A DNA stretch of 64,000 nucleotides. It comes from Naegleria gruberi. Its lineage: Eukaryota. The stretch lies in NCBI GenBank assembly GCA_000004985.1, contig GG738890.1; one strand, given 5' to 3'. Below the pieces are notes generated by a model. It was not told where the DNA came from, did not search any database, and was given only the letters and a program-made list of their open reading frames with translations. Every line of letters starts with the position of its first letter. Position 1 is the stretch's first letter. Shown one piece after another: positions 1 through 64,000 of this stretch. The position numbers were made by a program, and so were the translations under genes.

Positions 1-1884
1 AATAATTTGACAAACTTGTTTAGGAACTTTTCATGTGATTCCAATTGGAAGTCCAATAATACATCGATAAACATCTTGAATGGAACCTTGTTTGACTTTT
101 CAAAGCTCTTATTAGATTGTGAAGATCCTCCTGATTGGTTGAGAGAAGCTTTTTGACCTTCCATAACAGCGTCGTTAACTCTGATAATGACAGTGAGTGA
201 ATCTTCCTTATTGTACATGTACTTGATAATGTCAACCCATTCATCTTCATTCAAATCGCCATTCACTCTGTTTTGAATAATTTGAATTAATTCACTATCT
301 ACCTTCTTACTATACTTTCCTCTAAGGAATACCTTGAGGAGTTCAACTGTAGTGTCCTTAAGTTGTTTTTGAACAAATCTGAATTCTTCATCAATTTCAT
401 TTCTCAAAATCTTTCCAAAACATTTGACATCATTGTCTTCTCTGGAAAATCTCTTAACAGCAAAAGTAATGGCAGTAGCCCACTCGAAAACGAGGCTCTT
501 TAAACCGTACTTTTGATTAAGGTATGTATATAAGTGTTGTTCCATGGTTTCTCTTGGTAATTGATTGTCGTGGCATTTCTGGTCAAATCTTTGCTTAGAT
601 TGATATATTTCTTCTATTACTTCTTTTAATTGTTTAAGACTTAGAGGTTTCAACTTAGTTGGTTTTGTTTCTTTTGGTTTGGCAGTACTTTGGTTCAAAA
701 CCTGGGTTGGAGTGTTTGTGACTTGAAGGGCAAGTTTCTGTCTATTGACTTGAATTTGATTGAGCCTATTCTTGTATCGTTCAATTTCTACTTTCAATTC
801 TCCAATTTCTTCAGCCATTCTGCTTCTTTCCAGCTCTTGTTGTCTTATAATCTTATTCTTTGCCTCTTCGCTTTCAGATGCTAGCTTGTGAAGAGCTTCA
901 GTCTCCTCTAATAATTGAGCAATGTCCTTATCTGCACTATCCAACTCTTTTTGGAGTGCCAATAATTTTGAAAAGCACTCCCCCGACACTGATTTGATAA
1001 GTGAATAGTAAAAATCACACAAATCAGAGTATGAATTCTTAACAATTGTTAAAATACTGGCTGCTTTCTTATCAGTTTGAGCCACCTTCTCGATAACATC
1101 CTCGAATGAGATATCAAAGAGTTGCTTCTTGCTATTGAAAAGTTCGGACTGATAATTGATCGAACCTTGTGGTGTTGTTTCTCTTTTCAAGTCGAGCAGT
1201 ACTTTTAAGTTTGGAATCGAGTCAATTACGAAGGGTGTCTTCTTTCCCAAGTACAAACAGACTGCTTCGTGAAGTCTTTTTGCATCCTTAAAATCCTCAA
1301 CACCAATTTCTTCACTAGTAGTGCCATTGCTTTGTGGGGTTGATGCTTCTTCTTGTTCTATTGGAGGGATATTATTTGTATCATCATTGTTCCGGTTATC
1401 TGTATTGTTGGTTCTTTTTGGTGATGAGTTGTTTTTGCTTGGTGAATATTGGGGAGGATCTGCATCAGGAAGATCTGTGAGTGCTGTTATATATTATTTA
1501 ATATTAAATTATTACCTATTATCTATACTTACGAGTTCCATTAAAAGATTCCAAATTAGAAAGGGAAACGATAATTTCATCTTCCTCTTGTTCGTCAAGG
1601 GTAATATACAAGTGCTTGAGAGAAGGTAGGGAAAACAAGCCTGAAAGAACATTCTGTGATGAATTGAAATTGTTGTTTCGGAGATCCAAATATTCAACTC
1701 TTTGAAGACCACTCATATCTGAGGGTAAGTATCTCAACTGATTATTTGCAAGCCTTAAAACTTTGAGGTATCTCAACTTGGAGAGATCGACAAGAATTTC
1801 ATCCAAAGTTTTTAAACCACAGTGCTCAAGAGAAACCTCCGTAGCATCTGGGTATTTGTTCATAATTTCGTTAACCTTTTCCAT
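1..1884 (-). CDS. LRR + coiled-coil protein, 2 exons, 3' end runs off the window (exon 1 ~1533-1884, intron ~1484-1532, exon 2 1-1483)
   Basis: ORF 1519..1884 has leucine-rich repeats (LxxLxLxxNxL). It is followed by GTAAGT...ACAG, a 49-nt intron in phase 1. Downstream of that, my own translation of the minus strand gives an open frame to position 1 with coiled-coil heptads and no stops. Confidence 0.6.
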
Positions 1885-2170
1885 GGTTAATGATATATTA
1901 TGATGATGAAGATTATAATAATTTAGCTGATGATGACTAAAATTCCCGCTTAAACCTTCTTTCGTGGTGTGATTAAGGCTTCACTCTAGTAGGTATTTTT
2001 TTTAAAATCATTAATCAAATCAATACTTGCAACGGATGGATTTACAGTGAAACTTGGCGCCACAGTAATCATAGCCTTTTTATTCACTCACTTTGCTTGT
2101 GATAAGATACGGTTTGGAAATGGTGAAACATCAAGGATAACAGAGAACGTCTATTACTTTTGATTATTTC

Positions 2171-5100
2171 TTAGAAGGAAAGTCTATACAATACATAGCA
2201 AACGCGATTCACAAATGTTCCAATAAAATCTTGTTCTTGATCATTTGGTATTCTTGGATCTTGAATAGTGACACCCTCAATCTTTGGTGAGCTGGATCGT
2301 TGTTGTAATTCTAGTAGTAATTCTGGCTCTTGTAACAATCTCTTCTTACACAAATAACAAGAGATAGTGTTGGAGAGGATTGAATAGTTAATGTGAAGTA
2401 AGTAATTTTGGCCTGTTGCACTACTGTCTGGAGTGATAATCAAGTGTTGAGCAGTGCCATCCTTTTTGAAAATACTCCCAGCCCTTTCTCCTCCATAAAT
2501 ATTCCACAACTCTGAGATGACATCATTCCAAGGTATATAGTTGGCCTCAAATATGGACAATGTAAAATCATAATCGGTAATAGGTGTCTTGATCCAAAGG
2601 GCGTCCAAGTCATTGAAGAGATTTTCACTAATCTTGAAATTGAGAGCCATTTCCCACAAAATATCAAGCTTGAATGAATCCTTAACGCTGTGGAGAAGGT
2701 TGAGAAGTTTTCTCTCATATTGTTGAGCCATTTGAGTGACAATCTTGTACATGTTTTCTTTGGAACCTTCAACATCAGAATCATACGGATGTCTATTGGT
2801 AGCATCTGCAAAGACAATGTACATTGTGAGATTCATTGTAGAGTTTTCATACATTTCTTCAGACATTGGACTTGAAGGAGAGATGTGAGAAGTTGAATTT
2901 TCAATACTCTTAGTGACAATGACAGAGTATGAGTAGTCTGCCTCATCATGTGAAATATAGGTATCCAAAATAAAGCACTCCTTACTCTTTTGGTTGAACT
3001 TGACACGATATCTTTCAGAATTCTTGCAAATATATTCAAAGAAGAAATGGAAAGGATCATTCAATATTTCTCTTCTCTCCAAATTTCCACTAGCCTTTAT
3101 GTTGGCCTTTTCTCTCATAATATCGGCAATGTCCTTAGAATTTTCAAATACGATATGATGAGAGTGGAGAATATTTCTGGTGTGAGGAGGTGGCTTTGGA
3201 TAGAATTGAGCAAAGTCCTTCAACAAGCACATAAAACTGAGAGAAGGAGGAAAGCCAGAATAGTCTGTAGTGAGGTAATTCAAAAAGTTTCTCAAATGGA
3301 AATCATAAGAAAATGAATTCATGTGGAGTGAGTGTTTGAATTGACTGACTTTCTTCAAGAATTCTCCTCTGGAAGAAGAACGATTATGCATCAATCCTGA
3401 AGGTTTTTGAGACACTGTATCGGATACATAGACATTCAAGTAGGCATAAATACTGTCCAATCCAAGCTCCAAAAACAAGACACCTTCATCCATTTGTTTT
3501 TGGAAATAAATAGTTGTTGGTTGAAGTTTGATAATTTGGTTACCAACGACTTGAACCAATGGAGTAGGTTGTTTTGGTTGCTTTTCTCTTGTGATTGAAA
3601 TTTGAAGGTTTGGTTCTGCTCCAGGAGTTGAAGGAATATCGTTCTGCTCGGATGGATTCAAAAACACATCAGAAATATCCAAAGATTTGACATACTCAAC
3701 ATATTCGCTAAGGAAAGATTCAAATACCTTTCTGTGGTATCCAATTTCACGTAAATTATTATTTTGGGTATCTTCAAAGGATGAGGTATTACCAAGATCC
3801 ATCTGTTGAATAATTGCTGCAGAGCTTGAAGATACAAATGAGGATGGATCGAAAAGTATTCTTCTTAAAGGATTGAACAAGAGAGGTACTCTACAGAAGT
3901 GAATCAATCTCGAAGTATTCTTAATGAGTTGGAAATCTTTCGATTTGAGACTAGTAGAGTAGGATTTGTTATTCCAAAATCCATAAATTTTAGAAACTTG
4001 TTGTTGTTCCACCTTCTTCTTGTAATTTTGGTGGACAATGTGCTTAAAGTGGAGACCATGAATTAAGAGCTGATCTTTCTTTGATTCTACTGGGGTTCTT
4101 CTACTCAAATATCTGCCAGGATTCTTATCTAGATCATAAATTCCTTTCAGCAAGGAACCAAATTGATTCTTGCTGGATTGTGGCTTCTTTTCCTTTCTGA
4201 TAGGTTTGGCAACTTCACTCTTTACCTCAACTGTTGCTACTTGTATTGGTGTTGTGGTTTGAGGTGTTTTGAATCTATTGTAAATTTGTCCTCTAACATC
4301 AGGCATTTGTTTTGGTGCATTCATGGTGGATGGAGTGGAAGGTGTTGTAGTACTTCTCCTGATTGTGGTTGTAGTTTTAGGATCTACTGGTGCATTTTGT
4401 TTGTTATAAATCAAGAGGTCAATATTGTTGAAGGCGAATTGAACTTCCTTTTGTGGCTTTCCACTTTGACTTGGATTTAAAGGATTTGATGGAATTGAAA
4501 CCAAGTTACTAGAGTGTGAGTGATAGAATAAACCAAGTTTTTGATGGAGAATGCTATTCAATAAGTGAGCTCTACATCTCAACCATGAGACAGTTTGATG
4601 CAAGTGATATTTGAATTTTTCAAACTGAGGAGACTTCCAGTTGTAAGCTATTACTTGGAGCTCAGCACTTGTGAGGATAATGACAATACAACATTTTCTA
4701 TTATATTTGAATGAATTTCTATAGTTAAATCCTTCCAATGATATTATATCACCAATCTTGATATTTTCACCAATATTAATAACTCTATCATTATTTTGCA
4801 CAAGTATATTACCGGCTATCATGGCAAAACAAACATTGTTAGAATCAATCAAGTGGTACTTTTCTGTGAAATCTTCACTTCTAGAGTATTTGACAAAGTT
4901 TTGCCTTCCGTCTGTGCTGACAAATGTAACTGGTCTAAATTTAAAGCTGTATACAGAGAGTAAGTTGTAGAGATCTCCAATAAAACGTCCCATTTCCCAT
5001 AATGGTAAGAAAATAGATGCTCTGTGTTCAGTTAGTGTTGGAGAATCAATTCTGGAGGCTTTGATGGCTTGAGTTTGTAATCTAGCTAAAAAGTATCTGT

Positions 5101-8100
5101 TGAATCCTTCCAAACTCAAAGGGTTTGTAAATAGTCCACATTCCACAATATAATCAATAACAGATTGGTTAACAGTTTGAACAATCTTTTCTAAAAGGGA
5201 AGGAATATCAACTTCTCCCTTCTTCCAAAACTCGAACAGTATCTTTCCATTCTCACTTGACAATGACTTGGAAGATACTTCTGTTGTTGTCCCTACCTCG
5301 TCATCCTCATCTTCAGAGTCAGAGTTACTGCCTTCCTTCTTTAAAATGGGAGCACCAAAATCTGTGTAAGGAATGTTTGCAGGTTCTTCTTGCAAGTTTC
5401 CAAGCTGAGAGACACCTGTCAAATCGCAAACATATGACTCCTTCATAGGTGGGAAAACTGTAACCATCTCTCCATTTTGATTCAGTAATGTTAATTGTAC
5501 ACAAGCTATACCTCTGCAATTCACTGTTGAGGTCATGGCTCTTGAGAAGGTATTCTGTGTGACAGAGTTGAACAAGAAGGAAAAGTCCCAAGCTTTAAAT
5601 ACCATATCATCATCCTCGTCCTCGGTAAATGACATGTAGGCCTGAGGATTGTTACTATCAGTAGAGTCATCACTACTAGATAAATAGAGTTGATTCATAA
5701 AGGTCAACATGTTATTCCTGAGGAATAGCATGAACAAGAGCTTGTTGTTAATAAACTTTGGAATATTGATTAACACACTTTTTTGTGGTTTTTGTAGTAA
5801 TGGTCTAATAAACTCCAAATCTTCAACTGTAACTTTGAATTGTCTGTTTCTCAATAATAAATTGGAAATAATATTCATAGTGAGAGCAGATAATTTTCCT
5901 TCAATAAGATTTCTCAATTGTGCAGTAATTTCCGCACTTGGAGAATAGACACCATAGACTTCCAAAACTATGGAGGATGTCTTATTCTTCAAATCCAATT
6001 CAGCATACAAATATTGACCCATACTTGACAAGGAAAGTGAGTAATCTTTCAATTTCGTCTTGAATTCTTGGTCGGATTGTTCAGGTTGTTCTGGTATTTC
6101 AGGAGACTTTTCAGTGGTTGGTGACAATACATCTACCTGCTTGTTACCATCAACTAGTTGCAAATAGAAAACTCTACCACTTCTTTCCTTGTAGACAAAC
6201 ATTTCACTTCTGTTAGCAACAATGAACGGATTAAAAACTGCTTGATTCAAGTGATTAATAGCCATAGCAGTAGTCAAACGACTATGAAGAGGGAAAGAAA
6301 TTTCATATGTCTTTCTACAAGCAAAGTCTCCTTCCTTGAATTTTTCTGGATTTGGTTTTTCATTGTCCTTTCTGATAAGTTTCTTGTCTAGAGTATTGAT
6401 TTCATTTTGAAGAGCCTTCTTATCCTTTTCCTTTCTGAAGGGTAATAGGAGGGAGCTACAAAGTCTGGTATCATGTAAATTGGAAAGAAGTAACAGAGTA
6501 TTCACTCTCTTACAAATAACACTGATTGCCTTGAAAACAACACTAACCACATCATTGGCATGTTTAGTGGATAATGCAGTAGGTGAATAAAACAGCATTG
6601 ACATGGATTTTTTGTTTTCCACCCTTAATATAATCCAGAAGGGTAATTCCAGACAAGATCTTTCCATTTCAATATCGTTATCAAAAATAACCATTTCCAA
6701 ATCATCCAATTCCTTCTTGTAGAGATTGTACTTGTTATTATCAGAGGTTGCATCTTGCTCACAAGCTTTATCAAAATCCTCAAATATTGTATGCTTGGAA
6801 CAACAATTTCTCTTTCTAAAGTAAAGAATGTAGTGATTTTCAATATTCTTAAAGACCAAGTTCTTACATTTGGCCATTTCTTGGTGGAATAATTTCAATC
6901 CTTCAACAGGGTCGATGAAAAAGAGAGGGATTGAGTGTTTTTGGTAACAGGTGGTTGGCAACTTCTCTATATTATCAAAAACCTTCTTGATTGAATATGA
7001 AGTGATTGGATGAGTTTTAAGGAGAGCATTCAAAATTTCTTTGGAAATAAGAGCTTGGAGACGCTTATTAGTTCTAGACATTATTCTTCGAATGTGTCTT
7101 GGCAGGTATCCCTTGTCGAGGTAAGGTGCTGCTTCATCTGTTGGTACATCAGCTGATGAATCCTCTTCGACATCGAATACACTTCTTGCATAGGCAAACT
7201 GACTTTCAGTTACATGATTTCTGAACATCATGAGTAAGTCCTTCTTGGCTGGTTCGAATCCATTCACAGCCGCAAAGTGTTTATCAGGTGGAAGAGTAAT
7301 ACAATAGAGTCTGAGAGAAGTCTTTACAGAGTTTAAAGAGTTAATCCAGTCCAAATCCATACTAGAACGAGTGAAACTCTCAGGTTCCTCTTCTTCATCT
7401 TCACTATCTTCGTCCTTTGAAAATGCAGATAATACTTGAGCAAATTCACCCTTGCTAGACATGATTGTACTGGCAATTTTGTCAATTGGCAGTTTCTTAA
7501 TAGGTACTTTGATAGTGGAACTTATATTCTCCGAGTCATTATCAAGTTCATTCCAACTATCGTGATCCCTCTCAATTGGTGATAAAACACATTCCATTCT
7601 CATGAACACTGGGATGGTAGAATTTTCCAACTCTACAGAGTTGAATGTATCAGTCAGTGAAGAGCCAGAACTATCTGTTAATGAATCAGAAGCATGATCT
7701 GAGTGAGGATGAGTATCTGCTCTTGCTCCAGCAGATATACTTGTTGAGATGGAGTGAATTTCATCCTCTTCGCTATGGAAACTGCTAATTTCATCATCAG
7801 AAGCTTCAGCGTCAAAATCTTCATTCTCAATTTCTTCTAAATGGTCAAAGCTCTTGGCACTATTCTTCTTCTTGAGAATTTTTGGATTAGTAGTAGTGGT
7901 TGTCTGATTCTTAGTTTTTGGTATCGAACTTTCTCTCAAATAGTAATGATACTTAGTTCCTCTGATATCATCAAAGTACTTTTCAATTATAGCCTTGAAG
8001 GAGGCTGCCATTGATTCGCATGGACTTATTCCATTTTCTCCCTTCTCGAAGAAGTAACTTCTTGCCAATAGTATTGCTTCAAAGAATTCAGACAAGTCAA

Positions 8101-11100
8101 TTTCCTCCCTATATTCGTAACAAGATTCAACAGCAGATACAATATTTTCTCTATCAACCAAAAGTTTTTGGTTAAGATGCTTATAAACTCCATAAGATAA
8201 ACTGTAGGAGTGAAGATTAGTAACAAAATCACAATATGAAGCAGAAGAAGAAAATGCTTGCTCCTCCTCGTGCATTAGCATTGGGTGTGCCTTCACATTT
8301 AGAGGTCCATTCTTGGAACATACTAACTTTTCAATTGCCTCATTACGTTTCAGATTCTCGATGTTTAAAAGTTGGTCCTCGTTACATTCACATACAATAA
8401 TGTTGAAGTTTAACTCCTCTCCATTCACTTGAGCAGGAACGATTGTTAAAATAAAGTCCTTTTGTCTTTCAGAGCCAACAGTTTCAAACACTCTTGCAAA
8501 ACATCTTGATTTGGTATTTAAATTGAGTGGAATCCTATCAATGTTCAATTCCACATCATTGATATTACTAAGGAATTTGATGAGTCTGTCATAGAGTAAA
8601 ATATTATTCTTCTTGCATAATTCCGACTCTGATTCACTTGAAATTTTAAAGACCTTGAATTGAAGGTCTTGCTTCTCAGATCTATCAACAATACCCTTTA
8701 GGTTGAAAGGGGTCGGAAGATTATTCTTTTCAGCTTGGAATACGGCAATATTGTTATTATTTCCTTTCCCGGATTTACATGCCGTAACAACACATTCAAA
8801 GGTTGAAAATAGAGAAATAATTTGCAAATCCAAATTATAAAACCAATTATCACACAAATCAGTGTAAAATTGGGAAGAATCAGAGAGAGCACCACTCGAA
8901 TGGGTCACATAACCTGATTGTGGCTCAATCCAAAGTTCTGTAATCAGCTTCTTTTCTTTCTTGAGGATGTGAATACAATAAAAGACCAACAATTTAGAAA
9001 GATATTCCGCATCGTTGAAGGCGTTTCTTTTCATCATTTCCAATTCCTTCACAAATACAATAGATTGTTTTGAAGAAACTAAAGAGAAACCTTCACTAAA
9101 TCTCTGAGAGAAAATGGAGGACAATATTCCAGCAACATTCAATCTGCCACCAACAGACCATACCCAATTTTTGTGCTTCATATATGAAGTATAGTGTGGA
9201 GGAGCAGAGTAGAGTGATTGATTATACTGTGATTCATCCTCTCTACAGTTGGGCAGCCTGGAAGCAATATCTGGGAAGTGTTCACTCACATAGAAATTGG
9301 CTGAAATTCCTTTCTGATGGAATGTCCTTGTTATCTTTTCTTTGAATTGTCGAATAATTCTAGAAATTGTGAAGGAAGAAACATTAAAGAATTGGAATTG
9401 AATCTCGATTGGTGAATTGAAATTACTCAGCAGTTTCAAAAGGCAAAAACCAGAAGAAACACAGCTATCCTTCTCTTCCATGCTTAATAGAGAAGTATCA
9501 TCTACAGACTCGTACAGGTAACAGGTGGAATCCTGCTCTGAGAGGAATAAAATGTAAAAATCGTCTGATATTTTTGTTGAAGACCAACTGTTGTCACAAA
9601 GGGACCTCAGTATTGAAATATGATTTTGAACAGTGGTAATTTCCGTTGTTCCTGATTGAATTTGGGTCAAAATCTTTTGAATTATCGAATCTGATCTGTG
9701 TAAGTGTTGCTCGTCATTGTGAGGTGAGAGCATCAAAGTTTGTCTATCAAATAAAAAGTCTTTCTCATGTTCAAAATTAATATTTGAAAGGTCTAACTTT
9801 CTGATAGGTGTTCTGTTGGTGCATGAGCAATTGTCAGCAAGATTATGATATTGCTCCAGCAGCACATCCTCGATATTGATCTTTTGAATAAAGTCCTGCA
9901 CTGATTTGAAGAAGGACAACTCCTTATTTTTCTTTTTCAAGTACATCTTGAATCTTTCTTGATTGGATTTGTGCATAAATGCTGTGATTGTCACCACAAT
10001 TTTAAAATTTTTTAGTTTGGTGAGTGCAAAATTAGTAAAATTACTACTCGACAGCATTTGTAAATCTTGTTCTTCATTGAGAACATCTGTTCTTTCTATT
10101 TGCATTCTGTAAATAATTTCAATATTTCTCCTATAAAGTAAACTCATTTTGATGGATTTGTAATCGAGTTTTTCCTCTTCTGCCTTGAACTTGGTAAGAG
10201 AGTCTGTGTTTGTTGCGTATTTCAAGTCCATAATTTTGAAACCTTGTTTTGCCCTAGTTTTCAAGATGGAATCCACATTGGTCATATTCAAACTGTAGGC
10301 AAGGATTTCCGATTCACAATAACCCTTCTTTACATCCTTTTTTATATCGGTCTGTGTGGTGAAAACACTCCCTTCTCCTGCAGAAATGATTAAACTCTCA
10401 TTCTCAGCTGCCAATACAGGTGTTGGCCTGAATAGCAATGCATGTTGGAGTGCATTAGTCTTTTTTCTATCATTTTCTGATGGAACTTCTTCAATATACT
10501 CATAATCAATATAGTAACCATCCACACAAGCGATAAATGACTCTACCAATTCAGAATCAGGCAGATAACTATATAAGTAAGCCCCTTGGGATTGATTGGT
10601 GATATTAATTGTTGCAAAACTAATATCCTTTTGATTAATGCTCAGTATTGTTTCAGGAGTCAAATCAGAAATATTGAAAACGTTATCACTAATGAGAAGG
10701 AAAATTGGGCATGCATCTTTTGGTAAAAAGTCAAAAGCCAGTATCGAATCAGAAATGTAAGTATTGAATTTAGAATCAGAAGTCTCCGAAAGACTTTTAA
10801 GAGAAGGTCTAAGAGCATTTGAAGCCATATTTTCAGTTTCGCATAAATTTTGATAAACCTTTCCTAGAACCTCCACAAGATTTGTCGAAGTAATATGATA
10901 ATCTTGAAAGAGACAATAAACTGGTCTTCCAGCCATTCCAATAGCAATACAAGAAACATGAAGCTCTGGTAAAATTTCCTCCGAATAATTTGGTACAATA
11001 ATTGGTTGTGTTAAATGTGTTAAAATATTCGATATTGTCTTGAATACTCTGTCGAATAATACTTCTCCTGTTGTTGTATCAATTGCAAGCATAGAAGGAC

Positions 11101-12136
11101 TAATATCCACAGTAATAACAATTCCGTATTTTGAATAAATAGTATGAACCAATGAAGTTGGTAAAAGTTCTATTCCTAAATCCTCAGTAAATTCCTCTGT
11201 TGATGCAGTCGAACTAACAGTCTCAATGGTATCAAGATGTCCATGAAATTGGTTAAACTTTGGTGATGATTCATTTCCATTATAGAAATTTGGTGGCAGA
11301 ATAACAACACCACCTCCCTGTTGATTACTTCCTCCATAGTGAATCTGATCAATACTAATACTCCTCACAATATTTGAATTTGTGGCTTGATGTAATTGAT
11401 CAATACTCATACTCCTAGGAATAGAATCATGAGTAAATGGAAATTGATTTAAATAGGATTCATCAGAAATTGTTGTAGTTGGTGAATTTTGCATTGAATT
11501 TCTATCCATAGAATATTCTGAAGAGTGCATAAATCCACTCGTAAATGTTGTAGATTCATCCATAGAAGATGAATTATGATGGTGATGATGAGAATCAACA
11601 TGTTGATGGTTTTTCAAAAATCTATTCTTCCTAACAGATAAATCTTTACAAGTCTTGATAGAGACCGAAATAACCTGAATGTTTTTGCTATTATTATTGG
11701 ATAGGGAAGGAGAAGTAGGTGAATTTGCTGTTGTTGTTGTCGACAACATTGAAGAACGAGGAGAAGAGGTTACTTGCTCATGTGCAGCACCATCATGATT
11801 TTTCGTTATTAATTGATTAATATTAGCATGAAGATGATTCAATTGCCATACCAATCTCTCGGATTTTCTAAAGAGTGAATAGTCTTGTGATTTGAGAAAA
11901 ACATGTTTTGCTCCAACATTACGTCCAATATTATTACTATGAACCATATGAATAGAGGAAGAAGATAATGCTCTCTTGGACCGATGATGAAGCACTGGTC
12001 CTCCTCCATTCTCATCATGAAAATCATCCTGTGAGAGTGGAAGAAAGTCTTCCGAAGTGATCAACTCTAAAGGTTGTTGTTGTGTAGAGGGTGAGGTTGG
12101 AGAGGTCGTTAGCATAACATGATGACCGCTCCACAT
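2171..12136 (-). CDS. giant (3321 aa) intronless protein of unknown function with Ser/Thr/Asn/His-rich low-complexity segments
   Basis: It is a single uninterrupted 9.9 kb ORF in AT-rich DNA, which is extremely unlikely by chance. I could not recognise any catalytic motif. Confidence 0.55.
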   Translation of the reverse strand: MWSGHHVMLTTSPTSPSTQQQPLELITSEDFLPLSQDDFHDENGGGPVLHHRSKRALSSSSIHMVHSNNIGRNVGAKHVFLKSQDYSLFRKSERLVWQLNHLHANINQLITKNHDGAAHEQVTSSPRSSMLSTTTTANSPTSPSLSNNNSKNIQVISVSIKTCKDLSVRKNRFLKNHQHVDSHHHHHNSSSMDESTTFTSGFMHSSEYSMDRNSMQNSPTTTISDESYLNQFPFTHDSIPRSMSIDQLHQATNSNIVRSISIDQIHYGGSNQQGGGVVILPPNFYNGNESSPKFNQFHGHLDTIETVSSTASTEEFTEDLGIELLPTSLVHTIYSKYGIVITVDISPSMLAIDTTTGEVLFDRVFKTISNILTHLTQPIIVPNYSEEILPELHVSCIAIGMAGRPVYCLFQDYHITSTNLVEVLGKVYQNLCETENMASNALRPSLKSLSETSDSKFNTYISDSILAFDFLPKDACPIFLLISDNVFNISDLTPETILSINQKDISFATINITNQSQGAYLYSYLPDSELVESFIACVDGYYIDYEYIEEVPSENDRKKTNALQHALLFRPTPVLAAENESLIISAGEGSVFTTQTDIKKDVKKGYCESEILAYSLNMTNVDSILKTRAKQGFKIMDLKYATNTDSLTKFKAEEEKLDYKSIKMSLLYRRNIEIIYRMQIERTDVLNEEQDLQMLSSSNFTNFALTKLKNFKIVVTITAFMHKSNQERFKMYLKKKNKELSFFKSVQDFIQKINIEDVLLEQYHNLADNCSCTNRTPIRKLDLSNINFEHEKDFLFDRQTLMLSPHNDEQHLHRSDSIIQKILTQIQSGTTEITTVQNHISILRSLCDNSWSSTKISDDFYILFLSEQDSTCYLYESVDDTSLLSMEEKDSCVSSGFCLLKLLSNFNSPIEIQFQFFNVSSFTISRIIRQFKEKITRTFHQKGISANFYVSEHFPDIASRLPNCREDESQYNQSLYSAPPHYTSYMKHKNWVWSVGGRLNVAGILSSIFSQRFSEGFSLVSSKQSIVFVKELEMMKRNAFNDAEYLSKLLVFYCIHILKKEKKLITELWIEPQSGYVTHSSGALSDSSQFYTDLCDNWFYNLDLQIISLFSTFECVVTACKSGKGNNNNIAVFQAEKNNLPTPFNLKGIVDRSEKQDLQFKVFKISSESESELCKKNNILLYDRLIKFLSNINDVELNIDRIPLNLNTKSRCFARVFETVGSERQKDFILTIVPAQVNGEELNFNIIVCECNEDQLLNIENLKRNEAIEKLVCSKNGPLNVKAHPMLMHEEEQAFSSSASYCDFVTNLHSYSLSYGVYKHLNQKLLVDRENIVSAVESCYEYREEIDLSEFFEAILLARSYFFEKGENGISPCESMAASFKAIIEKYFDDIRGTKYHYYLRESSIPKTKNQTTTTTNPKILKKKNSAKSFDHLEEIENEDFDAEASDDEISSFHSEEDEIHSISTSISAGARADTHPHSDHASDSLTDSSGSSLTDTFNSVELENSTIPVFMRMECVLSPIERDHDSWNELDNDSENISSTIKVPIKKLPIDKIASTIMSSKGEFAQVLSAFSKDEDSEDEEEEPESFTRSSMDLDWINSLNSVKTSLRLYCITLPPDKHFAAVNGFEPAKKDLLMMFRNHVTESQFAYARSVFDVEEDSSADVPTDEAAPYLDKGYLPRHIRRIMSRTNKRLQALISKEILNALLKTHPITSYSIKKVFDNIEKLPTTCYQKHSIPLFFIDPVEGLKLFHQEMAKCKNLVFKNIENHYILYFRKRNCCSKHTIFEDFDKACEQDATSDNNKYNLYKKELDDLEMVIFDNDIEMERSCLELPFWIILRVENKKSMSMLFYSPTALSTKHANDVVSVVFKAISVICKRVNTLLLLSNLHDTRLCSSLLLPFRKEKDKKALQNEINTLDKKLIRKDNEKPNPEKFKEGDFACRKTYEISFPLHSRLTTAMAINHLNQAVFNPFIVANRSEMFVYKERSGRVFYLQLVDGNKQVDVLSPTTEKSPEIPEQPEQSDQEFKTKLKDYSLSLSSMGQYLYAELDLKNKTSSIVLEVYGVYSPSAEITAQLRNLIEGKLSALTMNIISNLLLRNRQFKVTVEDLEFIRPLLQKPQKSVLINIPKFINNKLLFMLFLRNNMLTFMNQLYLSSSDDSTDSNNPQAYMSFTEDEDDDMVFKAWDFSFLFNSVTQNTFSRAMTSTVNCRGIACVQLTLLNQNGEMVTVFPPMKESYVCDLTGVSQLGNLQEEPANIPYTDFGAPILKKEGSNSDSEDEDDEVGTTTEVSSKSLSSENGKILFEFWKKGEVDIPSLLEKIVQTVNQSVIDYIVECGLFTNPLSLEGFNRYFLARLQTQAIKASRIDSPTLTEHRASIFLPLWEMGRFIGDLYNLLSVYSFKFRPVTFVSTDGRQNFVKYSRSEDFTEKYHLIDSNNVCFAMIAGNILVQNNDRVINIGENIKIGDIISLEGFNYRNSFKYNRKCCIVIILTSAELQVIAYNWKSPQFEKFKYHLHQTVSWLRCRAHLLNSILHQKLGLFYHSHSSNLVSIPSNPLNPSQSGKPQKEVQFAFNNIDLLIYNKQNAPVDPKTTTTIRRSTTTPSTPSTMNAPKQMPDVRGQIYNRFKTPQTTTPIQVATVEVKSEVAKPIRKEKKPQSSKNQFGSLLKGIYDLDKNPGRYLSRRTPVESKKDQLLIHGLHFKHIVHQNYKKKVEQQQVSKIYGFWNNKSYSTSLKSKDFQLIKNTSRLIHFCRVPLLFNPLRRILFDPSSFVSSSSAAIIQQMDLGNTSSFEDTQNNNLREIGYHRKVFESFLSEYVEYVKSLDISDVFLNPSEQNDIPSTPGAEPNLQISITREKQPKQPTPLVQVVGNQIIKLQPTTIYFQKQMDEGVLFLELGLDSIYAYLNVYVSDTVSQKPSGLMHNRSSSRGEFLKKVSQFKHSLHMNSFSYDFHLRNFLNYLTTDYSGFPPSLSFMCLLKDFAQFYPKPPPHTRNILHSHHIVFENSKDIADIMREKANIKASGNLERREILNDPFHFFFEYICKNSERYRVKFNQKSKECFILDTYISHDEADYSYSVIVTKSIENSTSHISPSSPMSEEMYENSTMNLTMYIVFADATNRHPYDSDVEGSKENMYKIVTQMAQQYERKLLNLLHSVKDSFKLDILWEMALNFKISENLFNDLDALWIKTPITDYDFTLSIFEANYIPWNDVISELWNIYGGERAGSIFKKDGTAQHLIITPDSSATGQNYLLHINYSILSNTISCYLCKKRLLQEPELLLELQQRSSSPKIEGVTIQDPRIPNDQEQDFIGTFVNRVCYVLYRLSF

Positions 12137-12325
12137 ATTTGTGTTTTATATTGTTATTAGTTGGATTACTCTGCAATCAGGATTTGTTGATGATTAAATT
12201 GTGATGAGGTTTTCCGTTTTCTTAGTTTAAAGTTTTTTCTTTTTTTTCAAATTTCAAAAATTAATTTTCTTGTTTTTTTATTTAATTTACATGTGATAAA
12301 CTAATTTACTTCATTTCCATTAATG

Positions 12326-13825
12326 TTAATGGAAATCTAAGAGGGATTGATTGGCCACTGCTCCATTTCTATGAGCACGAGGGGTTACTGCAGAAATTTT
12401 AACCCTCTTACTATCAAATTTTTGTTTGGCTCTGTCCACCAATTGACACATTAATTTGAAATTTTCAACAACAATCATTTGATAAATTTCTTCATCTAAA
12501 TGATGTTTCTCAAAGTGAGTAAAGAATGTTGGAAAGTCATGACTATCACCAATTCCAAGCAATTCCATAATGGACTTGTTTTCAACCACATACCACTCAT
12601 AGAAGAGTTTCAACAATTTCACTCTTTTAATTCTACTTTGATTGATTGGATCTTCTTTAACTTCAGGAATATTAGCTTCTGTTCCTGGTTGAGAGCCTTC
12701 TTTCTTATCTTCTAATTGAGAAATATCAATAATTGTGCTATCTTTCTTAATGTATTGATTGAAAAGATAGAGATGGTCAATTTGGCTCAAACAGAAAACT
12801 GGTGGAGTTTGAGCTTGTCTATTGTACATATTGACTAAATACTGATAGAAACTCATCACCGAGTTCCTTTCTTGACTTACAAGTTCTTGTGTGTCTTTCA
12901 TTGGAATTGGGACGAAAATTGCATCAATTTTCAATTCCTCTTCCTTTTCTTTGAGATGAGCAAAAAAGTGTTCCAATCTCTCCTTCATAACTCGTGTGAA
13001 TAGAGCTGGGCAGTCAATGAGAGAAATTCTTGAGAAATCAGACTGATTAATTCGCTCAATGGAAGCCAAGTGATTGGTGTAAGATCTCAAATCTTCTTCA
13101 TCTTCACTGACACTCCAATTTTCGTTAGAGTTTTGTAAATGAGAAGAATTACCAACAATGAATGGATTGGTGAGATCTGAGTTAAGATTCTTGCACGTCA
13201 TGTTCAAAAGAGTGGACTTTCCACTTCCAGTTTCAGATAGAGGAATGAATCTGAATTGGTAATCTTTTTCTGGGAAATTTTTCAAACTTTCAATAAGTTT
13301 AGTTCTCTGCGCATCAACAGAACCGTCATCACTCAACAATGCCTTAGTAGCAGCTGAGTAACTTTTCGTAGTCAACTCTCTAGTTGACAAACAAGTTGTC
13401 TCTGCACTGAGTTCCAATCTGAAGCTTGCGCAATTAGGTGGAGCAATGACAAGAAAACGACGTGTATTAATTGTTTGGTTTTCATGCTCTCCAATCTCAG
13501 TGACCTCATCCTCACCAGTGAGAGTGAAGATTTTCTGAGTGACCTTTGATTGTGGAAAGTATACTTTCAAGGTCATTGTTGGTAAACTGGAAGAATCAAA
13601 TAAATCTCTTGGGAGTGTAACTTCCCAAAGGCAATTACCGAGTTTTTTGATGGATAGCTCCTTAAGGGTTGGTTCTTCTGGCTGGTTGGTTTGAAATTGA
13701 TGGTATGAAGAAGATTGCTTGTTTCCCATGTTCTTGTTTTCTTGTTTTTTTTGTTTGTTATTGAGATTTGTGGAGTTCAGACTGGTTTCTCTAATGGAGA
13801 TGGAAATGGCTAGTATTTGCTTCAC
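12326..13825 (-). CDS. P-loop GTPase-like protein (AIG1/IIGP/septin-type TRAFAC GTPase)
   Basis: Walker A/G1 motif SETGSGKST. A DxPG-like G3 motif (IDCPA) follows about 70 aa downstream. N-terminal Asn/Gln-rich tract. Confidence 0.45.
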   Translation of the reverse strand: MKQILAISISIRETSLNSTNLNNKQKKQENKNMGNKQSSSYHQFQTNQPEEPTLKELSIKKLGNCLWEVTLPRDLFDSSSLPTMTLKVYFPQSKVTQKIFTLTGEDEVTEIGEHENQTINTRRFLVIAPPNCASFRLELSAETTCLSTRELTTKSYSAATKALLSDDGSVDAQRTKLIESLKNFPEKDYQFRFIPLSETGSGKSTLLNMTCKNLNSDLTNPFIVGNSSHLQNSNENWSVSEDEEDLRSYTNHLASIERINQSDFSRISLIDCPALFTRVMKERLEHFFAHLKEKEEELKIDAIFVPIPMKDTQELVSQERNSVMSFYQYLVNMYNRQAQTPPVFCLSQIDHLYLFNQYIKKDSTIIDISQLEDKKEGSQPGTEANIPEVKEDPINQSRIKRVKLLKLFYEWYVVENKSIMELLGIGDSHDFPTFFTHFEKHHLDEEIYQMIVVENFKLMCQLVDRAKQKFDSKRVKISAVTPRAHRNGAVANQSLLDFH

Positions 13826-14274
13826 GTTTTTGTTGTTCCTAATTGAGGTATGTCGCTTCTTAATGGGGTTTTCATTATCGTGCCGATAGATTTTTTCATC
13901 ACGTTTGCGCTTAATTAGTTTCTTTCATTGACTACTATTAAATTTTCATTTGTTTTACGATTTATTCAATTGAGGAATATTAAGGAATTATTTATTGCAA
14001 CAAACATTTTAAAGTTTCAAATGCACTTTTCCAATTTAAAAGAAATGACTGTTTAATAGGAAAGTTATTAACAAACGAAATTTATCTAAAAATTGATAAC
14101 AACAAATTTCCAAATCACGTTTCGAAAAATAAACGAACATTTAACATGTTCCAATAATTCCCTAGATGATTGACTACATCAGATTGAGATTTGTCTTTCA
14201 AATTTAAGAAAATTACCAATGTTATAAAGATTTATTCATTATAAACTCTTTTGTAAGATTCCATTTGAAAGTAA

Positions 14275-14958
14275 TTAATATTCATTTTCATCTTGATTGA
14301 TCAAACGAATGTTATCATTATCAACAAGGTTATCATCATCTTCCTCATTGATAGGTTCCTCTTCCTCAGGATTTATTTCAAATGAAAATTGTAGCTCTCT
14401 ATCTGAAACCTCAATTCTTGGAAGTTTGGTCAAATATCTTGTAGGAGCAAATTTTAACGAAAGTAAATTAATAAAATCCGAATCATATTTGGCAAACCAT
14501 TGAATTCCAATTCTAATAGTTTTTTGATTTTCTTCCAATACATAATTTTCCAAAGTAATTTGACAATTAGAGTGGAATTCCTTAATTTTCTTTCCTCTTT
14601 GATAAATTGTGAATCCAAATCCAATTGTTGGAACTGTGATCACCACAACACATACCAAAATTGGATAAATAACATTAACATATCGGGAAAGTAATATAAT
14701 TGCAATAATTGAAATAATTGTAACCACAACCATAATCACAGCATATATAAATGCCGTATATTTCATCAATCTATCGGAAGCATCAACATTTCTCACACAC
14801 TTCCTCACAATTTTAGAACAATTTTGCAAAAATGATTTGAAATGTTGCCGATTGATTCGATTTTCAAAATTCAATGGATAGGGCGATGAAGGAAACCTCT
14901 TACTCTCAAAATTGAAAGGAATGGCATGTGTTTGGTTAGTAGATAGCAGTAGAGACAT
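14275..14958 (-). CDS. small membrane protein, unknown function (two adjacent TM helices)
   Basis: 227-aa ORF with hydrophobic stretches IYAVIMVVVTIISIIAIILL and ILVCVVVITVPTIGFGFTIY, and an acidic C-terminus. Confidence 0.35.
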   Translation of the reverse strand: MSLLLSTNQTHAIPFNFESKRFPSSPYPLNFENRINRQHFKSFLQNCSKIVRKCVRNVDASDRLMKYTAFIYAVIMVVVTIISIIAIILLSRYVNVIYPILVCVVVITVPTIGFGFTIYQRGKKIKEFHSNCQITLENYVLEENQKTIRIGIQWFAKYDSDFINLLSLKFAPTRYLTKLPRIEVSDRELQFSFEINPEEEEPINEEDDDNLVDNDNIRLINQDENEY

Positions 14959-15123
14959 TTTTTTCTGTTGGAGTTTTTACAAAGGTGAACGTTAATTTCC
15001 ATTTTCCTTCCAACTCGTCTTGGATTTTTTTGTAGTCAATTGAAAACTTGGTCAATTCACATCATTTCACTTGAAATACTGTAAAATATTTAAGGATAGA
15101 TTAGCTTTACCTCTGTTTTTTAT

Positions 15124-16368
15124 TTAAATGTCGAGACGTTCTAATTGTTTCATTCGTTGAAGGAATTTTTCTCCAACTTGAGAAATATCATTTGAATAAA
15201 TACTGAGAATTGTCAAGCTTTTTGATTGACTAATGAATTTCGCTCCATTGTCACCAATGTTATTTTCACAAATATTAAGAGTAGTCAATCGTTTCATTCC
15301 ACTAATGTGTTTAGCTCCCCTTTCACCAATATCATTACCACAAATATAAAGACTGTCCAACTGTTTCATTTCACTAATGTTTTTAGCACCTTCATGGCCT
15401 AATTGATTATATCCAATACCAAGAAATTTCAATTGTTGAAGTGCACTTATTTGTTTAGCTCCATTACTTTCAATGTTACAGGAAAAAATATTAAGATTAG
15501 TCAATTGAGACATTGCTCCAAGATATTTTGCTCCATCACCAATCTTTGCATTATTAATAGAGAGAGAAGTTAATTGTTTCATAGAACTAATGTGTCTAAC
15601 ACCTTCAATACCAATAAGATTGAAACTAATATCAAGTTCGGTCAATTGATTCATTCCACTGATGTGTTTAGCTCCTTCATCTCCAATATTATTAGTAAGA
15701 ATATAAAGACTAGTCAATTGTTTCAGTTCACTAATAGATTTAGCTCCTTCATCTCCAATTTCATTTTTGGAAATATCTAGATATGTTAATTGTTTCATTG
15801 AACTAATGTGTTTAGCTCCCTCTGTACCAATGCAATAACAATTCCCGCTAATATTAAGTTTAGTTAATTGACTCAGTTGACTAATGTATTTAGCACCTTC
15901 CTTATCTATATTATTGATACTTATATCAAGATTTCTTAATTGTTTCAATTGACTAATGTATTTTACCTCATCTGTACCAAGATTGTTATATTGTACATCA
16001 AGATCAGTCAATTGTTTCATAAATTCCAATATTTTACAATCGAACATAATTGTTAAACTTTCCCTATCTACTTTCAAAGTTTCAATATTTTGTAAAAATT
16101 GACCTTTCAACTTGTCATCATTGTTACATTTTAGCGAAAGTTTACCTCTTTCCACAACAACATTCAACCATTGTTTAGAAACTAAGGCACAATTCATTAC
16201 AATAAATTTAAAATCATTGGCGTGAAAGGATAAAATTTCATCAAGTACATCATCAGGAAAAGGAGAATGAAAATTGTTCATTGGCTTCACAGTGGTAGTA
16301 GTAGTGGTAGTGCTGGTTGATTCTGCTGCAACAGGTTTGCTTGTTTGATGTTGACACATTTTTTTCAA
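15124..16368 (-). CDS. F-box / RNI-type leucine-rich-repeat protein
   Basis: N-terminal F-box-like DDVLDEILSF...WLNVV. It is followed by at least 11 tandem 24-28 aa repeats matching L(T/S)xLxIxxNxIGxEGAKxIS (ribonuclease-inhibitor-type LRR). Confidence 0.6.
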   Translation of the reverse strand: MKKMCQHQTSKPVAAESTSTTTTTTTVKPMNNFHSPFPDDVLDEILSFHANDFKFIVMNCALVSKQWLNVVVERGKLSLKCNNDDKLKGQFLQNIETLKVDRESLTIMFDCKILEFMKQLTDLDVQYNNLGTDEVKYISQLKQLRNLDISINNIDKEGAKYISQLSQLTKLNISGNCYCIGTEGAKHISSMKQLTYLDISKNEIGDEGAKSISELKQLTSLYILTNNIGDEGAKHISGMNQLTELDISFNLIGIEGVRHISSMKQLTSLSINNAKIGDGAKYLGAMSQLTNLNIFSCNIESNGAKQISALQQLKFLGIGYNQLGHEGAKNISEMKQLDSLYICGNDIGERGAKHISGMKRLTTLNICENNIGDNGAKFISQSKSLTILSIYSNDISQVGEKFLQRMKQLERLDI

Positions 16369-16636
16369 GTTTTTGGAACTTTATAAAGTTTTGTCATGCA
16401 CGTATTAAAGATTACAACATTAAAAGAACGGGTAAATGCAATCTAAACATTTTGTTACATTTCCAGTAACAGATTCCCATGTAGAGATGTTTGGTAAATA
16501 AGGTTTTACAATGGGTCGAATCAATTGGCAGAAACATTATCATTGTCATGGTGGAAGTTTCATCACCAATATTCACACATGTACAATTTCTAAACATCAT
16601 GTAGATGCTCTAATAGGTGTTGAGAGTTTGATATCT

Positions 16637-17356
16637 TTATTTGCATTGATATTCTTCATTTCCATTACAAACACCAACCTTACCATGACTGACTTTAATT
16701 CTAGTTTCACACTTATCAATACTTCCAGTAAATGTTTCAACAGAATAATCTGTTGAATTACATGATCTATATCTTGGTCCATATAAATTCCATTCACAAA
16801 GTTCAACAACTTCTCCAATTGCCTTAACTATTTTGTTCTTGCTGCAATTTTCATTATCAGTGGAATCTTCATGTTGAACTTGCCACAACATTTTTGGAAT
16901 GGTTTCTAATGGCAACTTTCCACATACTCGATGCATCATACCAATTCCTATTTTAGCACAGGAAAAGATATTGGAAGAAGATTTTCCAGAACAATATTTA
17001 CATGTTTCATCACAATCACGATCAACCACGAATTCTCTTTCATTGCAATAGGCCTTTTGGTAATTGTCTGGTCCAACTTTGATACATGATTCTGATGCCT
17101 TGTAGAGTGGTTGCAATTCCAGCTTGATTAATGATGCCATTTTACATTCTCCTCCTTGGAAGTAATAATCCTGATAGAAAAGGTCTGTTGTTGAATTATT
17201 ATTCACTATTATCGGAGCAACATCTTTCAATTTTGATGATGCTGATGATAATGGTGTTGTACGAATATTCAAACCATTGGCAAAGGAAACACAAGACGAG
17301 AAACCAATAACGACAATAATCAATAGGAGAAAATTGAAAGTGTTGTTGTTGCACAT
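16637..17356 (-). CDS. secreted cysteine-rich protein, unknown function
   Basis: N-terminal signal-peptide-like segment (LLLIIVVIGFSSCVSFANG). About 20 Cys residues, and no TM segment after the signal. Confidence 0.4.
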   Translation of the reverse strand: MCNNNTFNFLLLIIVVIGFSSCVSFANGLNIRTTPLSSASSKLKDVAPIIVNNNSTTDLFYQDYYFQGGECKMASLIKLELQPLYKASESCIKVGPDNYQKAYCNEREFVVDRDCDETCKYCSGKSSSNIFSCAKIGIGMMHRVCGKLPLETIPKMLWQVQHEDSTDNENCSKNKIVKAIGEVVELCEWNLYGPRYRSCNSTDYSVETFTGSIDKCETRIKVSHGKVGVCNGNEEYQCK

Positions 17357-17600
17357 TTTTTTTTAATAAGGTTCTCAAAAAATCTACGGCGGTTACATTG
17401 AGCAGTCCTTCATGAAAATAATTACACAATTCGGTTTCACAGTTACTAATAACATGAAATTGATTTCTTGTTGGAAGAAAAATAGATTGCATTTGTTTGG
17501 AGGAGTGATCTTTGGTGCATACAGTTTAGTAAGTTGAAAGACAATTTGAAAAGTTTGATTTTTTTATTTTTTGAACTAGTAGTTAAGGTTGGTGTATCAA

Positions 17601-20285
17601 TTACTTATTGAAAGTATTGTTACAGTAGGCAACATAGTCATAACCGTCACCCTTCTTTGGCATTTGTTGCAACAAGAAATCAGCTTCAGCTGGTTCCATA
17701 ACAGATCTCAATTGAGCTTCTGTGATAAAGTCCTTTTCACCTGCCAATTGCTTGAATGATTCCATAACGTCCTCATAACCAGAACCTTCAGAACCAATTC
17801 TTCTCATGTAACCCAAGAATTCATTGAATTCAACGAAACCATCCTTATCAGTATCAACGACAGCAAAGACCTTTTCGACTTCCTTATCATCAATATCTTC
17901 ACCCAATGAACAGACACAGGCCTTGAAATCTTGCTTTGACAACTTGCCATCTTTGTCCTTATCAAAGTACTTGAAGGTTTCTCTAAAGTCCTTAATTTGT
18001 TCTTCAGTCAAACCTTCGTTCTTATCAGTGAGGAGAGTGGATTCAATTTCGTAGATTGACTTGTCGACGAACTTTTCCAAATTGTCACGAACTGACTTGA
18101 TTTCAGATTCAGTAACCTTTGACAATTCGAGAATTTCACGAGCTTCCAAATCCTTCAAGACAGAGATCAAGGATTCGTATTGCTTTTCAGATTCAGCTCT
18201 GATAACAGCAGCTTGTTCCTTAACCTTTTGCAATTGTTCTTCGAGATTTTCAGTGTTTTGTCTGATAGTGTTCAAACCGTCCTTTTGTTCAACAGCAAAT
18301 TCAGTGTACTTGTCACACAATTGAGCGAATTGAGCCAACAATTCTTCGTTACCTGACAATCTTCTCTTTTCTTCTTCCAAATTCTTCTTTCTGTCAGAAA
18401 TGAGGTTACCAGCTTCCTTGAATTGGTTGTCCAAATCATTGTTATTAACAGCAGAGTATAAGTTTGGATCACCACCAGCATTCTTAATTTCATCAACCAA
18501 TTGATTGATAGCATCCAACAATGGAGCTTGTTCAGCATGACGATTTTCAACGTCACCCAAAATGTCAACAAAGACGTCAACATCCTTAACACTTGAAGCA
18601 GTGATTGGTTCGAGCAAAGCAAGGGAAATATCATCCAAGAACATGGCCAAACCTTCAGATTTCTTAGCCAAATCCAAACACTTGCCCAACAATGCTTCCA
18701 AGTTCTTCAATCTGTCGTCTAATTCTTGTTTCTTATCATCAGACTTTTGCTTGACATCATCTTGACCATTCTTCAACTTATCCATAGTTGACTTGACTTC
18801 TGGAGCAGCTTCATGTCTACCTTCAACAATCTTATCACCAATAGCATTGGTTTCATTCAATGACTTGTTAACACCAGCCAATTCATCTTCAAAGGTTTCG
18901 TGAATGTTAATCTTGGCTTGCAATGCTGAGACAGTATCTAACTTGTTCAAATCTTCCTTGAAGTAACCCTTATTCTTACCATCTTGCCATTCAGAAATCT
19001 TCTTGGCACGAACTCTGAAACGAGACAATAAGATTTCCAACTTCTTCATCAAAGTGATATGTTCTCTCAAGGCCTTATCATAAGTATCTTGCTTCTTGTT
19101 CAAACCGTCCCACTTGTCATTGATGGTGGCAGTTGACAAATCAGTTGGTGGATTGTAGATTGGTAAACCTTCGTTCTTTTGCTTGGTACGAATGTTGGAC
19201 AATAACAATTCCAAATCGTTCTTTTCTGATGATTGATTTGGCTTTTCTTGATCCTTGAACTTTCTGAATTCTTCCTTCTTATCTTCAGCTTTGGCCAATG
19301 AATCACCAAAGTGTTCGAAAGTTGGATCAGAAAGTGAGTCAGTGTTGGTATCAATCCAGTCAACCAAAGCTTGAGCACGCTTTTCATAATCATTCTTCAT
19401 GTTGTTCAATTCTTGTTCACGTTGAGCAACCTTAGCCAATTTACGACCAGCCTTTTCATTTCTATTACTGGAAGCGAAACGTTTCCAATAATAAGCAACA
19501 TAGGTCATGACTGACTTATCATCAGGAGTAAACTTGATCATGTCATCAGCATCTAACAATTGTGGAATATCCAAATGCTTTTCAGCAACATCAAAGGCAA
19601 GTTGGAGATTTTCCCTAGCATTGGTTGGATCCAAAGAGTCAAAATCTAACAAATCAGGTCTGTGTTTGTGAATCAAGGCACAGAAAGCCAAACCATCTTG
19701 CCATGATCCCTTGAAATCTTTAACATTGACATTGTTGTAACCCTTGGTCTTTTTCTTACACCACAACAATAAACCTTCTCTGGCAGAAAGTTCTATTCAT
19801 TTGGAAGAGTTGACGAGTTGAAAAAGTGATGATTGACAGGTGATTGAATTAAGCCAGCAATCAATCAAAAATTAAAAAGTGTTAAATAATACTGTTAAAT
19901 ACATGATAACAAACATACCATCTTCAGAAATGTCTTGAATTTCAAACTTGTGAATCAAACACCAAATCATACCCAAGATTTGTGTCTTTTCCTTATTGAC
20001 AATTTGTTCAGCAGAGAATTGCAAACGAATACCAACACTTCCAATGAAACTGTTGACTTTATCAACAACCAAATTCAAGTTGGCAATCTTGTGGAACTTC
20101 ATACGTGGATTAGCATAGAATTGACCCAAGGTTTCATCAGAAATGACTTCATACAAGTGAATCAATGGGACACCTGTTTCGAATTCTTCAATGATATCTT
20201 CGACTTGGATGCTTCTCTTACGGAGATGAGAGTTGACCCACTTGGTGAAGGCTCTCATTTGGATACGTTCCCATTCAGCAGACAT
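17601..20285 (-). CDS. alpha-actinin (exon 1 ~19919-20285, 126-nt intron ~19793-19918, exon 2 17601-19792)
   Basis: Exon 1 encodes CH domain 1 (AFTKWVNSHL). Exon 2 encodes CH2 (KGLLLWC..GLAFCALIHKHRPDL), four spectrin-like repeats and C-terminal EF-hands (DKDGKLS, DTDKDGFVEF). Donor G|GTATGT, acceptor AATAG. The two track ORFs are in the same frame, which fits an intron of 126 nt. Confidence 0.85.
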
Positions 20286-20908
20286 TTTTTGTGTTTACTG
20301 GTAAAGTGTTGTACAGAGGGTTGGTTTTGTTTTTTTTTAAAAATGTTTACTTCTTGTGTGTGAATTTGATCAACTTTTGATTGATGGGTTTTGATGATTG
20401 ATGGGAGTGTCAAGTTGTCAATACGAGAGAAAAAGTGATGAGAGCTGGAAAAAACCTTTCACTGCTCTCTTCAGTCATGTGCAAAGATAACCCAAAGCTG
20501 TTAACAAGTGGCTAAATTTAATCAAGTTTTATCAAGTGTCAGCAACCATCTTGCTTTGGATGTTTTTTAAGGTTGACTTGATGGTTTATTTTTACAATGA
20601 ATATTCAATTTGGTAAGAAATGCTCTCGAGAATATCTTCCAATGTTGATTGAATTGCATAATGTCTTGTTGAATTGTTAAAAGATATTGTAAAATATTTA
20701 GGAAGTTGCAAAGGATGAGTCAACATAAAAATTTGGAATATTTAAAAACTTGGAAAAAAACAATTTCGATGTTGAATATGACAACCAATTAATGACGACT
20801 TGAAGAGGAGTTCGAGTTCATGAGGATTCGTGTCTGTCTGTGAATTTTATGTTATGTTGTTATTTTTTGACATGTAAGTGATGTGTTTATTGTAAAGTAT
20901 TTAAAAAA

Positions 20909-22144
20909 ATGAATCGAGATGTGTTGGGAGAGATTTTCAAGTTTTTGGATTTTTCGAATGTGATTCCAGTTGCATTGGTTTGTAGGGAGTGGTCGGAAGT
21001 GATGCATTCTGAAAATTTGTGGAAAGTTTATTTCAACTCGTTTTGTTATTCGAAAGACCAATTATTATTGGAAAGTCAATGTAAAGATATTAAAAATTAT
21101 TGGAAGAATCAAATCATGGAACGATGTAGTGCATTCTGCTGTAAATTGCCGGCAAGAAGATTTATCGGATCACAAAAACTAAACCTTTCTCTTTCGCATT
21201 CGTATTTTCCTTCATCAGATTCGAATTATTTTAGTTGCTTTTTCAAAGTACTTTGTTCAAGGATAGAGATAGAATCTGCCAAGTTAATTTCTCTAAGTGG
21301 CGAAGAAGGATTGTCAGTTCCATTCCTTTCGGAAAGTTTTAATTTTTCACAAACACTAAACTTTAAGATTCGTCTAAAAATTGAAGGATTATCCGAATTG
21401 CTCATAGCAAGAGTGTATAATGTTCCTAAATATTCGAAAGGCTCAATATCAAGAAATTATTTCATGTACTTTGCATTGGAATCGGATGATTTATCAAATT
21501 TACAATATTTAACACCACCAATGGTAAAACTCAATCAGGTAAAATCACTGAAAAGATCATTCCTATTCGAATTTATTAAGAAGGACAGGTTTGGATCAAT
21601 AACTGGTCAGGAATATCTCATTGAAAGAATTCTTTCACAAATATTTCCACCACACTTGTTGAAAAGTGAAATTGAGAAACAGGAAATGGCATCCATGTGG
21701 TGTCTTATCATTGGTAGAATTCTCTCCTTATTGGATGCAAGTAGGTTGACAGATCATAAAGAGGTTTGGAAGTTTATTCCATTCACAAAATCAAAACAGA
21801 ATGAGGAATCACTTGTGTATGCATTCAGGAGGGGAATTTATAGAGAAAGAGCAAAAATAATAGCTCATCGAGTGCTACCAAATGATAAATATGTGAAATT
21901 TATGAAGGGGAGAGAGTCTGACTCGTTTGCTTCATTCGAAGAGTTGAAAATGCAAAAAGTAGAAATAATTTCAATGGAGCATAGAAAAGTGGTAATGGCC
22001 AAATCTCTGGATTATTCAAACTCGGGAGCTCTAGGAAATGTGTCCATCAACAAGGAAATATTGAAACAAATCAAACTGATGGCACTTTCTGATGAATTTA
22101 TGAAATATTATTTGGACTATAAATTCTCTAGGATTAAGGAATAG
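20909..22144 (+). CDS. F-box domain protein
   Basis: N-terminal LGEIFKFLDFSNVIPVALVCREWSEVMHSENLWK matches the F-box consensus (LP.E.L..IF..L....L.....VC+.W). Confidence 0.5.
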   Translation: MNRDVLGEIFKFLDFSNVIPVALVCREWSEVMHSENLWKVYFNSFCYSKDQLLLESQCKDIKNYWKNQIMERCSAFCCKLPARRFIGSQKLNLSLSHSYFPSSDSNYFSCFFKVLCSRIEIESAKLISLSGEEGLSVPFLSESFNFSQTLNFKIRLKIEGLSELLIARVYNVPKYSKGSISRNYFMYFALESDDLSNLQYLTPPMVKLNQVKSLKRSFLFEFIKKDRFGSITGQEYLIERILSQIFPPHLLKSEIEKQEMASMWCLIIGRILSLLDASRLTDHKEVWKFIPFTKSKQNEESLVYAFRRGIYRERAKIIAHRVLPNDKYVKFMKGRESDSFASFEELKMQKVEIISMEHRKVVMAKSLDYSNSGALGNVSINKEILKQIKLMALSDEFMKYYLDYKFSRIKE

Positions 22145-22225
22145 CTAATATGATGAGAGTAATTATTATTAATGGATTATTGGACAAGAAATGTAAAATA
22201 TTCAGATACAAGGGAGAATTGAATT

Positions 22226-24535
22226 TTATTTACAACATTTGGATCGAACAAGCTTTACAATACTATAGATGGATATGGCAAGCAAATACAATGACAATCC
22301 AATGTATAATGGTGCCAAAACGAGAGAATATCTCAGTGTAATCAAGGTATCCAAACGAAGGGAGAGAAGAATTAGGAAGGTTGTAAATGGGGAAAGCAAC
22401 AAGAATACAATTGGAATGGGAGTAAGAACAGCCAAAACGGTCGTCTTTTTGGCATGAAAACCATTGTAAAATATTTTTGCTGCATAATAGGGAAGGATTG
22501 AAATATTGAAATGTATCAATAATAAACAGACATAAGCTGGTGTCAATACTTCAGACCATTTCACATGTTCTGTAAATGACATTTCATCCAGCTTTAAACT
22601 CGCTAGCACTAGTGACGTGCCTGAAGAAAGGTAAATTAAATTCACATTCATTACTAAAAGCATGATTGTTAAAAGTTGTGATATTGTTCTCTTAAAGGGT
22701 GATTTGAGTGTCCACAATCTAACACCTCTATAGGTGAAATCAACACAAGCAAAGAGTTGGAAAATATATACAGGAATTAGGAGGTATCTCCAAACAAGTT
22801 GATCTTTAAAGATCAAAAATCTTAATCCAATAACCAAAACCAAGACAGAGAACCATATTAATTGGGATGGAGCTGCCATTTTGAGTTGATAATTTGGATC
22901 ATCAATATTCTCCTGCATATCAGAGGAGAAGAAGAGTCTTCTCAAAATGACAAATAGTACGCTTGTCTCAGCATTAGAATCCTCTTCATTAGGATGAAGA
23001 AGACTTGTTGATTCGTCAGTAGATTTCTTCTTGTGAAAACGATTGTAACAAGTGAGGAAAAAGGAGGAAAGGTAAGGTACCCAACCCATCATTAAATAGA
23101 GTGAGCCAATGAAAAGAAAAAATATTGGAAGCCATAACAATGAGAATCCAGCAGGGCTTACTGTTAGCAGTGTCTCGGCACTTTCCTTTTCCAAGGTATT
23201 GTCATAGTAGAGTCCTGAGAAGATTAAACTCAATGTAATAAATAGAAGGGTGGTTAGGGAGAGTATACATAATTGAATGTACATGCAAGGTTGACATCGT
23301 TTGCTAAAAAAGATACCAATCTTGTCCTCGGCTCGTTTTCCTCGTTCCTTTTTCTTCACTGTTTTCGAGTGGTGCTTGTAAAGTATATATTGATGTTTGA
23401 GTGGTATTCTCTTGAGATGAGAACTGGATTTCAACTCTTGCCCAGCAACTTGATAAAATGATTTGCTAGAAGAGAAGGAAGAATCCCTACTCCTAATTTT
23501 GGTAACATTATCATTAATTGATCCAATTTCTGGTATATCGTCAATATTTTCCACTGGATTAATTTCACTCATGGTATTAAGTGGTGTATAAACTGTGTTT
23601 AAATCTGTAAAATTATAATTATAATAATTATCGTGAAAATCCAATTGATAGAGTACTGTTTGCATACTAATACGTTCTCGTTGTGGGAGTCTTAGTAGTA
23701 AAGATTTCCAAAACTTGTCCTCGATTGTTAAATAGTAATAGTACTTGCTAGTGAGTCCCATATTTAAATTGTCTTCCAATGGAAGGAAGGATATGATAAT
23801 TTCCACTTCATCCTTACTCAAATTATTAAAATTCATGAAAATTTCACTTGGTTCTATAAAAATATCAGCGCTCTCATGCTTTGAGCTAATATTTGATAAA
23901 ATCCCCTGAACATCTTCAGAAGTACTAGAGAAGAAGTGAGTACCAGACACTGATCTCTCCCCTTCGGCATGTATCTGTTTGATGGCATTAATTACTTGAA
24001 AATTAAATCGTTCATCTATCGACTCATTCACTCTGAGAAATTTCGGAGATGTTGGAGGTCCAGCTGTTATCGTTGTTGGCTGCTCAAACAAACTGTTGCC
24101 ATTCAATAATGTACTCGAAGTGGCATGTATTAAATTATCTGTATGTTTGAAATATCCAGAATGAAGCGATGAAGCTAAAGTACTACTTCTATTCACTTTG
24201 TTTTTCTTTTTTCGTTTGTCCTCTATTTGCCAAGTTGGTAAGGATGATGATACAATATTATTGGTGGTATTAGAATTGGTTATTGTTGTTGTTATTGTTG
24301 TTGATGATGATGAAGGAGAATCGGAATGAAGAGGTGATAAAAAGAGGTTTTTAGAATCCTCACTCTCCTCTTCAACATCTGATGATGAATTTTCAAACTC
24401 TTCTATTATTGGTTTTCCAACTTCACTTTCCAATATATTTAATTCATCGTGATGATAGGAACTGGTAGGAGCAGCAGCAACTTGTCTATTACTACCACCA
24501 CTACCACTACCAGAACGTTTCTTATGATTATTCAT
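22226..24535 (-). CDS. F-box-like domain fused to a C-terminal polytopic membrane region
   Basis: Central motif EVEIIISFLPLEDNLNMGLTSKYYYYL...FWKSLL. About 8 hydrophobic helices in the last ~330 aa. N-terminal Ser/Thr-rich region. Confidence 0.45.
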   Translation of the reverse strand: MNNHKKRSGSGSGGSNRQVAAAPTSSYHHDELNILESEVGKPIIEEFENSSSDVEEESEDSKNLFLSPLHSDSPSSSSTTITTTITNSNTTNNIVSSSLPTWQIEDKRKKKNKVNRSSTLASSLHSGYFKHTDNLIHATSSTLLNGNSLFEQPTTITAGPPTSPKFLRVNESIDERFNFQVINAIKQIHAEGERSVSGTHFFSSTSEDVQGILSNISSKHESADIFIEPSEIFMNFNNLSKDEVEIIISFLPLEDNLNMGLTSKYYYYLTIEDKFWKSLLLRLPQRERISMQTVLYQLDFHDNYYNYNFTDLNTVYTPLNTMSEINPVENIDDIPEIGSINDNVTKIRSRDSSFSSSKSFYQVAGQELKSSSHLKRIPLKHQYILYKHHSKTVKKKERGKRAEDKIGIFFSKRCQPCMYIQLCILSLTTLLFITLSLIFSGLYYDNTLEKESAETLLTVSPAGFSLLWLPIFFLFIGSLYLMMGWVPYLSSFFLTCYNRFHKKKSTDESTSLLHPNEEDSNAETSVLFVILRRLFFSSDMQENIDDPNYQLKMAAPSQLIWFSVLVLVIGLRFLIFKDQLVWRYLLIPVYIFQLFACVDFTYRGVRLWTLKSPFKRTISQLLTIMLLVMNVNLIYLSSGTSLVLASLKLDEMSFTEHVKWSEVLTPAYVCLLLIHFNISILPYYAAKIFYNGFHAKKTTVLAVLTPIPIVFLLLSPFTTFLILLSLRLDTLITLRYSLVLAPLYIGLSLYLLAISIYSIVKLVRSKCCK

Positions 24536-25217
24536 AATTACGTGATGTTCTGTAGAATATATTACTACTCCTTTTATATTGATGATGATTCCGGATATAT
24601 TAGATGATGGTGATGATATTATTATTCAAGACAATCTTTAAATTATTGTTAATTATTATTACTATTATCCAAAAATCATTAAAAAAACAATGAAATCTTG
24701 TTCTGAACAATAAATAGTATATTAGAACGGCAAGACTTGCCACCAAGAAGGAACACAGCAATAAAAAAAACAAAATCACACTGTGTTCTTGTTGTTGTTG
24801 TGTTTTTGAAACAAAATTAAAAGACCGTTATTTTTTTTCTTAATAAAAAATAGCTTGGAAAGTGAAGTCTTTTGCAAGGGTGATGGTTGAGAAGAGTTTT
24901 TCGTATCCGCTTTGATGCAGATGGATTTGTTTTGATCTGATTGGGAATGGCTTTGGAGATTTAAAGATTTTGATATATTTCTAATTTATCTTTTTCGGGA
25001 TCATCAAGAAGATTTTTTGTTTATTATTTCAAAGGCTTCTTCTTATCTAATAATTAATTAATTGTGTGGATAGAATTGTTACTCATCATGATTCAATTAA
25101 TTAAAGGAAAGATAGTTTTAAAACTTTCCGAACGCAATATCCTCTAAAAAGGAAAAACAGAAAATTGGAAATATTCCAAACAAATAATTAGAAAAAGTTT
25201 CTTCAACAAAAAGAAAT

Positions 25218-27342
25218 ATGAAGAAGAGAGAAGGAGCAACCGAGAATTGTCAAATACAGCTTCAGCACAATCCAAAAACTGCTCAAGATTTATTCAAGCA
25301 TTTACAACCCCAAACTATTCATTTACCTCCTTTGGAGAATGGTGAAATACTAATCAAGGTATTATATATTGCCTTGGATCCAAGTTTGAAACCATTACTA
25401 GCTGGAGAGAAGATACCATCTTCTAGTGATGGTACTCAAAAAAAAGATTTGGTTTATGATCATCCTCCAAGTAAAACAACCATAGATGAAAAGGGAAGTA
25501 AATTGATTATACCACCACCAAGTATTGATATTACTACATGTCAAGCAACTGGAAATACTCAATTTGCAAATTATTTCCCTCCACCATTCTCTAAACAACA
25601 AGAATGGATTGAGAGTAATCATCCTTCAATTGGCAGTAATTTGAATACAGATCCTAGACGAATACTCAATTATGGTGTATTGAAGGCGTATGCAGTTGGT
25701 GAAGTTATCGAATCTAAAAATCATTTATTCACTAAGGGAAGGTATGTATTTATTTGAGAACATTAGGATGCTCATAATATGAAATAGAAATGTTTACGGC
25801 AATTTGGGAGTTCAACAATATTTACTTTCGAGTGGAGGAAAAGATTTGGATGATAATATGGTCCGTGATATTACAATGGATTCTCCATTATCTGCATTCC
25901 TCACTCTTTCAAAAGCAGGTTTATGTGCATATTTTGGAATCACAGAGCTTAGCAATGTTGCAGAGGGTGAGTGTGTATTTGTAACAGGAGGTACTGGTTG
26001 TGTTGGATCATTTGTTCCACAGGTCGTGAGAGCCTCTCTTTCTGATAAGAAGATTAAAGAGGGGATTAAGAATGACGAAACTCATCACGAGCATGTTCAC
26101 AAAAGCTCACCATCATCCGTTGGTAATCATACGCACAATAATGGCGAAAAGACATCATTATGCAGTTCTAGTCATTGTTTAATTCCACACCGATCTTGTA
26201 ATAAGGCCAAATCCCCAACTCTATCATGGCTCTTCTCTTCATTAATTGAAGAAGAGAATGAGGAAGAATATGACCTTTCACACTCTAACAATGAGGATGA
26301 AGAGCACTTTCCCAAATCTTCTCATGAGGTCATTTCGAGAGAGGATGAGCCATCTGAAGCAACCCACTTTATACACGATCCAATCGTTACCCCACATGGT
26401 CATCTTTACCATTCCCCAGAGGAGATGAAACATGGTCATCATCTTCACTTGCCTCACCATACTACTCATCACCATCCTTACTTACACAATGTAGAAAGAT
26501 TGAATCTGATGAATTCATCAGCATCTACTCATATTCCTCCACAGATTAAGATTTTTGGATTTTGTTCCTCTGATTCAAAAAAATCACTTATGACTAATAA
26601 GCTCAAATATGATAATGCCATCAATTATTCAAATTACATGAAAAAGAAGAATACTTCAGAGAGTGGAGCATCCACTACAGATGATCCACTAAACAGCCCA
26701 TGCGCCTCTTGCCTTATTCCAGCATGGTCATCGGTGTCTCCATTTACACACATGTATGGTGCCAGTACGGGTAGTTCTTGCAGTGTATTGCAAGATCAAC
26801 CAGCAGATACTTGTCTACTCAAAACTGGTCAAAGATATGATTATTCCAAAATTGATAGAGCTGCATTGAGTAAGGCTATTGGAGAAATGTGCCCAGATGG
26901 AATTGATGTGGTCTTTGACACTGTGGGAGGTGTCTTGCTTGATTTATGTTTAGAACATTTGAAAACAAATGCAAGAATAGTTATTTGTGGAGCCATTGCA
27001 AATTCCAATGGAATTCAGTCATTTTCATCATCGGTAGGTAAGAATGAGAATGAAGCATTTGAAGGCCCTCACAATTATGTAAACCTTATCCTGAAATGTG
27101 CCAGAATGGAAGGATTTATGGTTGAAAAGTTCCAGTCCAAATTCAAGCAAGCTTCCCATACTCTTGTGAGATGGATTCAAGAGAAGAAGATTGATAGCTT
27201 GGAAGAAAATGTTATTGAATGCGATCTCAAAGATCGAACACAAGTTATCAATGCAATTGAGAAATTATTCAGTGGTGAATATTATGGAAAGTTAATTGTT
27301 AGAGTAAAGCAGAGTGGTACACTTTCCAGTCCTCAACATTAG
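25218..27342 (+). CDS. MDR-superfamily NADP-dependent oxidoreductase (prostaglandin reductase / leukotriene-B4 dehydrogenase-like), 2 exons (25218-25741, 25788-27342)
   Basis: N-terminal GEILIKVLYIALDP. Downstream it contains LSAFLTLSKAGLCAYFGITELSNVAEGECVFVTGGTGCVGSFVPQ (the GxGxxG Rossmann motif) and GIDVVFDTVGG. A 46-nt intron (AG|GTATGT..AAATAG) restores the frame between the two track ORFs. Confidence 0.7.
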
Positions 27343-27374
27343 TTAACATTACAAATATACTACATTATATATAT

Positions 27375-29255
27375 TTATTCAGTTTTGATTTTGGTTGATC
27401 TTACTCTGCAACAACAGAAGCAACAACACAAGCAAGTCAAGAAACGTTTAACAATCAGTGCGAAAATTCCAATTTGTAGAGCAGTTGTAATGAATATGAA
27501 ACTAGACCATTCCAATGGAAGCTTCATTCCATCATCACCTTCATCAAATCCCCTATGTCCATTAAAATACTTGAATGTAAAATAGAGCGCATTGTGAATT
27601 CTCTCACCTGAATTTGATGAGTAATACTTGAATAATGAGCTTGCCCATTGAATTCTTTCAGCCTTTTCTTGACTAATCAAGGTGCTTTCTATCAAGTTAC
27701 CAAATGTTTGAGGAGTGATCCATTTCGAATAGATCCAATCACCAAAATCTTTATCCTGCAAACGATTACACACTAAAAATTGATCAGCAGTTATTGGAAT
27801 ACCAACCAAGAGCTTTCCATAAAAGATTCCCTCACTCACACTATTAAAACCACAATGAGTGACAAATAATCGAGTTGCCCTATGATTTAGTATAAATTGT
27901 TGGGGAAGAAAGTCACTCGAAAGTTTCATTCTCTTTATCCAAGTATTCGAATCTTGCACAGATGAAGCATAATCCAATTGATTACTATTCATTTCCTTTT
28001 CAAGAACTGCTTGTTGTTCCTTTTCAACTCTCATCAAGACATTCAAATCCTTATTCGATTTCAACACCTTCGAAAGACCTCTAATAATGTTTCGATTAGT
28101 TTCAACACTCAATTTGAATTGACTTCCTGTACTAATAAAAATCAATCTTTCATTATTATTACCAAGCAAATCTAACCAATCTTGAAGGGATTTAAATTCT
28201 AGTTGACCTGAAACTGAATCAATGAGAGGAAAACCAATATCAAAATATTTAGGATAAGCTCTCATTCTACTAGATTCCAATACTCCAGGAGCTGACATTA
28301 ACAAAACTGGATATTGACTCGAAATGGAATTGTAATTTCTATACGAAAAGGTTTTTGTAATGAACTTTGAATTGTAATGTGGTCGAATTTTGAACAATGC
28401 AAAGCAATGAACCAAAATTCTCAGAGTTGGAAAGAAAATTTGTGCAGTAAAAACATTCACTAGAATGGAAAGAATCGAATATCTCCAAACTCTCAACTTG
28501 AACCATTGAAAATAATCATGTAAATATTCGAATCTTCCTAAAATGTAATCTGTGAAAGTTCCCCAAAGTAATTCAGAAATAGAATTTGGATGTGTCAATG
28601 GTAAATCCTCAAAATCAATTGCTTCAGCAATACCAGTCACAAGTGTCATTAATCTCACACTATTATTGAACTTGGCATTTAATTGTTGAAACATGTCAAT
28701 GTATGAATAATGGAAATCCAAAGAATCAACAATTATAATATCTGGCTTTTCATTTGGATAATTCTCAAATCTTTCCATGAAAAAATTAAAAGATTCAATT
28801 GAAAATGAAGCCATGACTTCCAAACCTTCGACAATTGACATTTTCATAATATCCTTCTTCCATTCTCCATATTTATAAAAATATAGAGATTTACTTTGAT
28901 TTTTAGGTAAACCTTTCGATTGATCAATGATTTGATAATTTTGCAAAGGAAAATCTTGTGGAATCCATTCTGAGGGCTTGGACACGTTTTCGATCCACGC
29001 CAACGACACTGAAATTTCATAGAGATTATTTCCATTCTCGTCTTTTGGATTGAATTGCATTAAATTCTTAATGACGGTCATGAAGGGATTGTAATGTCCT
29101 TTGGATGGTGCTGGACAGAACAAGATCTTGATGGCTTGAACTTTCGAATAAAAGCAAACGAAAGTGAGAATGAAAAGAAGGATGAGGATTGGTTTGTTTC
29201 TAAAGACATGTGTCTTCATCTTGTTTTTTTTTGTGTTTGATTTGAACAAAGTCAA
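27375..29255 (-). CDS. family-1 UDP-glycosyltransferase (UGT) with C-terminal TM anchor and poly-Cys tail
   Basis: Signal peptide. PSPG/UGT signature ...LNHRATRLFVTHCGFNSVSEGIFYGKLLVGIPITADQF. C-terminal TM FIFITTALQIGIFALIV followed by CLCCCFCCC. Confidence 0.7.
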   Translation of the reverse strand: MTLFKSNTKKNKMKTHVFRNKPILILLFILTFVCFYSKVQAIKILFCPAPSKGHYNPFMTVIKNLMQFNPKDENGNNLYEISVSLAWIENVSKPSEWIPQDFPLQNYQIIDQSKGLPKNQSKSLYFYKYGEWKKDIMKMSIVEGLEVMASFSIESFNFFMERFENYPNEKPDIIIVDSLDFHYSYIDMFQQLNAKFNNSVRLMTLVTGIAEAIDFEDLPLTHPNSISELLWGTFTDYILGRFEYLHDYFQWFKLRVWRYSILSILVNVFTAQIFFPTLRILVHCFALFKIRPHYNSKFITKTFSYRNYNSISSQYPVLLMSAPGVLESSRMRAYPKYFDIGFPLIDSVSGQLEFKSLQDWLDLLGNNNERLIFISTGSQFKLSVETNRNIIRGLSKVLKSNKDLNVLMRVEKEQQAVLEKEMNSNQLDYASSVQDSNTWIKRMKLSSDFLPQQFILNHRATRLFVTHCGFNSVSEGIFYGKLLVGIPITADQFLVCNRLQDKDFGDWIYSKWITPQTFGNLIESTLISQEKAERIQWASSLFKYYSSNSGERIHNALYFTFKYFNGHRGFDEGDDGMKLPLEWSSFIFITTALQIGIFALIVKRFLTCLCCCFCCCRVRSTKIKTE

Positions 29256-29429
29256 TATTAGGATTCTTTTGAATTACAGATTATGAAATTTTTGATTGGG
29301 TTGATGATATTTAAATGTGCGTTGCATAATAGGACTAATTAGTGCTACTTGATTAGCGCGCTTCGTTAGATATTGATATTAAAAAACCTAACATAATGAA
29401 GTCCAATGAAGAAATGTAAAAATTTGAAC

Positions 29430-29514
29430 TGCTCATAGAGGGGGTCGAACCCTCGGCCATCTGCTAACCTCATTTTCTCATAAGACAAATGCTCTACCAC
29501 TGAGCTATATGAGC
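29430..29514 (-). tRNA. tRNA-Ile (anticodon UAU) with ~13-nt intron
   Basis: The reverse complement folds as a cloverleaf. The acceptor stem is GCTCATA/TATGAGC. The D-arm is GCTC-AGTGGTA-GAGC. The anticodon stem is TTTGT/GCAGA (2 G-U pairs) with loop CTTATG... interrupted at 37/38. The T-arm is GAGGG-TTCGACC-CCCTC. Confidence 0.6.
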
Positions 29515-29706
29515 TTCGATTTGATTTTTATTATTGATCATTAAGAGCGACAGATAATATTGCCAACCACTTTCCCATAACACGAACAGTGGAATATTCA
29601 ATTTAAAGAAATATATTATGAACTATTTAATAGATTAGGAGTCTGGTTTTGATTGACAGAGCTTGGAATCATTGTAATACATTTCGCTAATTAATTATTT
29701 AAAAAA

Positions 29707-31089
29707 ATGCAAAGAAGTGGTCTTGCAGTGTTTCTATCAAAGAATGTGAATACAATGATGAAGAATAGAAAATTATCATCATTATTCAAGAATACCAACA
29801 TGATGCTGATGAATTTACCTCATCATCATCATTATCGGAATGGATTAATGAATAATCATAATAATAATTATCGATATTTTCATAATGAATTATTCGGAAG
29901 GAGAAATAATGCAAATAATACAACATCATCATCACTACCAATCAATGACACAGAGGAAGAACAAGAACAGGAAGATCCACAAGTTAGTCAGAATGTTGAT
30001 GAATACAATTCACGATTATTGACATTCCTATTAATTGGAACACCATTGGCTTATTTAGCTTTATTAGAATTAACGAAATGGTTTGAAGAAGTTTACACTG
30101 ATTCCTCCTTAATGGCAAACAAATTGAGTGTTAATGATTTGGAAAGGATTTTCGATCAATTCACACTCAAGAATGGAGCTGAATTGTGTAAAGCATATAA
30201 TATAAATATGCTGGATTGGATCCAAGAGAATGAATGGAATTGGTTTGAAAAGGACTTTCAAAAGAAGAAGGCTACATATGCACTCTATGCCATGCATGCT
30301 GCTGGATTTGTGGGATGTTTCTTGTTGAAGAGATTTAATCCTGGCATGTTTAAAAGATTCTATGATAGACATGTGGCGATTAGTTTGAATAATATGTATG
30401 AAAGAAGATTTCACACACTTATTTTAGGTCAATTCGCTCATACGAATGTGCTTTCTCTCCTTATTCCATTAATTTGCCTTAACAACTTTAGTGATATCAT
30501 GGAGAATAACTTTTCACAAGCTTCATTACTTGCCCTATATTTTGTACTTCCAGCATTGGCCTGTATGGCCCACTCGTCACTTGGTGCTTTAATGTTGAGA
30601 TATCTTGTCAGTCCTAGCAATAGAGTTTTACAATATCGCATTGCCAAAATGGGTCAGTTCAATATTATTCAAGCTTCATTCTATTCCATATTTTTTGCTC
30701 CAATTGCTTTAACACTTCCTGATTTTTTGATGACACATGCTGGAATAACAAATTTGGAATTGAGTTATATATTATTTGGATTACAATTTTTATATTCAAT
30801 TATTTCTAAAGGTTCTCCATTTATGGTTGCAGAATTGTTTGCTTTTTATGGATCATATTTTGCTTTAAACCATTTGATTGAAAGAGAAGGATTTCAAAGA
30901 TCAAGAATTGTAGAGTTGGAGAAGGGATTTCGTTATTATTTGGGAGAGAGGGTAAATATCAAGAATAATGGAATGGCTATCTTTATTCCAGATAATAGAG
31001 AAACACTTGAATTGGCATATTATAAGAATGATAAGAAGGAAAAAGTGATCAAAACAAAGACACTTCTCGGAAAGGATTATACTGAATAA
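29707..31089 (+). CDS. polytopic membrane protein, unknown function
   Basis: 460-aa ORF with an N-terminal Asn/His-rich region followed by at least 6 hydrophobic helices. Confidence 0.4.
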   Translation: MQRSGLAVFLSKNVNTMMKNRKLSSLFKNTNMMLMNLPHHHHYRNGLMNNHNNNYRYFHNELFGRRNNANNTTSSSLPINDTEEEQEQEDPQVSQNVDEYNSRLLTFLLIGTPLAYLALLELTKWFEEVYTDSSLMANKLSVNDLERIFDQFTLKNGAELCKAYNINMLDWIQENEWNWFEKDFQKKKATYALYAMHAAGFVGCFLLKRFNPGMFKRFYDRHVAISLNNMYERRFHTLILGQFAHTNVLSLLIPLICLNNFSDIMENNFSQASLLALYFVLPALACMAHSSLGALMLRYLVSPSNRVLQYRIAKMGQFNIIQASFYSIFFAPIALTLPDFLMTHAGITNLELSYILFGLQFLYSIISKGSPFMVAELFAFYGSYFALNHLIEREGFQRSRIVELEKGFRYYLGERVNIKNNGMAIFIPDNRETLELAYYKNDKKEKVIKTKTLLGKDYTE

Positions 31090-31558
31090 TATTTTCAAAC
31101 CAAGTACAGTCTATTCATTACCCTTTGCAAACCATTCAGGAATGGAATCAATATTGTAATAACATTTCCATTTGAATTAATTACTTAATCAGATATCCTG
31201 AATATATTTCTTTTCATGGAACTCAAATGATGCAGTAGAATGTGAGAATTTTAATTATCTTTGGAATTTCTTTTAACCTTTATTCGTAACTTTTGTTCTC
31301 AGACCATTTCTGTTGTGGGTGTCTTCTTGGCGAATAGCTTGGTTCATTTCAAGATTTAGTCCAACAGAACTTGCTTGTTTTTTTTGCTAAATCTTGAGCA
31401 TAACCGCCTTAGTTAAAATTATTCCGCCAAATATTTATTCAAACAATTCTTTGAATAATCCTTGAAGACTCTCTGAAGATGATGTTTAATAATTGAATCC
31501 AGAGAATTAGGTTATTCTAATTATCCCCATTCTCTTCTTAATTATTTCATAATACTGT

Positions 31559-32675
31559 TTAAATTGTAAAATTGAATGAAAGGTCAGCATAGCTTATATT
31601 TTGCAACATGACCCTCTGATATTTGCAACTTGCAGCACCAAATAAAAGTTCCCATACGAAATCTAATTCTTCCAATGTTGAGGGAAGATAGAATACCGTT
31701 GCTCTTCTTCCACATCTTCCAGATCGTCCGCTTCTCATTCGACTGAGCGCCTTATCGCAAATCACATCAAAATGCACAACCAATCGGCAAAGTGGCATGT
31801 CAATTCCAAACCAATCCTCATGAGTTCCAATCATTAATTGTGAAAATTGGTTTTCCAAATTGAGGAGTTAGCTCAATGGATGGATATACTGATTCCTTTA
31901 GAATTTTGTAATATTGTTCTGCTCTTGTGTATGTGTTGCAGAATAGGAGAGCAGGCTCAAATTCATACTCATAATTTTGAAAGAATGATTCTCTTAATAG
32001 GCTTAGTTTCTGCTCTTCTTTTGGACAATAGACAAAACGTTCTATAATGCTCTCGCTCAATTCTTCGAAATCGCTATCACAATAACTGTTGCATGTTGTA
32101 ATGAGTGAATCCTTCAAGTGCTCATCGTGCATGTAGCATTCAATGGGCAACGTTCTTGTACCAGTGCATAAAATTTCACATTCCTTTGGGAGTTGACTAA
32201 ATATTCTCTTGATACATCTTCTTGATTCAGTTCCAATTTCCAACATGAAATTCATTTCGTCAATAGCAAGAATTTCCAATTCACTAACATTTATACCATT
32301 CTTGATTGCCTTTTGTGGTGTGGTAATTAAAATTCTTAGATTTTCAGTAACTTCATTCGAAATTCTCGAATGATCAATAAAATCAGCTATGGCATTCATT
32401 GTTCTATGTATTTGATATTCCAAATAATCGGTTGGAACAAGAACTAAACCTTGCAATTTACCATCATTCTTTGTAAAATCCACTTCTTTCAATACTTTAA
32501 TAATTAATCCAACAGTCTTTCCTGCTCCGGCAATCCATTGAACAATTTTGGAAGATTTCACATCTTCTGATTGTGGATTCAATATTACTTTCTGTACGAT
32601 TAGCATGTTCTCCAAGCCGTAGGTATAAATTCCTCGTAATAGATTATCTGTCAAGTTACAATCATCAAATAACAT
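31559..32675 (-). pseudogene. eIF4A-like DEAD-box helicase paralogue with degenerate motifs and a +1 frameshift (two overlapping ORFs, 31818-32675 and 31559-31858)
   Basis: Upstream ORF: FDDCNLTDNLLRGIYTYGLE...QWIAGAGKT (Q motif and motif I, compare eIF4A FDDMNL..LLRGIYAYGFE..AQSGTGKT). DEAD is degraded to IDEM and SAT to TGT. Downstream ORF: LMIGTHEDWFGIDMP..VVHFD (motif V) and SGRSGRCGRRA (motif VI). The two ORFs overlap by 40 nt in different frames, and the overlap contains no GT..AG pair. Confidence 0.55.
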
Positions 32676-32850
32676 TTTTTTTTTAAAATTAAAACTTAAT
32701 TTGCCTTGTTTGGTGCATTTTGAAATGTAAAAATGTTTCAGTGAAAAATAGTGATAACATTTGAATTAAACTATTAGATGTACATCTTGCAATACGTATT
32801 TTGAAAATAGTGAGATAATATTTGACATGTACATTTAGAATTTTACAAAA

Positions 32851-33534
32851 TTACTTCTTGTAATATTTAGCAACTTGTTCAGGAGTTGCCTTTTCCAAAA
32901 ACCACCAACTAATAGCATATAATATTCCAGTAGAACGAACAATTTCCTCATCCATCATAAACTCCTTTGCTTTTGCAAGTGGCAACTCTATTACATCAAT
33001 CATTTCACCTTCAGATTCCAAACCTCCTCCTTCACTAACCTTCTTTGAAATCAATCCAGGATCAGTCGATTCACTCAATTCCTCCATCACTTCCACATAA
33101 AACAAATGTTGAATTGCATTATTCTTTGCAGCTCCAGAATAATAATTAGTGATTGGTTCAATCGCCTTCAATGGTACTTGATATCCACATTCTTCCAAAA
33201 TCTCAGCTTGCATTGTTTCAACTGGTGATTTGCCATCCTTATCCAACAAACCAGCACATAATTCAAAACTCATCTTGGCTTTTAAATTTGTTTTTTCCTC
33301 TTCAGTTTTAGCCTCCATTAATTGTCGAACGAATACAGGTGGTCGGAATTGTTTTACCAACAAGAAACATTCCCTCTCTCTATGATACAACAAGGCTGCA
33401 ACAGAATCCTTCGTGATGGCCATATCCCACGATTTAGAAACTCCATTCTGTGAGTAGTAAATTCTCTGTAGGGAAATCCATTTGGATCCTGCTCCGAGAT
33501 TGGTATCAATGTGATAGTCGGTTATATTGTCCAT
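32851..33534 (-). CDS. Nudix hydrolase (NUDT14 / UDP-sugar diphosphatase-like)
   Basis: Nudix box GLLDKDGKSPVETMQAEILEECGYQV (Gx5Ex7REUxEExGU pattern). N-terminal similarity to NUDT14 (VKQFRPPVF). Confidence 0.6.
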   Translation of the reverse strand: MDNITDYHIDTNLGAGSKWISLQRIYYSQNGVSKSWDMAITKDSVAALLYHRERECFLLVKQFRPPVFVRQLMEAKTEEEKTNLKAKMSFELCAGLLDKDGKSPVETMQAEILEECGYQVPLKAIEPITNYYSGAAKNNAIQHLFYVEVMEELSESTDPGLISKKVSEGGGLESEGEMIDVIELPLAKAKEFMMDEEIVRSTGILYAISWWFLEKATPEQVAKYYKK

Positions 33535-33740
33535 TGCTATACTAGTGAGAGGTGTTGGTGTTGTAAGTGAGGATGATGAAATTTCTCTTTCTGTTGAGTT
33601 TGAATATTTTTTTTAATTTTTTTCCAATTTTAATTATAAATTGTCTTGTTTTGTCCTTGTCAAGAATTTGCCAAATAAAATCTTCAATTAATCATACTTT
33701 AAAATAATGGAAACTTTCTCAATCATCGAGCTCACCTAAA

Positions 33741-35279
33741 TCACAAATGAAATAGGAGTAAGTCTCGTGGATCACTGATTAATTGTTTGTCTAATACATT
33801 GTAATGTGGTGCAATATCCAATAATTGTCTGAGTATAGATCTTAATAGAGGTCTACATTGAGAGACGGAGTCTTTTTCTTCCTTTGACTGACATCTGTAG
33901 TTCATTGATTCCCAAGATATTTGATCTTCTCCTACATAGATTCTCCATAATTTTAAATAGTCGAATATGGGATCTTGGGTATTAATGCGGAATAATGCAT
34001 CACTTTCATATCCATCATGACCATAGTAGAATTGTTGCTGAACAAATAGCTTTGCCTTGGCACTAGATTTCTTGTAAGTAATGTCAAAAGTCAAGTCGAC
34101 ACAAAGTCTGGGCTTTCGTTTGAAATTAATAGTGAGAATTCTTCCAATTACGTTCGATACTGATATCTCAGAATCCTTCTTCTGGATTTGTTGGCTCTTA
34201 ATGGATGTGAATGCACGACATGCTACTTTCCAAGCCAAATCCAATACTCTAGTTTCCTTAATATTTTCCAAATCATACAAGTCAATTAAATAGTTAGATC
34301 TCTCATCATGAATTTCGATATCCCTATTAAATTCAACATCTACAATTGGTTTTGGGTTTTCCTTTTCTCTTTCATCCTCATATTCGCTCCATAGAAATGA
34401 ATTGAATGGTGATAGTTTGTGCTTTTGTTTGGGAGTTTTCAGTTCTTCATATAAAGAATCATAAAACTTGTCATTGATTTGATATTCCTCAATTTCACAA
34501 TCAGCATCTTCAAATCCTTTGGCATTCACTTGTAACACTATATTCCTTTTAACATTTGGATCAATGTTCAACCTTTCTTTCCATTTAAAATCACTATGAC
34601 CTTTCACCACATCTACATAAATAATTATATCTTCATTGATTGAGTAGAGAGCACTCATTTTCAAAGTAGCTTGCTCATTCAAATAGATCATTAACACTAC
34701 CAACTCTTCCCCTTCTCTAAACAATTTCTCCATCTTTGTAATTCTAATCTTGGGATAGGTGGTTGAACTTATGTTTTCAGATAATAATCTAGTCAACCAC
34801 TCACTAAATGATTTTTTTCTCTTATTCTTTCCAAACCCGGAAATTACATATTGCCGAGCAAAAAGCCAATGTTTGACACTAACTAATAATCCAATCATAT
34901 TTCTTTCCTTTTCCTTCTTGCTTGAAATTTCATTCGAATTGGAAATTAAATTAAATTCCTGAACCAAATAATTCTCCACTCTATTAATTAATGCAAATCG
35001 AAAATCACCCAACAACAAACTTTCATACCACTGATGACTCACCAATTGCAAACAATGTTTTTGAATTTCATCAAATGGAAGAAAAGAATAAATCAACCCG
35101 ATCACATCATTAGAAAGAAGCAATTTTTCCCTTCCTATCCGATTATTAACATCCTCGTCGTGAGAAGAGTATTTGGCTAACTTATTGTTTGTGGGTGAAT
35201 CACTCGTTTCCTCTTGTATTGCTCGTTTCATTTTTTTTTGTAAAAAATCAGGCGGCAAAATCAACCAATAATATTTCAT
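33741..35279 (-). CDS. F-box-like protein, unknown function
   Basis: DVIGLIYSFLPFDEIQKHCLQLVSHQWYESLL near the N-terminus. No other recognisable domain. Confidence 0.4.
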   Translation of the reverse strand: MKYYWLILPPDFLQKKMKRAIQEETSDSPTNNKLAKYSSHDEDVNNRIGREKLLLSNDVIGLIYSFLPFDEIQKHCLQLVSHQWYESLLLGDFRFALINRVENYLVQEFNLISNSNEISSKKEKERNMIGLLVSVKHWLFARQYVISGFGKNKRKKSFSEWLTRLLSENISSTTYPKIRITKMEKLFREGEELVVLMIYLNEQATLKMSALYSINEDIIIYVDVVKGHSDFKWKERLNIDPNVKRNIVLQVNAKGFEDADCEIEEYQINDKFYDSLYEELKTPKQKHKLSPFNSFLWSEYEDEREKENPKPIVDVEFNRDIEIHDERSNYLIDLYDLENIKETRVLDLAWKVACRAFTSIKSQQIQKKDSEISVSNVIGRILTINFKRKPRLCVDLTFDITYKKSSAKAKLFVQQQFYYGHDGYESDALFRINTQDPIFDYLKLWRIYVGEDQISWESMNYRCQSKEEKDSVSQCRPLLRSILRQLLDIAPHYNVLDKQLISDPRDLLLFHL

Positions 35280-35428
35280 TAAGGTACACTGTGCATTATC
35301 TCAATGATCGACCTAATATTTAAATTGTAATCTCTAAATAAGGAACGGGATCGTGAAGCGAACTATTTGCTCTTCTCATCATTTTACCATCCTTAAAAAA
35401 AAATTCCAACTATTGAGGGCGCAATAAA

Positions 35429-36736
35429 ATGATCCGAAGCGGTTTTTTAATAATCATGATTGTTATCCTGATGATGATAATGATAAATAATCATTATTAT
35501 TGTGAGGCAAGCGGAGTGAAGTTAAGGGCTATGGGACCTGATTCTAAAACTCGAATGAGAGAACAAATTAACAAGATGGAGAATATTTGCTTATTGACTT
35601 TGAGTGGTTTGGATTGTCCTGGAAAGGGTCTCGATGTGAATTACAAGACTTCATTGATGAGAGGAGCTATGGAAGACATGCCAATCATTGCAGGAGTTGG
35701 TTACAATAGAGTAGATAAGAGTATTAATCCTCCAATTCTCAAATCTCCAAGGGCAACACCTGTGAATGAACAAAAGACACTCACTCGTACCATAAACGGA
35801 GCTACTGATTATTTCAATATGTTATATCCAAGTGATGGAAGTGAAATATTCAATGGTCTCTACAGTCATGGAACAACTGCTACCGACATGATTTTTAAAA
35901 AGTATTTTGAAGGAGATTTGAGAGGGTACAATATCCAGAAACAATACTATACTCACTCTGTTCAAATAACAAATATTGAAGTCACTGACGAATTTAAAAA
36001 GATTATTGACATTCTTCCAGATCAAATGGATGAAGATTTGTACAATATGGTCATTTCATCATTCGGTGATTCTATTGCTACTAAGGTAACCTATGGAGGA
36101 GTTGTTGATCTGACCACATCAGTTCGATCATGTTATAGTAGTCCAAGTATGGAACAATACTTGGACATTCAATTGCAAGTAACTATTGGTATTAACACTG
36201 ATACCAGTAAGTTACCAAATGGATACATGAGATATCAAAGAGTTGGTTCATTGGATATTATTGGTGGTAATCCACAAATTAGCTCCATCAGTCAAAGAGT
36301 TCAAACTTTTGCTAATAATCCAGTACCAGTGAAATTTGAAACCATTCCAATCTGGAGAGCTTTCCCTAATGGGCCAAAACAAGAAAATATGAAAAAGATT
36401 TACAACAAGTTTGTTTCCTCCAATTCCATGAGTGTCGCTCAAATGGTTGCACAAGTTGAGGCCAAGAGACAAGCTGATAAATTAGCTCCTCAACCATTCT
36501 ATGCTTTCAAAGTTAACAAGGTAAATCAAATGATTGAAAAGTTGGGAAGTGGTAATCCAGCCTTTGTTGCAGCTGGTGGTCGTGCAGAATTCACAGAAGA
36601 ATACCTTATTCTAACAAAGAAATTGACACATCGTGTCTTTAAAGCAACTGTTGAAAGAAATGCAGATGGATCTTTTTATATTCACTTTATTCGTGTCAAG
36701 TGTGATAGAGATAAGAATTGTGTTGAACATCTTTAA
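35429..36736 (+). CDS. secreted MACPF/perforin-like protein (signature motif degenerate)
   Basis: Signal peptide. The segment FKKIIDILPDQMDEDLYNMVISSFGDSIATKVTYGGVVDLTTSVRSCYS aligns with the perforin/C9 MACPF core F..AL..LP...Y..F...YGTHF...LGG.......L..C. The GG and the downstream Cys are conserved, but YGTHF is replaced by FGDSI. Confidence 0.4.
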   Translation: MIRSGFLIIMIVILMMIMINNHYYCEASGVKLRAMGPDSKTRMREQINKMENICLLTLSGLDCPGKGLDVNYKTSLMRGAMEDMPIIAGVGYNRVDKSINPPILKSPRATPVNEQKTLTRTINGATDYFNMLYPSDGSEIFNGLYSHGTTATDMIFKKYFEGDLRGYNIQKQYYTHSVQITNIEVTDEFKKIIDILPDQMDEDLYNMVISSFGDSIATKVTYGGVVDLTTSVRSCYSSPSMEQYLDIQLQVTIGINTDTSKLPNGYMRYQRVGSLDIIGGNPQISSISQRVQTFANNPVPVKFETIPIWRAFPNGPKQENMKKIYNKFVSSNSMSVAQMVAQVEAKRQADKLAPQPFYAFKVNKVNQMIEKLGSGNPAFVAAGGRAEFTEEYLILTKKLTHRVFKATVERNADGSFYIHFIRVKCDRDKNCVEHL

Positions 36737-37050
36737 AGATCCAGAAGATGAAGACGATTTCGTTTCAACCACCGGAAAGGACACTTGTATTTTCCATCGT
36801 TTGGCAGGTAATTATAATGTTGGAGGTGTTTATCTATGTGGTGGATGTATGCCTTCCTTCTCTTCTGATTTTAAGAGTTTGAGTTGCACTTGTCCATATC
36901 TTGTATAATCCAATTTAACAATTAAATAAATATTGTTAATAAGGATCAAATTGTTAAGTTTATTAAAAACTTGTAAGAACCAAGTATCTCAGTGACTTGA
37001 AAAATAACCATAATTAAGCAATAGAGTTATCAATAATTTATTTACAAAAT

Positions 37051-38364
37051 TTACTTTTGGTTTGGATTAAAGTGCTTTTGAATGTTAATCCAACACTTAT
37101 AATAATCCTTATCAATATTCATTTCATTCATGGCATATTCTGTTGGATTGATAATGTAGGTAGATTCGAACATGAAGGCCATACTTCCTTCAGAGACACG
37201 TTCTGGTTTCAATTCAGCATTGGATGCCTTTTCAAAGACCTTTTCTTCAGGGCCATGAGGAACCATACAATTGTGAAGAGAACCACCTCCCATAACGAAA
37301 CCTTCTTCTTTAGCTTCATAAACTCCTTCAATTAAACCCATATATTCATTCATGGTATTTCTGTGATAGTATGGTGGACGGAATGAGTGTTCTTGAACTG
37401 ACCATCTATCCTTAAAGATGACAAAGTCCAAAACAGCAACACCCTTCTCAGCTGATTGACAGGTCAAAACTGTGAAAATGGATGGATCCAAGTGGTCATA
37501 TGATACAGAGTTGACAACATTGAATAAATTCAAGTCATATTTGTATGGAGCATAATTTCCGTGCCAAGCAACAACATCAAATGGTGAATAGGTACATTTA
37601 GCAGAAAAGTATTGGTTTTGGAACTTTTGAATAATTTCATATTCAACACCTTGGTCACGATCTTCATAACAAGCAATTGGATAGAGGAAATCTCTTGGGT
37701 TGGCCAAACCATTAGCACCAATTGGTCCCAAATCTGGAATAACAAAGTGTCCAGCATAAACTTCAGACATGTAACCTCTGGCAAAAGTACATGAGCTATC
37801 AGCAAAGTCAACTGTGAATTTAATACCACGTGGAATGACACAAATTTCCTTTGGCTTAACTCTCAATTTACCACATTCAGTAGTAATTAACAATTCTCCC
37901 TTTTCTGGAACAAACAAAAAGTCACCATCTGAATTACACATACAACGATCACCCATTGACTTGGTGAATTGATATTGCAAAATTGAAAATCCAGTTTTCA
38001 ATTGTGGACTTCCCGAACCAGCAACAACTCTCAAACCATCAACAAAATCAATTCCTTCTTCAACTTTCTTTGGTGGCATCCAACGAATTTGTTGTGGTGT
38101 CACTAAACGTCCCAAATCAATCTTGACTGAATTGAGTGGTGAAAATTGTTCATTTCCTTCATAATTTGTAAATGGAAAATGTACAACAGAAGGTCTAATT
38201 CTATAAAACCAAACACGTTGATTACAACTACGTGGTGCAGTAAATGCTGTACCTTGTAATTGTTCAGCATAGAGTCCGTATGGACACTTTTGTGGAGTAT
38301 TCTGTCCTAATGGAAGAGCACCTTCTAATGCTTCGGTACTGAAGGTATTTCCCCAACCACACAT
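37051..38364 (-). CDS. HGD: homogentisate 1,2-dioxygenase
   Basis: GWGNTFSTEALEGALPLGQNTPQKCPYGLYAEQLQGTAFTAPR matches the HGD N-terminus almost residue for residue. 437 aa, the expected length. Conserved His/Glu iron ligands are present. Confidence 0.9.
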   Translation of the reverse strand: MCGWGNTFSTEALEGALPLGQNTPQKCPYGLYAEQLQGTAFTAPRSCNQRVWFYRIRPSVVHFPFTNYEGNEQFSPLNSVKIDLGRLVTPQQIRWMPPKKVEEGIDFVDGLRVVAGSGSPQLKTGFSILQYQFTKSMGDRCMCNSDGDFLFVPEKGELLITTECGKLRVKPKEICVIPRGIKFTVDFADSSCTFARGYMSEVYAGHFVIPDLGPIGANGLANPRDFLYPIACYEDRDQGVEYEIIQKFQNQYFSAKCTYSPFDVVAWHGNYAPYKYDLNLFNVVNSVSYDHLDPSIFTVLTCQSAEKGVAVLDFVIFKDRWSVQEHSFRPPYYHRNTMNEYMGLIEGVYEAKEEGFVMGGGSLHNCMVPHGPEEKVFEKASNAELKPERVSEGSMAFMFESTYIINPTEYAMNEMNIDKDYYKCWINIQKHFNPNQK

Positions 38365-38439
38365 GTATTCTAATCCATCTTGAATACAGGTTGTTTCCTT
38401 TTGATGAAAGGATGGAAATCTAAAGTGAGTCGATGATGA

Positions 38440-38560
38440 TGTTGTCCTATTATATTGTTGTTCAATAAATTTGAAGTAATGTTATTATTATTGTTGTTGT
38501 TGTTAATTTGAATATTATTATAATAATAATATGAATGATATTTTGATGTAATTTTAGAGA
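38440..38560. repeat. low-complexity (TTA/TTG/ATA)n microsatellite-like tract upstream of HGD
   Basis: Runs of ttattattattgttgttgttgtt and ataataataata. This tract is what produces the poly-N ORF 38370-38669, which is probably not a gene. Confidence 0.4.
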
Positions 38561-39268
38561 GGATAATAATATCAATATATTGTTGAATAGTAATAGCAAT
38601 ATCATGATGATGATGAAGAGTTTGATATGGACAAAATTTCATCATTATAAAAACAGTAAGATTTTTCATTCATCACACGGAGTAAATTTTGTTAATTATC
38701 ATCACACATTAATTATCATCTTCAACCTACATCTTTGGTGGTGGAGTGGGTATGTGGATTTTTTTTTGATTGTGGTTTTTTATTAGCCTTTGTACGGTTC
38801 CTAATTTGAACAATTTTTGGTGTACGATGAGGAATAGAGTTTACAAAACGATTGAACCTTCTTTCAATGCCACAACAAACAGCATTCAGTGTGGTCACTT
38901 TGGCAGTTGGTAAATACCCCAAGGAGGGTGTTTTTGATTATCGCCTTTATTGGATGGGTGGTAATCACTCAGTTGGCAAAATTCGCACTCAGACAAGAGA
39001 AATATTTCCAATCAATTGTAGTGTATAGATCGTTACACTGTTTGGCTATTGACTCCTTAATGATTGCATAACGATTTGAAAATCGAGTCGACACTCATTG
39101 ATTTCGCTCCCTCGTTCGTTGAATTGACTTTCAGAGAAAGATATGCTTGATGTCAATTCATTCAGGATGATTCTGCTTTCAAGCAATTGATCATTTTTTT
39201 TGTAATCTTTTAAATACTATATTTAATTATTTAAATAAAAACGGTTTTTATTAAAACTATAAAAAAAA

Positions 39269-40570
39269 ATGGAAAGAAATCTATTTAAGAGGAAGGTTAC
39301 TGAAAATCAATCATCATCATCATCTCCTTCATCACCACCAACAATGTCTCCACCTTCCCGCCCAACTTCCTTCATCCCAAAACATACATCATCATCATTC
39401 TCCGATAATAGAATTTCATCTTCAATACAACAACAAAATGATGAGGCTTTTAAACCAGAAGTTGACTATGCTAGTCATGGTTTAGAGCAACATGATGTAG
39501 CAGTGGAGGGAAGAGGAGTTTTCCGAATGTATACAATGAATCATTTGCATCATCAAAATACTAATAACGAACAATCAAACACTAATACAACAACAACAAC
39601 ATCACTTCCTGCTCACTTGATAAAAACAAGAAAATGTGAGAGTGTTTTGGTATTTATTCATGGAGCTGGGTTATCTTCCTTGTCTTGGACTTTGTGTATG
39701 CAAAATTTAAGACAATTAGTGATTAGAAGTGGAAATACTAATAATGTAAATATTAATTTTATGAGATCACCTCCTACTCCAATAGAGATGGGAATGGGAC
39801 AACCTAAATCCGCATCAGAAGCCTTTAATGTTGATGATTATGAATATTGTGCAATGGATTTGAGAGGACATGGAGCTAGTCATACGGAAAAGGATTCTGA
39901 ACTCAGTATTGATACATTGGTGGATGATATTATTGCTCTTTTACAACAAGTATATAGAGGAAAGAAGAGAAATTTCATATTGATTGGCCATTCACTTGGA
40001 GGATCAATAGCTGTACGATGTGCTCACAAAATGGACATCATAGAGGAACAGGAGACCAAGTCTGGCACTGTACAATCACACGAATTAATGACAGTGAAAG
40101 GAGTGGTTGTTATTGATATGGTTGAAGGAAGTGCACTGACAAGTCTGCCAAACACTAAGAAATTCATCGAATCTAGACCAAACAAATTCAAAAACATGGA
40201 AAGTGCCATCAAATGGTCCATTCAACATGGTGTTGTCAATAATATTTCGAGTGCTGTTATTAGTATACCTTCACAATTGATGCATGTTGAGGAGGGAAAT
40301 TATTATACTTGGAGAACTAATCTGACAGATTCGGAAGAATATTGGACAGCATGGTTTACAGACATGTCACAGATTTTCCTGGAAGTCAAAGGATTGAAAT
40401 TGCTCATGATTACATCGACTGATATTCTGGATAAAGAATTAACAATTGCCCAAATGCAAGGTAAATTCCAAATGAAAGTTCTCAACAGGTCAGGCCATTG
40501 CATTCAAGAAGATGATCCAGCCCATTGCAGTGAAGTTATCTTTTCCTTTTTGCATCGATTTAGATTGTAA
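39269..40570 (+). CDS. PPME1: protein phosphatase methylesterase 1 (PP2A methylesterase)
   Basis: Alpha/beta hydrolase with VLVFIHGAGLSSLSW (compare PME-1 LLLLHGGGHSALSW), nucleophile elbow LIGHSLGGSIAVRCA, and C-terminal His (GHCIQED). Confidence 0.75.
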   Translation: MERNLFKRKVTENQSSSSSPSSPPTMSPPSRPTSFIPKHTSSSFSDNRISSSIQQQNDEAFKPEVDYASHGLEQHDVAVEGRGVFRMYTMNHLHHQNTNNEQSNTNTTTTTSLPAHLIKTRKCESVLVFIHGAGLSSLSWTLCMQNLRQLVIRSGNTNNVNINFMRSPPTPIEMGMGQPKSASEAFNVDDYEYCAMDLRGHGASHTEKDSELSIDTLVDDIIALLQQVYRGKKRNFILIGHSLGGSIAVRCAHKMDIIEEQETKSGTVQSHELMTVKGVVVIDMVEGSALTSLPNTKKFIESRPNKFKNMESAIKWSIQHGVVNNISSAVISIPSQLMHVEEGNYYTWRTNLTDSEEYWTAWFTDMSQIFLEVKGLKLLMITSTDILDKELTIAQMQGKFQMKVLNRSGHCIQEDDPAHCSEVIFSFLHRFRL

Positions 40571-40756
40571 TTTTTAATCATCTTATTTTGATAAGTTTTA
40601 AAAAGTGAGTAAATATTATTTATTAAGATATTTGAATTGACAGAATTTGTAATTCATCATAGAATGTTTGAATTCTTGACAAAATTCGATAAGAGATTGT
40701 AGCACGTTTAAATGTGTGGGTTCTCACTAACATGTTGGCTCACGTTTTAAAAAAAA

Positions 40757-42415
40757 ATGTCTCAAGATCTATTACTGCCAGAGATTGTCTTTCAGTGTCT
40801 TACCTATATTGATCTTGCAACTCTTCCTACTTGTATGGTAGTATGTCGGGAATGGCATGATATGATCAATCATTCACCCATGTTGTGGCGTTTATTGTTT
40901 GATCAATATTCGGAACAATTATCAACAAATCCTCGACAAGTATTTGCTACTTTTATGAATCTGCCAACAACGAGTGAAGAGGAAAATTCACTACAGGTTA
41001 AATTTGAAGAAACTTTTAGAAAGAAGGGATTATTGAATGATGAAAAATTGTTGAGATCCTTGAAGTTAGATGATAATCAGGCCAAGCATGAATTAGGAAT
41101 GCTCATTGGAAGAATTTATGCTCACTGTTGGCATGTGCATTTGTTGGAAGAGCATCCACCAACCAAATACTTGGATACCTTACTATTTTGTGCTGGTAGA
41201 ATTGGAAATTTCCAATTATATGAGATTGTAAGATTGTTAGGTCTTACTCAAAAGTGTTATCAACTCTTTAATATTAGTTATAATTATGAAAAGATAGAAA
41301 CATTGAGGCCTTTGTTTAGTTTGTCTTATTTTTGTAACATTGCTACAATGTTAGTTAGAGAAGTTGAAGCAAAGAAAGACAATTATACCCAGACATTACA
41401 GACAATTGTTGGATGGGAAAATTTCATGGTTAAATATTTTGAAGAAGGAAATAATATCATTCTGCCTGAAAATTTATTTGAGAGCGATTCGTTTCAACGT
41501 ATGGTTTTCGATTCCTTTGATGACATGATTAGATTTAAAGTTATTAGAAAGGTATTTGGTAGCAAATGGCCTAGTGGAGAGGAGGTCAATAACATATTGT
41601 TTTCTGTTTTTTTGAACAAGCTGAATCAAAGATTTATGGAGAATAAGGTGAAACCAAATGATTTAGTATCCAATATTGACCAATGCATTGAAATATTCAA
41701 TATTGAGAAATGTAGTCATGAACCATTTATTCAATTAATTGAAGGACGATGGTATGGACAGATTGTAAACTTATTTAACTCGTACAAACACTTACTTGAT
41801 GTCAAACATGTAAAGAGACTATTCCAAAGTGCATTTGTTGCCACAGATTATCCAGACTTGATCAAGTATCTCGTTACTGAATATGATATTGACCCATTGG
41901 AATTTTTTGATGAGAGAAATATCATTGCTCAATATTTTGAACGATTGCTTGAAAATAATGATTACTCTCTCAGATACATAATGGATCCACTATTATGTGG
42001 CAGAAAAATGAACCTTGCAGAGTTTTGTACCAAATGCCAAGAAAATAATTATCCAAATTTGTCAAGTGTGGAGAAAGTTTTCAATATTATGGAATTATTG
42101 GCTAAAAGTTGTCCTTCCTATGCATTTGTAGCTCTTATGTCAACTTTGAATAATTTATTTGAACCTCAAATCATAGTTAACCATTCAATCATTTTTGAAA
42201 GATTATTAGAATTTTATAATGAAGGAAAAGCTCAATTGAGTGCCTACGAAGAGCTATTGTACAATACACAAATAGTCAGTAATTATTCAGGTATTAAATA
42301 TCAGTCACTGAAAGAAATGATGATTCAAGAGAGAGAATACAATCCATTGTTTAGTGAAGTTCTAGAGCTTTGTGAAAAATATATTAATGAAAAGAAACAG
42401 ACAGAACAGAACTAA
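40757..42415 (+). CDS. F-box domain protein
   Basis: LPEIVFQCLTYIDLATLPTCMVVCREWHDMINHSPMLWRLLF at the N-terminus. Confidence 0.5.
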   Translation: MSQDLLLPEIVFQCLTYIDLATLPTCMVVCREWHDMINHSPMLWRLLFDQYSEQLSTNPRQVFATFMNLPTTSEEENSLQVKFEETFRKKGLLNDEKLLRSLKLDDNQAKHELGMLIGRIYAHCWHVHLLEEHPPTKYLDTLLFCAGRIGNFQLYEIVRLLGLTQKCYQLFNISYNYEKIETLRPLFSLSYFCNIATMLVREVEAKKDNYTQTLQTIVGWENFMVKYFEEGNNIILPENLFESDSFQRMVFDSFDDMIRFKVIRKVFGSKWPSGEEVNNILFSVFLNKLNQRFMENKVKPNDLVSNIDQCIEIFNIEKCSHEPFIQLIEGRWYGQIVNLFNSYKHLLDVKHVKRLFQSAFVATDYPDLIKYLVTEYDIDPLEFFDERNIIAQYFERLLENNDYSLRYIMDPLLCGRKMNLAEFCTKCQENNYPNLSSVEKVFNIMELLAKSCPSYAFVALMSTLNNLFEPQIIVNHSIIFERLLEFYNEGKAQLSAYEELLYNTQIVSNYSGIKYQSLKEMMIQEREYNPLFSEVLELCEKYINEKKQTEQN

Positions 42416-42490
42416 AATCCCAATTCTTGTTTTTGATACCAAATATTTTTCAATTGTAAAAATTTCTTGGATGTTAATGAATCGGCAGCA

Positions 42491-44137
42491 TCATTCAAGC
42501 CCTTTAGGAAACAATAACTGTTCTAGTGTAATTTTTACGGGAAGATTATCAAGCATGCTTCGATACTTGGATATAAGGGTAGATCTTTTTTCAGGACTAG
42601 TATTGCTTCTAGTTGCCCTAATCATTACATTCTTTGGTGTATGTTCTGTATCAATAAATTCAATAACGTTTGTCTTGTAGCCCATAATTTCCAAAAGTTG
42701 ACATCTCAATGCATCTGTGTAAATGGAACAAAATTTTTCATTGAAAATGTTGTGTTGTAATAGTGGTTCCATAAAGTGATTCTCTGGGAGGGATTTCATA
42801 TGTTTCATTTGTTGGTAGACCTCGTGTTGGCAACATGGAACGGCTAGAATAATTTGACTCTTCCATCTTGTGGCTTGTTCGAGGGCCTTATCTGTTGCTG
42901 TATTGCAGGCATGCAAGGAAACAACAATGTCTACTTGGGAATCATCTTTGTATTCACCAGCAGTGAAATGTGAAGAAGCATCAAATGAATGAATGTCTCC
43001 TACCATAAATTTCAACTCCTTTTCATAGGAATACTTTTTTGAAATGTTATTGCAATGTTGAATGACATCCTTCTTCAAATCCAAACCAATAATTTGTACA
43101 TTTCCAATTTTCAGCACTTCTTTCAAATAGTAGTGAATAGCAAAAGTGAGATATGACTTTCCACATCCAAAATCAACAATTCTCAATGTCATATTTTCTA
43201 CATTTCCCTTCTGGTGTAATAGAGATGATATACTCTCCTTGAAAATCTCCAAAAAGTGATTCATTTGCTTGAACTTGTTATATTTCTGAGCGAGGATCTT
43301 ACCAGAAGTTTCATGTTGTATCCCCAATTCAACAAGGAAATTAATCAACTTGCCCTCTTCCAAAATGTAATCCTTCTTTCTGTTGTGTGAAAACTCATTC
43401 TCCACTGTCGATGATTCTCTAGTGCTTGTTGTTGCCTTAGCCAAATTTGCAATCTTGCTTACTTTCACTTGTTTCATCTTAGTTGTTTCCTTATCATACT
43501 TCACAAGCATGTGAATGTCCTCTGCTGAACCTCTTCTCTGAATCAAAACTTGCTGATAACTTGCATTGTCCATTAATTCTTGAATAATTCGCAATACTTG
43601 TGATAAATCCTCGAAATTTCTATGAATTGCCTTTCCATCCTTCAAAAACAAACTAAATTGAAAACAAGCCTTTGAATCCATCATCATAATCGGCCTCACT
43701 GAAAACTTGAATATTTCAACCTCTCCCAAATTTAATTCCTCTCTAATAGTGGTACCATTATTAATTGATGTTGTCTGTCTTGGTTCACTGAAAGTAGCCT
43801 TGATGAATTCCTTTCTAGAATTAACTTGTTCCGAAATTAAATTAATAAATTCTATTGTACTCGTGCTGATTTGTAATTTTGTATTTTCCATTAATGATGA
43901 TGGTGATGAGGAAGCATTGTGTTGTTGTTGTTGTTTTACATTCTTATCATGATTCGGAGCAAGACCTCGATTAAAATTTAATATGTTCGAAGAATGAAAA
44001 TTCCTTCGTGATTTACATAAAGATGATGAATTCCAAGCCACTTTTCCCATACCCGCCGAGAATGCTGATGATTTTGCCATCTGCTTCGTGTTGGCACCAA
44101 CAACAAACTTTGACTTTAATTTCGAAATCTTTTTCAT
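42491..44137 (-). CDS. class-I SAM-dependent methyltransferase (METTL25/RRNAD1-like)
   Basis: Motif I IVDFGCGKSYLT, and motif post-I/II region VSLHACNTATD..AVPCC typical of the methyltransf_32 family. Confidence 0.5.
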   Translation of the reverse strand: MKKISKLKSKFVVGANTKQMAKSSAFSAGMGKVAWNSSSLCKSRRNFHSSNILNFNRGLAPNHDKNVKQQQQHNASSSPSSLMENTKLQISTSTIEFINLISEQVNSRKEFIKATFSEPRQTTSINNGTTIREELNLGEVEIFKFSVRPIMMMDSKACFQFSLFLKDGKAIHRNFEDLSQVLRIIQELMDNASYQQVLIQRRGSAEDIHMLVKYDKETTKMKQVKVSKIANLAKATTSTRESSTVENEFSHNRKKDYILEEGKLINFLVELGIQHETSGKILAQKYNKFKQMNHFLEIFKESISSLLHQKGNVENMTLRIVDFGCGKSYLTFAIHYYLKEVLKIGNVQIIGLDLKKDVIQHCNNISKKYSYEKELKFMVGDIHSFDASSHFTAGEYKDDSQVDIVVSLHACNTATDKALEQATRWKSQIILAVPCCQHEVYQQMKHMKSLPENHFMEPLLQHNIFNEKFCSIYTDALRCQLLEIMGYKTNVIEFIDTEHTPKNVMIRATRSNTSPEKRSTLISKYRSMLDNLPVKITLEQLLFPKGLE

Positions 44138-44287
44138 TCCGGACTTTTTTTTTTGTAATAAATCTGAAAAAATTTAAAAATTAAAAAAAGTGAAAAGGAA
44201 AATGAATGAGAGATTGCCTAGTCCAGCAGTATTGTAGGAATAATTCAAGGGAAGTGAAAATGAGTTTATTAATCCTGGTTTCAATTA

Positions 44288-45932
44288 TTACTTCAAAATA
44301 GGAATTGCCTTCAAAATTCCAAGTGGACTTGTGTATTGTCTCAACTTGTTACTGTCCTTAATATGTTTCACACCATTCACGACACACTCATTGGCATGAG
44401 CAATGTTATATTCAATGCAGTCCAATAATTCATCTTGGTGTTCAACGAGATTGGCAAAATCTTGGAATAATTGATTGAGTTGAACCATGGAAAAGTATAA
44501 TTGTTTGATATCTTCATTACTTTCCTTTGCAAGTTGATATTCCACATCCAAAGTTGCTTCCTGAGATTGAGTCAAGGCATATTTAGTGTCACCCTTCAAT
44601 AATTCTTGGAATTGCAATTTATCTTCCACAATCATGGTCTCAATCTCTTGAGGAGTTAGGTCAGCATATGGTGATGCTGCATTTTTACCATTTCCTTTAG
44701 CATAAATGTCAAAGAGACGTTTCACACGACCAATCTTGCTTTGTTTGCATTCTTGTTGTACAGATTGGAATTTATCCATTTCTTGCATGAAGAGTTGAAT
44801 GAGTTTTTGCTGTTGTTGAGATCTGAGACGAGTGATGGCATTCTCTTCTTTCATGGCTTCTTTAATTGAGGAAGTTTCGATGGAAATTTCCTTAATGGCC
44901 TCTTGAATTGTAGATGAAAGTTTAGAAGTAACATCAACTTGTTCTCTCATTTTACTGAATTTCCATTTTAAAAATTATTCGAAATTATTTGAAACCTACC
45001 CTGAAAGTTCATCCAAAACTTTAGAATTTGATTCAGTTTGTACCTTATTAGAAAGACTTTCCAATTTGTTAATTTCATTCACCAGATCCACAGTAATCTT
45101 TCTTTCAATTTCATCCTAAATTTCAGATATTTCATTAATTTTCAAATAGTTCCATTTGTTTCATTTAATTTTTCAAAATTCTCAACTAGTACTTACTGCT
45201 TGTTTTTTAAATCTATTCAAATGTTCTTCAATAGTTTCTTCCGTTGGACCACTATTACTATTTGAAGATGCACTTTTAGATTTTTCAGAACTTGAGCTAG
45301 TGGATGACAAACTTCCAGAACTTGACGAAGATTTCATATCAGAAGCACCAAGAGAAACATTCACAAGTATTTTACCATTTCTAACTTGTTCCAAATCCAA
45401 CCAGAATGGTCCCTTTTCGGCAAGTTTCGTAAAATCTGCAATGGTTTTCTCGACCTTTCCCATTGCAACATTCATTAACAGTTTATTCTTGTCAAAAACT
45501 GCAAATTTCAAAGTATCACTTGGTTTGACTCTGTAATAATATTAAATTAATTGCATTATTATTTTATGGATTCGAATAATGATGAAATTATAAACTTACT
45601 GATCGAAAGTAAATTCTTCATTCCATTCCGGATCCAAAGTTTTGTATTGTACTTTAGTCTTTTGTTCATTAGATTTGGAAAATGGCAACTTGATGAGAGA
45701 ATCATTCGGATTGATGGTTCTTTTTAAAAATTATTATTATTCGAAACTTGATGATATTCGAAACTCACATTACTACAAACTAATAGATCATCACAAATTG
45801 TTAAAAATTATAATAATAATTATTTAATATAATTCACATCACACATAAAATACCTACTGGATCACTAGAACCATTCAAATCTTTGCACTGAAGTTGTGAT
45901 CCTTTCACAACCGAAACTTGAAGTTTTGACAT
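44288..45932 (-). CDS. C2 domain - syntaxin (Habc + SNARE) fusion gene, at least 5 exons (approx. 45858-45932, ~45600-45688, ~45196-45530, ~45002-45117, 44288-~44955)
   Basis: Exon 1 MSKLQVSVVKGSQLQCKDLNGSSDP and the downstream ...KTKVQYKTLDPEWNEEFTF, FAVFDKNKLLMNVAMGKVE form a C2 beta-sandwich. The last exon carries a Qa-SNARE motif (QLNQLFQDFANLVEHQDELLDCIEYNIAHANECVVNGVKHIKDS). All junctions use GTAAGT/GTAGGT...YAG signals, and I find the frames continuous across them. Confidence 0.5.
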
Positions 45933-46141
45933 TTTTTTTAATCTATTTTTGATATGAAATCACTGTTTCCAATCACGTTTCAGAGTTTATTTACAACAAT
46001 ACAAATGAAAAACATAAATTAGCAATTCACGTGAATTAAATGTCTCAATTGACTAAAAAATCCAATCAATTTCATCCCATCAGGTATTTACCAGGATACC
46101 CAACAACAAATTGGCATGGTTAATATTATGTTTGATATAAG

Positions 46142-46834
46142 CTATGAATCAACTTCAATTGTAAAGATATCATGTTCAGAGTTATAACAAAGTGTGTGCA
46201 ACATTAAATCTCCAATTTCATGACCCCAAATTCCATACTTTCCATTGGTAGAACATCTATTAATTAAAGAACAATTTGGATCTTGATCACGCATTGGTTG
46301 AGCAGTGATGGATGAAGAACCATCTTCCTCTTCATATATTTCCTTATATCCCCTACAAATCAAGGCAACCAATTGTCTCTGCGTGAAACCATTCACAGGA
46401 CGTTCAAAAGTCTTCCGAGCAGGAATTGATAATGGATAATCATATTCAATAGTAATAGATTGTCTATTCGGAATCAAATCTGTGGTATCTTCATATCTTT
46501 CCAATTCATCTTCATAACATTGAACGGAAACATAGACGTTTTGTTCTTCCATATCATCAGACTTGACCATGTCGGGCTTGACCATGTCGAGGATGTTTGG
46601 AGAGGCTAAATAGGCTGGTGTTGTTGCTGATGGAGTTTCTTGTTTCTGCTCTGCTTCGGAGAAAATTTGATGTTGAGAAAAGAAGCGTGATTGTTGATAA
46701 ATATTATTCATTACTTTCACTTGTTGGGTCAAACAAGGTTCAATGTGTGTGGCACCGACACCTCTAAAGGCAGATACTTGTTGTTTTTGAGAGGAGAGAG
46801 CGGCACGACGAATGAGAGCAAGACTTTTTTTCAT
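46142..46834 (-). CDS. hypothetical protein (possible N-terminal mitochondrial presequence)
   Basis: 230-aa ORF. The N-terminus MKKSLALIRRAALSS is Arg-rich and amphipathic. No recognised domain. Confidence 0.3.
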   Translation of the reverse strand: MKKSLALIRRAALSSQKQQVSAFRGVGATHIEPCLTQQVKVMNNIYQQSRFFSQHQIFSEAEQKQETPSATTPAYLASPNILDMVKPDMVKSDDMEEQNVYVSVQCYEDELERYEDTTDLIPNRQSITIEYDYPLSIPARKTFERPVNGFTQRQLVALICRGYKEIYEEEDGSSSITAQPMRDQDPNCSLINRCSTNGKYGIWGHEIGDLMLHTLCYNSEHDIFTIEVDS

Positions 46835-46994
46835 TTTTTTTGATTGAATTTCTCAAAAAAGATTGAATTTTACAATGAATTTGATTGAACGTTTTGAAAA
46901 ATTGTAAATTTGGAAAATTACAAATGAGATTATTACAATAATTCGAACACATTCGAAAAAGAATCACGTTTGAACAAATTCAAATTTAAAAAAA

Positions 46995-47978
46995 ATGATT
47001 AAAAATTCGATCAGACAATTCATAAAAGGTGCATCTTTAAAGGCGCATCATCATCAGCTTTATTTTAATACTTTTCATTATACGAAAGTAAACTATTCTT
47101 CTTACACCCTTCCAGAGATACAAAAATCCATCGAACAAATCAACCAACAAATTTTGAGCACCGAAAAATCCTATCAACTTCATCCGAACATGAAGAATAG
47201 ACTATTCTTTGAATTATCTGAAAATTACTGCGAAAGAGCTTCCTTTCTTTTTTTACTAAAAGATTACAAAAGTGGAACGAACGATCTCACACAAGCAATT
47301 TCATTCAATCCAAGAAATTATAAAGCTTGGCTTTTGAAAGCTCGATATAACTTTGAAAAAGTTGGAGATTTACAAAAAGCTTTGGAAGATTACAACAAGG
47401 TACTTGAATTGCATCCACAACATGTTTTTGCACTCATTGGTCGATGTGATATTTATTTGGAATGGAATGAGTTGGATAAATTGTTGAATGATACTTCTAC
47501 TATTATTGATTTAGTGAAATTGAAAGAAAATCAAAGATTGGAACAAGATGAGAGTGGAGGATTGAAATATGATTCCATTAACATGTTGATCAATTCGTAT
47601 AATAAGAGATTTATTGCATTTCTTAGAAAGGGAGAGTATGAAGTAGCTTTGAATGAATTAAATGAATTAATTAAGGAAATTCCAATGGAGAAAACAGAAA
47701 AATTAATTCAGATGTATTTATTGAAAGGAGTTTTGTATCGTGATCAATTAGCTCAGCCAGATAAGGCACTGGAGGAGTGCAGTAAGATAATTAAGATTGA
47801 TCCGTCTCATGTAGATTCCTTGATTATTAGAGCTTCTCTTTATATGGAAAAGAAAGATTATCAAAGAGCATTGGAAGATTATGAGAAACTACTTGAATTG
47901 GAGCCAACCTCTAAGAATGCCAATTATAGAAACATCATTGAGTCAATCAAAAAGTTGGAAAAAAACAAGTCAAACTAA
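46995..47978 (+). CDS. TPR-repeat protein
   Basis: Multiple 34-aa repeats fit the TPR pattern (W-LG-Y-A-F-A-P), e.g. AWLLKARYNFEKVGDLQKALEDYNKVLELHPQHV and ALEECSKIIKIDPSHV. Confidence 0.6.
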   Translation: MIKNSIRQFIKGASLKAHHHQLYFNTFHYTKVNYSSYTLPEIQKSIEQINQQILSTEKSYQLHPNMKNRLFFELSENYCERASFLFLLKDYKSGTNDLTQAISFNPRNYKAWLLKARYNFEKVGDLQKALEDYNKVLELHPQHVFALIGRCDIYLEWNELDKLLNDTSTIIDLVKLKENQRLEQDESGGLKYDSINMLINSYNKRFIAFLRKGEYEVALNELNELIKEIPMEKTEKLIQMYLLKGVLYRDQLAQPDKALEECSKIIKIDPSHVDSLIIRASLYMEKKDYQRALEDYEKLLELEPTSKNANYRNIIESIKKLEKNKSN

Positions 47979-48009
47979 TTTGAATATATTGACACAGTTG
48001 TTGGTCAAT

Positions 48010-49629
48010 TTATTCTAAAGTGGAATCTTCTCCTTGTAAAGGAGAGTAATCTTCGAGATTGATAATGTCTGTTGCAATTTTCTCAGTAAAGTATCTATCA
48101 TGTGAAGTAGCAATGATAATTCCAGGAAAATTCATTAATGCTTCCTCGATTACTTCTAAACTTGGAAAGTCAATATGATTAGTCAATTCATCCAATACCA
48201 AAATTGAGCATTTTTGCATGATTATTTTACATAGCTGTACCTTTCTTCTACATCCAATACTCAACGATTTCAATGGTGAATTCAAATCATGCCAAGTATA
48301 AACTCCAAGATTACACAATTCAGTAATAACCTTTTGTTTTGTTGCTTGAATACTCGAATCTTCCATCAACAATTCAATTGCAGTCTTGTCGAGTGGCATA
48401 TTTTCCTGTTCCTGATCTAAATAACCAATCTTGGCATGCTTACTAATATTTACACTTCCTTCATCGGATTCTGTCAATCCCATAATTATGTTCATTAAGG
48501 TTGTCTTTCCAGAACCATTAGGTCCTTGAATGATTAATCGATCTCCACTAACCAAAGTGAAGGAAAGATTTTGGAAGAGAGGTTTTTGGGCAAAGGATTT
48601 GGACAAGTCCGATAATTCAATACTTAGAGAGGATGCAATAGAACTTTCATCAAATTCGAACGAAATTTTGTTTCGTTCTTGAATTAAATCTGTTCTATTC
48701 TCGAGCAAGTGTTCTTGCTTTCTCGTGATTTGATTAAATGCTTTGGAGGTACCCTTGTGAACTCGTTCCTCTTGATTGTTATAACTGAGTTTATCCCTAT
48801 TCTTTGGATCTCTCAATTTTCTAGCTTTCATGGAAGATGCCATCTGAATTGACTTTTGTTTCAGGTTTTTCAATTCCTTATCTTGAAGTTCACGTTCTTG
48901 CATGGCTCGTTGACGTTTCTTTTCCTCTTGAGCAAGATAATTTTCGTATCCTCCCCTGAAGTGAACAAACTTTTTGGTGTGAGGAGAAAGTTCTGAAATT
49001 CTATTAGAAACTGAATTAATCAATGTTCTGTCGTGAGTCACCATCACAACTGCTCCATCATAATCCTTCAAGAAATGTTCCAACCATTCAATACCTTGCA
49101 CATCAAGGTGATTAGTTGGTTCATCCAATAATAAAATGTCAGGTTTCACAATACTTAGAGCACACAGAATTGACTTGGTTTTCTCTCCACCACTCAAACT
49201 CTCAAATGGTTGTTCCAATAAATCATTATTCAATCCAATAAGTTTCGTCTGCTGATAAATCTCATCTCCAATTATCGAATTCAACTCATTATACCACTCC
49301 TCAGAAAGTGGTTGCAAAGGTTGTTCCAAAAACTGTTGAATATCAGCATCAGGAAAGAATTTCAACATGGTAATAATTGTCGACTCATCACCCTTAGTAA
49401 TTTCTTCAAAATGTTGAGGCAAGAAACCAATCTTTCCCTCAATCTCCACCATTCCAGTATATTCAAAGTCAATCATACCAAATTGAGATGTTCTATTATG
49501 ATTATCATCATCTTTTTGATCATGATCATCATTATTTAAATAAGCACTATTCATCAAACGGAGGAATGTAGTTTTGCCACATCCATTCTCGCCCACAAGT
49601 GTTACCTTCGCACAATATAGGATCATCAA
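48010..49629 (-). CDS. ABC-F family ATPase (tandem NBDs, no TMD)
   Basis: Two Walker A motifs (GENGCGKTT; GPNGSGKTT). Two ABC signatures (LSGGEKTKS; LSIGCRRKV). Two Walker B motifs (LLLDEPTNHLD; LVLDELTNHID). A charged linker lies between the NBDs. Confidence 0.75.
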   Translation of the reverse strand: MMILYCAKVTLVGENGCGKTTFLRLMNSAYLNNDDHDQKDDDNHNRTSQFGMIDFEYTGMVEIEGKIGFLPQHFEEITKGDESTIITMLKFFPDADIQQFLEQPLQPLSEEWYNELNSIIGDEIYQQTKLIGLNNDLLEQPFESLSGGEKTKSILCALSIVKPDILLLDEPTNHLDVQGIEWLEHFLKDYDGAVVMVTHDRTLINSVSNRISELSPHTKKFVHFRGGYENYLAQEEKKRQRAMQERELQDKELKNLKQKSIQMASSMKARKLRDPKNRDKLSYNNQEERVHKGTSKAFNQITRKQEHLLENRTDLIQERNKISFEFDESSIASSLSIELSDLSKSFAQKPLFQNLSFTLVSGDRLIIQGPNGSGKTTLMNIIMGLTESDEGSVNISKHAKIGYLDQEQENMPLDKTAIELLMEDSSIQATKQKVITELCNLGVYTWHDLNSPLKSLSIGCRRKVQLCKIIMQKCSILVLDELTNHIDFPSLEVIEEALMNFPGIIIATSHDRYFTEKIATDIINLEDYSPLQGEDSTLE

Positions 49630-49910
49630 TAATAAGTGTTTCTTGTTTTTCTTTTTTATATGGAGTTGACTCTATCATTAGAAAAACACAAATGGGAGAT
49701 GATCATTCTATTAGAGTGTTTAATGGTGATATTAAATATTTTGATGTCACTAGAAGAATTAAAGAATCTAATATAAAGTACGACTATTTAAAAGGGAATT
49801 CTTGGTTTGATAATAGATTAATAATAGATTACAAAAGTCATAACACTAGAAGTTTCTTGTTTGTAAGAAATTTCACAATCCATTTATTATTCTGTTCACT
49901 AAATAATGAA

Positions 49911-51247
49911 TTAAATATCTTCTTGAGCTAATACACTGGAAGCATAATTTTTTAAGGTCTCTACATACTGTAACTGGTCAACTTCAAACTTATCTCTATC
50001 ATTAGAGAATGTTATTATTTCGATATTCTTCTCTTCATTAAATAGGATCTTCTTTAATTTCATACAAGCTTTCCAGTAATGATACTCAACTAGAAAGATT
50101 TGGTAGTTCTTGTAAAGATAATCAAGATCAGAATCTTTAAAAATAATCTTCAGCTCTTTTCTGAAATTGGCTGGTGTGATTATTTTAAAATCAGCAAACA
50201 GCTCGAGCTTTCTATACTTTCCTTTAATTTCATTAATATCCTTTTCACCAACATAAATGTCAATAATGAGTGTTTTTTGTCTTCCATTTCCCCTCTTAAT
50301 TACAAAGTCTGGTGTTGAATTGTTGAGAAGACATTTAATATCGTGTTCTCGAGTAATAATGTTCTCTGTAATAAAAACTTCTTTCTTTTCTATCAACATA
50401 TCTTGTATCATGTAATACAAATAATCATGTACCATTTCATTATTGTCTTCCATATAGCCTAAAGCCTTTAGTCTTTGTTCGATATATGTAAAGGCTTGTT
50501 TAGTATTGGATACGGCATACTTATGCTCTATTAAATCCTTGAAGTGAGCATTCTTCTTCCATTCTGATGGAATATGAAATTTTTTTCTAAAAACCTGAAG
50601 TAATGACGAAGTGTTTTGGCTGAGACAAAACTTAAGACATCTCCATCGGATAGTCTATCACCAACTTCGTAGTTACGTCTAATCTCCTTGATAGTAGTTA
50701 GACCCCAATGTTTACCAGTGAAATCCTCATCAGCGGATTCCTCATCAGGGTCTTCATCAAGTTGATTAGCTTGTTGCAGAACAGGAGGAACAGCTTCGAG
50801 ATGCTTTATTCTCTCACCCAAAGAAGTGATGGCGTTGAGAATAGCATCAAGGTTCTTTTCAGAACCAGCTTGGTTGTTATCCAAGGTTTTGGATGTTGGG
50901 TCAACCACAGAGGGGAGTGAAGCTGAGCTACCATTGTCAGTTACTGGGATGTAACCAGACTTGTAGGTAGAAGTTGAGGATTTGCTTGCTGAAACTCTTT
51001 GACGAATGTTGGAAATATTCGCCTTGCTTGGTGTTTGAACCATTTCAATATACTTAATTTTTTTGAGCATAAAATTATTTATCAACTCAATTTTATTGTT
51101 TACAATTTGTCGAAATACTAACGTTGCATCGTTCCTCGCAACTCTACATTTGTCACTACTAATCATTCCCTGTTGTTCAAATGGTACGTCAACTCCTTGT
51201 TGTGTCATACAAACTTCATCAATTATTGCTTGTTCAGACATCGTCAC
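49911..51247 (-). CDS. orphan gene split over two frames (ORFs 50531-51247 and 49911-50453); frameshift or tiny intron
   Basis: The downstream ORF's frame stays open upstream of its first ATG and overlaps the end of the upstream ORF, as with the eIF4A case. The acidic linker is DEDPDEESADEDF. The C-terminal region PDFVIKRGNGRQKTLIIDIYVGEK has no confident family match. Confidence 0.3.
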
Positions 51248-52895
51248 TTTGGTGCTTGAAGTTTTTTTTTTATTGTTCTTTAAAAAATTAAAATTATTGT
51301 GATTTTGAACATGTTACATTGCAAATTAATAAAAACAAGATTGAGAACAAGTAATCCTCATTATAGAGATGGTACTAAGTGACAGTGAAACGGGGGACGG
51401 ATGAGACGGAGAACACTCAGTTTCTTACTAAAGACGGGAGAAGAGCATCCGCTTAATACTGATGACGGTAAACCAAAATGGAAAATGCACAACCTTAGTA
51501 ACACCGATAAATTGAATGATACATTTAATAAAGTTAAGAATATGAAAAAATATTTCAACATCTAGTACGTGATGTACTTTGATGATTCTTCGAGTGGTTT
51601 CACATCCGTAAGCTGCCAAACGTTCACATCATCATCTCAACATCATCTAAATAGTAGTAATAGTAGTAATTTTTATTATTGGACTTTCATCATAAAATAG
51701 TAAATCAATTTTTGGATTATAATTTTTCAAGTTGGTAAACCATCATCGGAACACTCACCAACCGTCATCATAGATATATTTAATATAGTAGAATAGTATG
51801 GGTGATTTCTATGTCTTGGAAATATCTTTATTTTGGTGAAACTCAACATTTTACTAAAATCATCCTCACTGTTGAATCCATTGGAAAGATTGGAAAACTA
51901 TTAATGTAGGATTGTTGGAAATGGTCAATAGTAGCATAGTAAATTTTGAACAGTGGATTTTCATCAAGTTTTAATAGGGATAGGTACATGTGAATTTTAA
52001 AAAGTACATGTACCATTACTCAACATGTACTTGACCAACTTGGAAATCTTCTAGTACTATTGTTTAAATCACTAATAAACACCATATTTAATATCAGTTT
52101 TTCATTATTTTGTGTTTTGGCTTGGAGAGTGATTTCTAGCCAAACCTTTTATCATTCACTCCTTCAAGAGTGATTCAAAAATTATCAAACTCATTGTGAA
52201 CATTACACAATGATATTAAAATAATAAAATTCTTGTTTTTTCTTTTTATTTCATTTCTTTCACCTTAAATCGAACAATTAACCTTATTTCCTTAAACATC
52301 ATTAAGATCAAATTGAATTTCAAAGATAACCAACTTTTTCAACATCTCAAATCCTACACGTTATAGGGATCACACTCATATCAATTAATCCTATTTTTCA
52401 TTTTCAGTAAAAAATCAAAATTTGAACTTTCCAAAGTTTACTATTTACCTGAATTGTTTGAGAAGGAAACTTCTCATAAAAAGAAGGGTAGTTACCCAAC
52501 AGTGTTTTAATCAACTAAGTCAAATTATTTCATGTCATTCTTAAATTTGAGACAGAAAGAGTGAAATCTTTGATTTTAGTGAATATTCCACAACAGAGGT
52601 GTTGTGTTTGTTACCGTCACACCGTCAATTAGTATCTCCTCCTAATTATACTAATGGGTATTAAAGCTCAGGGACTGTTTCACCTTTAAGGTGATTCAGC
52701 CTTGAGACCTGCTTTAATGGATATAAATCTTTATTAGCAGGTCCCGAGATTAATAAATATGGCTCTTATAAAAAACTTATCAATAGTATTAGTAAAGATA
52801 AGAAAAAAATTAGGAGATGCGAATAGGAGGCATAAACTAAATTGAAATTAAAATAAAAAAGATATCATTCGATGAACATTTCAATATGAATGTAA

Positions 52896-52968
52896 GCAGC
52901 GATAGATCAGTTGGTTAGATCGTAAGCCTAACACGCTTAAGGTCGCGGGTTCAAGCCCCGCTCGCTGT
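52896..52968 (+). tRNA. tRNA-Val (anticodon AAC)
   Basis: Acceptor stem GCAGCGA/TCGCTGT (G1-U72). D-arm GATC-AGTTGGTTA-GATC. Anticodon stem TAAGC/GCTTA with loop CTAACAC. T-arm GCGGG-TTCAAGC-CCCGC. Internal A and B boxes are present. Confidence 0.85.
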
Positions 52969-53151
52969 ATCCATTTTATTTTCTAATTATTTTTGACGTA
53001 ACCAATTCCAAAGAATTCAACCAACAATTGGACTGCAGTTTCGTCCAATATTTGAATTGTATAACTGAAAGGGTTAATTAGAATTGGTCCCCTTGGTGAT
53101 TATTTCATGTCTTGTGCTCTTGCTTTTTATTGAATTTCTAATTAGAAAGTA

Positions 53152-54693
53152 CTATTCTTTAGCATTTTTCATTCTCATTGATTGCATTGCTTGACTAATC
53201 TCCTTATTGGAAGATTTCAATCTTTCGAATAAATCAGACATGTCCAATAAACAGTGATTTTCCAATTTTTCAAAGAAATTCAAATCCAAACTTTCACTTT
53301 CTTCGATAAGTTTCGAATATTCTACATTCTTCTGTTGAATATAAGGAATATTCAATTCGAAAGGTGAACCAATCGTTAAATAATTCTCAACAATCTTTCT
53401 CGCATGATTTTTCACAACTTGTTGGTCAACTGAACGTTTCTTGAAAATTTCCTTAAATTTCTGAATATCTTTCCAAGACGAAACACTTTCCACACAGAAA
53501 GAACGTCTCGCAAAATCCAAAACAATCTCAAAATATTTTCTATTCAGTAAAATTAATTCAACTTCTGATTTTTCTTCAACTTGAGTTTCGGTTTGATTCG
53601 TTTTCTTTGAATTTAAATATTGAGAAACTGCTCCATACACAGCAGGTCCAAACGTATAAATCAAAACTTCACACAATGAATAAACTGTCAGGGTATATCC
53701 AAAAGGTAGAAAATAATCAACCAATGATGAAATGACATCGATTCCTGTCATTACTCCAAATGAAATAATTCCAACAAGTTGAATCACCAAAAGTATGACA
53801 GTATCTCTCTTGATATTCCATGTATCCTTATCTGAGATCATTGCAAGAATAATGGAAACAAATTCCAATATGAAAAACATTACAAAAACACATGCCAAAA
53901 GGATTACAAAATTTGTGCTCAATGCACAGCCATGTGAAAAGTTAAAGAACCCAGTGTCTGGAATCATGATTTTGGGTGATGAGGGATTGGATTGATACAT
54001 GGTTTCTTCCACAGCTCCCAAAATTATCCATAATAAGATGACGCCAAATGTCAATAGAAAATAACAAATCATCATGAATTTGTAACTTGCCAAGAATGTG
54101 AATATTTTCATTTTCAACTTCTTTTTCCTATCCAATAACATGCTTTCTCCATCCTCCTGTTTGATCGATGTTTGAATTGTTTCCTCCTTCATGGTACTTG
54201 TCAACTCAATTTGACTTGTATTTTGCATGTCGTGCATGGATGACGAAATTTCACCACTACTCAAAGATTTGACATTAAAACTCTTCAACAGATTCAACCT
54301 ATACAATGCAAACAATCGAATACATCTAAAACTGGTCGGCATTGTAAACATTGCAGGGATTAGAATAAAAACTAGAGTAAACAATCCACATGGAAAAATC
54401 TGTCGTCCAATGGCCAACCGAAACAACAATAATCCTGTCAAAGTACAATGAGCACACACTGAAAAAACCAAATAGAATGGGTCTCTTGCCTTTACATAAC
54501 CAGATTTTCTATAAATTATTGTCAAAATTATTCCACTCAACCCGAAAATAAACATGGCAGCAATGAACATTGATGAAGTAATTGTGGTGGAAACAAAGTC
54601 AGGACATAGACCATATTTTTCGGTGGAATTGTTGGAAAGAAGTAGTGGATGACAAGTGGAATTAGTAGAGGAGGTGATGTTTTGTGTGGTCAT
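53152..54693 (-). CDS. seven-transmembrane receptor-like protein with C-terminal RGS domain (7TM-RGS)
   Basis: The N-terminal ~330 aa hold about 7 hydrophobic helices. The C-terminal 120 aa match the RGS-domain consensus (FEIVLDFARRSFCVESVSSWKDIQKFKE...ARKIVENYLTIGSPFELNIP). Confidence 0.65.
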   Translation of the reverse strand: MTTQNITSSTNSTCHPLLLSNNSTEKYGLCPDFVSTTITSSMFIAAMFIFGLSGIILTIIYRKSGYVKARDPFYLVFSVCAHCTLTGLLLFRLAIGRQIFPCGLFTLVFILIPAMFTMPTSFRCIRLFALYRLNLLKSFNVKSLSSGEISSSMHDMQNTSQIELTSTMKEETIQTSIKQEDGESMLLDRKKKLKMKIFTFLASYKFMMICYFLLTFGVILLWIILGAVEETMYQSNPSSPKIMIPDTGFFNFSHGCALSTNFVILLACVFVMFFILEFVSIILAMISDKDTWNIKRDTVILLVIQLVGIISFGVMTGIDVISSLVDYFLPFGYTLTVYSLCEVLIYTFGPAVYGAVSQYLNSKKTNQTETQVEEKSEVELILLNRKYFEIVLDFARRSFCVESVSSWKDIQKFKEIFKKRSVDQQVVKNHARKIVENYLTIGSPFELNIPYIQQKNVEYSKLIEESESLDLNFFEKLENHCLLDMSDLFERLKSSNKEISQAMQSMRMKNAKE

Positions 54694-55028
54694 TCTTTTT
54701 TATTAGAAAGTGGGAGATGGTCAACCGGTGCAGAAATGAAATGGTGGGAGCACATGAACAATGTACTACGAAGCTCTGCAATAGTATGACTAAACTTACA
54801 GAATACTAACTAATAAACCAGAGCTCTTCGTTATGCAACAGTTGATGGATGACACTTTGGGAAGAGTTAGTACATTGAAGGTTACAAGATAATATTGCTG
54901 ACAGCTAATCACAGCAATTAGTTTGCTCACTTAATCTTTTTGAAGTTCAAATTAGATTTTACAATGAATATTGGTTGCTTATTTTTGATTGATTTAGTTC
55001 TTGTAAAGAATCACGATTTGAATCTTTT

Positions 55029-55502
55029 TTGGGTTTTTTCACGTTTCATTTTGCTTTTTTTCAGGCATTTGCTGTTGTGTTTCTTGAAAATAAATATAAA
55101 AAAATGTTTTCAGAAACAATTCAAACTCAATTCTACTCTTTCTTGATTGGTATTCTTTGTTTTGCTATGAGTAGTGTAGCTTCATCAGCACTCTCGAAAG
55201 GCAAAAAGGAAAGTGTTTCCCACCATAATAATTCTCATACGAAACAAGACGATTCAGATTTATGGAATTTTACTGTCTCCCAAAGAAAAAATGAATTGAG
55301 GGAAGAACGTAGAGTGGTCCATAATCAACGTTCAAACAATTATGAAACAGTTCAATCTTTGGAAAAACAATTATCCGAAACTGAAGTTGCCCTTTTTATT
55401 GCTAGAGAACAATTGAGTGCTGCAAACAAGGAAAAGGAAGCGTTGGAAGAACAAGTTATTATTCAAGCTTGTCATATTCAAGACTTGGAGAACAAATTTT
55501 GA
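55029..55502 (+). CDS. small membrane-anchored coiled-coil protein, hypothetical
   Basis: 157-aa ORF with an N-terminal hydrophobic segment and a C-terminal heptad-repeat region (QLSETEVALFIAREQLSAANKEKEALEEQV). Weak support. Confidence 0.3.
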   Translation: MGFFTFHFAFFQAFAVVFLENKYKKMFSETIQTQFYSFLIGILCFAMSSVASSALSKGKKESVSHHNNSHTKQDDSDLWNFTVSQRKNELREERRVVHNQRSNNYETVQSLEKQLSETEVALFIAREQLSAANKEKEALEEQVIIQACHIQDLENKF

Positions 55503-55607
55503 AGAAACTAGATATCAAAACAGTGAGCAATAAAATTAAGTACAAAAGAATATTTACGAGCTAGTCTTTTTATAATGATATTAAGGAACATTTCATTTTG
55601 AATGTAA

Positions 55608-55680
55608 GCAGCGATAGATCAGTTGGTTAGATCGTAAGCCTAACACGCTTAAGGTCGCGGGTTCAAGCCCCGCTCGCTGT
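55608..55680 (+). tRNA. tRNA-Val (anticodon AAC), second copy identical to 52896-52968
   Basis: 73/73 nt identical to the first copy. It shares ~35 nt of 5' flank and ~22 nt of 3' flank with it. Confidence 0.85.
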
Positions 55681-55763
55681 ATCCATTTTACATTTCAATT
55701 TTATTGTCCAAGAATTTATTCTAATCTAATGTTCGTAACTTTACAATTTTTTTATTCACAAAT

Positions 55764-58543
55764 CTACAAATCAGCTTGGAATGATAAATCTTCTTCTAAT
55801 GGTTGTTCGACAAAGGCATCATCCTCTCCCATGTCTTCTCCAACTATATCTTCCATAGATAAGTTGAGAGCATCAGAGACAATACCCTTTGACAATGCCA
55901 TTCCCATAGTATTGAGGGAATTGCTATTTTGCCTTACTTCTATCTTTAAGAGCTTGATTGCTTCCTCTTGTTTTCTGTTGGCATCCCTTAATTGAGTGAT
56001 TAACTTTTCCTTTGCAGCATCCTCTGCTTCAAATTGTTGAAGGAGTACCTTGAGATCGTGAATTTCTTGTTGTAATGTCTTTAATTCACAAATCTTCTTC
56101 CAGTACTTGTCAGATCGTTCCTTGGCATCCTTGTACTTGTTCATGTATTTGAGAAGCACTTGGTGAGTTTGTTCCAATTCACTAACTCTTGCTTGTTCAT
56201 CCTTTCTGCTTTGACGTAAATCATTTTCCAATTGGAGAATGTACTTGTTGGTAAACTTAATGTCTTCCTTTCTCACCACTGTTTGAATGATTGTATTTCC
56301 AGATGATTTACCTGTTGAGGAAGGTGGAACTGAAGAAGAGGATCCATTTTCAACCTTATAAGCACTTCCACCAGCCACCGATCCTGCAGCACTGCCTTGA
56401 GTTGTTGGCGTTGACATTATAGTTGATGAGACCACTACTTGTGCCTTTCTTGCCTCATCCAATTCCTTACTGAGCTTTTCAATCTGAAGCTTGAGTTGCT
56501 CATTTTCTTCTCTAAACACTGTGTTGTCATTTTCTGCTTTTTCAAAGCTTTGTTTGAGATCAATATTGCTTTCTGTCAATTTCAAAACTTCCACCTTCAA
56601 TTGATCAGTAGTACCGGCCTTGTCCATCAGCTCTTTCTTTGTATTTTCAATGATGGTAATATGTTCTTGAGCATTATGCAATTTAAGCTTTAACTCTTCA
56701 ATGACAATATCATCTTCCTTTTTGACCTTCTCACAAGCTCTCTTCAATTTGGTTATTCTTGCTTTGTGGGCAGAGTTGAAGAGTTTTGTTGGAGCAATAC
56801 CCTTAACATCAGTTCCACGACCTGGAGAGAAAACAGCCTCTGGATAAACTTGACCCAGTTCAGAGGTATTTTGATTAATACCAAACATTATATCAATCCA
56901 TTTGTGTAAATTTTGGGAAACGTGTTCACACTCCAAGGCATCTCTAGCTTTTTGGATGAAATCTTTAGCACTCTCGGCCCAAGGTGGAAGGCTAACGTCA
57001 CCAGTTCCTCCCAGAGGAAGACTCTTAAAATTAATGAGAACCAATCCTTCACCACTGTACAAATCTGGAATTGTTTCTTTTGGATCACTTCCAGACACTA
57101 TACCCTCCCAACATTTCTCAAGAGACATGAAAAGCTTATTGGTATCAATGAATTTGCCGTCATTAAAATGGAACATGATATCAGGATAACATCTCACCAA
57201 ATAGGAGAGGATATTTTCATAAGTCATGCAGAAATTGTCACATACTGGCCTTTCCAACTTTTTCCTTGCGGCAGAGTTGATGCATCCAATATGTTTGGAC
57301 AAGTCTCTGAATGTGGCAGGGTTTTCAAGATCTAACTTTTCTGATTTCAAATCAGCAAAAATCCAAGGGAAGATTGGATACAAGTAGACATCATTCAATG
57401 TACGCCCAGCGTATCTGTTAAGATTTTGGATATATTCGAAAGTGGAGAGATAACCTGTCACCCATTGTTCTTGATCTCTTTTCACTGATTCATTAATATC
57501 GATCATGCTGTTTTGTCCATAGCTGATCTTTTCAAATGTTGCATCTCTTTCCTCTTCCTTATCAAAGATGAAGAGTGCAGAGGATTCATTATGTAAATGC
57601 ATGACAAATGCTTTGGATCCATTCAAATATTCTGTTTTTACAAGTGCCAATACAGATGATGGGGAAAGTTTTAAAATGTGAGGCTCACCACCAAAACAAA
57701 AGTTTGGTTGGAAGTACACTCTTTTTGAGGAAATTGCAAATTTACCTCTCAACTTTTCAAATGAAGAAATCATGAGAGCTGAGGTAGTGTAAGAAACACT
57801 TTCATCCTCAGTCAGCCATCCAGTATTGAATGGTGTTCTCTTTTCAATCATTTCAACCATGTCTGCAAGTTGTTGATTTCTTGTTTTGTCATCCTTTGTA
57901 AGAATTACTGATTGCATTCTTTCTAACAAATCGTAAACCTTTTGGAAGTTTTCTTTTTGAATACCTAATGTAATTTTTGTAATCTGTGTGATTAATTGAT
58001 GATGAGTTTAAGGATTTTAAAATCATATAAACCAGTAAGAATAGCCATGAACATCATTCCAAAAATAATTGAAAACATACCTTCATCTTACTGTGATCCT
58101 TGCTATCAATTAAACAAACTCTTGCAGTTGAAATCGTCACTGTGGAACATTTCTTTGAAAATCCCTTTGCAGCTGCCTTCTTAATGTTCGAAATATCCTT
58201 AGTCAGAATACGATAAACTGGAAGTGTAAAATCCTCAGGACAGAAGGTTAATGATTTTGTGGCGAGAACAAGATGACCTCTTGGGTGATCATCTTCCTTT
58301 GTATTGACTTGAATATATGTTGAATGACTTGGGAGAATTTCCAATATCTCTTCATCACTCTCCAAGTACATGGATGAAAATCGAACACATGCCGGTTTGG
58401 CCTTAAAGAAATCTATAGGTGATGATTTGTCAGAGTTGTCATTGTTATTATTGTCGTTTGCAGAGTTGTTATTGTAGATGTGAGTGAACAATATAGAATT
58501 TTTTATTATTAGACCATCATAACGGCTAGTACTTACTCAACAT
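55764..58543 (-). CDS. compact PH-BEACH domain protein with C-terminal coiled coil, 3 exons (58537-58543, ~58081-58412, 55764-57983)
   Basis: BEACH core WVTGYLSTFEYIQNLNRYAGRTLNDVYLYPIFPWIFADLKSEKLDLENPATFRDLSKHIG. Upstream PH-like segment HLVLATKSLTFCPED. The first exon is 7 nt (ATGTTGA) followed by GTAAGTAC. Introns are ~124 and ~97 nt, and their phases agree with the track frames. The C-terminus is heptad-repeat coiled coil, with no WD40. Confidence 0.7.
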
Positions 58544-59058
58544 TTTTGTCTCAATAAAAACGTAAGGCTTTTCTAGGGTTGTTTGTCGACAATTTTTTTA
58601 ATGTTGTGATTTTAATAATTTTTTGGAGGGAAACTTCTACAACCCATCAACAAGACTTCTCTCCACATTGTTATTGGCAGTTGAAGATTCCGATGAAGAA
58701 TCCTGTTGTGGCTCTATGAAATCAGTGAACGACTGCATTGAGCCTTATTACCATTTCCCCATGAAACGGCTATGTTTGTACTAGCTAGTTTATAGTGGCA
58801 TTCATTTTCATTATCATTAGGTTTTGTGTAAAATTCAAGGATTTTCTCCTGTATTGTTCCTATTTGTTAGTAGACTAGATCAAATAATTGACAACTTTTT
58901 CTTTACATTAAAATACAAGAAGGATTTATATTATTAAAATTATTAGATGTTTGATTATCAAATATACATTTTGTGGAAAATAATTGTAGAATTACAACTA
59001 TGACAAGTTTGTTGTTGTTGTATGGGATGATGACTTAGATTTTCTCTCGGCTAAACAA

Positions 59059-59604
59059 TTAATAATAGGTTCCCTTCATGTAGTTCTTTGCTTTACGTTT
59101 AAAGTCTTCTGGTTGATCGACGTAGTGCTTGGCAGCATCAACATCGAGAGGATCATCGGGATTTGGTTCGAGGAAGAGGAAGTGAAGACCAGTAAAGATG
59201 GCATTCAAGTTCAAAACTGGCTTCCAGTCAGCTCTCAAAATATTCAAACAAACAGCACCATTTTGATCAATATTTGGGTGCCATACTTTTGTTTTACAAA
59301 TAACCTTTGGAGGCTTGATTGGATATTCGTTTGGAATGTTAATTTCAAATTCGTGTGGGTGAGCCTTCCAAATTCCGTCATCAGGAACAAGGACAAGAGT
59401 CATCTTGTTGAGTTTGTTAGCATCGTCAATTTTTAAATTATCAGACCACTTCTTTTCAAGTTCATCAAGATCTTTTTGAACACGAATTTGATAACCAGTG
59501 CTACGACCACCACCACTGGCAATAATACCTGTTACACCTTGGGTGGCTTGAGGAGTACCTGATTGTTGTTCCTTTTCCTTTTGAATACGGGCTTTGGCAA
59601 ACAT
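59059..59604 (-). CDS. UBE2M: NEDD8-conjugating enzyme UBC12 (E2)
   Basis: IRVQKDLDELEKK...KVWHPNIDQNGAVCLNILRADWKPVLNLNAIFTGLHFLFLEPNPDDPL is nearly collinear with UBC12/UBE2M. The track start at 59670 is a GTG, so I placed the start at the ATG (MFAKARIQKEK), giving 181 aa. Confidence 0.8.
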   Translation of the reverse strand: MFAKARIQKEKEQQSGTPQATQGVTGIIASGGGRSTGYQIRVQKDLDELEKKWSDNLKIDDANKLNKMTLVLVPDDGIWKAHPHEFEINIPNEYPIKPPKVICKTKVWHPNIDQNGAVCLNILRADWKPVLNLNAIFTGLHFLFLEPNPDDPLDVDAAKHYVDQPEDFKRKAKNYMKGTYY

Positions 59605-59936
59605 TCTAGTATTTTTTTTTATAATAAAAATAAATTCCTGTTCTTTTGTTAATAAAATTTTATTCAGCACAAGTTCTTTCTCTTTACAATTCTTTAAAAA
59701 TAGAACAAGGTGTTGTTTTTAAAAACTTGGGATGAACTCTCTTACAATTATTTTCATCATCAGATGACAATAACAGAGGGTGTTATCAAATTATTCTTCT
59801 TCTTAGGGAAGTGCTAACTAACAGTGAGCAGTATTATGAAGAACTTCATCACCTACAATTTGTTAAAATATTTCCTGATCATCAAAAACGTTATCCATGA
59901 CAATGATGATAACTTTTAACATCATCTTGATAACAT

Positions 59937-61400
59937 TTAAAAACCATCAAAGTTAGTATCACTCAAGTAGGATTGTCTTGATGAGCTTCTACTATCATTG
60001 ACAGGCATAAATTCACAAACAAAATCATTCCACTCAGCAAAAACATTGGCCAACTCCTTGCTCGGATCGCTTCTACCACCAAGAATCATCATTTGGTCAT
60101 CAGAGAAATCGGATGTAGAAACACCATTAGATTGTAAATTGAACATTCTTTCTTCAATTTCAATTTCTCTTCTGATAAATTCATCTTCATCTTGACAATT
60201 ATCAAAACAAGTTTCATCATATGATTCTTGTTGATAGGTTGGTGAGGCAACATCTAATTTACATTCGTATGGAACAATGGCTGAACCTTCACAGAGAAGA
60301 ATTTCCTGTTGGTCAAAGTTGTACACTGACTCGTCAACTAGATCATCTTCCAAGCTAATTGGAGCATTTCTAATATCAAAGTCTTGTCTCTTTTCTGATT
60401 TTATGAGAGGAGCTGATGATGGTCTAATGATAAGTTGTTGTTGACTTGTTGTTGAGGTGGTAATCATTTGGAAAGGATCTTCATTACACAATAAATCACC
60501 TTCGTTGGAGAGGTGACTATCTGTGCTACTAACATTGGAAACACTTCTCTTCTTTCTACTTTGAATACTGGATGAGGAGCTCTTTTTAGCTTCAGTTTCA
60601 AGGGTATCCTTGAGTTTTTCTGGAATTGGAACATTTGAATTACAGGTAATGTTGGTTCTCGAGATTGGTCTACCTTTTCCTTCTTGTTCATACTTTCTAA
60701 GCATGATCCATCTGTGTCTGCATTGAATATCAGTTCTTCCTTGGAATGAATCAGCAATACTCTTCCAAGCACTTTCACCAAATTCTCTGACCTTATCAAT
60801 GAGGATGTTATCTTCCTCTTCATTCCATGGTTTTTTACAAATCTTTGGATTTAAGACTCTCCACCAATGTTGATTACATTGGTCGCTATTCTTTGTGGCT
60901 ACCATCTTGGCAATTTCATTCCACTTCTTTTCACCATACTTTTCAATGGCTTTGAGGAGGAGTTCATTTTCATTCTTGGTCCATCTGTTGCAACTCTTTC
61001 TCTTACCATTGGCACCATCATCAGTTGGTGAAGTTGGTTCCGATTTAACCTTTGGTGGTTTTGTTGATGATTTTGAGGCACTGTTCTTTCTCTTAGTTTT
61101 TGATGTTTTAGTGATGGAATTAATTGGTGTACGAGGGAGGGCAGCAATATCAAAGTCTTCCTCTGGTTCCTTCTTTGGTGGCATTGTTGAAACAACAGAG
61201 GCCATAGCTTTCTGTTGTTGTTGCTGTTGTTGCAAGAGGATGGTTGTATGATTAAGGGAGCTGTACAAAACTGATGAGGTATTACCAAGGACCATATTAA
61301 TAGGAGCTGATGTTATAGTCATTGGTGTTATGGAGGATGAGGATATTTCAATCCCCGAGTTAAGGCCGGTTGGGCTACTGGTTCTAGAACTTTTCACCAT
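59937..61400 (-). CDS. Myb-family DNA-binding protein (two Myb/SANT repeats)
   Basis: Two repeats: WTKNENELLLKAIEKYGEKKWNEIAKMV..QCNQHWWRVLNP and KKPWNEEEDNILIDKVREFGESAWKSIADSFQGRTDIQCRHRW. A poly-Q tract is also present. Confidence 0.7.
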   Translation of the reverse strand: MVKSSRTSSPTGLNSGIEISSSSITPMTITSAPINMVLGNTSSVLYSSLNHTTILLQQQQQQQKAMASVVSTMPPKKEPEEDFDIAALPRTPINSITKTSKTKRKNSASKSSTKPPKVKSEPTSPTDDGANGKRKSCNRWTKNENELLLKAIEKYGEKKWNEIAKMVATKNSDQCNQHWWRVLNPKICKKPWNEEEDNILIDKVREFGESAWKSIADSFQGRTDIQCRHRWIMLRKYEQEGKGRPISRTNITCNSNVPIPEKLKDTLETEAKKSSSSSIQSRKKRSVSNVSSTDSHLSNEGDLLCNEDPFQMITTSTTSQQQLIIRPSSAPLIKSEKRQDFDIRNAPISLEDDLVDESVYNFDQQEILLCEGSAIVPYECKLDVASPTYQQESYDETCFDNCQDEDEFIRREIEIEERMFNLQSNGVSTSDFSDDQMMILGGRSDPSKELANVFAEWNDFVCEFMPVNDSRSSSRQSYLSDTNFDGF

Positions 61401-62238
61401 TTGATTATCAAATGATTATATTGAAAACGGTTTAAAAAGTAGAGTGTATTTTTCTTGAGGGTCTCAGTTTGTTCAAAACAGAATTGGAGGACGTGTGTTC
61501 TCTTATTGTGTTACGTCTCTTGTTCGTTGTTGCTCTTTGTACAGCGCGGCAACTGTGTGTTGTACTTTTTTTCTATGGATGAAATTGTGTTCCTTAGGCG
61601 GGACTCTTTTAAAACTTAACGTTTATTGAGAAGTTGAGGAAACAATTCTTGAACAAACCGCTCTACCCGAATGTCTCTGGCGCCAAATGAAATTCTTAAC
61701 GCCTCAATGACCATTATGGACTAGCATCTCACCTTATTTGTCTTATTCTGCTCTTCAATTTGTTTTTCCAAGTTGTTGAAAAATTTTGGAGGTAAAAGAA
61801 AAAGTGATGGTGACTGCCGTTGTAGTTTTACTTCTTCAAGAAGAAGCATCATCAATGATCATTAAATTTGATGGTTTTTTATTATTTTAAATGTGAGGTG
61901 ATGAAACAATGTAAATGGGATTTGATGGTTCTTGATGGACTAGATAGGGATGAAATGATTCGGAATGGAATAATTATCGGAAGAAGAGGGTTTAATGGCA
62001 CAACTATTAAATTCTAGATTGTTGTGATTATAATTGAAAAGAATGTGTTTGTTGGGAATTCACAAACAATATTCTTCTAAAAATCCCGTATTTGATATTT
62101 ATGGACATGGTTTGGAATTCACAACTCAAACATTTTGAAAAAATTCATGGTGGAGAGTTGTTCTCTCACAAAACAGTTTCAATCCAACAAAAAAAGCAAC
62201 ACAACAACCTTCTACCTTTCTAAATCCTGCAACTAACA

Positions 62239-63186
62239 ATGAGTCAAACTCAATGCGCAAGAAAATCATGTGCCAGCTCTTCATCTTCCAATGAAGGAGT
62301 TTCCAACACTAAAGAAAACCAAAAAGCAATTGAGTTGGAAATTATTAAAAACAATATTGCAAGATATCATGAAGAAGCACTCGATCAATTGAGAAGATTG
62401 ATTCCAAAACAAAAAGAAGAAGAAACGAAAACAACATTCAATCCATCAGATATTTGGCAAGAGTTGAAATATCCAGAATTTGCTTCTTTGGAAAAGCCAA
62501 GTATTATCACTCAAGCAGATGCTAGTAGTAGAGTGGATAGTGATGTGTCTAGAATTGCTCCATTTGCTGAAACTGAGAGCATGTCCAGGTTTATTGATAA
62601 TAACATTGAAAGAGGGTCTCGTGTCATTGACTGCATGGGAGGATATGGACATGTAGCTATGGCTTGTATCCACGGAGGAAAACGTACAGATTTGGCAGTA
62701 TTTGATCACTTTGAAAACGATGAGAAATCAAGAAGTGTAAGAATGAAAGCAGTACAGAAGAATATGGATCAATATCATACCAAATTTTCAGGAAAGAGAA
62801 AGGCCAACATCTATGAGCATGGGATCCATTTAAAACAAGAGATGAGAATCAACAATGTTTTACTACTGGATGCAAGATTGATCACTGAAAAGCTTGAGAA
62901 AATCATTGAAGATTTTAAGAATTCTAATGCAAGAGAAATAGTGCTCAAGATTCCAATTCATTTCACACTGGCTAATGAGTTTGCTAGTAGGAATCCAGAG
63001 CTGAGAGGTATTGGAATGGTCATGAAGTGTCCAAGTACTAGAATTCACAATGAGACAATGCTTGGAATGGAAGAAGATTTCATTCAATTGCTTATTATTA
63101 GAAAGTTGGTTAAAAAGCAAAACAAGAATGATAGACAACAACAATATTATAACAATGATAGAAGTAAAAAGCAAAAGTATTATTAA
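62239..63186 (+). CDS. hypothetical protein (possible class-I methyltransferase-like fold)
   Basis: VIDCMGGYGHVAMACIHGG resembles SAM-MTase motif I. The C-terminus is basic and Asn/Gln-rich. Low confidence. Confidence 0.3.
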   Translation: MSQTQCARKSCASSSSSNEGVSNTKENQKAIELEIIKNNIARYHEEALDQLRRLIPKQKEEETKTTFNPSDIWQELKYPEFASLEKPSIITQADASSRVDSDVSRIAPFAETESMSRFIDNNIERGSRVIDCMGGYGHVAMACIHGGKRTDLAVFDHFENDEKSRSVRMKAVQKNMDQYHTKFSGKRKANIYEHGIHLKQEMRINNVLLLDARLITEKLEKIIEDFKNSNAREIVLKIPIHFTLANEFASRNPELRGIGMVMKCPSTRIHNETMLGMEEDFIQLLIIRKLVKKQNKNDRQQQYYNNDRSKKQKYY

Positions 63187-63379
63187 TAACTAATAAATTG
63201 AAGAGATAATGATTGTAATATTATAAACTGTAAAAAAGAAACAAAACCTAGAATTAAAATTTAAATAGTTTCATCAAAAAATTGTTTATTTCAAATGAAC
63301 CAAAGGACCTGACTGAATGAGTTACATTGAGGATTTAATATTGTTGTTTTATCAAGTTTCAATTCAAGTAGTTGTTTAT

Positions 63380-64000
63380 TTACAAGTCATTTGCCAAATG
63401 TTTGATAATAATTTCTTCATTCTTCTTTCCAAAGTATTGAGCCAATTCATCAAGTTTAACAAATTTAGCTTCACCATACATATCACTATATCCCTTTCTC
63501 AACAATTCTTGGTCCTCATTGGAAAGTTCCTCAAAGATCCAAACCTTTGTGTGAGTGAATAAAGGTAGCTCAACTTGAGATTCTTCAAATGATTCCTGAC
63601 CTGGATCTCTGACCACATAATCATTCAATCTTCCCAATCTAATAGCTGGTAATTCCTTTTTGCCATCAAAATTATTGAGAGATTTGTTCTTTCCTACATT
63701 TGCATATTTCAATCTAAAGAGTTTGTAACACTTATCAATGCTCTTTCCTTCTCCCATTTGTTGAATCTTTTTAGCATTTTCGAAACAATCGAGAATTTCT
63801 GCTAGGATTTGATTGGCCTTGAACTCTTTGAATTTTCTCTCCAATTCTTGAATTCTCTCAAAACTCAAACAGGAAAGTAACAATTTCAAAACGTTACAAT
63901 CAAAGGTTTCATGATTCAAAGGCAATTTTGATTTGGAAAGCTTTCTCAAGGAATAGTCCAATGAACCATATTCGATTGGCTCAGTTTCCTGAACGAGAAA
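63380..64000 (-). CDS. hypothetical protein, 5' end may lie outside the window
   Basis: 193-aa ORF ending at the window edge. No recognised domain. Confidence 0.3.
   Translation of the reverse strand, partial: FLVQETEPIEYGSLDYSLRKLSKSKLPLNHETFDCNVLKLLLSCLSFERIQELERKFKEFKANQILAEILDCFENAKKIQQMGEGKSIDKCYKLFRLKYANVGKNKSLNNFDGKKELPAIRLGRLNDYVVRDPGQESFEESQVELPLFTHTKVWIFEELSNEDQELLRKGYSDMYGEAKFVKLDELAQYFGKKNEEIIIKHLANDL

Follow-up and report, generated by a model that had tools for sequence, protein, structure and literature searches.

Local pairs of parallel tRNA genes of the same isoacceptor have been surveyed across eukaryotes (Bermudez-Santana et al., 2010; PMC2888827), and in Naegleria gruberi, whose 41-Mb genome holds about 924 tDNAs (PMC2888827, supplement 2), eight same-isotype parallel pairs less than 1 kb apart were observed where 1.02 are expected at random (PMC2888827). 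The two tRNA-Val(AAC) genes described here lie in a window of N. gruberi nuclear DNA (the whole stretch analysed, 64 kb), and they are like the homogeneous parallel pairs of that survey (PMC2888827) in that they have the same isoacceptor identity, the same orientation and an identical mature sequence, and are close together; unlike those pairs, they are 2.7 kb apart, outside the 1-kb cluster definition used there. The locus also differs from a tandem array, since the copies are separated by two protein-coding genes and the duplication covers only ~105-120 bp.

Upstream elements that modulate tRNA genes include TATA-like boxes near position -30 in plants and S. pombe, as well as 5'-flank elements of Drosophila tRNA-Val genes. 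The block that the two N. gruberi genes have in common resembles such elements in being short, conserved and immediately 5' of the gene, and it could likewise influence the choice of start site or the efficiency of Pol III; unlike them, it occupies -22 to -1 rather than ~-30, is not TATA-like, and was seen at two loci only; the single further tRNA gene available lacks it. Transfer RNA genes are also the targets of retrotransposons (TRE and DGLT-A in Dictyostelium, Ty3 in yeast), and the integrative elements of bacterial and archaeal genomic islands have tRNA-derived direct repeats at their ends. As with tRNA-derived SINEs and tRNA-targeting retrotransposons, we find a repeated tRNA-related sequence in a variable genome region. 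However, in contrast to a SINE, the unit contains a complete cloverleaf followed 5-9 nt on by a terminator, with no tRNA-unrelated body or tail, and in contrast to retroelements, it comes without a target-site duplication and without retroelement ORFs. The resemblance to islands lies in the tRNA-containing direct repeats on either side of a gene-bearing segment; here, however, both repeats are full genes with 5' flanks (instead of a full gene and a 3' fragment), there is no integrase at the pair, and the genome is eukaryotic.

Two identical tRNA-Val(AAC) genes and the extent of their shared flanks

Copy A (52896-52969) and copy B (55608-55681), both on the + strand and spaced by 2712 bp, were identified by ARAGORN, which assigns anticodon AAC and isotype Val to both, and by Rfam RF00005, with a score of 66.9 bits for each copy versus a gathering score of 29. 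Each gene is 74 nt long, including the discriminator A that had been left off in the initial annotation (73 nt), and the sequences of the two copies do not differ. A canonical cloverleaf was recovered in the MFE fold, and inspection of the sequence revealed an A-box-like TAGATCAGTTGG and a B-box GGTTCAAGCCC, along with a TTTT terminator at +5 to +8 past the discriminator in both copies. ARAGORN, RF00005 and sequence identity concur with the earlier description of two matching tRNA-Val genes in the same orientation 2.7 kb apart, and the pair probably represents paralogous nuclear genes that are functional.

The similarity extends beyond the tRNA on both sides. A repeat search aligned 52874-52993 with 55586-55705 (120 nt, 93% ungapped, spacing 2712), and blastn returned a firm match of 105 bp (52874-52978 versus 55586-55690; 98.1%, two mismatches). 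The 5' flank in common is 22 nt long, reads GAACATTTCAATATGAATGTAA in copy A (52874-52895, + strand) and GAACATTTCATTTTGAATGTAA in copy B (55586-55607, + strand), matches at 20/22 positions and is presumed, in copy A, to be the start-site and 5'-leader region. Anchored extension upstream of -22 gave a score of 0 and no similarity above background; of the ~35 nt of 5' flank previously proposed, only these 22 nt rise above background, and the 'GATAT.A..' part reaching to about -35 does not. On the 3' side, the trailer TCCATTTTA, composed of TCCA, the TTTT terminator and A and hence containing the Pol III T-run, is the same at 9/9 positions (52970-52978 in copy A; 55682-55690 in copy B, from blastn and anchored extension; both + strand), and its anchored-extension score was reached by 1 of 2000 random windows. 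The next ~15 nt, a T-rich stretch at 52979-52993 that anchored extension pairs with 55691-55705 (both + strand), match at only ~9/15 positions, a marginal similarity with a p of ~0.02 versus random windows that is probably generous for T-rich terminator regions. The 3' flank had been put at ~22 nt; the 9/9 trailer holds up, and what follows it is marginal. Moreover, the first two bases of that flank as originally written, 'TATCCATTTTA', belong to the tRNA. The flank identity is in register with the tRNA gene and has an abrupt edge at -22 on the 5' side, while on the 3' side the perfectly matching trailer gives way to decay, the similarity ending at about +9 to +24. The shared unit is ~105 bp when counted firmly and ~120 bp at most, rather than the ~130 bp initially estimated.

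Such flanks might in principle be AT-rich background beside two independently placed tRNA-Val genes, a caveat that the initial annotation had attached to its own observation. The genome has a GC content of 33%, and the outer parts of the flanks as first drawn do fall to background. The core from -22 to +9 does not: the 20/22 match abuts both genes in register and is far above background, a scan of all 64 kb for the block at <=3 mismatches returns these two sites alone (0.05 expected), and its 5' anchored-extension score was reached by 0 of 2000 random windows. For this core the chance reading is already refuted, and we regard its overall probability as negligible.

The locus in N. gruberi and its relatives

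The interval between the copies holds an intronless ORF (53152-54693, - strand) for a multi-pass membrane protein of 513 aa with a C-terminal RGS domain (Pfam, residues 381-485) and six strong hydrophobic segments plus one weaker one. The ORF matches an N. gruberi predicted protein at 100% identity; the gene is convergent with copy A, its 3' end lying 183 bp away. That the tRNA pair brackets an RGS gene, as had been noted before, is confirmed by the Pfam match, with the addition of a second small ORF in the same interval (55104-55502, + strand; 132 aa), whose predicted product has a coiled coil and, at its N terminus, a hydrophobic segment, and whose stop codon precedes copy B by 105 bp. This ORF is an orphan: the sole match in the homologue search was the N. 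gruberi predicted protein itself, with no related-strain contig, and no Pfam family scored above the cut-off. On the far side of copy B, convergent with it and separated from it by 82 bp, is the BEACH-domain exon of a FAN-like gene (55764-57929, - strand; Pfam Beach, 2.5e-57), with orthologues at loci L003 and L004.

The FAN/BEACH gene closes a conserved block of synteny with other Naegleria, the Myb-E2-FAN/BEACH gene order being kept at the orthologous loci of N. lovaniensis and of a third Naegleria. Neither of these orthologous loci has a tRNA, an RGS gene or any trace of the unit, and the tRNA/RGS arrangement is therefore specific to the N. gruberi lineage. The difference is not confined to the 2.7-kb segment, as the whole ~10-kb BEACH-to-C2 interval differs in both relatives. 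The N. lovaniensis locus with an RGS homologue (L001) has no tRNA and has different neighbours, and for these reasons it is probably not a positional orthologue. The only contig from a near-identical strain (L002, 98.9%) stops 75 bp before it would reach copy B. Searches of JGI metagenome contigs with the exact 74-nt tRNA and with a degenerate 40-nt core of it gave 0 matches each, and the degenerate core likewise had 0 matches in IMG/VR viral contigs.

Origin of the pair

We consider it reasonably likely that the pair arose as a local duplicate of one short tRNA gene cassette of ~105-120 bp, which would comprise 22 nt of start-site and leader sequence, the 74-nt tRNA and the trailer with its T-run, and which would have been copied at the DNA level, by ectopic copying or repair synthesis, to another intergenic spacer close by. 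At the sequence level, the identical 74-nt tRNAs with canonical cloverleaf, A and B boxes and TTTT speak for common descent of the two copies, as does a flank similarity that is far above chance yet sharply bounded. Sensitive blastn and tblastx of the regions to the left and right of the copies detected no further colinear similarity, the orthologous loci of the relatives carry neither a tRNA nor a remnant of the cassette, and local same-isotype duplicates are already known in the N. gruberi genome (PMC2888827). On the other hand, proximity is weak evidence, because ~3 same-isotype parallel pairs would be expected genome-wide by chance at 2.7 kb (the published random expectation scaled from 1 kb to 2.7 kb), and the movement of a 105-bp unit over 2.7 kb with nothing else copied is a process without a demonstrated mechanism. 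With two copies in view, descent and constraint are inseparable, and flanks common to every Val(AAC) gene would say nothing about local duplication.

In tRNA genes, TFIIIC recognises the internal A and B boxes, and TFIIIB is set on AT-rich upstream DNA. Under the cassette-copy reading, each copy would be an independent and expressed Pol III type-2 unit, in which transcription is predicted to start in or near the -22 to -1 block and to stop at the TTTT at +5 to +8. A34 would be deaminated to inosine, and the tRNA-Val could then read GUU, GUC and GUA. Purifying selection may keep the tRNA bodies identical, while the nearest flanks could still be recognisable either as the youngest shared sequence or as a mildly constrained leader and terminator; the intervening RGS gene and orphan ORF would be bystanders.

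Local copying of a cassette retains one part of the initial suggestion of a recent segmental duplication, namely common descent, and departs from the rest of it, as only ~105-120 bp was copied with nothing colinear beyond. Nor does the duplication appear to be very recent, because the firm flanks differ at 2/31 positions, and at more of them further out, as against the 1.1% by which a metagenomic N. gruberi-like strain diverges from the present one. An older and larger duplication whose flanks have decayed was also considered and was rejected, there being no colinear remnants at the DNA or protein level.

The abrupt edge at -22 and the end of the 105-bp match at TCCATTTTA, exactly the terminator, with marginal, T-rich sequence beyond, could also be explained if one gene were a retrocopy of a Pol III primary transcript, either of the other copy or of a third family member; the -22 to T-run extent is what such an origin, too, would produce. 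However, a leader of 22 nt is long for a pre-tRNA, neither a target-site duplication nor an A-rich tail is present, Pfam finds no reverse-transcriptase gene nearby, and the marginal similarity past the terminator points to copying of DNA, so that we judge an RNA intermediate to be improbable. We attach still less credence to the proposal of the initial annotation that the copies delimit an inserted, RGS-bearing segment, which might have arrived as circular DNA integrating by homologous recombination at a resident tRNA-Val, or by ectopic exchange among dispersed tRNA-Val genes. The A-X-A direct-repeat layout is in keeping with such an event; copy B sits 82 bp past the last gene of the three-species synteny block, with an interval behind it that differs in every species, and in N. 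lovaniensis the nearest homologue of the RGS gene (38% identity) is on another contig among other neighbours. Yet nothing but the RGS gene and the orphan ORF lies in the 2.6-kb interval, with no transposase, integrase or reverse-transcriptase domain detected by Pfam between the copies, and no target-site duplication was found, the longest words common to the outer flanks being AT-rich and 5-6 nt long. Furthermore, the two tRNAs do not delimit the species difference, which spans all ~10 kb from BEACH to C2, and the flanks of the repeats have diverged, so that no recent event is indicated. Insertion of the RGS gene is, in our view, very improbable.

The upstream block and Pol III transcription

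The initial annotation had suggested that the block could be a Pol III upstream promoter element, a role it may or may not have: at -22 to -1 it occupies the expected start-site and leader zone of Pol III rather than the TFIIIB zone at roughly -30. That annotation had also allowed that the block might be common to every tRNA gene. The third tRNA gene of the window, and the sole comparison within it, is a tRNA-Ile(TAT) gene (29430-29514, - strand), which has unrelated sequence upstream in place of the block, and the block has no match anywhere in the 64-kb window beyond those at the two tRNA-Val copies. Because tRNA-Ile(TAT) lacks it, the block does not qualify as a generic promoter element of tRNA genes, a conclusion drawn from this single comparison. 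A Dictyostelium-style external B box was likewise not found within 150 nt downstream at <=2 mismatches, and our literature search on Naegleria returned tDNA counts but no description of tRNA gene flanks or Pol III promoters.

The block is near-palindromic, with an imperfect inverted repeat ACATTTCA-nnn-TGAATGT, and both 5' mismatches between the copies sit in its 3-nt centre (probability ~0.013 in a post-hoc calculation that assumes two changes placed at random among 22 positions). A hairpin in the leader was entertained and dismissed for want of thermodynamic significance: the fold is weak (-2.7 kcal/mol, z ~-1.1), and 26-30 of 200 shuffles fold equally well.

These features bear on a further explanation, that the flanks are a functional element of the isoacceptor family, present on all N. 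gruberi Val(AAC) genes and kept by selection, which could consist of an upstream promoter, start-site or leader element together with the same trailer and terminator. This explanation is compatible with common descent, and the flanks would then be alike whatever the history of the copies. The similarity does peak beside the gene and decay outward on the 3' side, the block covers the zone in which Pol III would be expected to start, and the placement of both mismatches in the centre of the inverted repeat is in keeping with constraint. Conversely, the hairpin is not unusual, the block is missing upstream of tRNA-Ile(TAT), and the abrupt boundary at -22 resembles a breakpoint more than a gradient of conservation. 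We therefore view a selected family element as possible but doubtful.

Taken on its own, the locus, as we read it, adds one more local tRNA gene duplication to an unusually tDNA-rich genome and carries little weight. A broader significance, which strikes us as unlikely, would follow if the cassette from -22 to the T-run were the unit by which N. gruberi tRNA genes multiply, with short self-contained Pol III units spreading via primary transcripts or templated repair, or if the near-palindromic block were an undescribed, family-specific Pol III upstream or start-site element of Heterolobosea. The bounded unit from -22 to the terminator provides a concrete query for tracing the expansion of the tRNA complement in N. 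gruberi, and equally for family-specific upstream elements on Naegleria tRNA genes. Finally, tRNA genes are associated with rearrangement-prone intervals, and the position of copy B, which marks the edge of the conserved synteny block, fits this association.

The tRNA-Val(AAC) pair and its shared flanks

ARAGORN identified three tRNA genes in the 64-kb window: an intron-containing tRNA-Ile(TAT) gene of 85 nt in total on the minus strand (29430-29514), and two tRNA-Val(AAC) genes on the plus strand at 52896-52969 (copy A) and 55608-55681 (copy B). Both Val genes score 66.9 bits with the Rfam tRNA model (gathering score 29), and they are the same at 74 of 74 nt. Scans of metagenome and viral collections for this tRNA sequence gave 0 matches. 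The initial annotation had rightly seen an identical pair in the same orientation but gave its length as 73 nt, omitting the discriminator base. By inspection, each gene carries an A-box-like TAGATCAGTTGG, a B-box GGTTCAAGCCC and a TTTT run 5 nt past the discriminator, and both appear to be normal, intact genes of the Pol III type-2 kind. The first acceptor-stem pair is a G1-U72 wobble rather than G-C (52896/52967 and 55608/55679), as read from GCAGCGA...TCGCTGT followed by the discriminator A.

The two copies make up a single repeat family (52874-52993 versus 55586-55705; 120 nt, 93% ungapped, spacing 2712), in which the firm match by blastn covers 52874-52978 and 55586-55690 (105 bp, 98.1%, two mismatches). 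Each flank was scored apart, in alignments anchored at the tRNA edge, against 2000 windows drawn at random from these 64 kb. The anchored score of 18 for the 5′ flank, reached by 0 of 2000 random windows, comes entirely from positions -22 to -1 (20/22 identical), the extension score past -22 being 0; at three mismatches or fewer, this 22-nt block occurs in the window only at copies A and B (0.05 expected). In the 3′ flank, the copies agree at 9 of 9 positions of the trailer TCCATTTTA, and the ~15 nt past it show marginal similarity (p about 0.02 versus random windows), a value that probably overstates the significance, since Pol III terminators are usually followed by T-rich sequence. The blastn match and the flank tests show that the previously described duplicated unit with shared flanks is real, but its boundaries had to be trimmed: the ‘GATAT.A..’ stretch, which had been taken to extend the 5′ flank to about -35, is background that aligns only with a 4-nt shift.

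The 22-nt block reads as an imperfect inverted repeat (ACATTTCA-nnn-TGAATGT) with both 5′ mismatches between the copies at its centre. As an RNA or DNA hairpin its fold is weak and not thermodynamically significant (-2.7 kcal/mol, z about -1.1), and was equalled by 26-30 of 200 shuffles.

Origin of the pair

The best-supported interpretation is that one short cassette, spanning -22 to the terminator region, gave rise to copies A and B as paralogous tRNA-Val(AAC) genes; the argument for common descent rests on the shared flanks, which the whole Val(AAC) family might also carry. Copying would have been at the DNA level, with a nearby spacer as the target; selection would keep the tRNA body identical, and the nearest flanks may have been kept by recency, by mild constraint on start site, leader or terminator, or by both. 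Against a generic promoter carried by every tRNA gene stands one comparison in the window, in which the upstream region of the tRNA-Ile(TAT) gene proved unrelated; neither flank of that gene shows any relation to those of the Val genes, and no external B box was found within 150 nt downstream of the latter at up to 2 mismatches. The terminator of the tRNA-Ile gene (TTTTT) lies 9 nt downstream of it.

Larger events had also been proposed. A segmental duplication is not borne out, as blastn (word size 7) and tblastx revealed no colinear match beyond the unit when the left-hand neighbourhoods of copies A and B were compared with each other, and likewise the right-hand ones. The view that the tRNA genes mark the ends of an inserted segment fared no better, since no target-site duplications flank either unit or the pair as a whole, and Pfam found no mobility domain between the copies. 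The unit is not SINE-like because it stops at the terminator. A short cassette duplication also fits the genomic background. The 41-Mb N. gruberi genome holds 924 tDNAs (883 genes and 41 pseudogenes; Bermudez-Santana et al., PMC2888827), with 77 adjacent tDNA pairs at <1 kb versus 39 expected and 8 same-isotype parallel pairs versus 1.02 expected (PMC2888827, supplement 2), the latter excess establishing local same-isotype duplicates in this genome. By linear extension of the random expectation to 2.7 kb, we infer that about three same-isotype parallel pairs would occur genome-wide by chance, so that the proximity of copies A and B alone proves little. We regard the tRNA-Val pair as an ordinary feature.

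Genes around the two copies

The RGS gene lies between the copies on the minus strand (53152-54693), its 3′ end 183 bp from copy A; this 513-aa ORF (Pfam RGS at residues 381-485; six strong hydrophobic segments and one weaker) matches an NCBI ‘predicted protein [Naegleria gruberi]’ from a 350-kb scaffold at 100% identity, and the window is accordingly nuclear DNA of N. gruberi. It is followed by a plus-strand orphan ORF of 132 aa (55104-55502), whose sole database relative is N. gruberi's own model. Copy B occupies a 261-bp spacer, bounded on one side by this ORF and on the other by the 3′ end of a FAN-like PH-BEACH gene. The latter appears as two ORFs (PH_FAN, 58054-58491; PH_BEACH/BEACH, 55764-57929), and the gap of about 124 nt (57930-58053, minus strand) is most likely a spliceosomal intron; both parts are fused in one 807-aa protein in the N. 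lovaniensis model.

Left of copy A, ~1.5 kb are without long ORFs: 51300-52860 has no ORF >66 aa on either strand, unusual in a gene-dense window, and could be an intron-rich gene, a decayed gene or a non-coding region. GC content is 31-37% per 2-kb bin across the AT-rich window. Further left are two neighbouring minus-strand ORFs of 180 aa (49911-50453) and 238 aa (50531-51247), inside the N. gruberi-specific interval, without Pfam matches and with exact sequences absent from the protein collection searched; possibly they are lineage-specific genes, possibly what is left of an unrecognised element. A single 35-nt direct match (86%; 50104-50138 versus 54995-55027; TAGTTCTTGTAAAG..AATCA.GAT..GAATCTTT), not in register with the tRNA repeat, links the coding region of the 180-aa ORF to sequence just upstream of the orphan ORF (blastn E-value 1e-5, in a small search space).

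Comparison with related Naegleria

The order Myb, E2 (UQ_con), FAN/BEACH is kept in all relatives' loci, and copy B lies at the edge of this block. BEACH orthologues share 53% identity in N. lovaniensis (L003) and 51% in a third Naegleria (L004 and L005). A C2-domain gene, with its N. gruberi counterpart at 44303-45721, is next in order in both. The BEACH-to-C2 interval spans about 2.2 kb in N. lovaniensis (L003 8275-10507), with one unrelated unknown 444-aa gene, about 2.9 kb in the third species (L004 12138-15000), with a different gene (abhydrolase), and about 10 kb in N. gruberi (45721-55764), with at least six unrelated genes and both tRNA-Val genes. Alongside the Val genes, the RGS gene, the orphan ORF and the two unknown ORFs, the N. 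gruberi interval carries genes for an ABC-F ATPase and a TPR protein and one further ORF. No tRNA and no trace of the unit occur in the relatives' retrieved loci, and by this comparison the tRNA-Val/RGS arrangement is specific to the N. gruberi lineage. As the variable region far exceeds the 2.7 kb between the tRNA genes, the bracketed segment is not singled out as an insertion. The FAN/BEACH-to-C2 interval is a gene-turnover hotspot among the three Naegleria compared.

A further relative of the BEACH protein (99% identical) is encoded on a 3.1-kb ENA metagenome contig (L002) from a near-identical strain, which matches the window at 98.9% nucleotide identity over 3.1 kb and ends 75 bp short of copy B. 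This between-strain divergence of 1.1% is below that of the repeat flanks (2/31 firm positions, more further out), so the duplication is not very recent. The contig derives from an environmental metagenome with an N. gruberi-like organism (ERZ929261; run ERR1078381, project PRJEB11402), an assembly that is a possible source for strain-level comparison of the locus.

Follow-up and report, generated by a model that had tools for sequence, protein, structure and literature searches.

FAN/NSMAF is a BEACH-domain protein that binds the tail of the TNF receptor, an animal protein, and activates neutral sphingomyelinase. [quoted passage not shown] NSMAF is a recognised 'small' BEACH protein and is located on RAB5/RAB14 endosomes, and transmembrane cargo is known to be bound by PH-BEACH units through its cytosolic tails (PMC11554844). 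The PH-BEACH unit of FAN binds DCP1 without its WD40 repeats, and the PH-BEACH-WD40 cassette is described in reviews as a conserved element of every known BEACH protein (PMC4489804).

The gene analysed here, NAEGRDRAFT_71465, lies on the minus strand of a 64,000-nucleotide stretch of Naegleria gruberi DNA (contig GG738890.1, assembly GCA_000004985.1; the window). Its 852-aa product falls in the FAN/NSMAF-like ('small') branch of the BEACH-domain proteins. A first-pass annotation of the window had called the protein, at ~850 aa, 'unusually small'. The length was correct; however, the yardstick of 2000-4000-aa BEACH proteins was wrong, because the N-terminus is of the FAN/NSMAF type and NSMAF is already known as a small BEACH protein (PMC11554844). 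What sets the Naegleria protein apart is the absence of the propeller, rather than the small size. No papers were found in a literature search on the identifiers of the gene, or on BEACH together with Naegleria.

Gene structure and translation start

Splicing of the three exons at the coordinates proposed in the first-pass annotation (Table 1) gave a coding sequence of 2559 nt, in frame, whose 852-aa product was an exact match to the public N. gruberi protein XP_002673579.1 (NAEGRDRAFT_71465). The gene model was already annotated, and hence is no discovery. NAEGRDRAFT_71465 is a genuine, complete three-exon gene with its translation start in a conserved 7-nt exon; an open exon of 739 codons in a genome of 34% G+C, together with a BEACH match at E 2e-57 and identity to the RefSeq protein, is far beyond chance.

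Table 1. Features of NAEGRDRAFT_71465 and its product (positions are those of the window).
Feature	Position	Strand	Description
Exon 1	58543-58537	minus	7 nt, ATGTTGA; codes for Met-Leu plus the first base of Asn3
Intron 1	58536-58413	minus	124 nt, GTAAGT...TATAG, phase 1
Exon 2	58412-58081	minus	332 nt, residues 3-113; most of the FAN-type N-terminal PH domain
Intron 2	58080-57984	minus	97 nt, GTATGT...CACAG, phase 0
Exon 3	57983-55764	minus	2220 nt, residues 114-852 and TAG stop (55766-55764); continuous ORF
N-terminal FAN/NSMAF-type PH (GRAM-like) domain	57897-58386	minus	residues 12-142, intron 2 within span; PF25400
PH domain of the PH-BEACH unit	57513-57797	minus	residues 176-270; PF14844 weak, model fold
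BEACH domain	56757-57470	minus	residues 285-522; Naegleria-specific shortening near C-terminal end
First helical block (CC1)	56439-56750	minus	residues 525-628; helices 525-568 and 573-628; moderate conservation (40%)
Disordered Ser/Gly/Thr-rich linker	56268-56438	minus	residues 629-685; pLDDT about 30
Second helical block (CC2)	55890-56267	minus	residues 686-811; signature NKYILQLE...ELEQTH...KYW.KICELK...
Acidic disordered C-terminal end	55767-55889	minus	residues 812-852; pLDDT <50

The ATG occupies 58543-58541, and exon 1 is followed directly on its 3' side by GTAAGTAC. As had been observed previously, both of the large open reading frames in the program-made list, which uses the bacterial code, start at TTG, and exon 2 has no in-frame ATG before Met17. 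Initiation at Met17 was considered and ruled out, as both N. lovaniensis and N. fowleri have Leu at this site and the stretch of residues 4-16 is conserved. Conservation in the alignment of the orthologous proteins begins at Phe4, and the homologues P0020 and L004 begin MN.E.YK..S..SRF, to which a longer N-terminus would not fit.

The proposed 7-nt exon was also found in the other two species. N. lovaniensis and N. fowleri carry the form ATG-YTN-A, followed by the donor GTAAGTA, at the matching position, with a synonymous difference in the Leu codon (TTG versus CTC), and the exon is used in the public annotations of all three Naegleria species. The micro-exon pattern ATGYTNAGTAAGTA has a single occurrence in the window, compared with 0.02 expected, and a single one in each of L001, L002 and L003, at the homologous place. 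The position of intron 1 is kept (136 nt in N. lovaniensis and 132 nt in N. fowleri), but its sequence is not conserved across the Naegleria species compared; intron 2, too, keeps its position in these two species. One N. fowleri annotation joins the upstream E2 gene to the BEACH gene, and this fused model keeps an identical junction (...SKMLNFYKAK). A crude scan for tiny first exons returned four other candidates, none of which was equal to a public protein.

The 3' end and the absence of WD40 repeats

The C-terminal residues ...LSFQADL-stop align to ...LAFQRNL-stop of N. lovaniensis and N. fowleri, with the stop codon and the last heptapeptide kept, and the end point is identical in N. gruberi, N. 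lovaniensis and both N. fowleri annotations. The stop codon is directly followed by a tRNA-Val and by an unannotated ORF of 157 aa in convergent orientation, for which a Pfam search gave no match. The lack of WD40 repeats reported in the first-pass annotation was borne out. No WD40 match to the 852-aa protein was found by Pfam, and tblastn with nine BEACH proteins, WD40-bearing relatives included, detected no WD40 exons near the gene. These alignments stop at 56742-56871 (7/9 at 56742-56769), with nothing past residue 522, and the sole faint match elsewhere in the window (37873-38388, E 0.94) is 18 kb off. The region after the BEACH domain is helical or disordered in the AlphaFold model, without a propeller.

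An incomplete or wrongly spliced gene model is highly improbable, whether through a continuation of the real protein into WD40 exons or through a start elsewhere, with the 7-nt exon an artefact of gene finding. The E2 fusion in N. fowleri demonstrates that gene models of this locus can err; however, even the fused model retains the same exon junction, and the micro-exon pattern is conserved at a chance expectation of 0.02. The conserved stop codon and last seven residues, the tRNA and convergent ORF immediately 3', and flanks free of WD40 similarity also argue against a truncation, and three distant homologues likewise end after the tail.

PH and BEACH domains

The first-pass annotation had described a PH-like and a BEACH domain only, and had suggested a check with PF02138 and PF14844. 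The BEACH domain was recovered by Pfam and the PH-BEACH pair by Foldseek, but they are not the only domains, as a PH_FAN domain at residues 12-142 had gone unnamed. This N-terminal domain (PF25400) scored 33.7 bits (cut-off 27; E 4e-8); the region is beta-rich in the AlphaFold model (pLDDT 75-92), and its Foldseek matches are tandem-PH, GLUE and PH-GRAM folds. PF25400 was also found in P0002 and P0020. The PH_BEACH match (PF14844, residues 184-266) was weak, at 19.8 bits against a cut-off of 27.5; residues 176-270 were modelled as a PH fold with seven strands and a C-terminal helix, and the homologues P0020 and P0021 match PF14844 above the Pfam cut-off. The BEACH match (PF02138) had an E of 2e-57 and a score of 195 bits (cut-off 26.8), covering residues 285-488 and profile positions 1-223 of 276. 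The 852 aa leave no space for additional domains.

The BEACH sequence matched neurobeachin and LRBA at E 1e-35, and the predicted PH and BEACH domains matched the crystal structures 1MI1 and 1T77 at E 1e-24 with a TM of 0.69-0.73 (Foldseek), the alignment covering 411-424 columns compared with the 414 residues of the PH-BEACH crystal structures. The model used was a monomer built from a 19-sequence alignment (pLDDT 74.6); an earlier one, built from 6 aligned sequences, was of poor quality (pLDDT 47) and was set aside. The residues invariant among 19 diverse BEACH proteins are kept, as is the terminal motif G508..P511..H519..R522. Approximately 20 residues before this G-x-x-P...H-x-x-R motif, near the C-terminus of the domain, are missing relative to its relatives, neurobeachin and LRBA among them. 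The BEACH domain is 60% identical between Naegleria species and is therefore under selection.

The protein thus has the BEACH domain and the adjoining N-terminal PH domain of the BEACH-domain-containing proteins but not their C-terminal WD40 repeats. [quoted passage not shown] However, there is no WD40 propeller after the BEACH domain; where FAN ends in WD40 repeats, the Naegleria protein ends in ~230 helical residues with a conserved signature. A link of the amoeboflagellate protein to a TNF receptor or to sphingomyelinase is not expected.

Structure and conservation of the helical tail

The first-pass annotation had described ~300 aa of heptad coiled coil after the BEACH domain. The tail is helical, but it is not continuous, and the model divides it into two helical blocks separated by a disordered linker at residues 629-685 (Table 1). 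Fourier analysis for heptads (a crude test of 3.5-residue periodicity) gave a weak signal (z <=2.6), and the helicity therefore rests on the AlphaFold model. The linker varies in length between species and between alleles, with a 38-residue indel relative to the other species and a 2-residue indel relative to the 99%-identical P0001.

CC2 was the best-conserved region of the protein, with 84-86% identity to N. lovaniensis and N. fowleri compared with ~60% for the BEACH domain, that is, amino-acid differences of 14-16% versus 40%. Synonymous change at conserved codons was nearly as high in CC2 (44-48%) as in the BEACH domain (57%). On these figures, the protein sequence of the CC2 helix is more strongly constrained than that of the BEACH domain. 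The C-terminal end (residues 812-852) showed 40-49% identity between species. No significant match to the tail was found in Pfam (E up to 10) or among PDB sequences, the best PDB matches being at E 0.5 or worse, including the Rab-binding domain of MICAL1 at E 5.

The stronger conservation of the tail than of the rest of the protein could also be read as the mark of a cytoskeletal or centrosomal coiled-coil scaffold, acting for example in the amoeba-to-flagellate transition, with the PH-BEACH head as a secondary or degenerating cargo module. The shortened BEACH domain and the weak PH_BEACH match are consistent with this, as are a weak Leu_zip match in the N. gruberi tail and weak centrosomin motif 1 matches (E 0.003-0.006) in two tail fragments, P0018 and P0022. 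However, all of these tail matches are under the Pfam cut-offs, and the BEACH domain, with its 60% identity between species, is under selection and keeps the residues invariant in 19 diverse BEACH proteins. We consider a scaffold quite unlikely.

A proposed coiled-coil-tailed BEACH subfamily

Eleven matches to the tail (E 9e-24 to 9e-12) were returned by an exhaustive phmmer search. Every match with upstream sequence to inspect had PH_FAN, PH_BEACH and BEACH domains followed by the tail, without WD40 repeats. The same tail lies behind a BEACH domain in three unrelated non-Naegleria contigs of microbial eukaryotes (L004, L005 and L006, from metagenomes or read archives), none of the three with WD40 repeats, and in these contigs the next called gene begins within ~30-60 bp. 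The proposed signature, N-[KR]-Y-I-x-Q-L-E...E-L-[ED]-x-T-H...K-Y...K...[IL]-K, was found, and 23 columns were invariant in six proteins (N692, Y694, I695, Q697, L698, E699, L702, S705, E709, R712, E715, L716, T719, H720, Y726, Y740, K743, K748, L750, K771, E772, I775 and E795). In a crude NJ tree built on PH-BEACH, these six tailed proteins grouped together as a single clade, with the Naegleria protein beside the other coiled-coil-tailed proteins and apart from the WD40-bearing FAN-like ones. Word-indexed searches with tail and full-length profiles identified no named members outside Naegleria, returning only Naegleria and ordinary BEACH proteins, and none of 600 pattern matches in metagenomes was confirmed as a further family locus.

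By sequence comparison, the N. gruberi protein represents a small, distinct BEACH subfamily rather than a truncated gene model. The subfamily is regarded as distinct because the propeller is replaced by helices, CC2 is more constrained than the BEACH domain, and CC2 recurs behind other BEACH domains. It is small, intron-poor and under purifying selection. The conservation of the tail and its recurrence behind other BEACH domains are additions to the first-pass annotation. The tailed protein is a variation on a known family, previously undescribed but modest.

The invariant columns bear on how CC2 may pair. Many of them are polar or aromatic (N692, Y694, Q697, S705, T719, H720, Y726 and Y740), the conservation of CC2 far exceeds the need of a simple dimerisation zipper, and the PH-BEACH-WD40 cassette has otherwise been described as common to all known BEACH proteins (PMC4489804). 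It is conceivable from this that the WD40 function is supplied in trans, with CC2 pairing with the coiled coil of a separate protein, perhaps a WD40 or other propeller protein, to form a hetero-oligomer rather than a homodimer. However, the exhaustive tail search matched only BEACH proteins and fragments, and no second protein family. We regard supply in trans as unlikely.

Proposed function

By analogy with described BEACH proteins, the product of NAEGRDRAFT_71465 would most likely be a peripheral-membrane sorting adaptor or tether. The fuller reading, in which a FAN-like PH-BEACH subfamily acts as a membrane sorting adaptor or tether with a coiled-coil tail in place of the WD40 repeats, is one that we hold to be reasonably probable. 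The N-terminal PH domain would put the protein on a membrane, and the PH-BEACH unit, by the precedent of human BEACH proteins, would bind membrane proteins by their cytosolic tails, or some other partner. The helices may pair as a coiled coil, probably in a homodimer, given that the monomer model shows an isolated helix of 125 residues. The coiled coil would then assume the partner-binding role of the propeller and recruit one specific, conserved partner.

Golgins and Rab-binding coiled coils offer a functional analogy only. The Naegleria protein similarly combines a cargo- or membrane-binding head, long helices, a flexible linker and a short conserved segment near the C-terminus that would bind a partner, but its tail has no significant sequence or profile similarity to theirs. 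A more specific form of the adaptor reading, in which CC2 is a docking site for a motor, a motor adaptor or a small GTPase and so couples cargo recognition by the BEACH domain to transport or tethering, is speculative and rather unlikely. If true, it would be natural proof that PH-BEACH works without a propeller, against the view of an obligatory PH-BEACH-WD40 cassette.

Significance

The reach of these results is limited to Naegleria and a few protists, the sequences became public with the release of the N. gruberi genome, and the findings on NAEGRDRAFT_71465 have no bearing on disease. What the BEACH domain does at the molecular level is still poorly known, and a propeller-less subfamily is a natural test case. 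Its members are compact, at 800-930 aa compared with 2700-3800 aa for typical human BEACH proteins, and could be used to separate the role of PH-BEACH from that of the C-terminal module. The CC2 helix of ~125 residues provides a handle for finding the binding partner.

Gene model and start codon

The window (G+C 34%) carries a three-exon BEACH gene whose spliced CDS of 2559 nt is in frame and encodes 852 aa. By string comparison, the product is identical, residue for residue, to XP_002673579.1 (EFC40835.1; UniProt D2VR53; NAEGRDRAFT_71465; 852 aa), the N. gruberi protein reached by a cluster look-up via a 99%-identical fragment; this identity assigns the window to N. gruberi. The three-exon model with a 7-nt first exon proposed in the first-pass annotation was thus an independent reconstruction of the public gene model; it was correct, and both model and micro-exon were already in the public annotation. 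Its statement that the large ORFs start at TTG also held, as the bacterial-code ORF list has both at TTG and the exon-2 ORF contains no in-frame ATG before Met17.

Features of the BEACH gene and its surroundings
Feature	Position	Strand	Remarks
Start ATG	58543-58541	minus	read from sequence
Exon 1		minus	ATGTTGA, then GTAAGTAC
Intron 1	ends at 58413	minus	124 nt, ends TATAG
Exon 2	58412-58081	minus	
Intron 2		minus	97 nt, GTATGT...CACAG
Exon 3	57983-55764	minus	TAG stop at 55766-55764
BEACH C-terminal end	56757-56850		residues ~490-522
Linker	56268-56438		residues 629-685
tRNA-Val(AAC)	55608-55681	plus	downstream of BEACH stop
157-aa ORF	55029-55502	plus	no Pfam match; convergent with BEACH gene
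513-aa multi-pass membrane protein	53152-54693	minus	C-terminal RGS domain, E 1.4e-5
tRNA-Val(AAC)	52896-52969	plus	
tRNA-Ile(TAT)	29430-29514	minus	85 nt

Three close relatives came out of the homologue search: a 715-aa fragment (99% identical), an 807-aa N. lovaniensis protein (55%, with an alignment spanning the full query) and a 590-aa fragment (51%). In N. fowleri the orthologous protein is KAF0973340.1 (806 aa). The sequences are publicly labelled 'predicted protein' or 'BEACH domain-containing protein'. In the literature library searched, no paper combined BEACH with Naegleria, named these identifiers, or dealt with BEACH proteins in which a coiled coil replaces WD40.

The gene starts with ATGCTCA followed by GTAAGTAGTAG in N. 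lovaniensis (locus L001), and with ATGCTCA followed by GTAAGTAGTCG in N. fowleri (loci L002 and L003), and in both species the acceptor restores M-L-N-F-Y-K-A-K. ATGYTNAGTAAGTA has a single match in the 64-kb window, where 0.02 are expected, and a single match in each of the three other loci, at the homologous position every time. Beyond this donor pattern the sequence of intron 1 is unconserved between species, and the Leu2 codon differs synonymously (TTG in N. gruberi, CTC in the other two). A translation start at Met17 was considered and is untenable, because residues 4-16 are conserved at the protein level and Met17 is replaced by Leu in both other species. The distant homologues, with intronless coding, begin MNLEYYKNRSENSRF and MNTEIYKQRSVTSRF; the start therefore sits close to the conserved YK, a few residues away at most, in every lineage. 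These sequence comparisons support the start in the 7-nt first exon. In another public N. fowleri annotation, CAG4710925.1 (1017 aa), the upstream ubiquitin-conjugating (E2) gene is merged with the BEACH gene (window equivalent 58543-59670), and ...SKMLNFYKAK still spans the micro-exon junction; read-through or erroneous merging is the probable cause of the fusion.

A crude scan for other cases of ATG plus 3-10 nt, then GTAAGT/GTATGT and an intron into a long open frame gave candidates at 3702 (-), 1541 (-), 37956 (-) and 40835 (+), one of which shares the exon ATGTTGA. None of the four putative proteins exactly equalled a public sequence, and at least the candidate at 37956 may be an internal exon.

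Domain architecture and absence of WD40 repeats

The PH-like and BEACH domains of the first reading were recovered. Pfam detected BEACH at residues 285-488 (E 2e-57), covering positions 1-223 of the 276-position profile, and PH_FAN at 12-142, where 33.7 bits exceeded the cut-off of 27; PH_BEACH at 184-266 fell under its cut-off (19.8 bits), with a PH fold at 176-270 in the AlphaFold model. The PDB sequence search matched the PH-BEACH units of neurobeachin and LRBA (E 1e-35). The model, built on a 19-sequence alignment (pLDDT 74.6, pTM 0.63), comprised a beta-rich domain (residues 1-122) followed by two helices, the PH fold, BEACH reaching to about residue 520, three further helices (525-568, 573-628, 686-811), and disorder at 628-689 and 809-852. 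The best Foldseek matches were 1MI1 and 1T77 (E 1e-24, TM 0.69-0.73 relative to the target), followed by tandem-PH, GLUE and PH-GRAM proteins, a pattern that supports two predicted PH-like domains.

About 15-20 residues present in canonical BEACH proteins and in more distant relatives with the same tail are missing from the C-terminal end of BEACH in the three Naegleria proteins, which explains why the Pfam match stops at profile position 223. The terminal motif G508-I-A-P-T-K-L-F-N-S-A-H519-K-A-R522 is kept, and tblastn matches with relatives extend to 56757 (residue 522). No Pfam WD40 match was found in the 852-aa protein, and tblastn with nine BEACH proteins, the majority WD40-bearing, gave no match past residue 522 near the gene. 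Of the earlier description as an unusually small protein lacking WD40, the second part therefore stands; 852 aa is an ordinary size within the FAN class. The protein end ...LSFQADL* aligns with ...LAFQRNL* in N. lovaniensis and N. fowleri.

The order Myb, E2, BEACH is conserved. The two tRNA-Val(AAC) genes are identical, lie 2.6 kb apart with the RGS/membrane gene and the small ORF between them, and have nearly identical 16-nt upstream flanks; the second lies 83 nt beyond the BEACH stop codon. The corresponding syntenic loci of N. lovaniensis and N. fowleri yielded no tRNA. The tRNA-Ile(TAT) exceeds standard tRNA length and may therefore contain an intron.

Conservation along the protein

Identity of the N. 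gruberi protein to N. lovaniensis/N. fowleri was 61%/61% in PH_FAN, 54%/54% in PH_BEACH, 60%/60% in BEACH, 40%/41% in the first helical block (CC1, residues 525-628), 22%/23% in the linker, 86%/84% in the second helical block (CC2, 686-811) and 41%/49% in the acidic end (812-852). At the codon level, amino-acid differences amounted to 14-16% in CC2 versus 40% in BEACH, whereas synonymous change at conserved residues was similar (44-48% versus 57%), so the constraint acts at the level of the protein rather than of the DNA. On this comparison, CC2 is the most constrained part of the protein.

In N. gruberi the linker, rich in Ser/Gly/Thr, has 38 more residues than in the other two species. Relative to the 99%-identical ENA fragment (P0001), it carries a 2-residue indel and two substitutions, which suggests that allelic or strain polymorphism is concentrated there. 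A third intron, in phase 1, interrupts CC2 between QQE and VHDL in N. lovaniensis (L001 7911-7970) and N. fowleri (L002 9763-9830) and is absent from N. gruberi (corresponding site ~56066, codon 753); it represents a gain or loss within the genus.

A subfamily marked by the tail

An exhaustive phmmer search with residues 690-852 against 1.84 billion representatives gave only 11 matches. The informative matches outside Naegleria were P0019 (719 aa), P0020 (929 aa, complete and intronless) and P0021 (604 aa), all three of which combine PH_FAN/PH_BEACH/BEACH with this tail and lack WD40; their contigs stem from two JGI metagenomes (3300062347, 3300027060) and one SRA run (SRR28285696). On each source contig another called gene begins within ~30-60 bp of the end of the subfamily gene, and on one of them (L004) PH_FAN exons were also found upstream. 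Across six proteins, 23 tail positions are invariant. A crude neighbour-joining tree of PH-BEACH, drawn without support values, placed the six tail-bearing proteins in a single clade apart from WD40-bearing FAN-like proteins. Judged from sequence, the conserved tail marks a BEACH subfamily. P0018 and P0022, two further matches on metagenome and SRA contigs, are fragments of the tail; their similarity to Pfam centrosomin N-terminal motif 1 (E 0.003-0.006; 17-18 bits, below the cut-off of 28.5) is probably coiled-coil noise. Pfam and PDB sequence searches found no known motif or partner for the tail.

Proposed function

The PH-BEACH-WD40 cassette has been described as conserved in all known BEACH proteins (PMC4489804). 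NSMAF, the small BEACH protein whose N-terminal PH/GRAM domain precedes this cassette, is found on RAB5/RAB14 endosomes (PMC11554844); whereas WD40 follows its PH-BEACH unit, the Naegleria protein has helices there and no propeller. Several BEACH proteins use their PH-BEACH unit to bind transmembrane cargo by its cytosolic tail (PMC11554844), and the FAN unit binds DCP1 without its WD40 repeats (PMC4489804).

Beyond the observed architecture, conservation pattern and absence of a propeller, we infer that the protein would associate with membranes and serve as a sorting adaptor or tether. Its helices would assemble into a coiled coil, with a homodimer as the probable form; since a 125-residue helix cannot be stable by itself, an oligomer of some kind is expected. 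The heptad test gave a weak signal. CC2 may recruit a specific partner, taking the propeller's place. The interest of the gene is moderate overall, and lies in the replacement of the propeller and in the unusual conservation of the helix.
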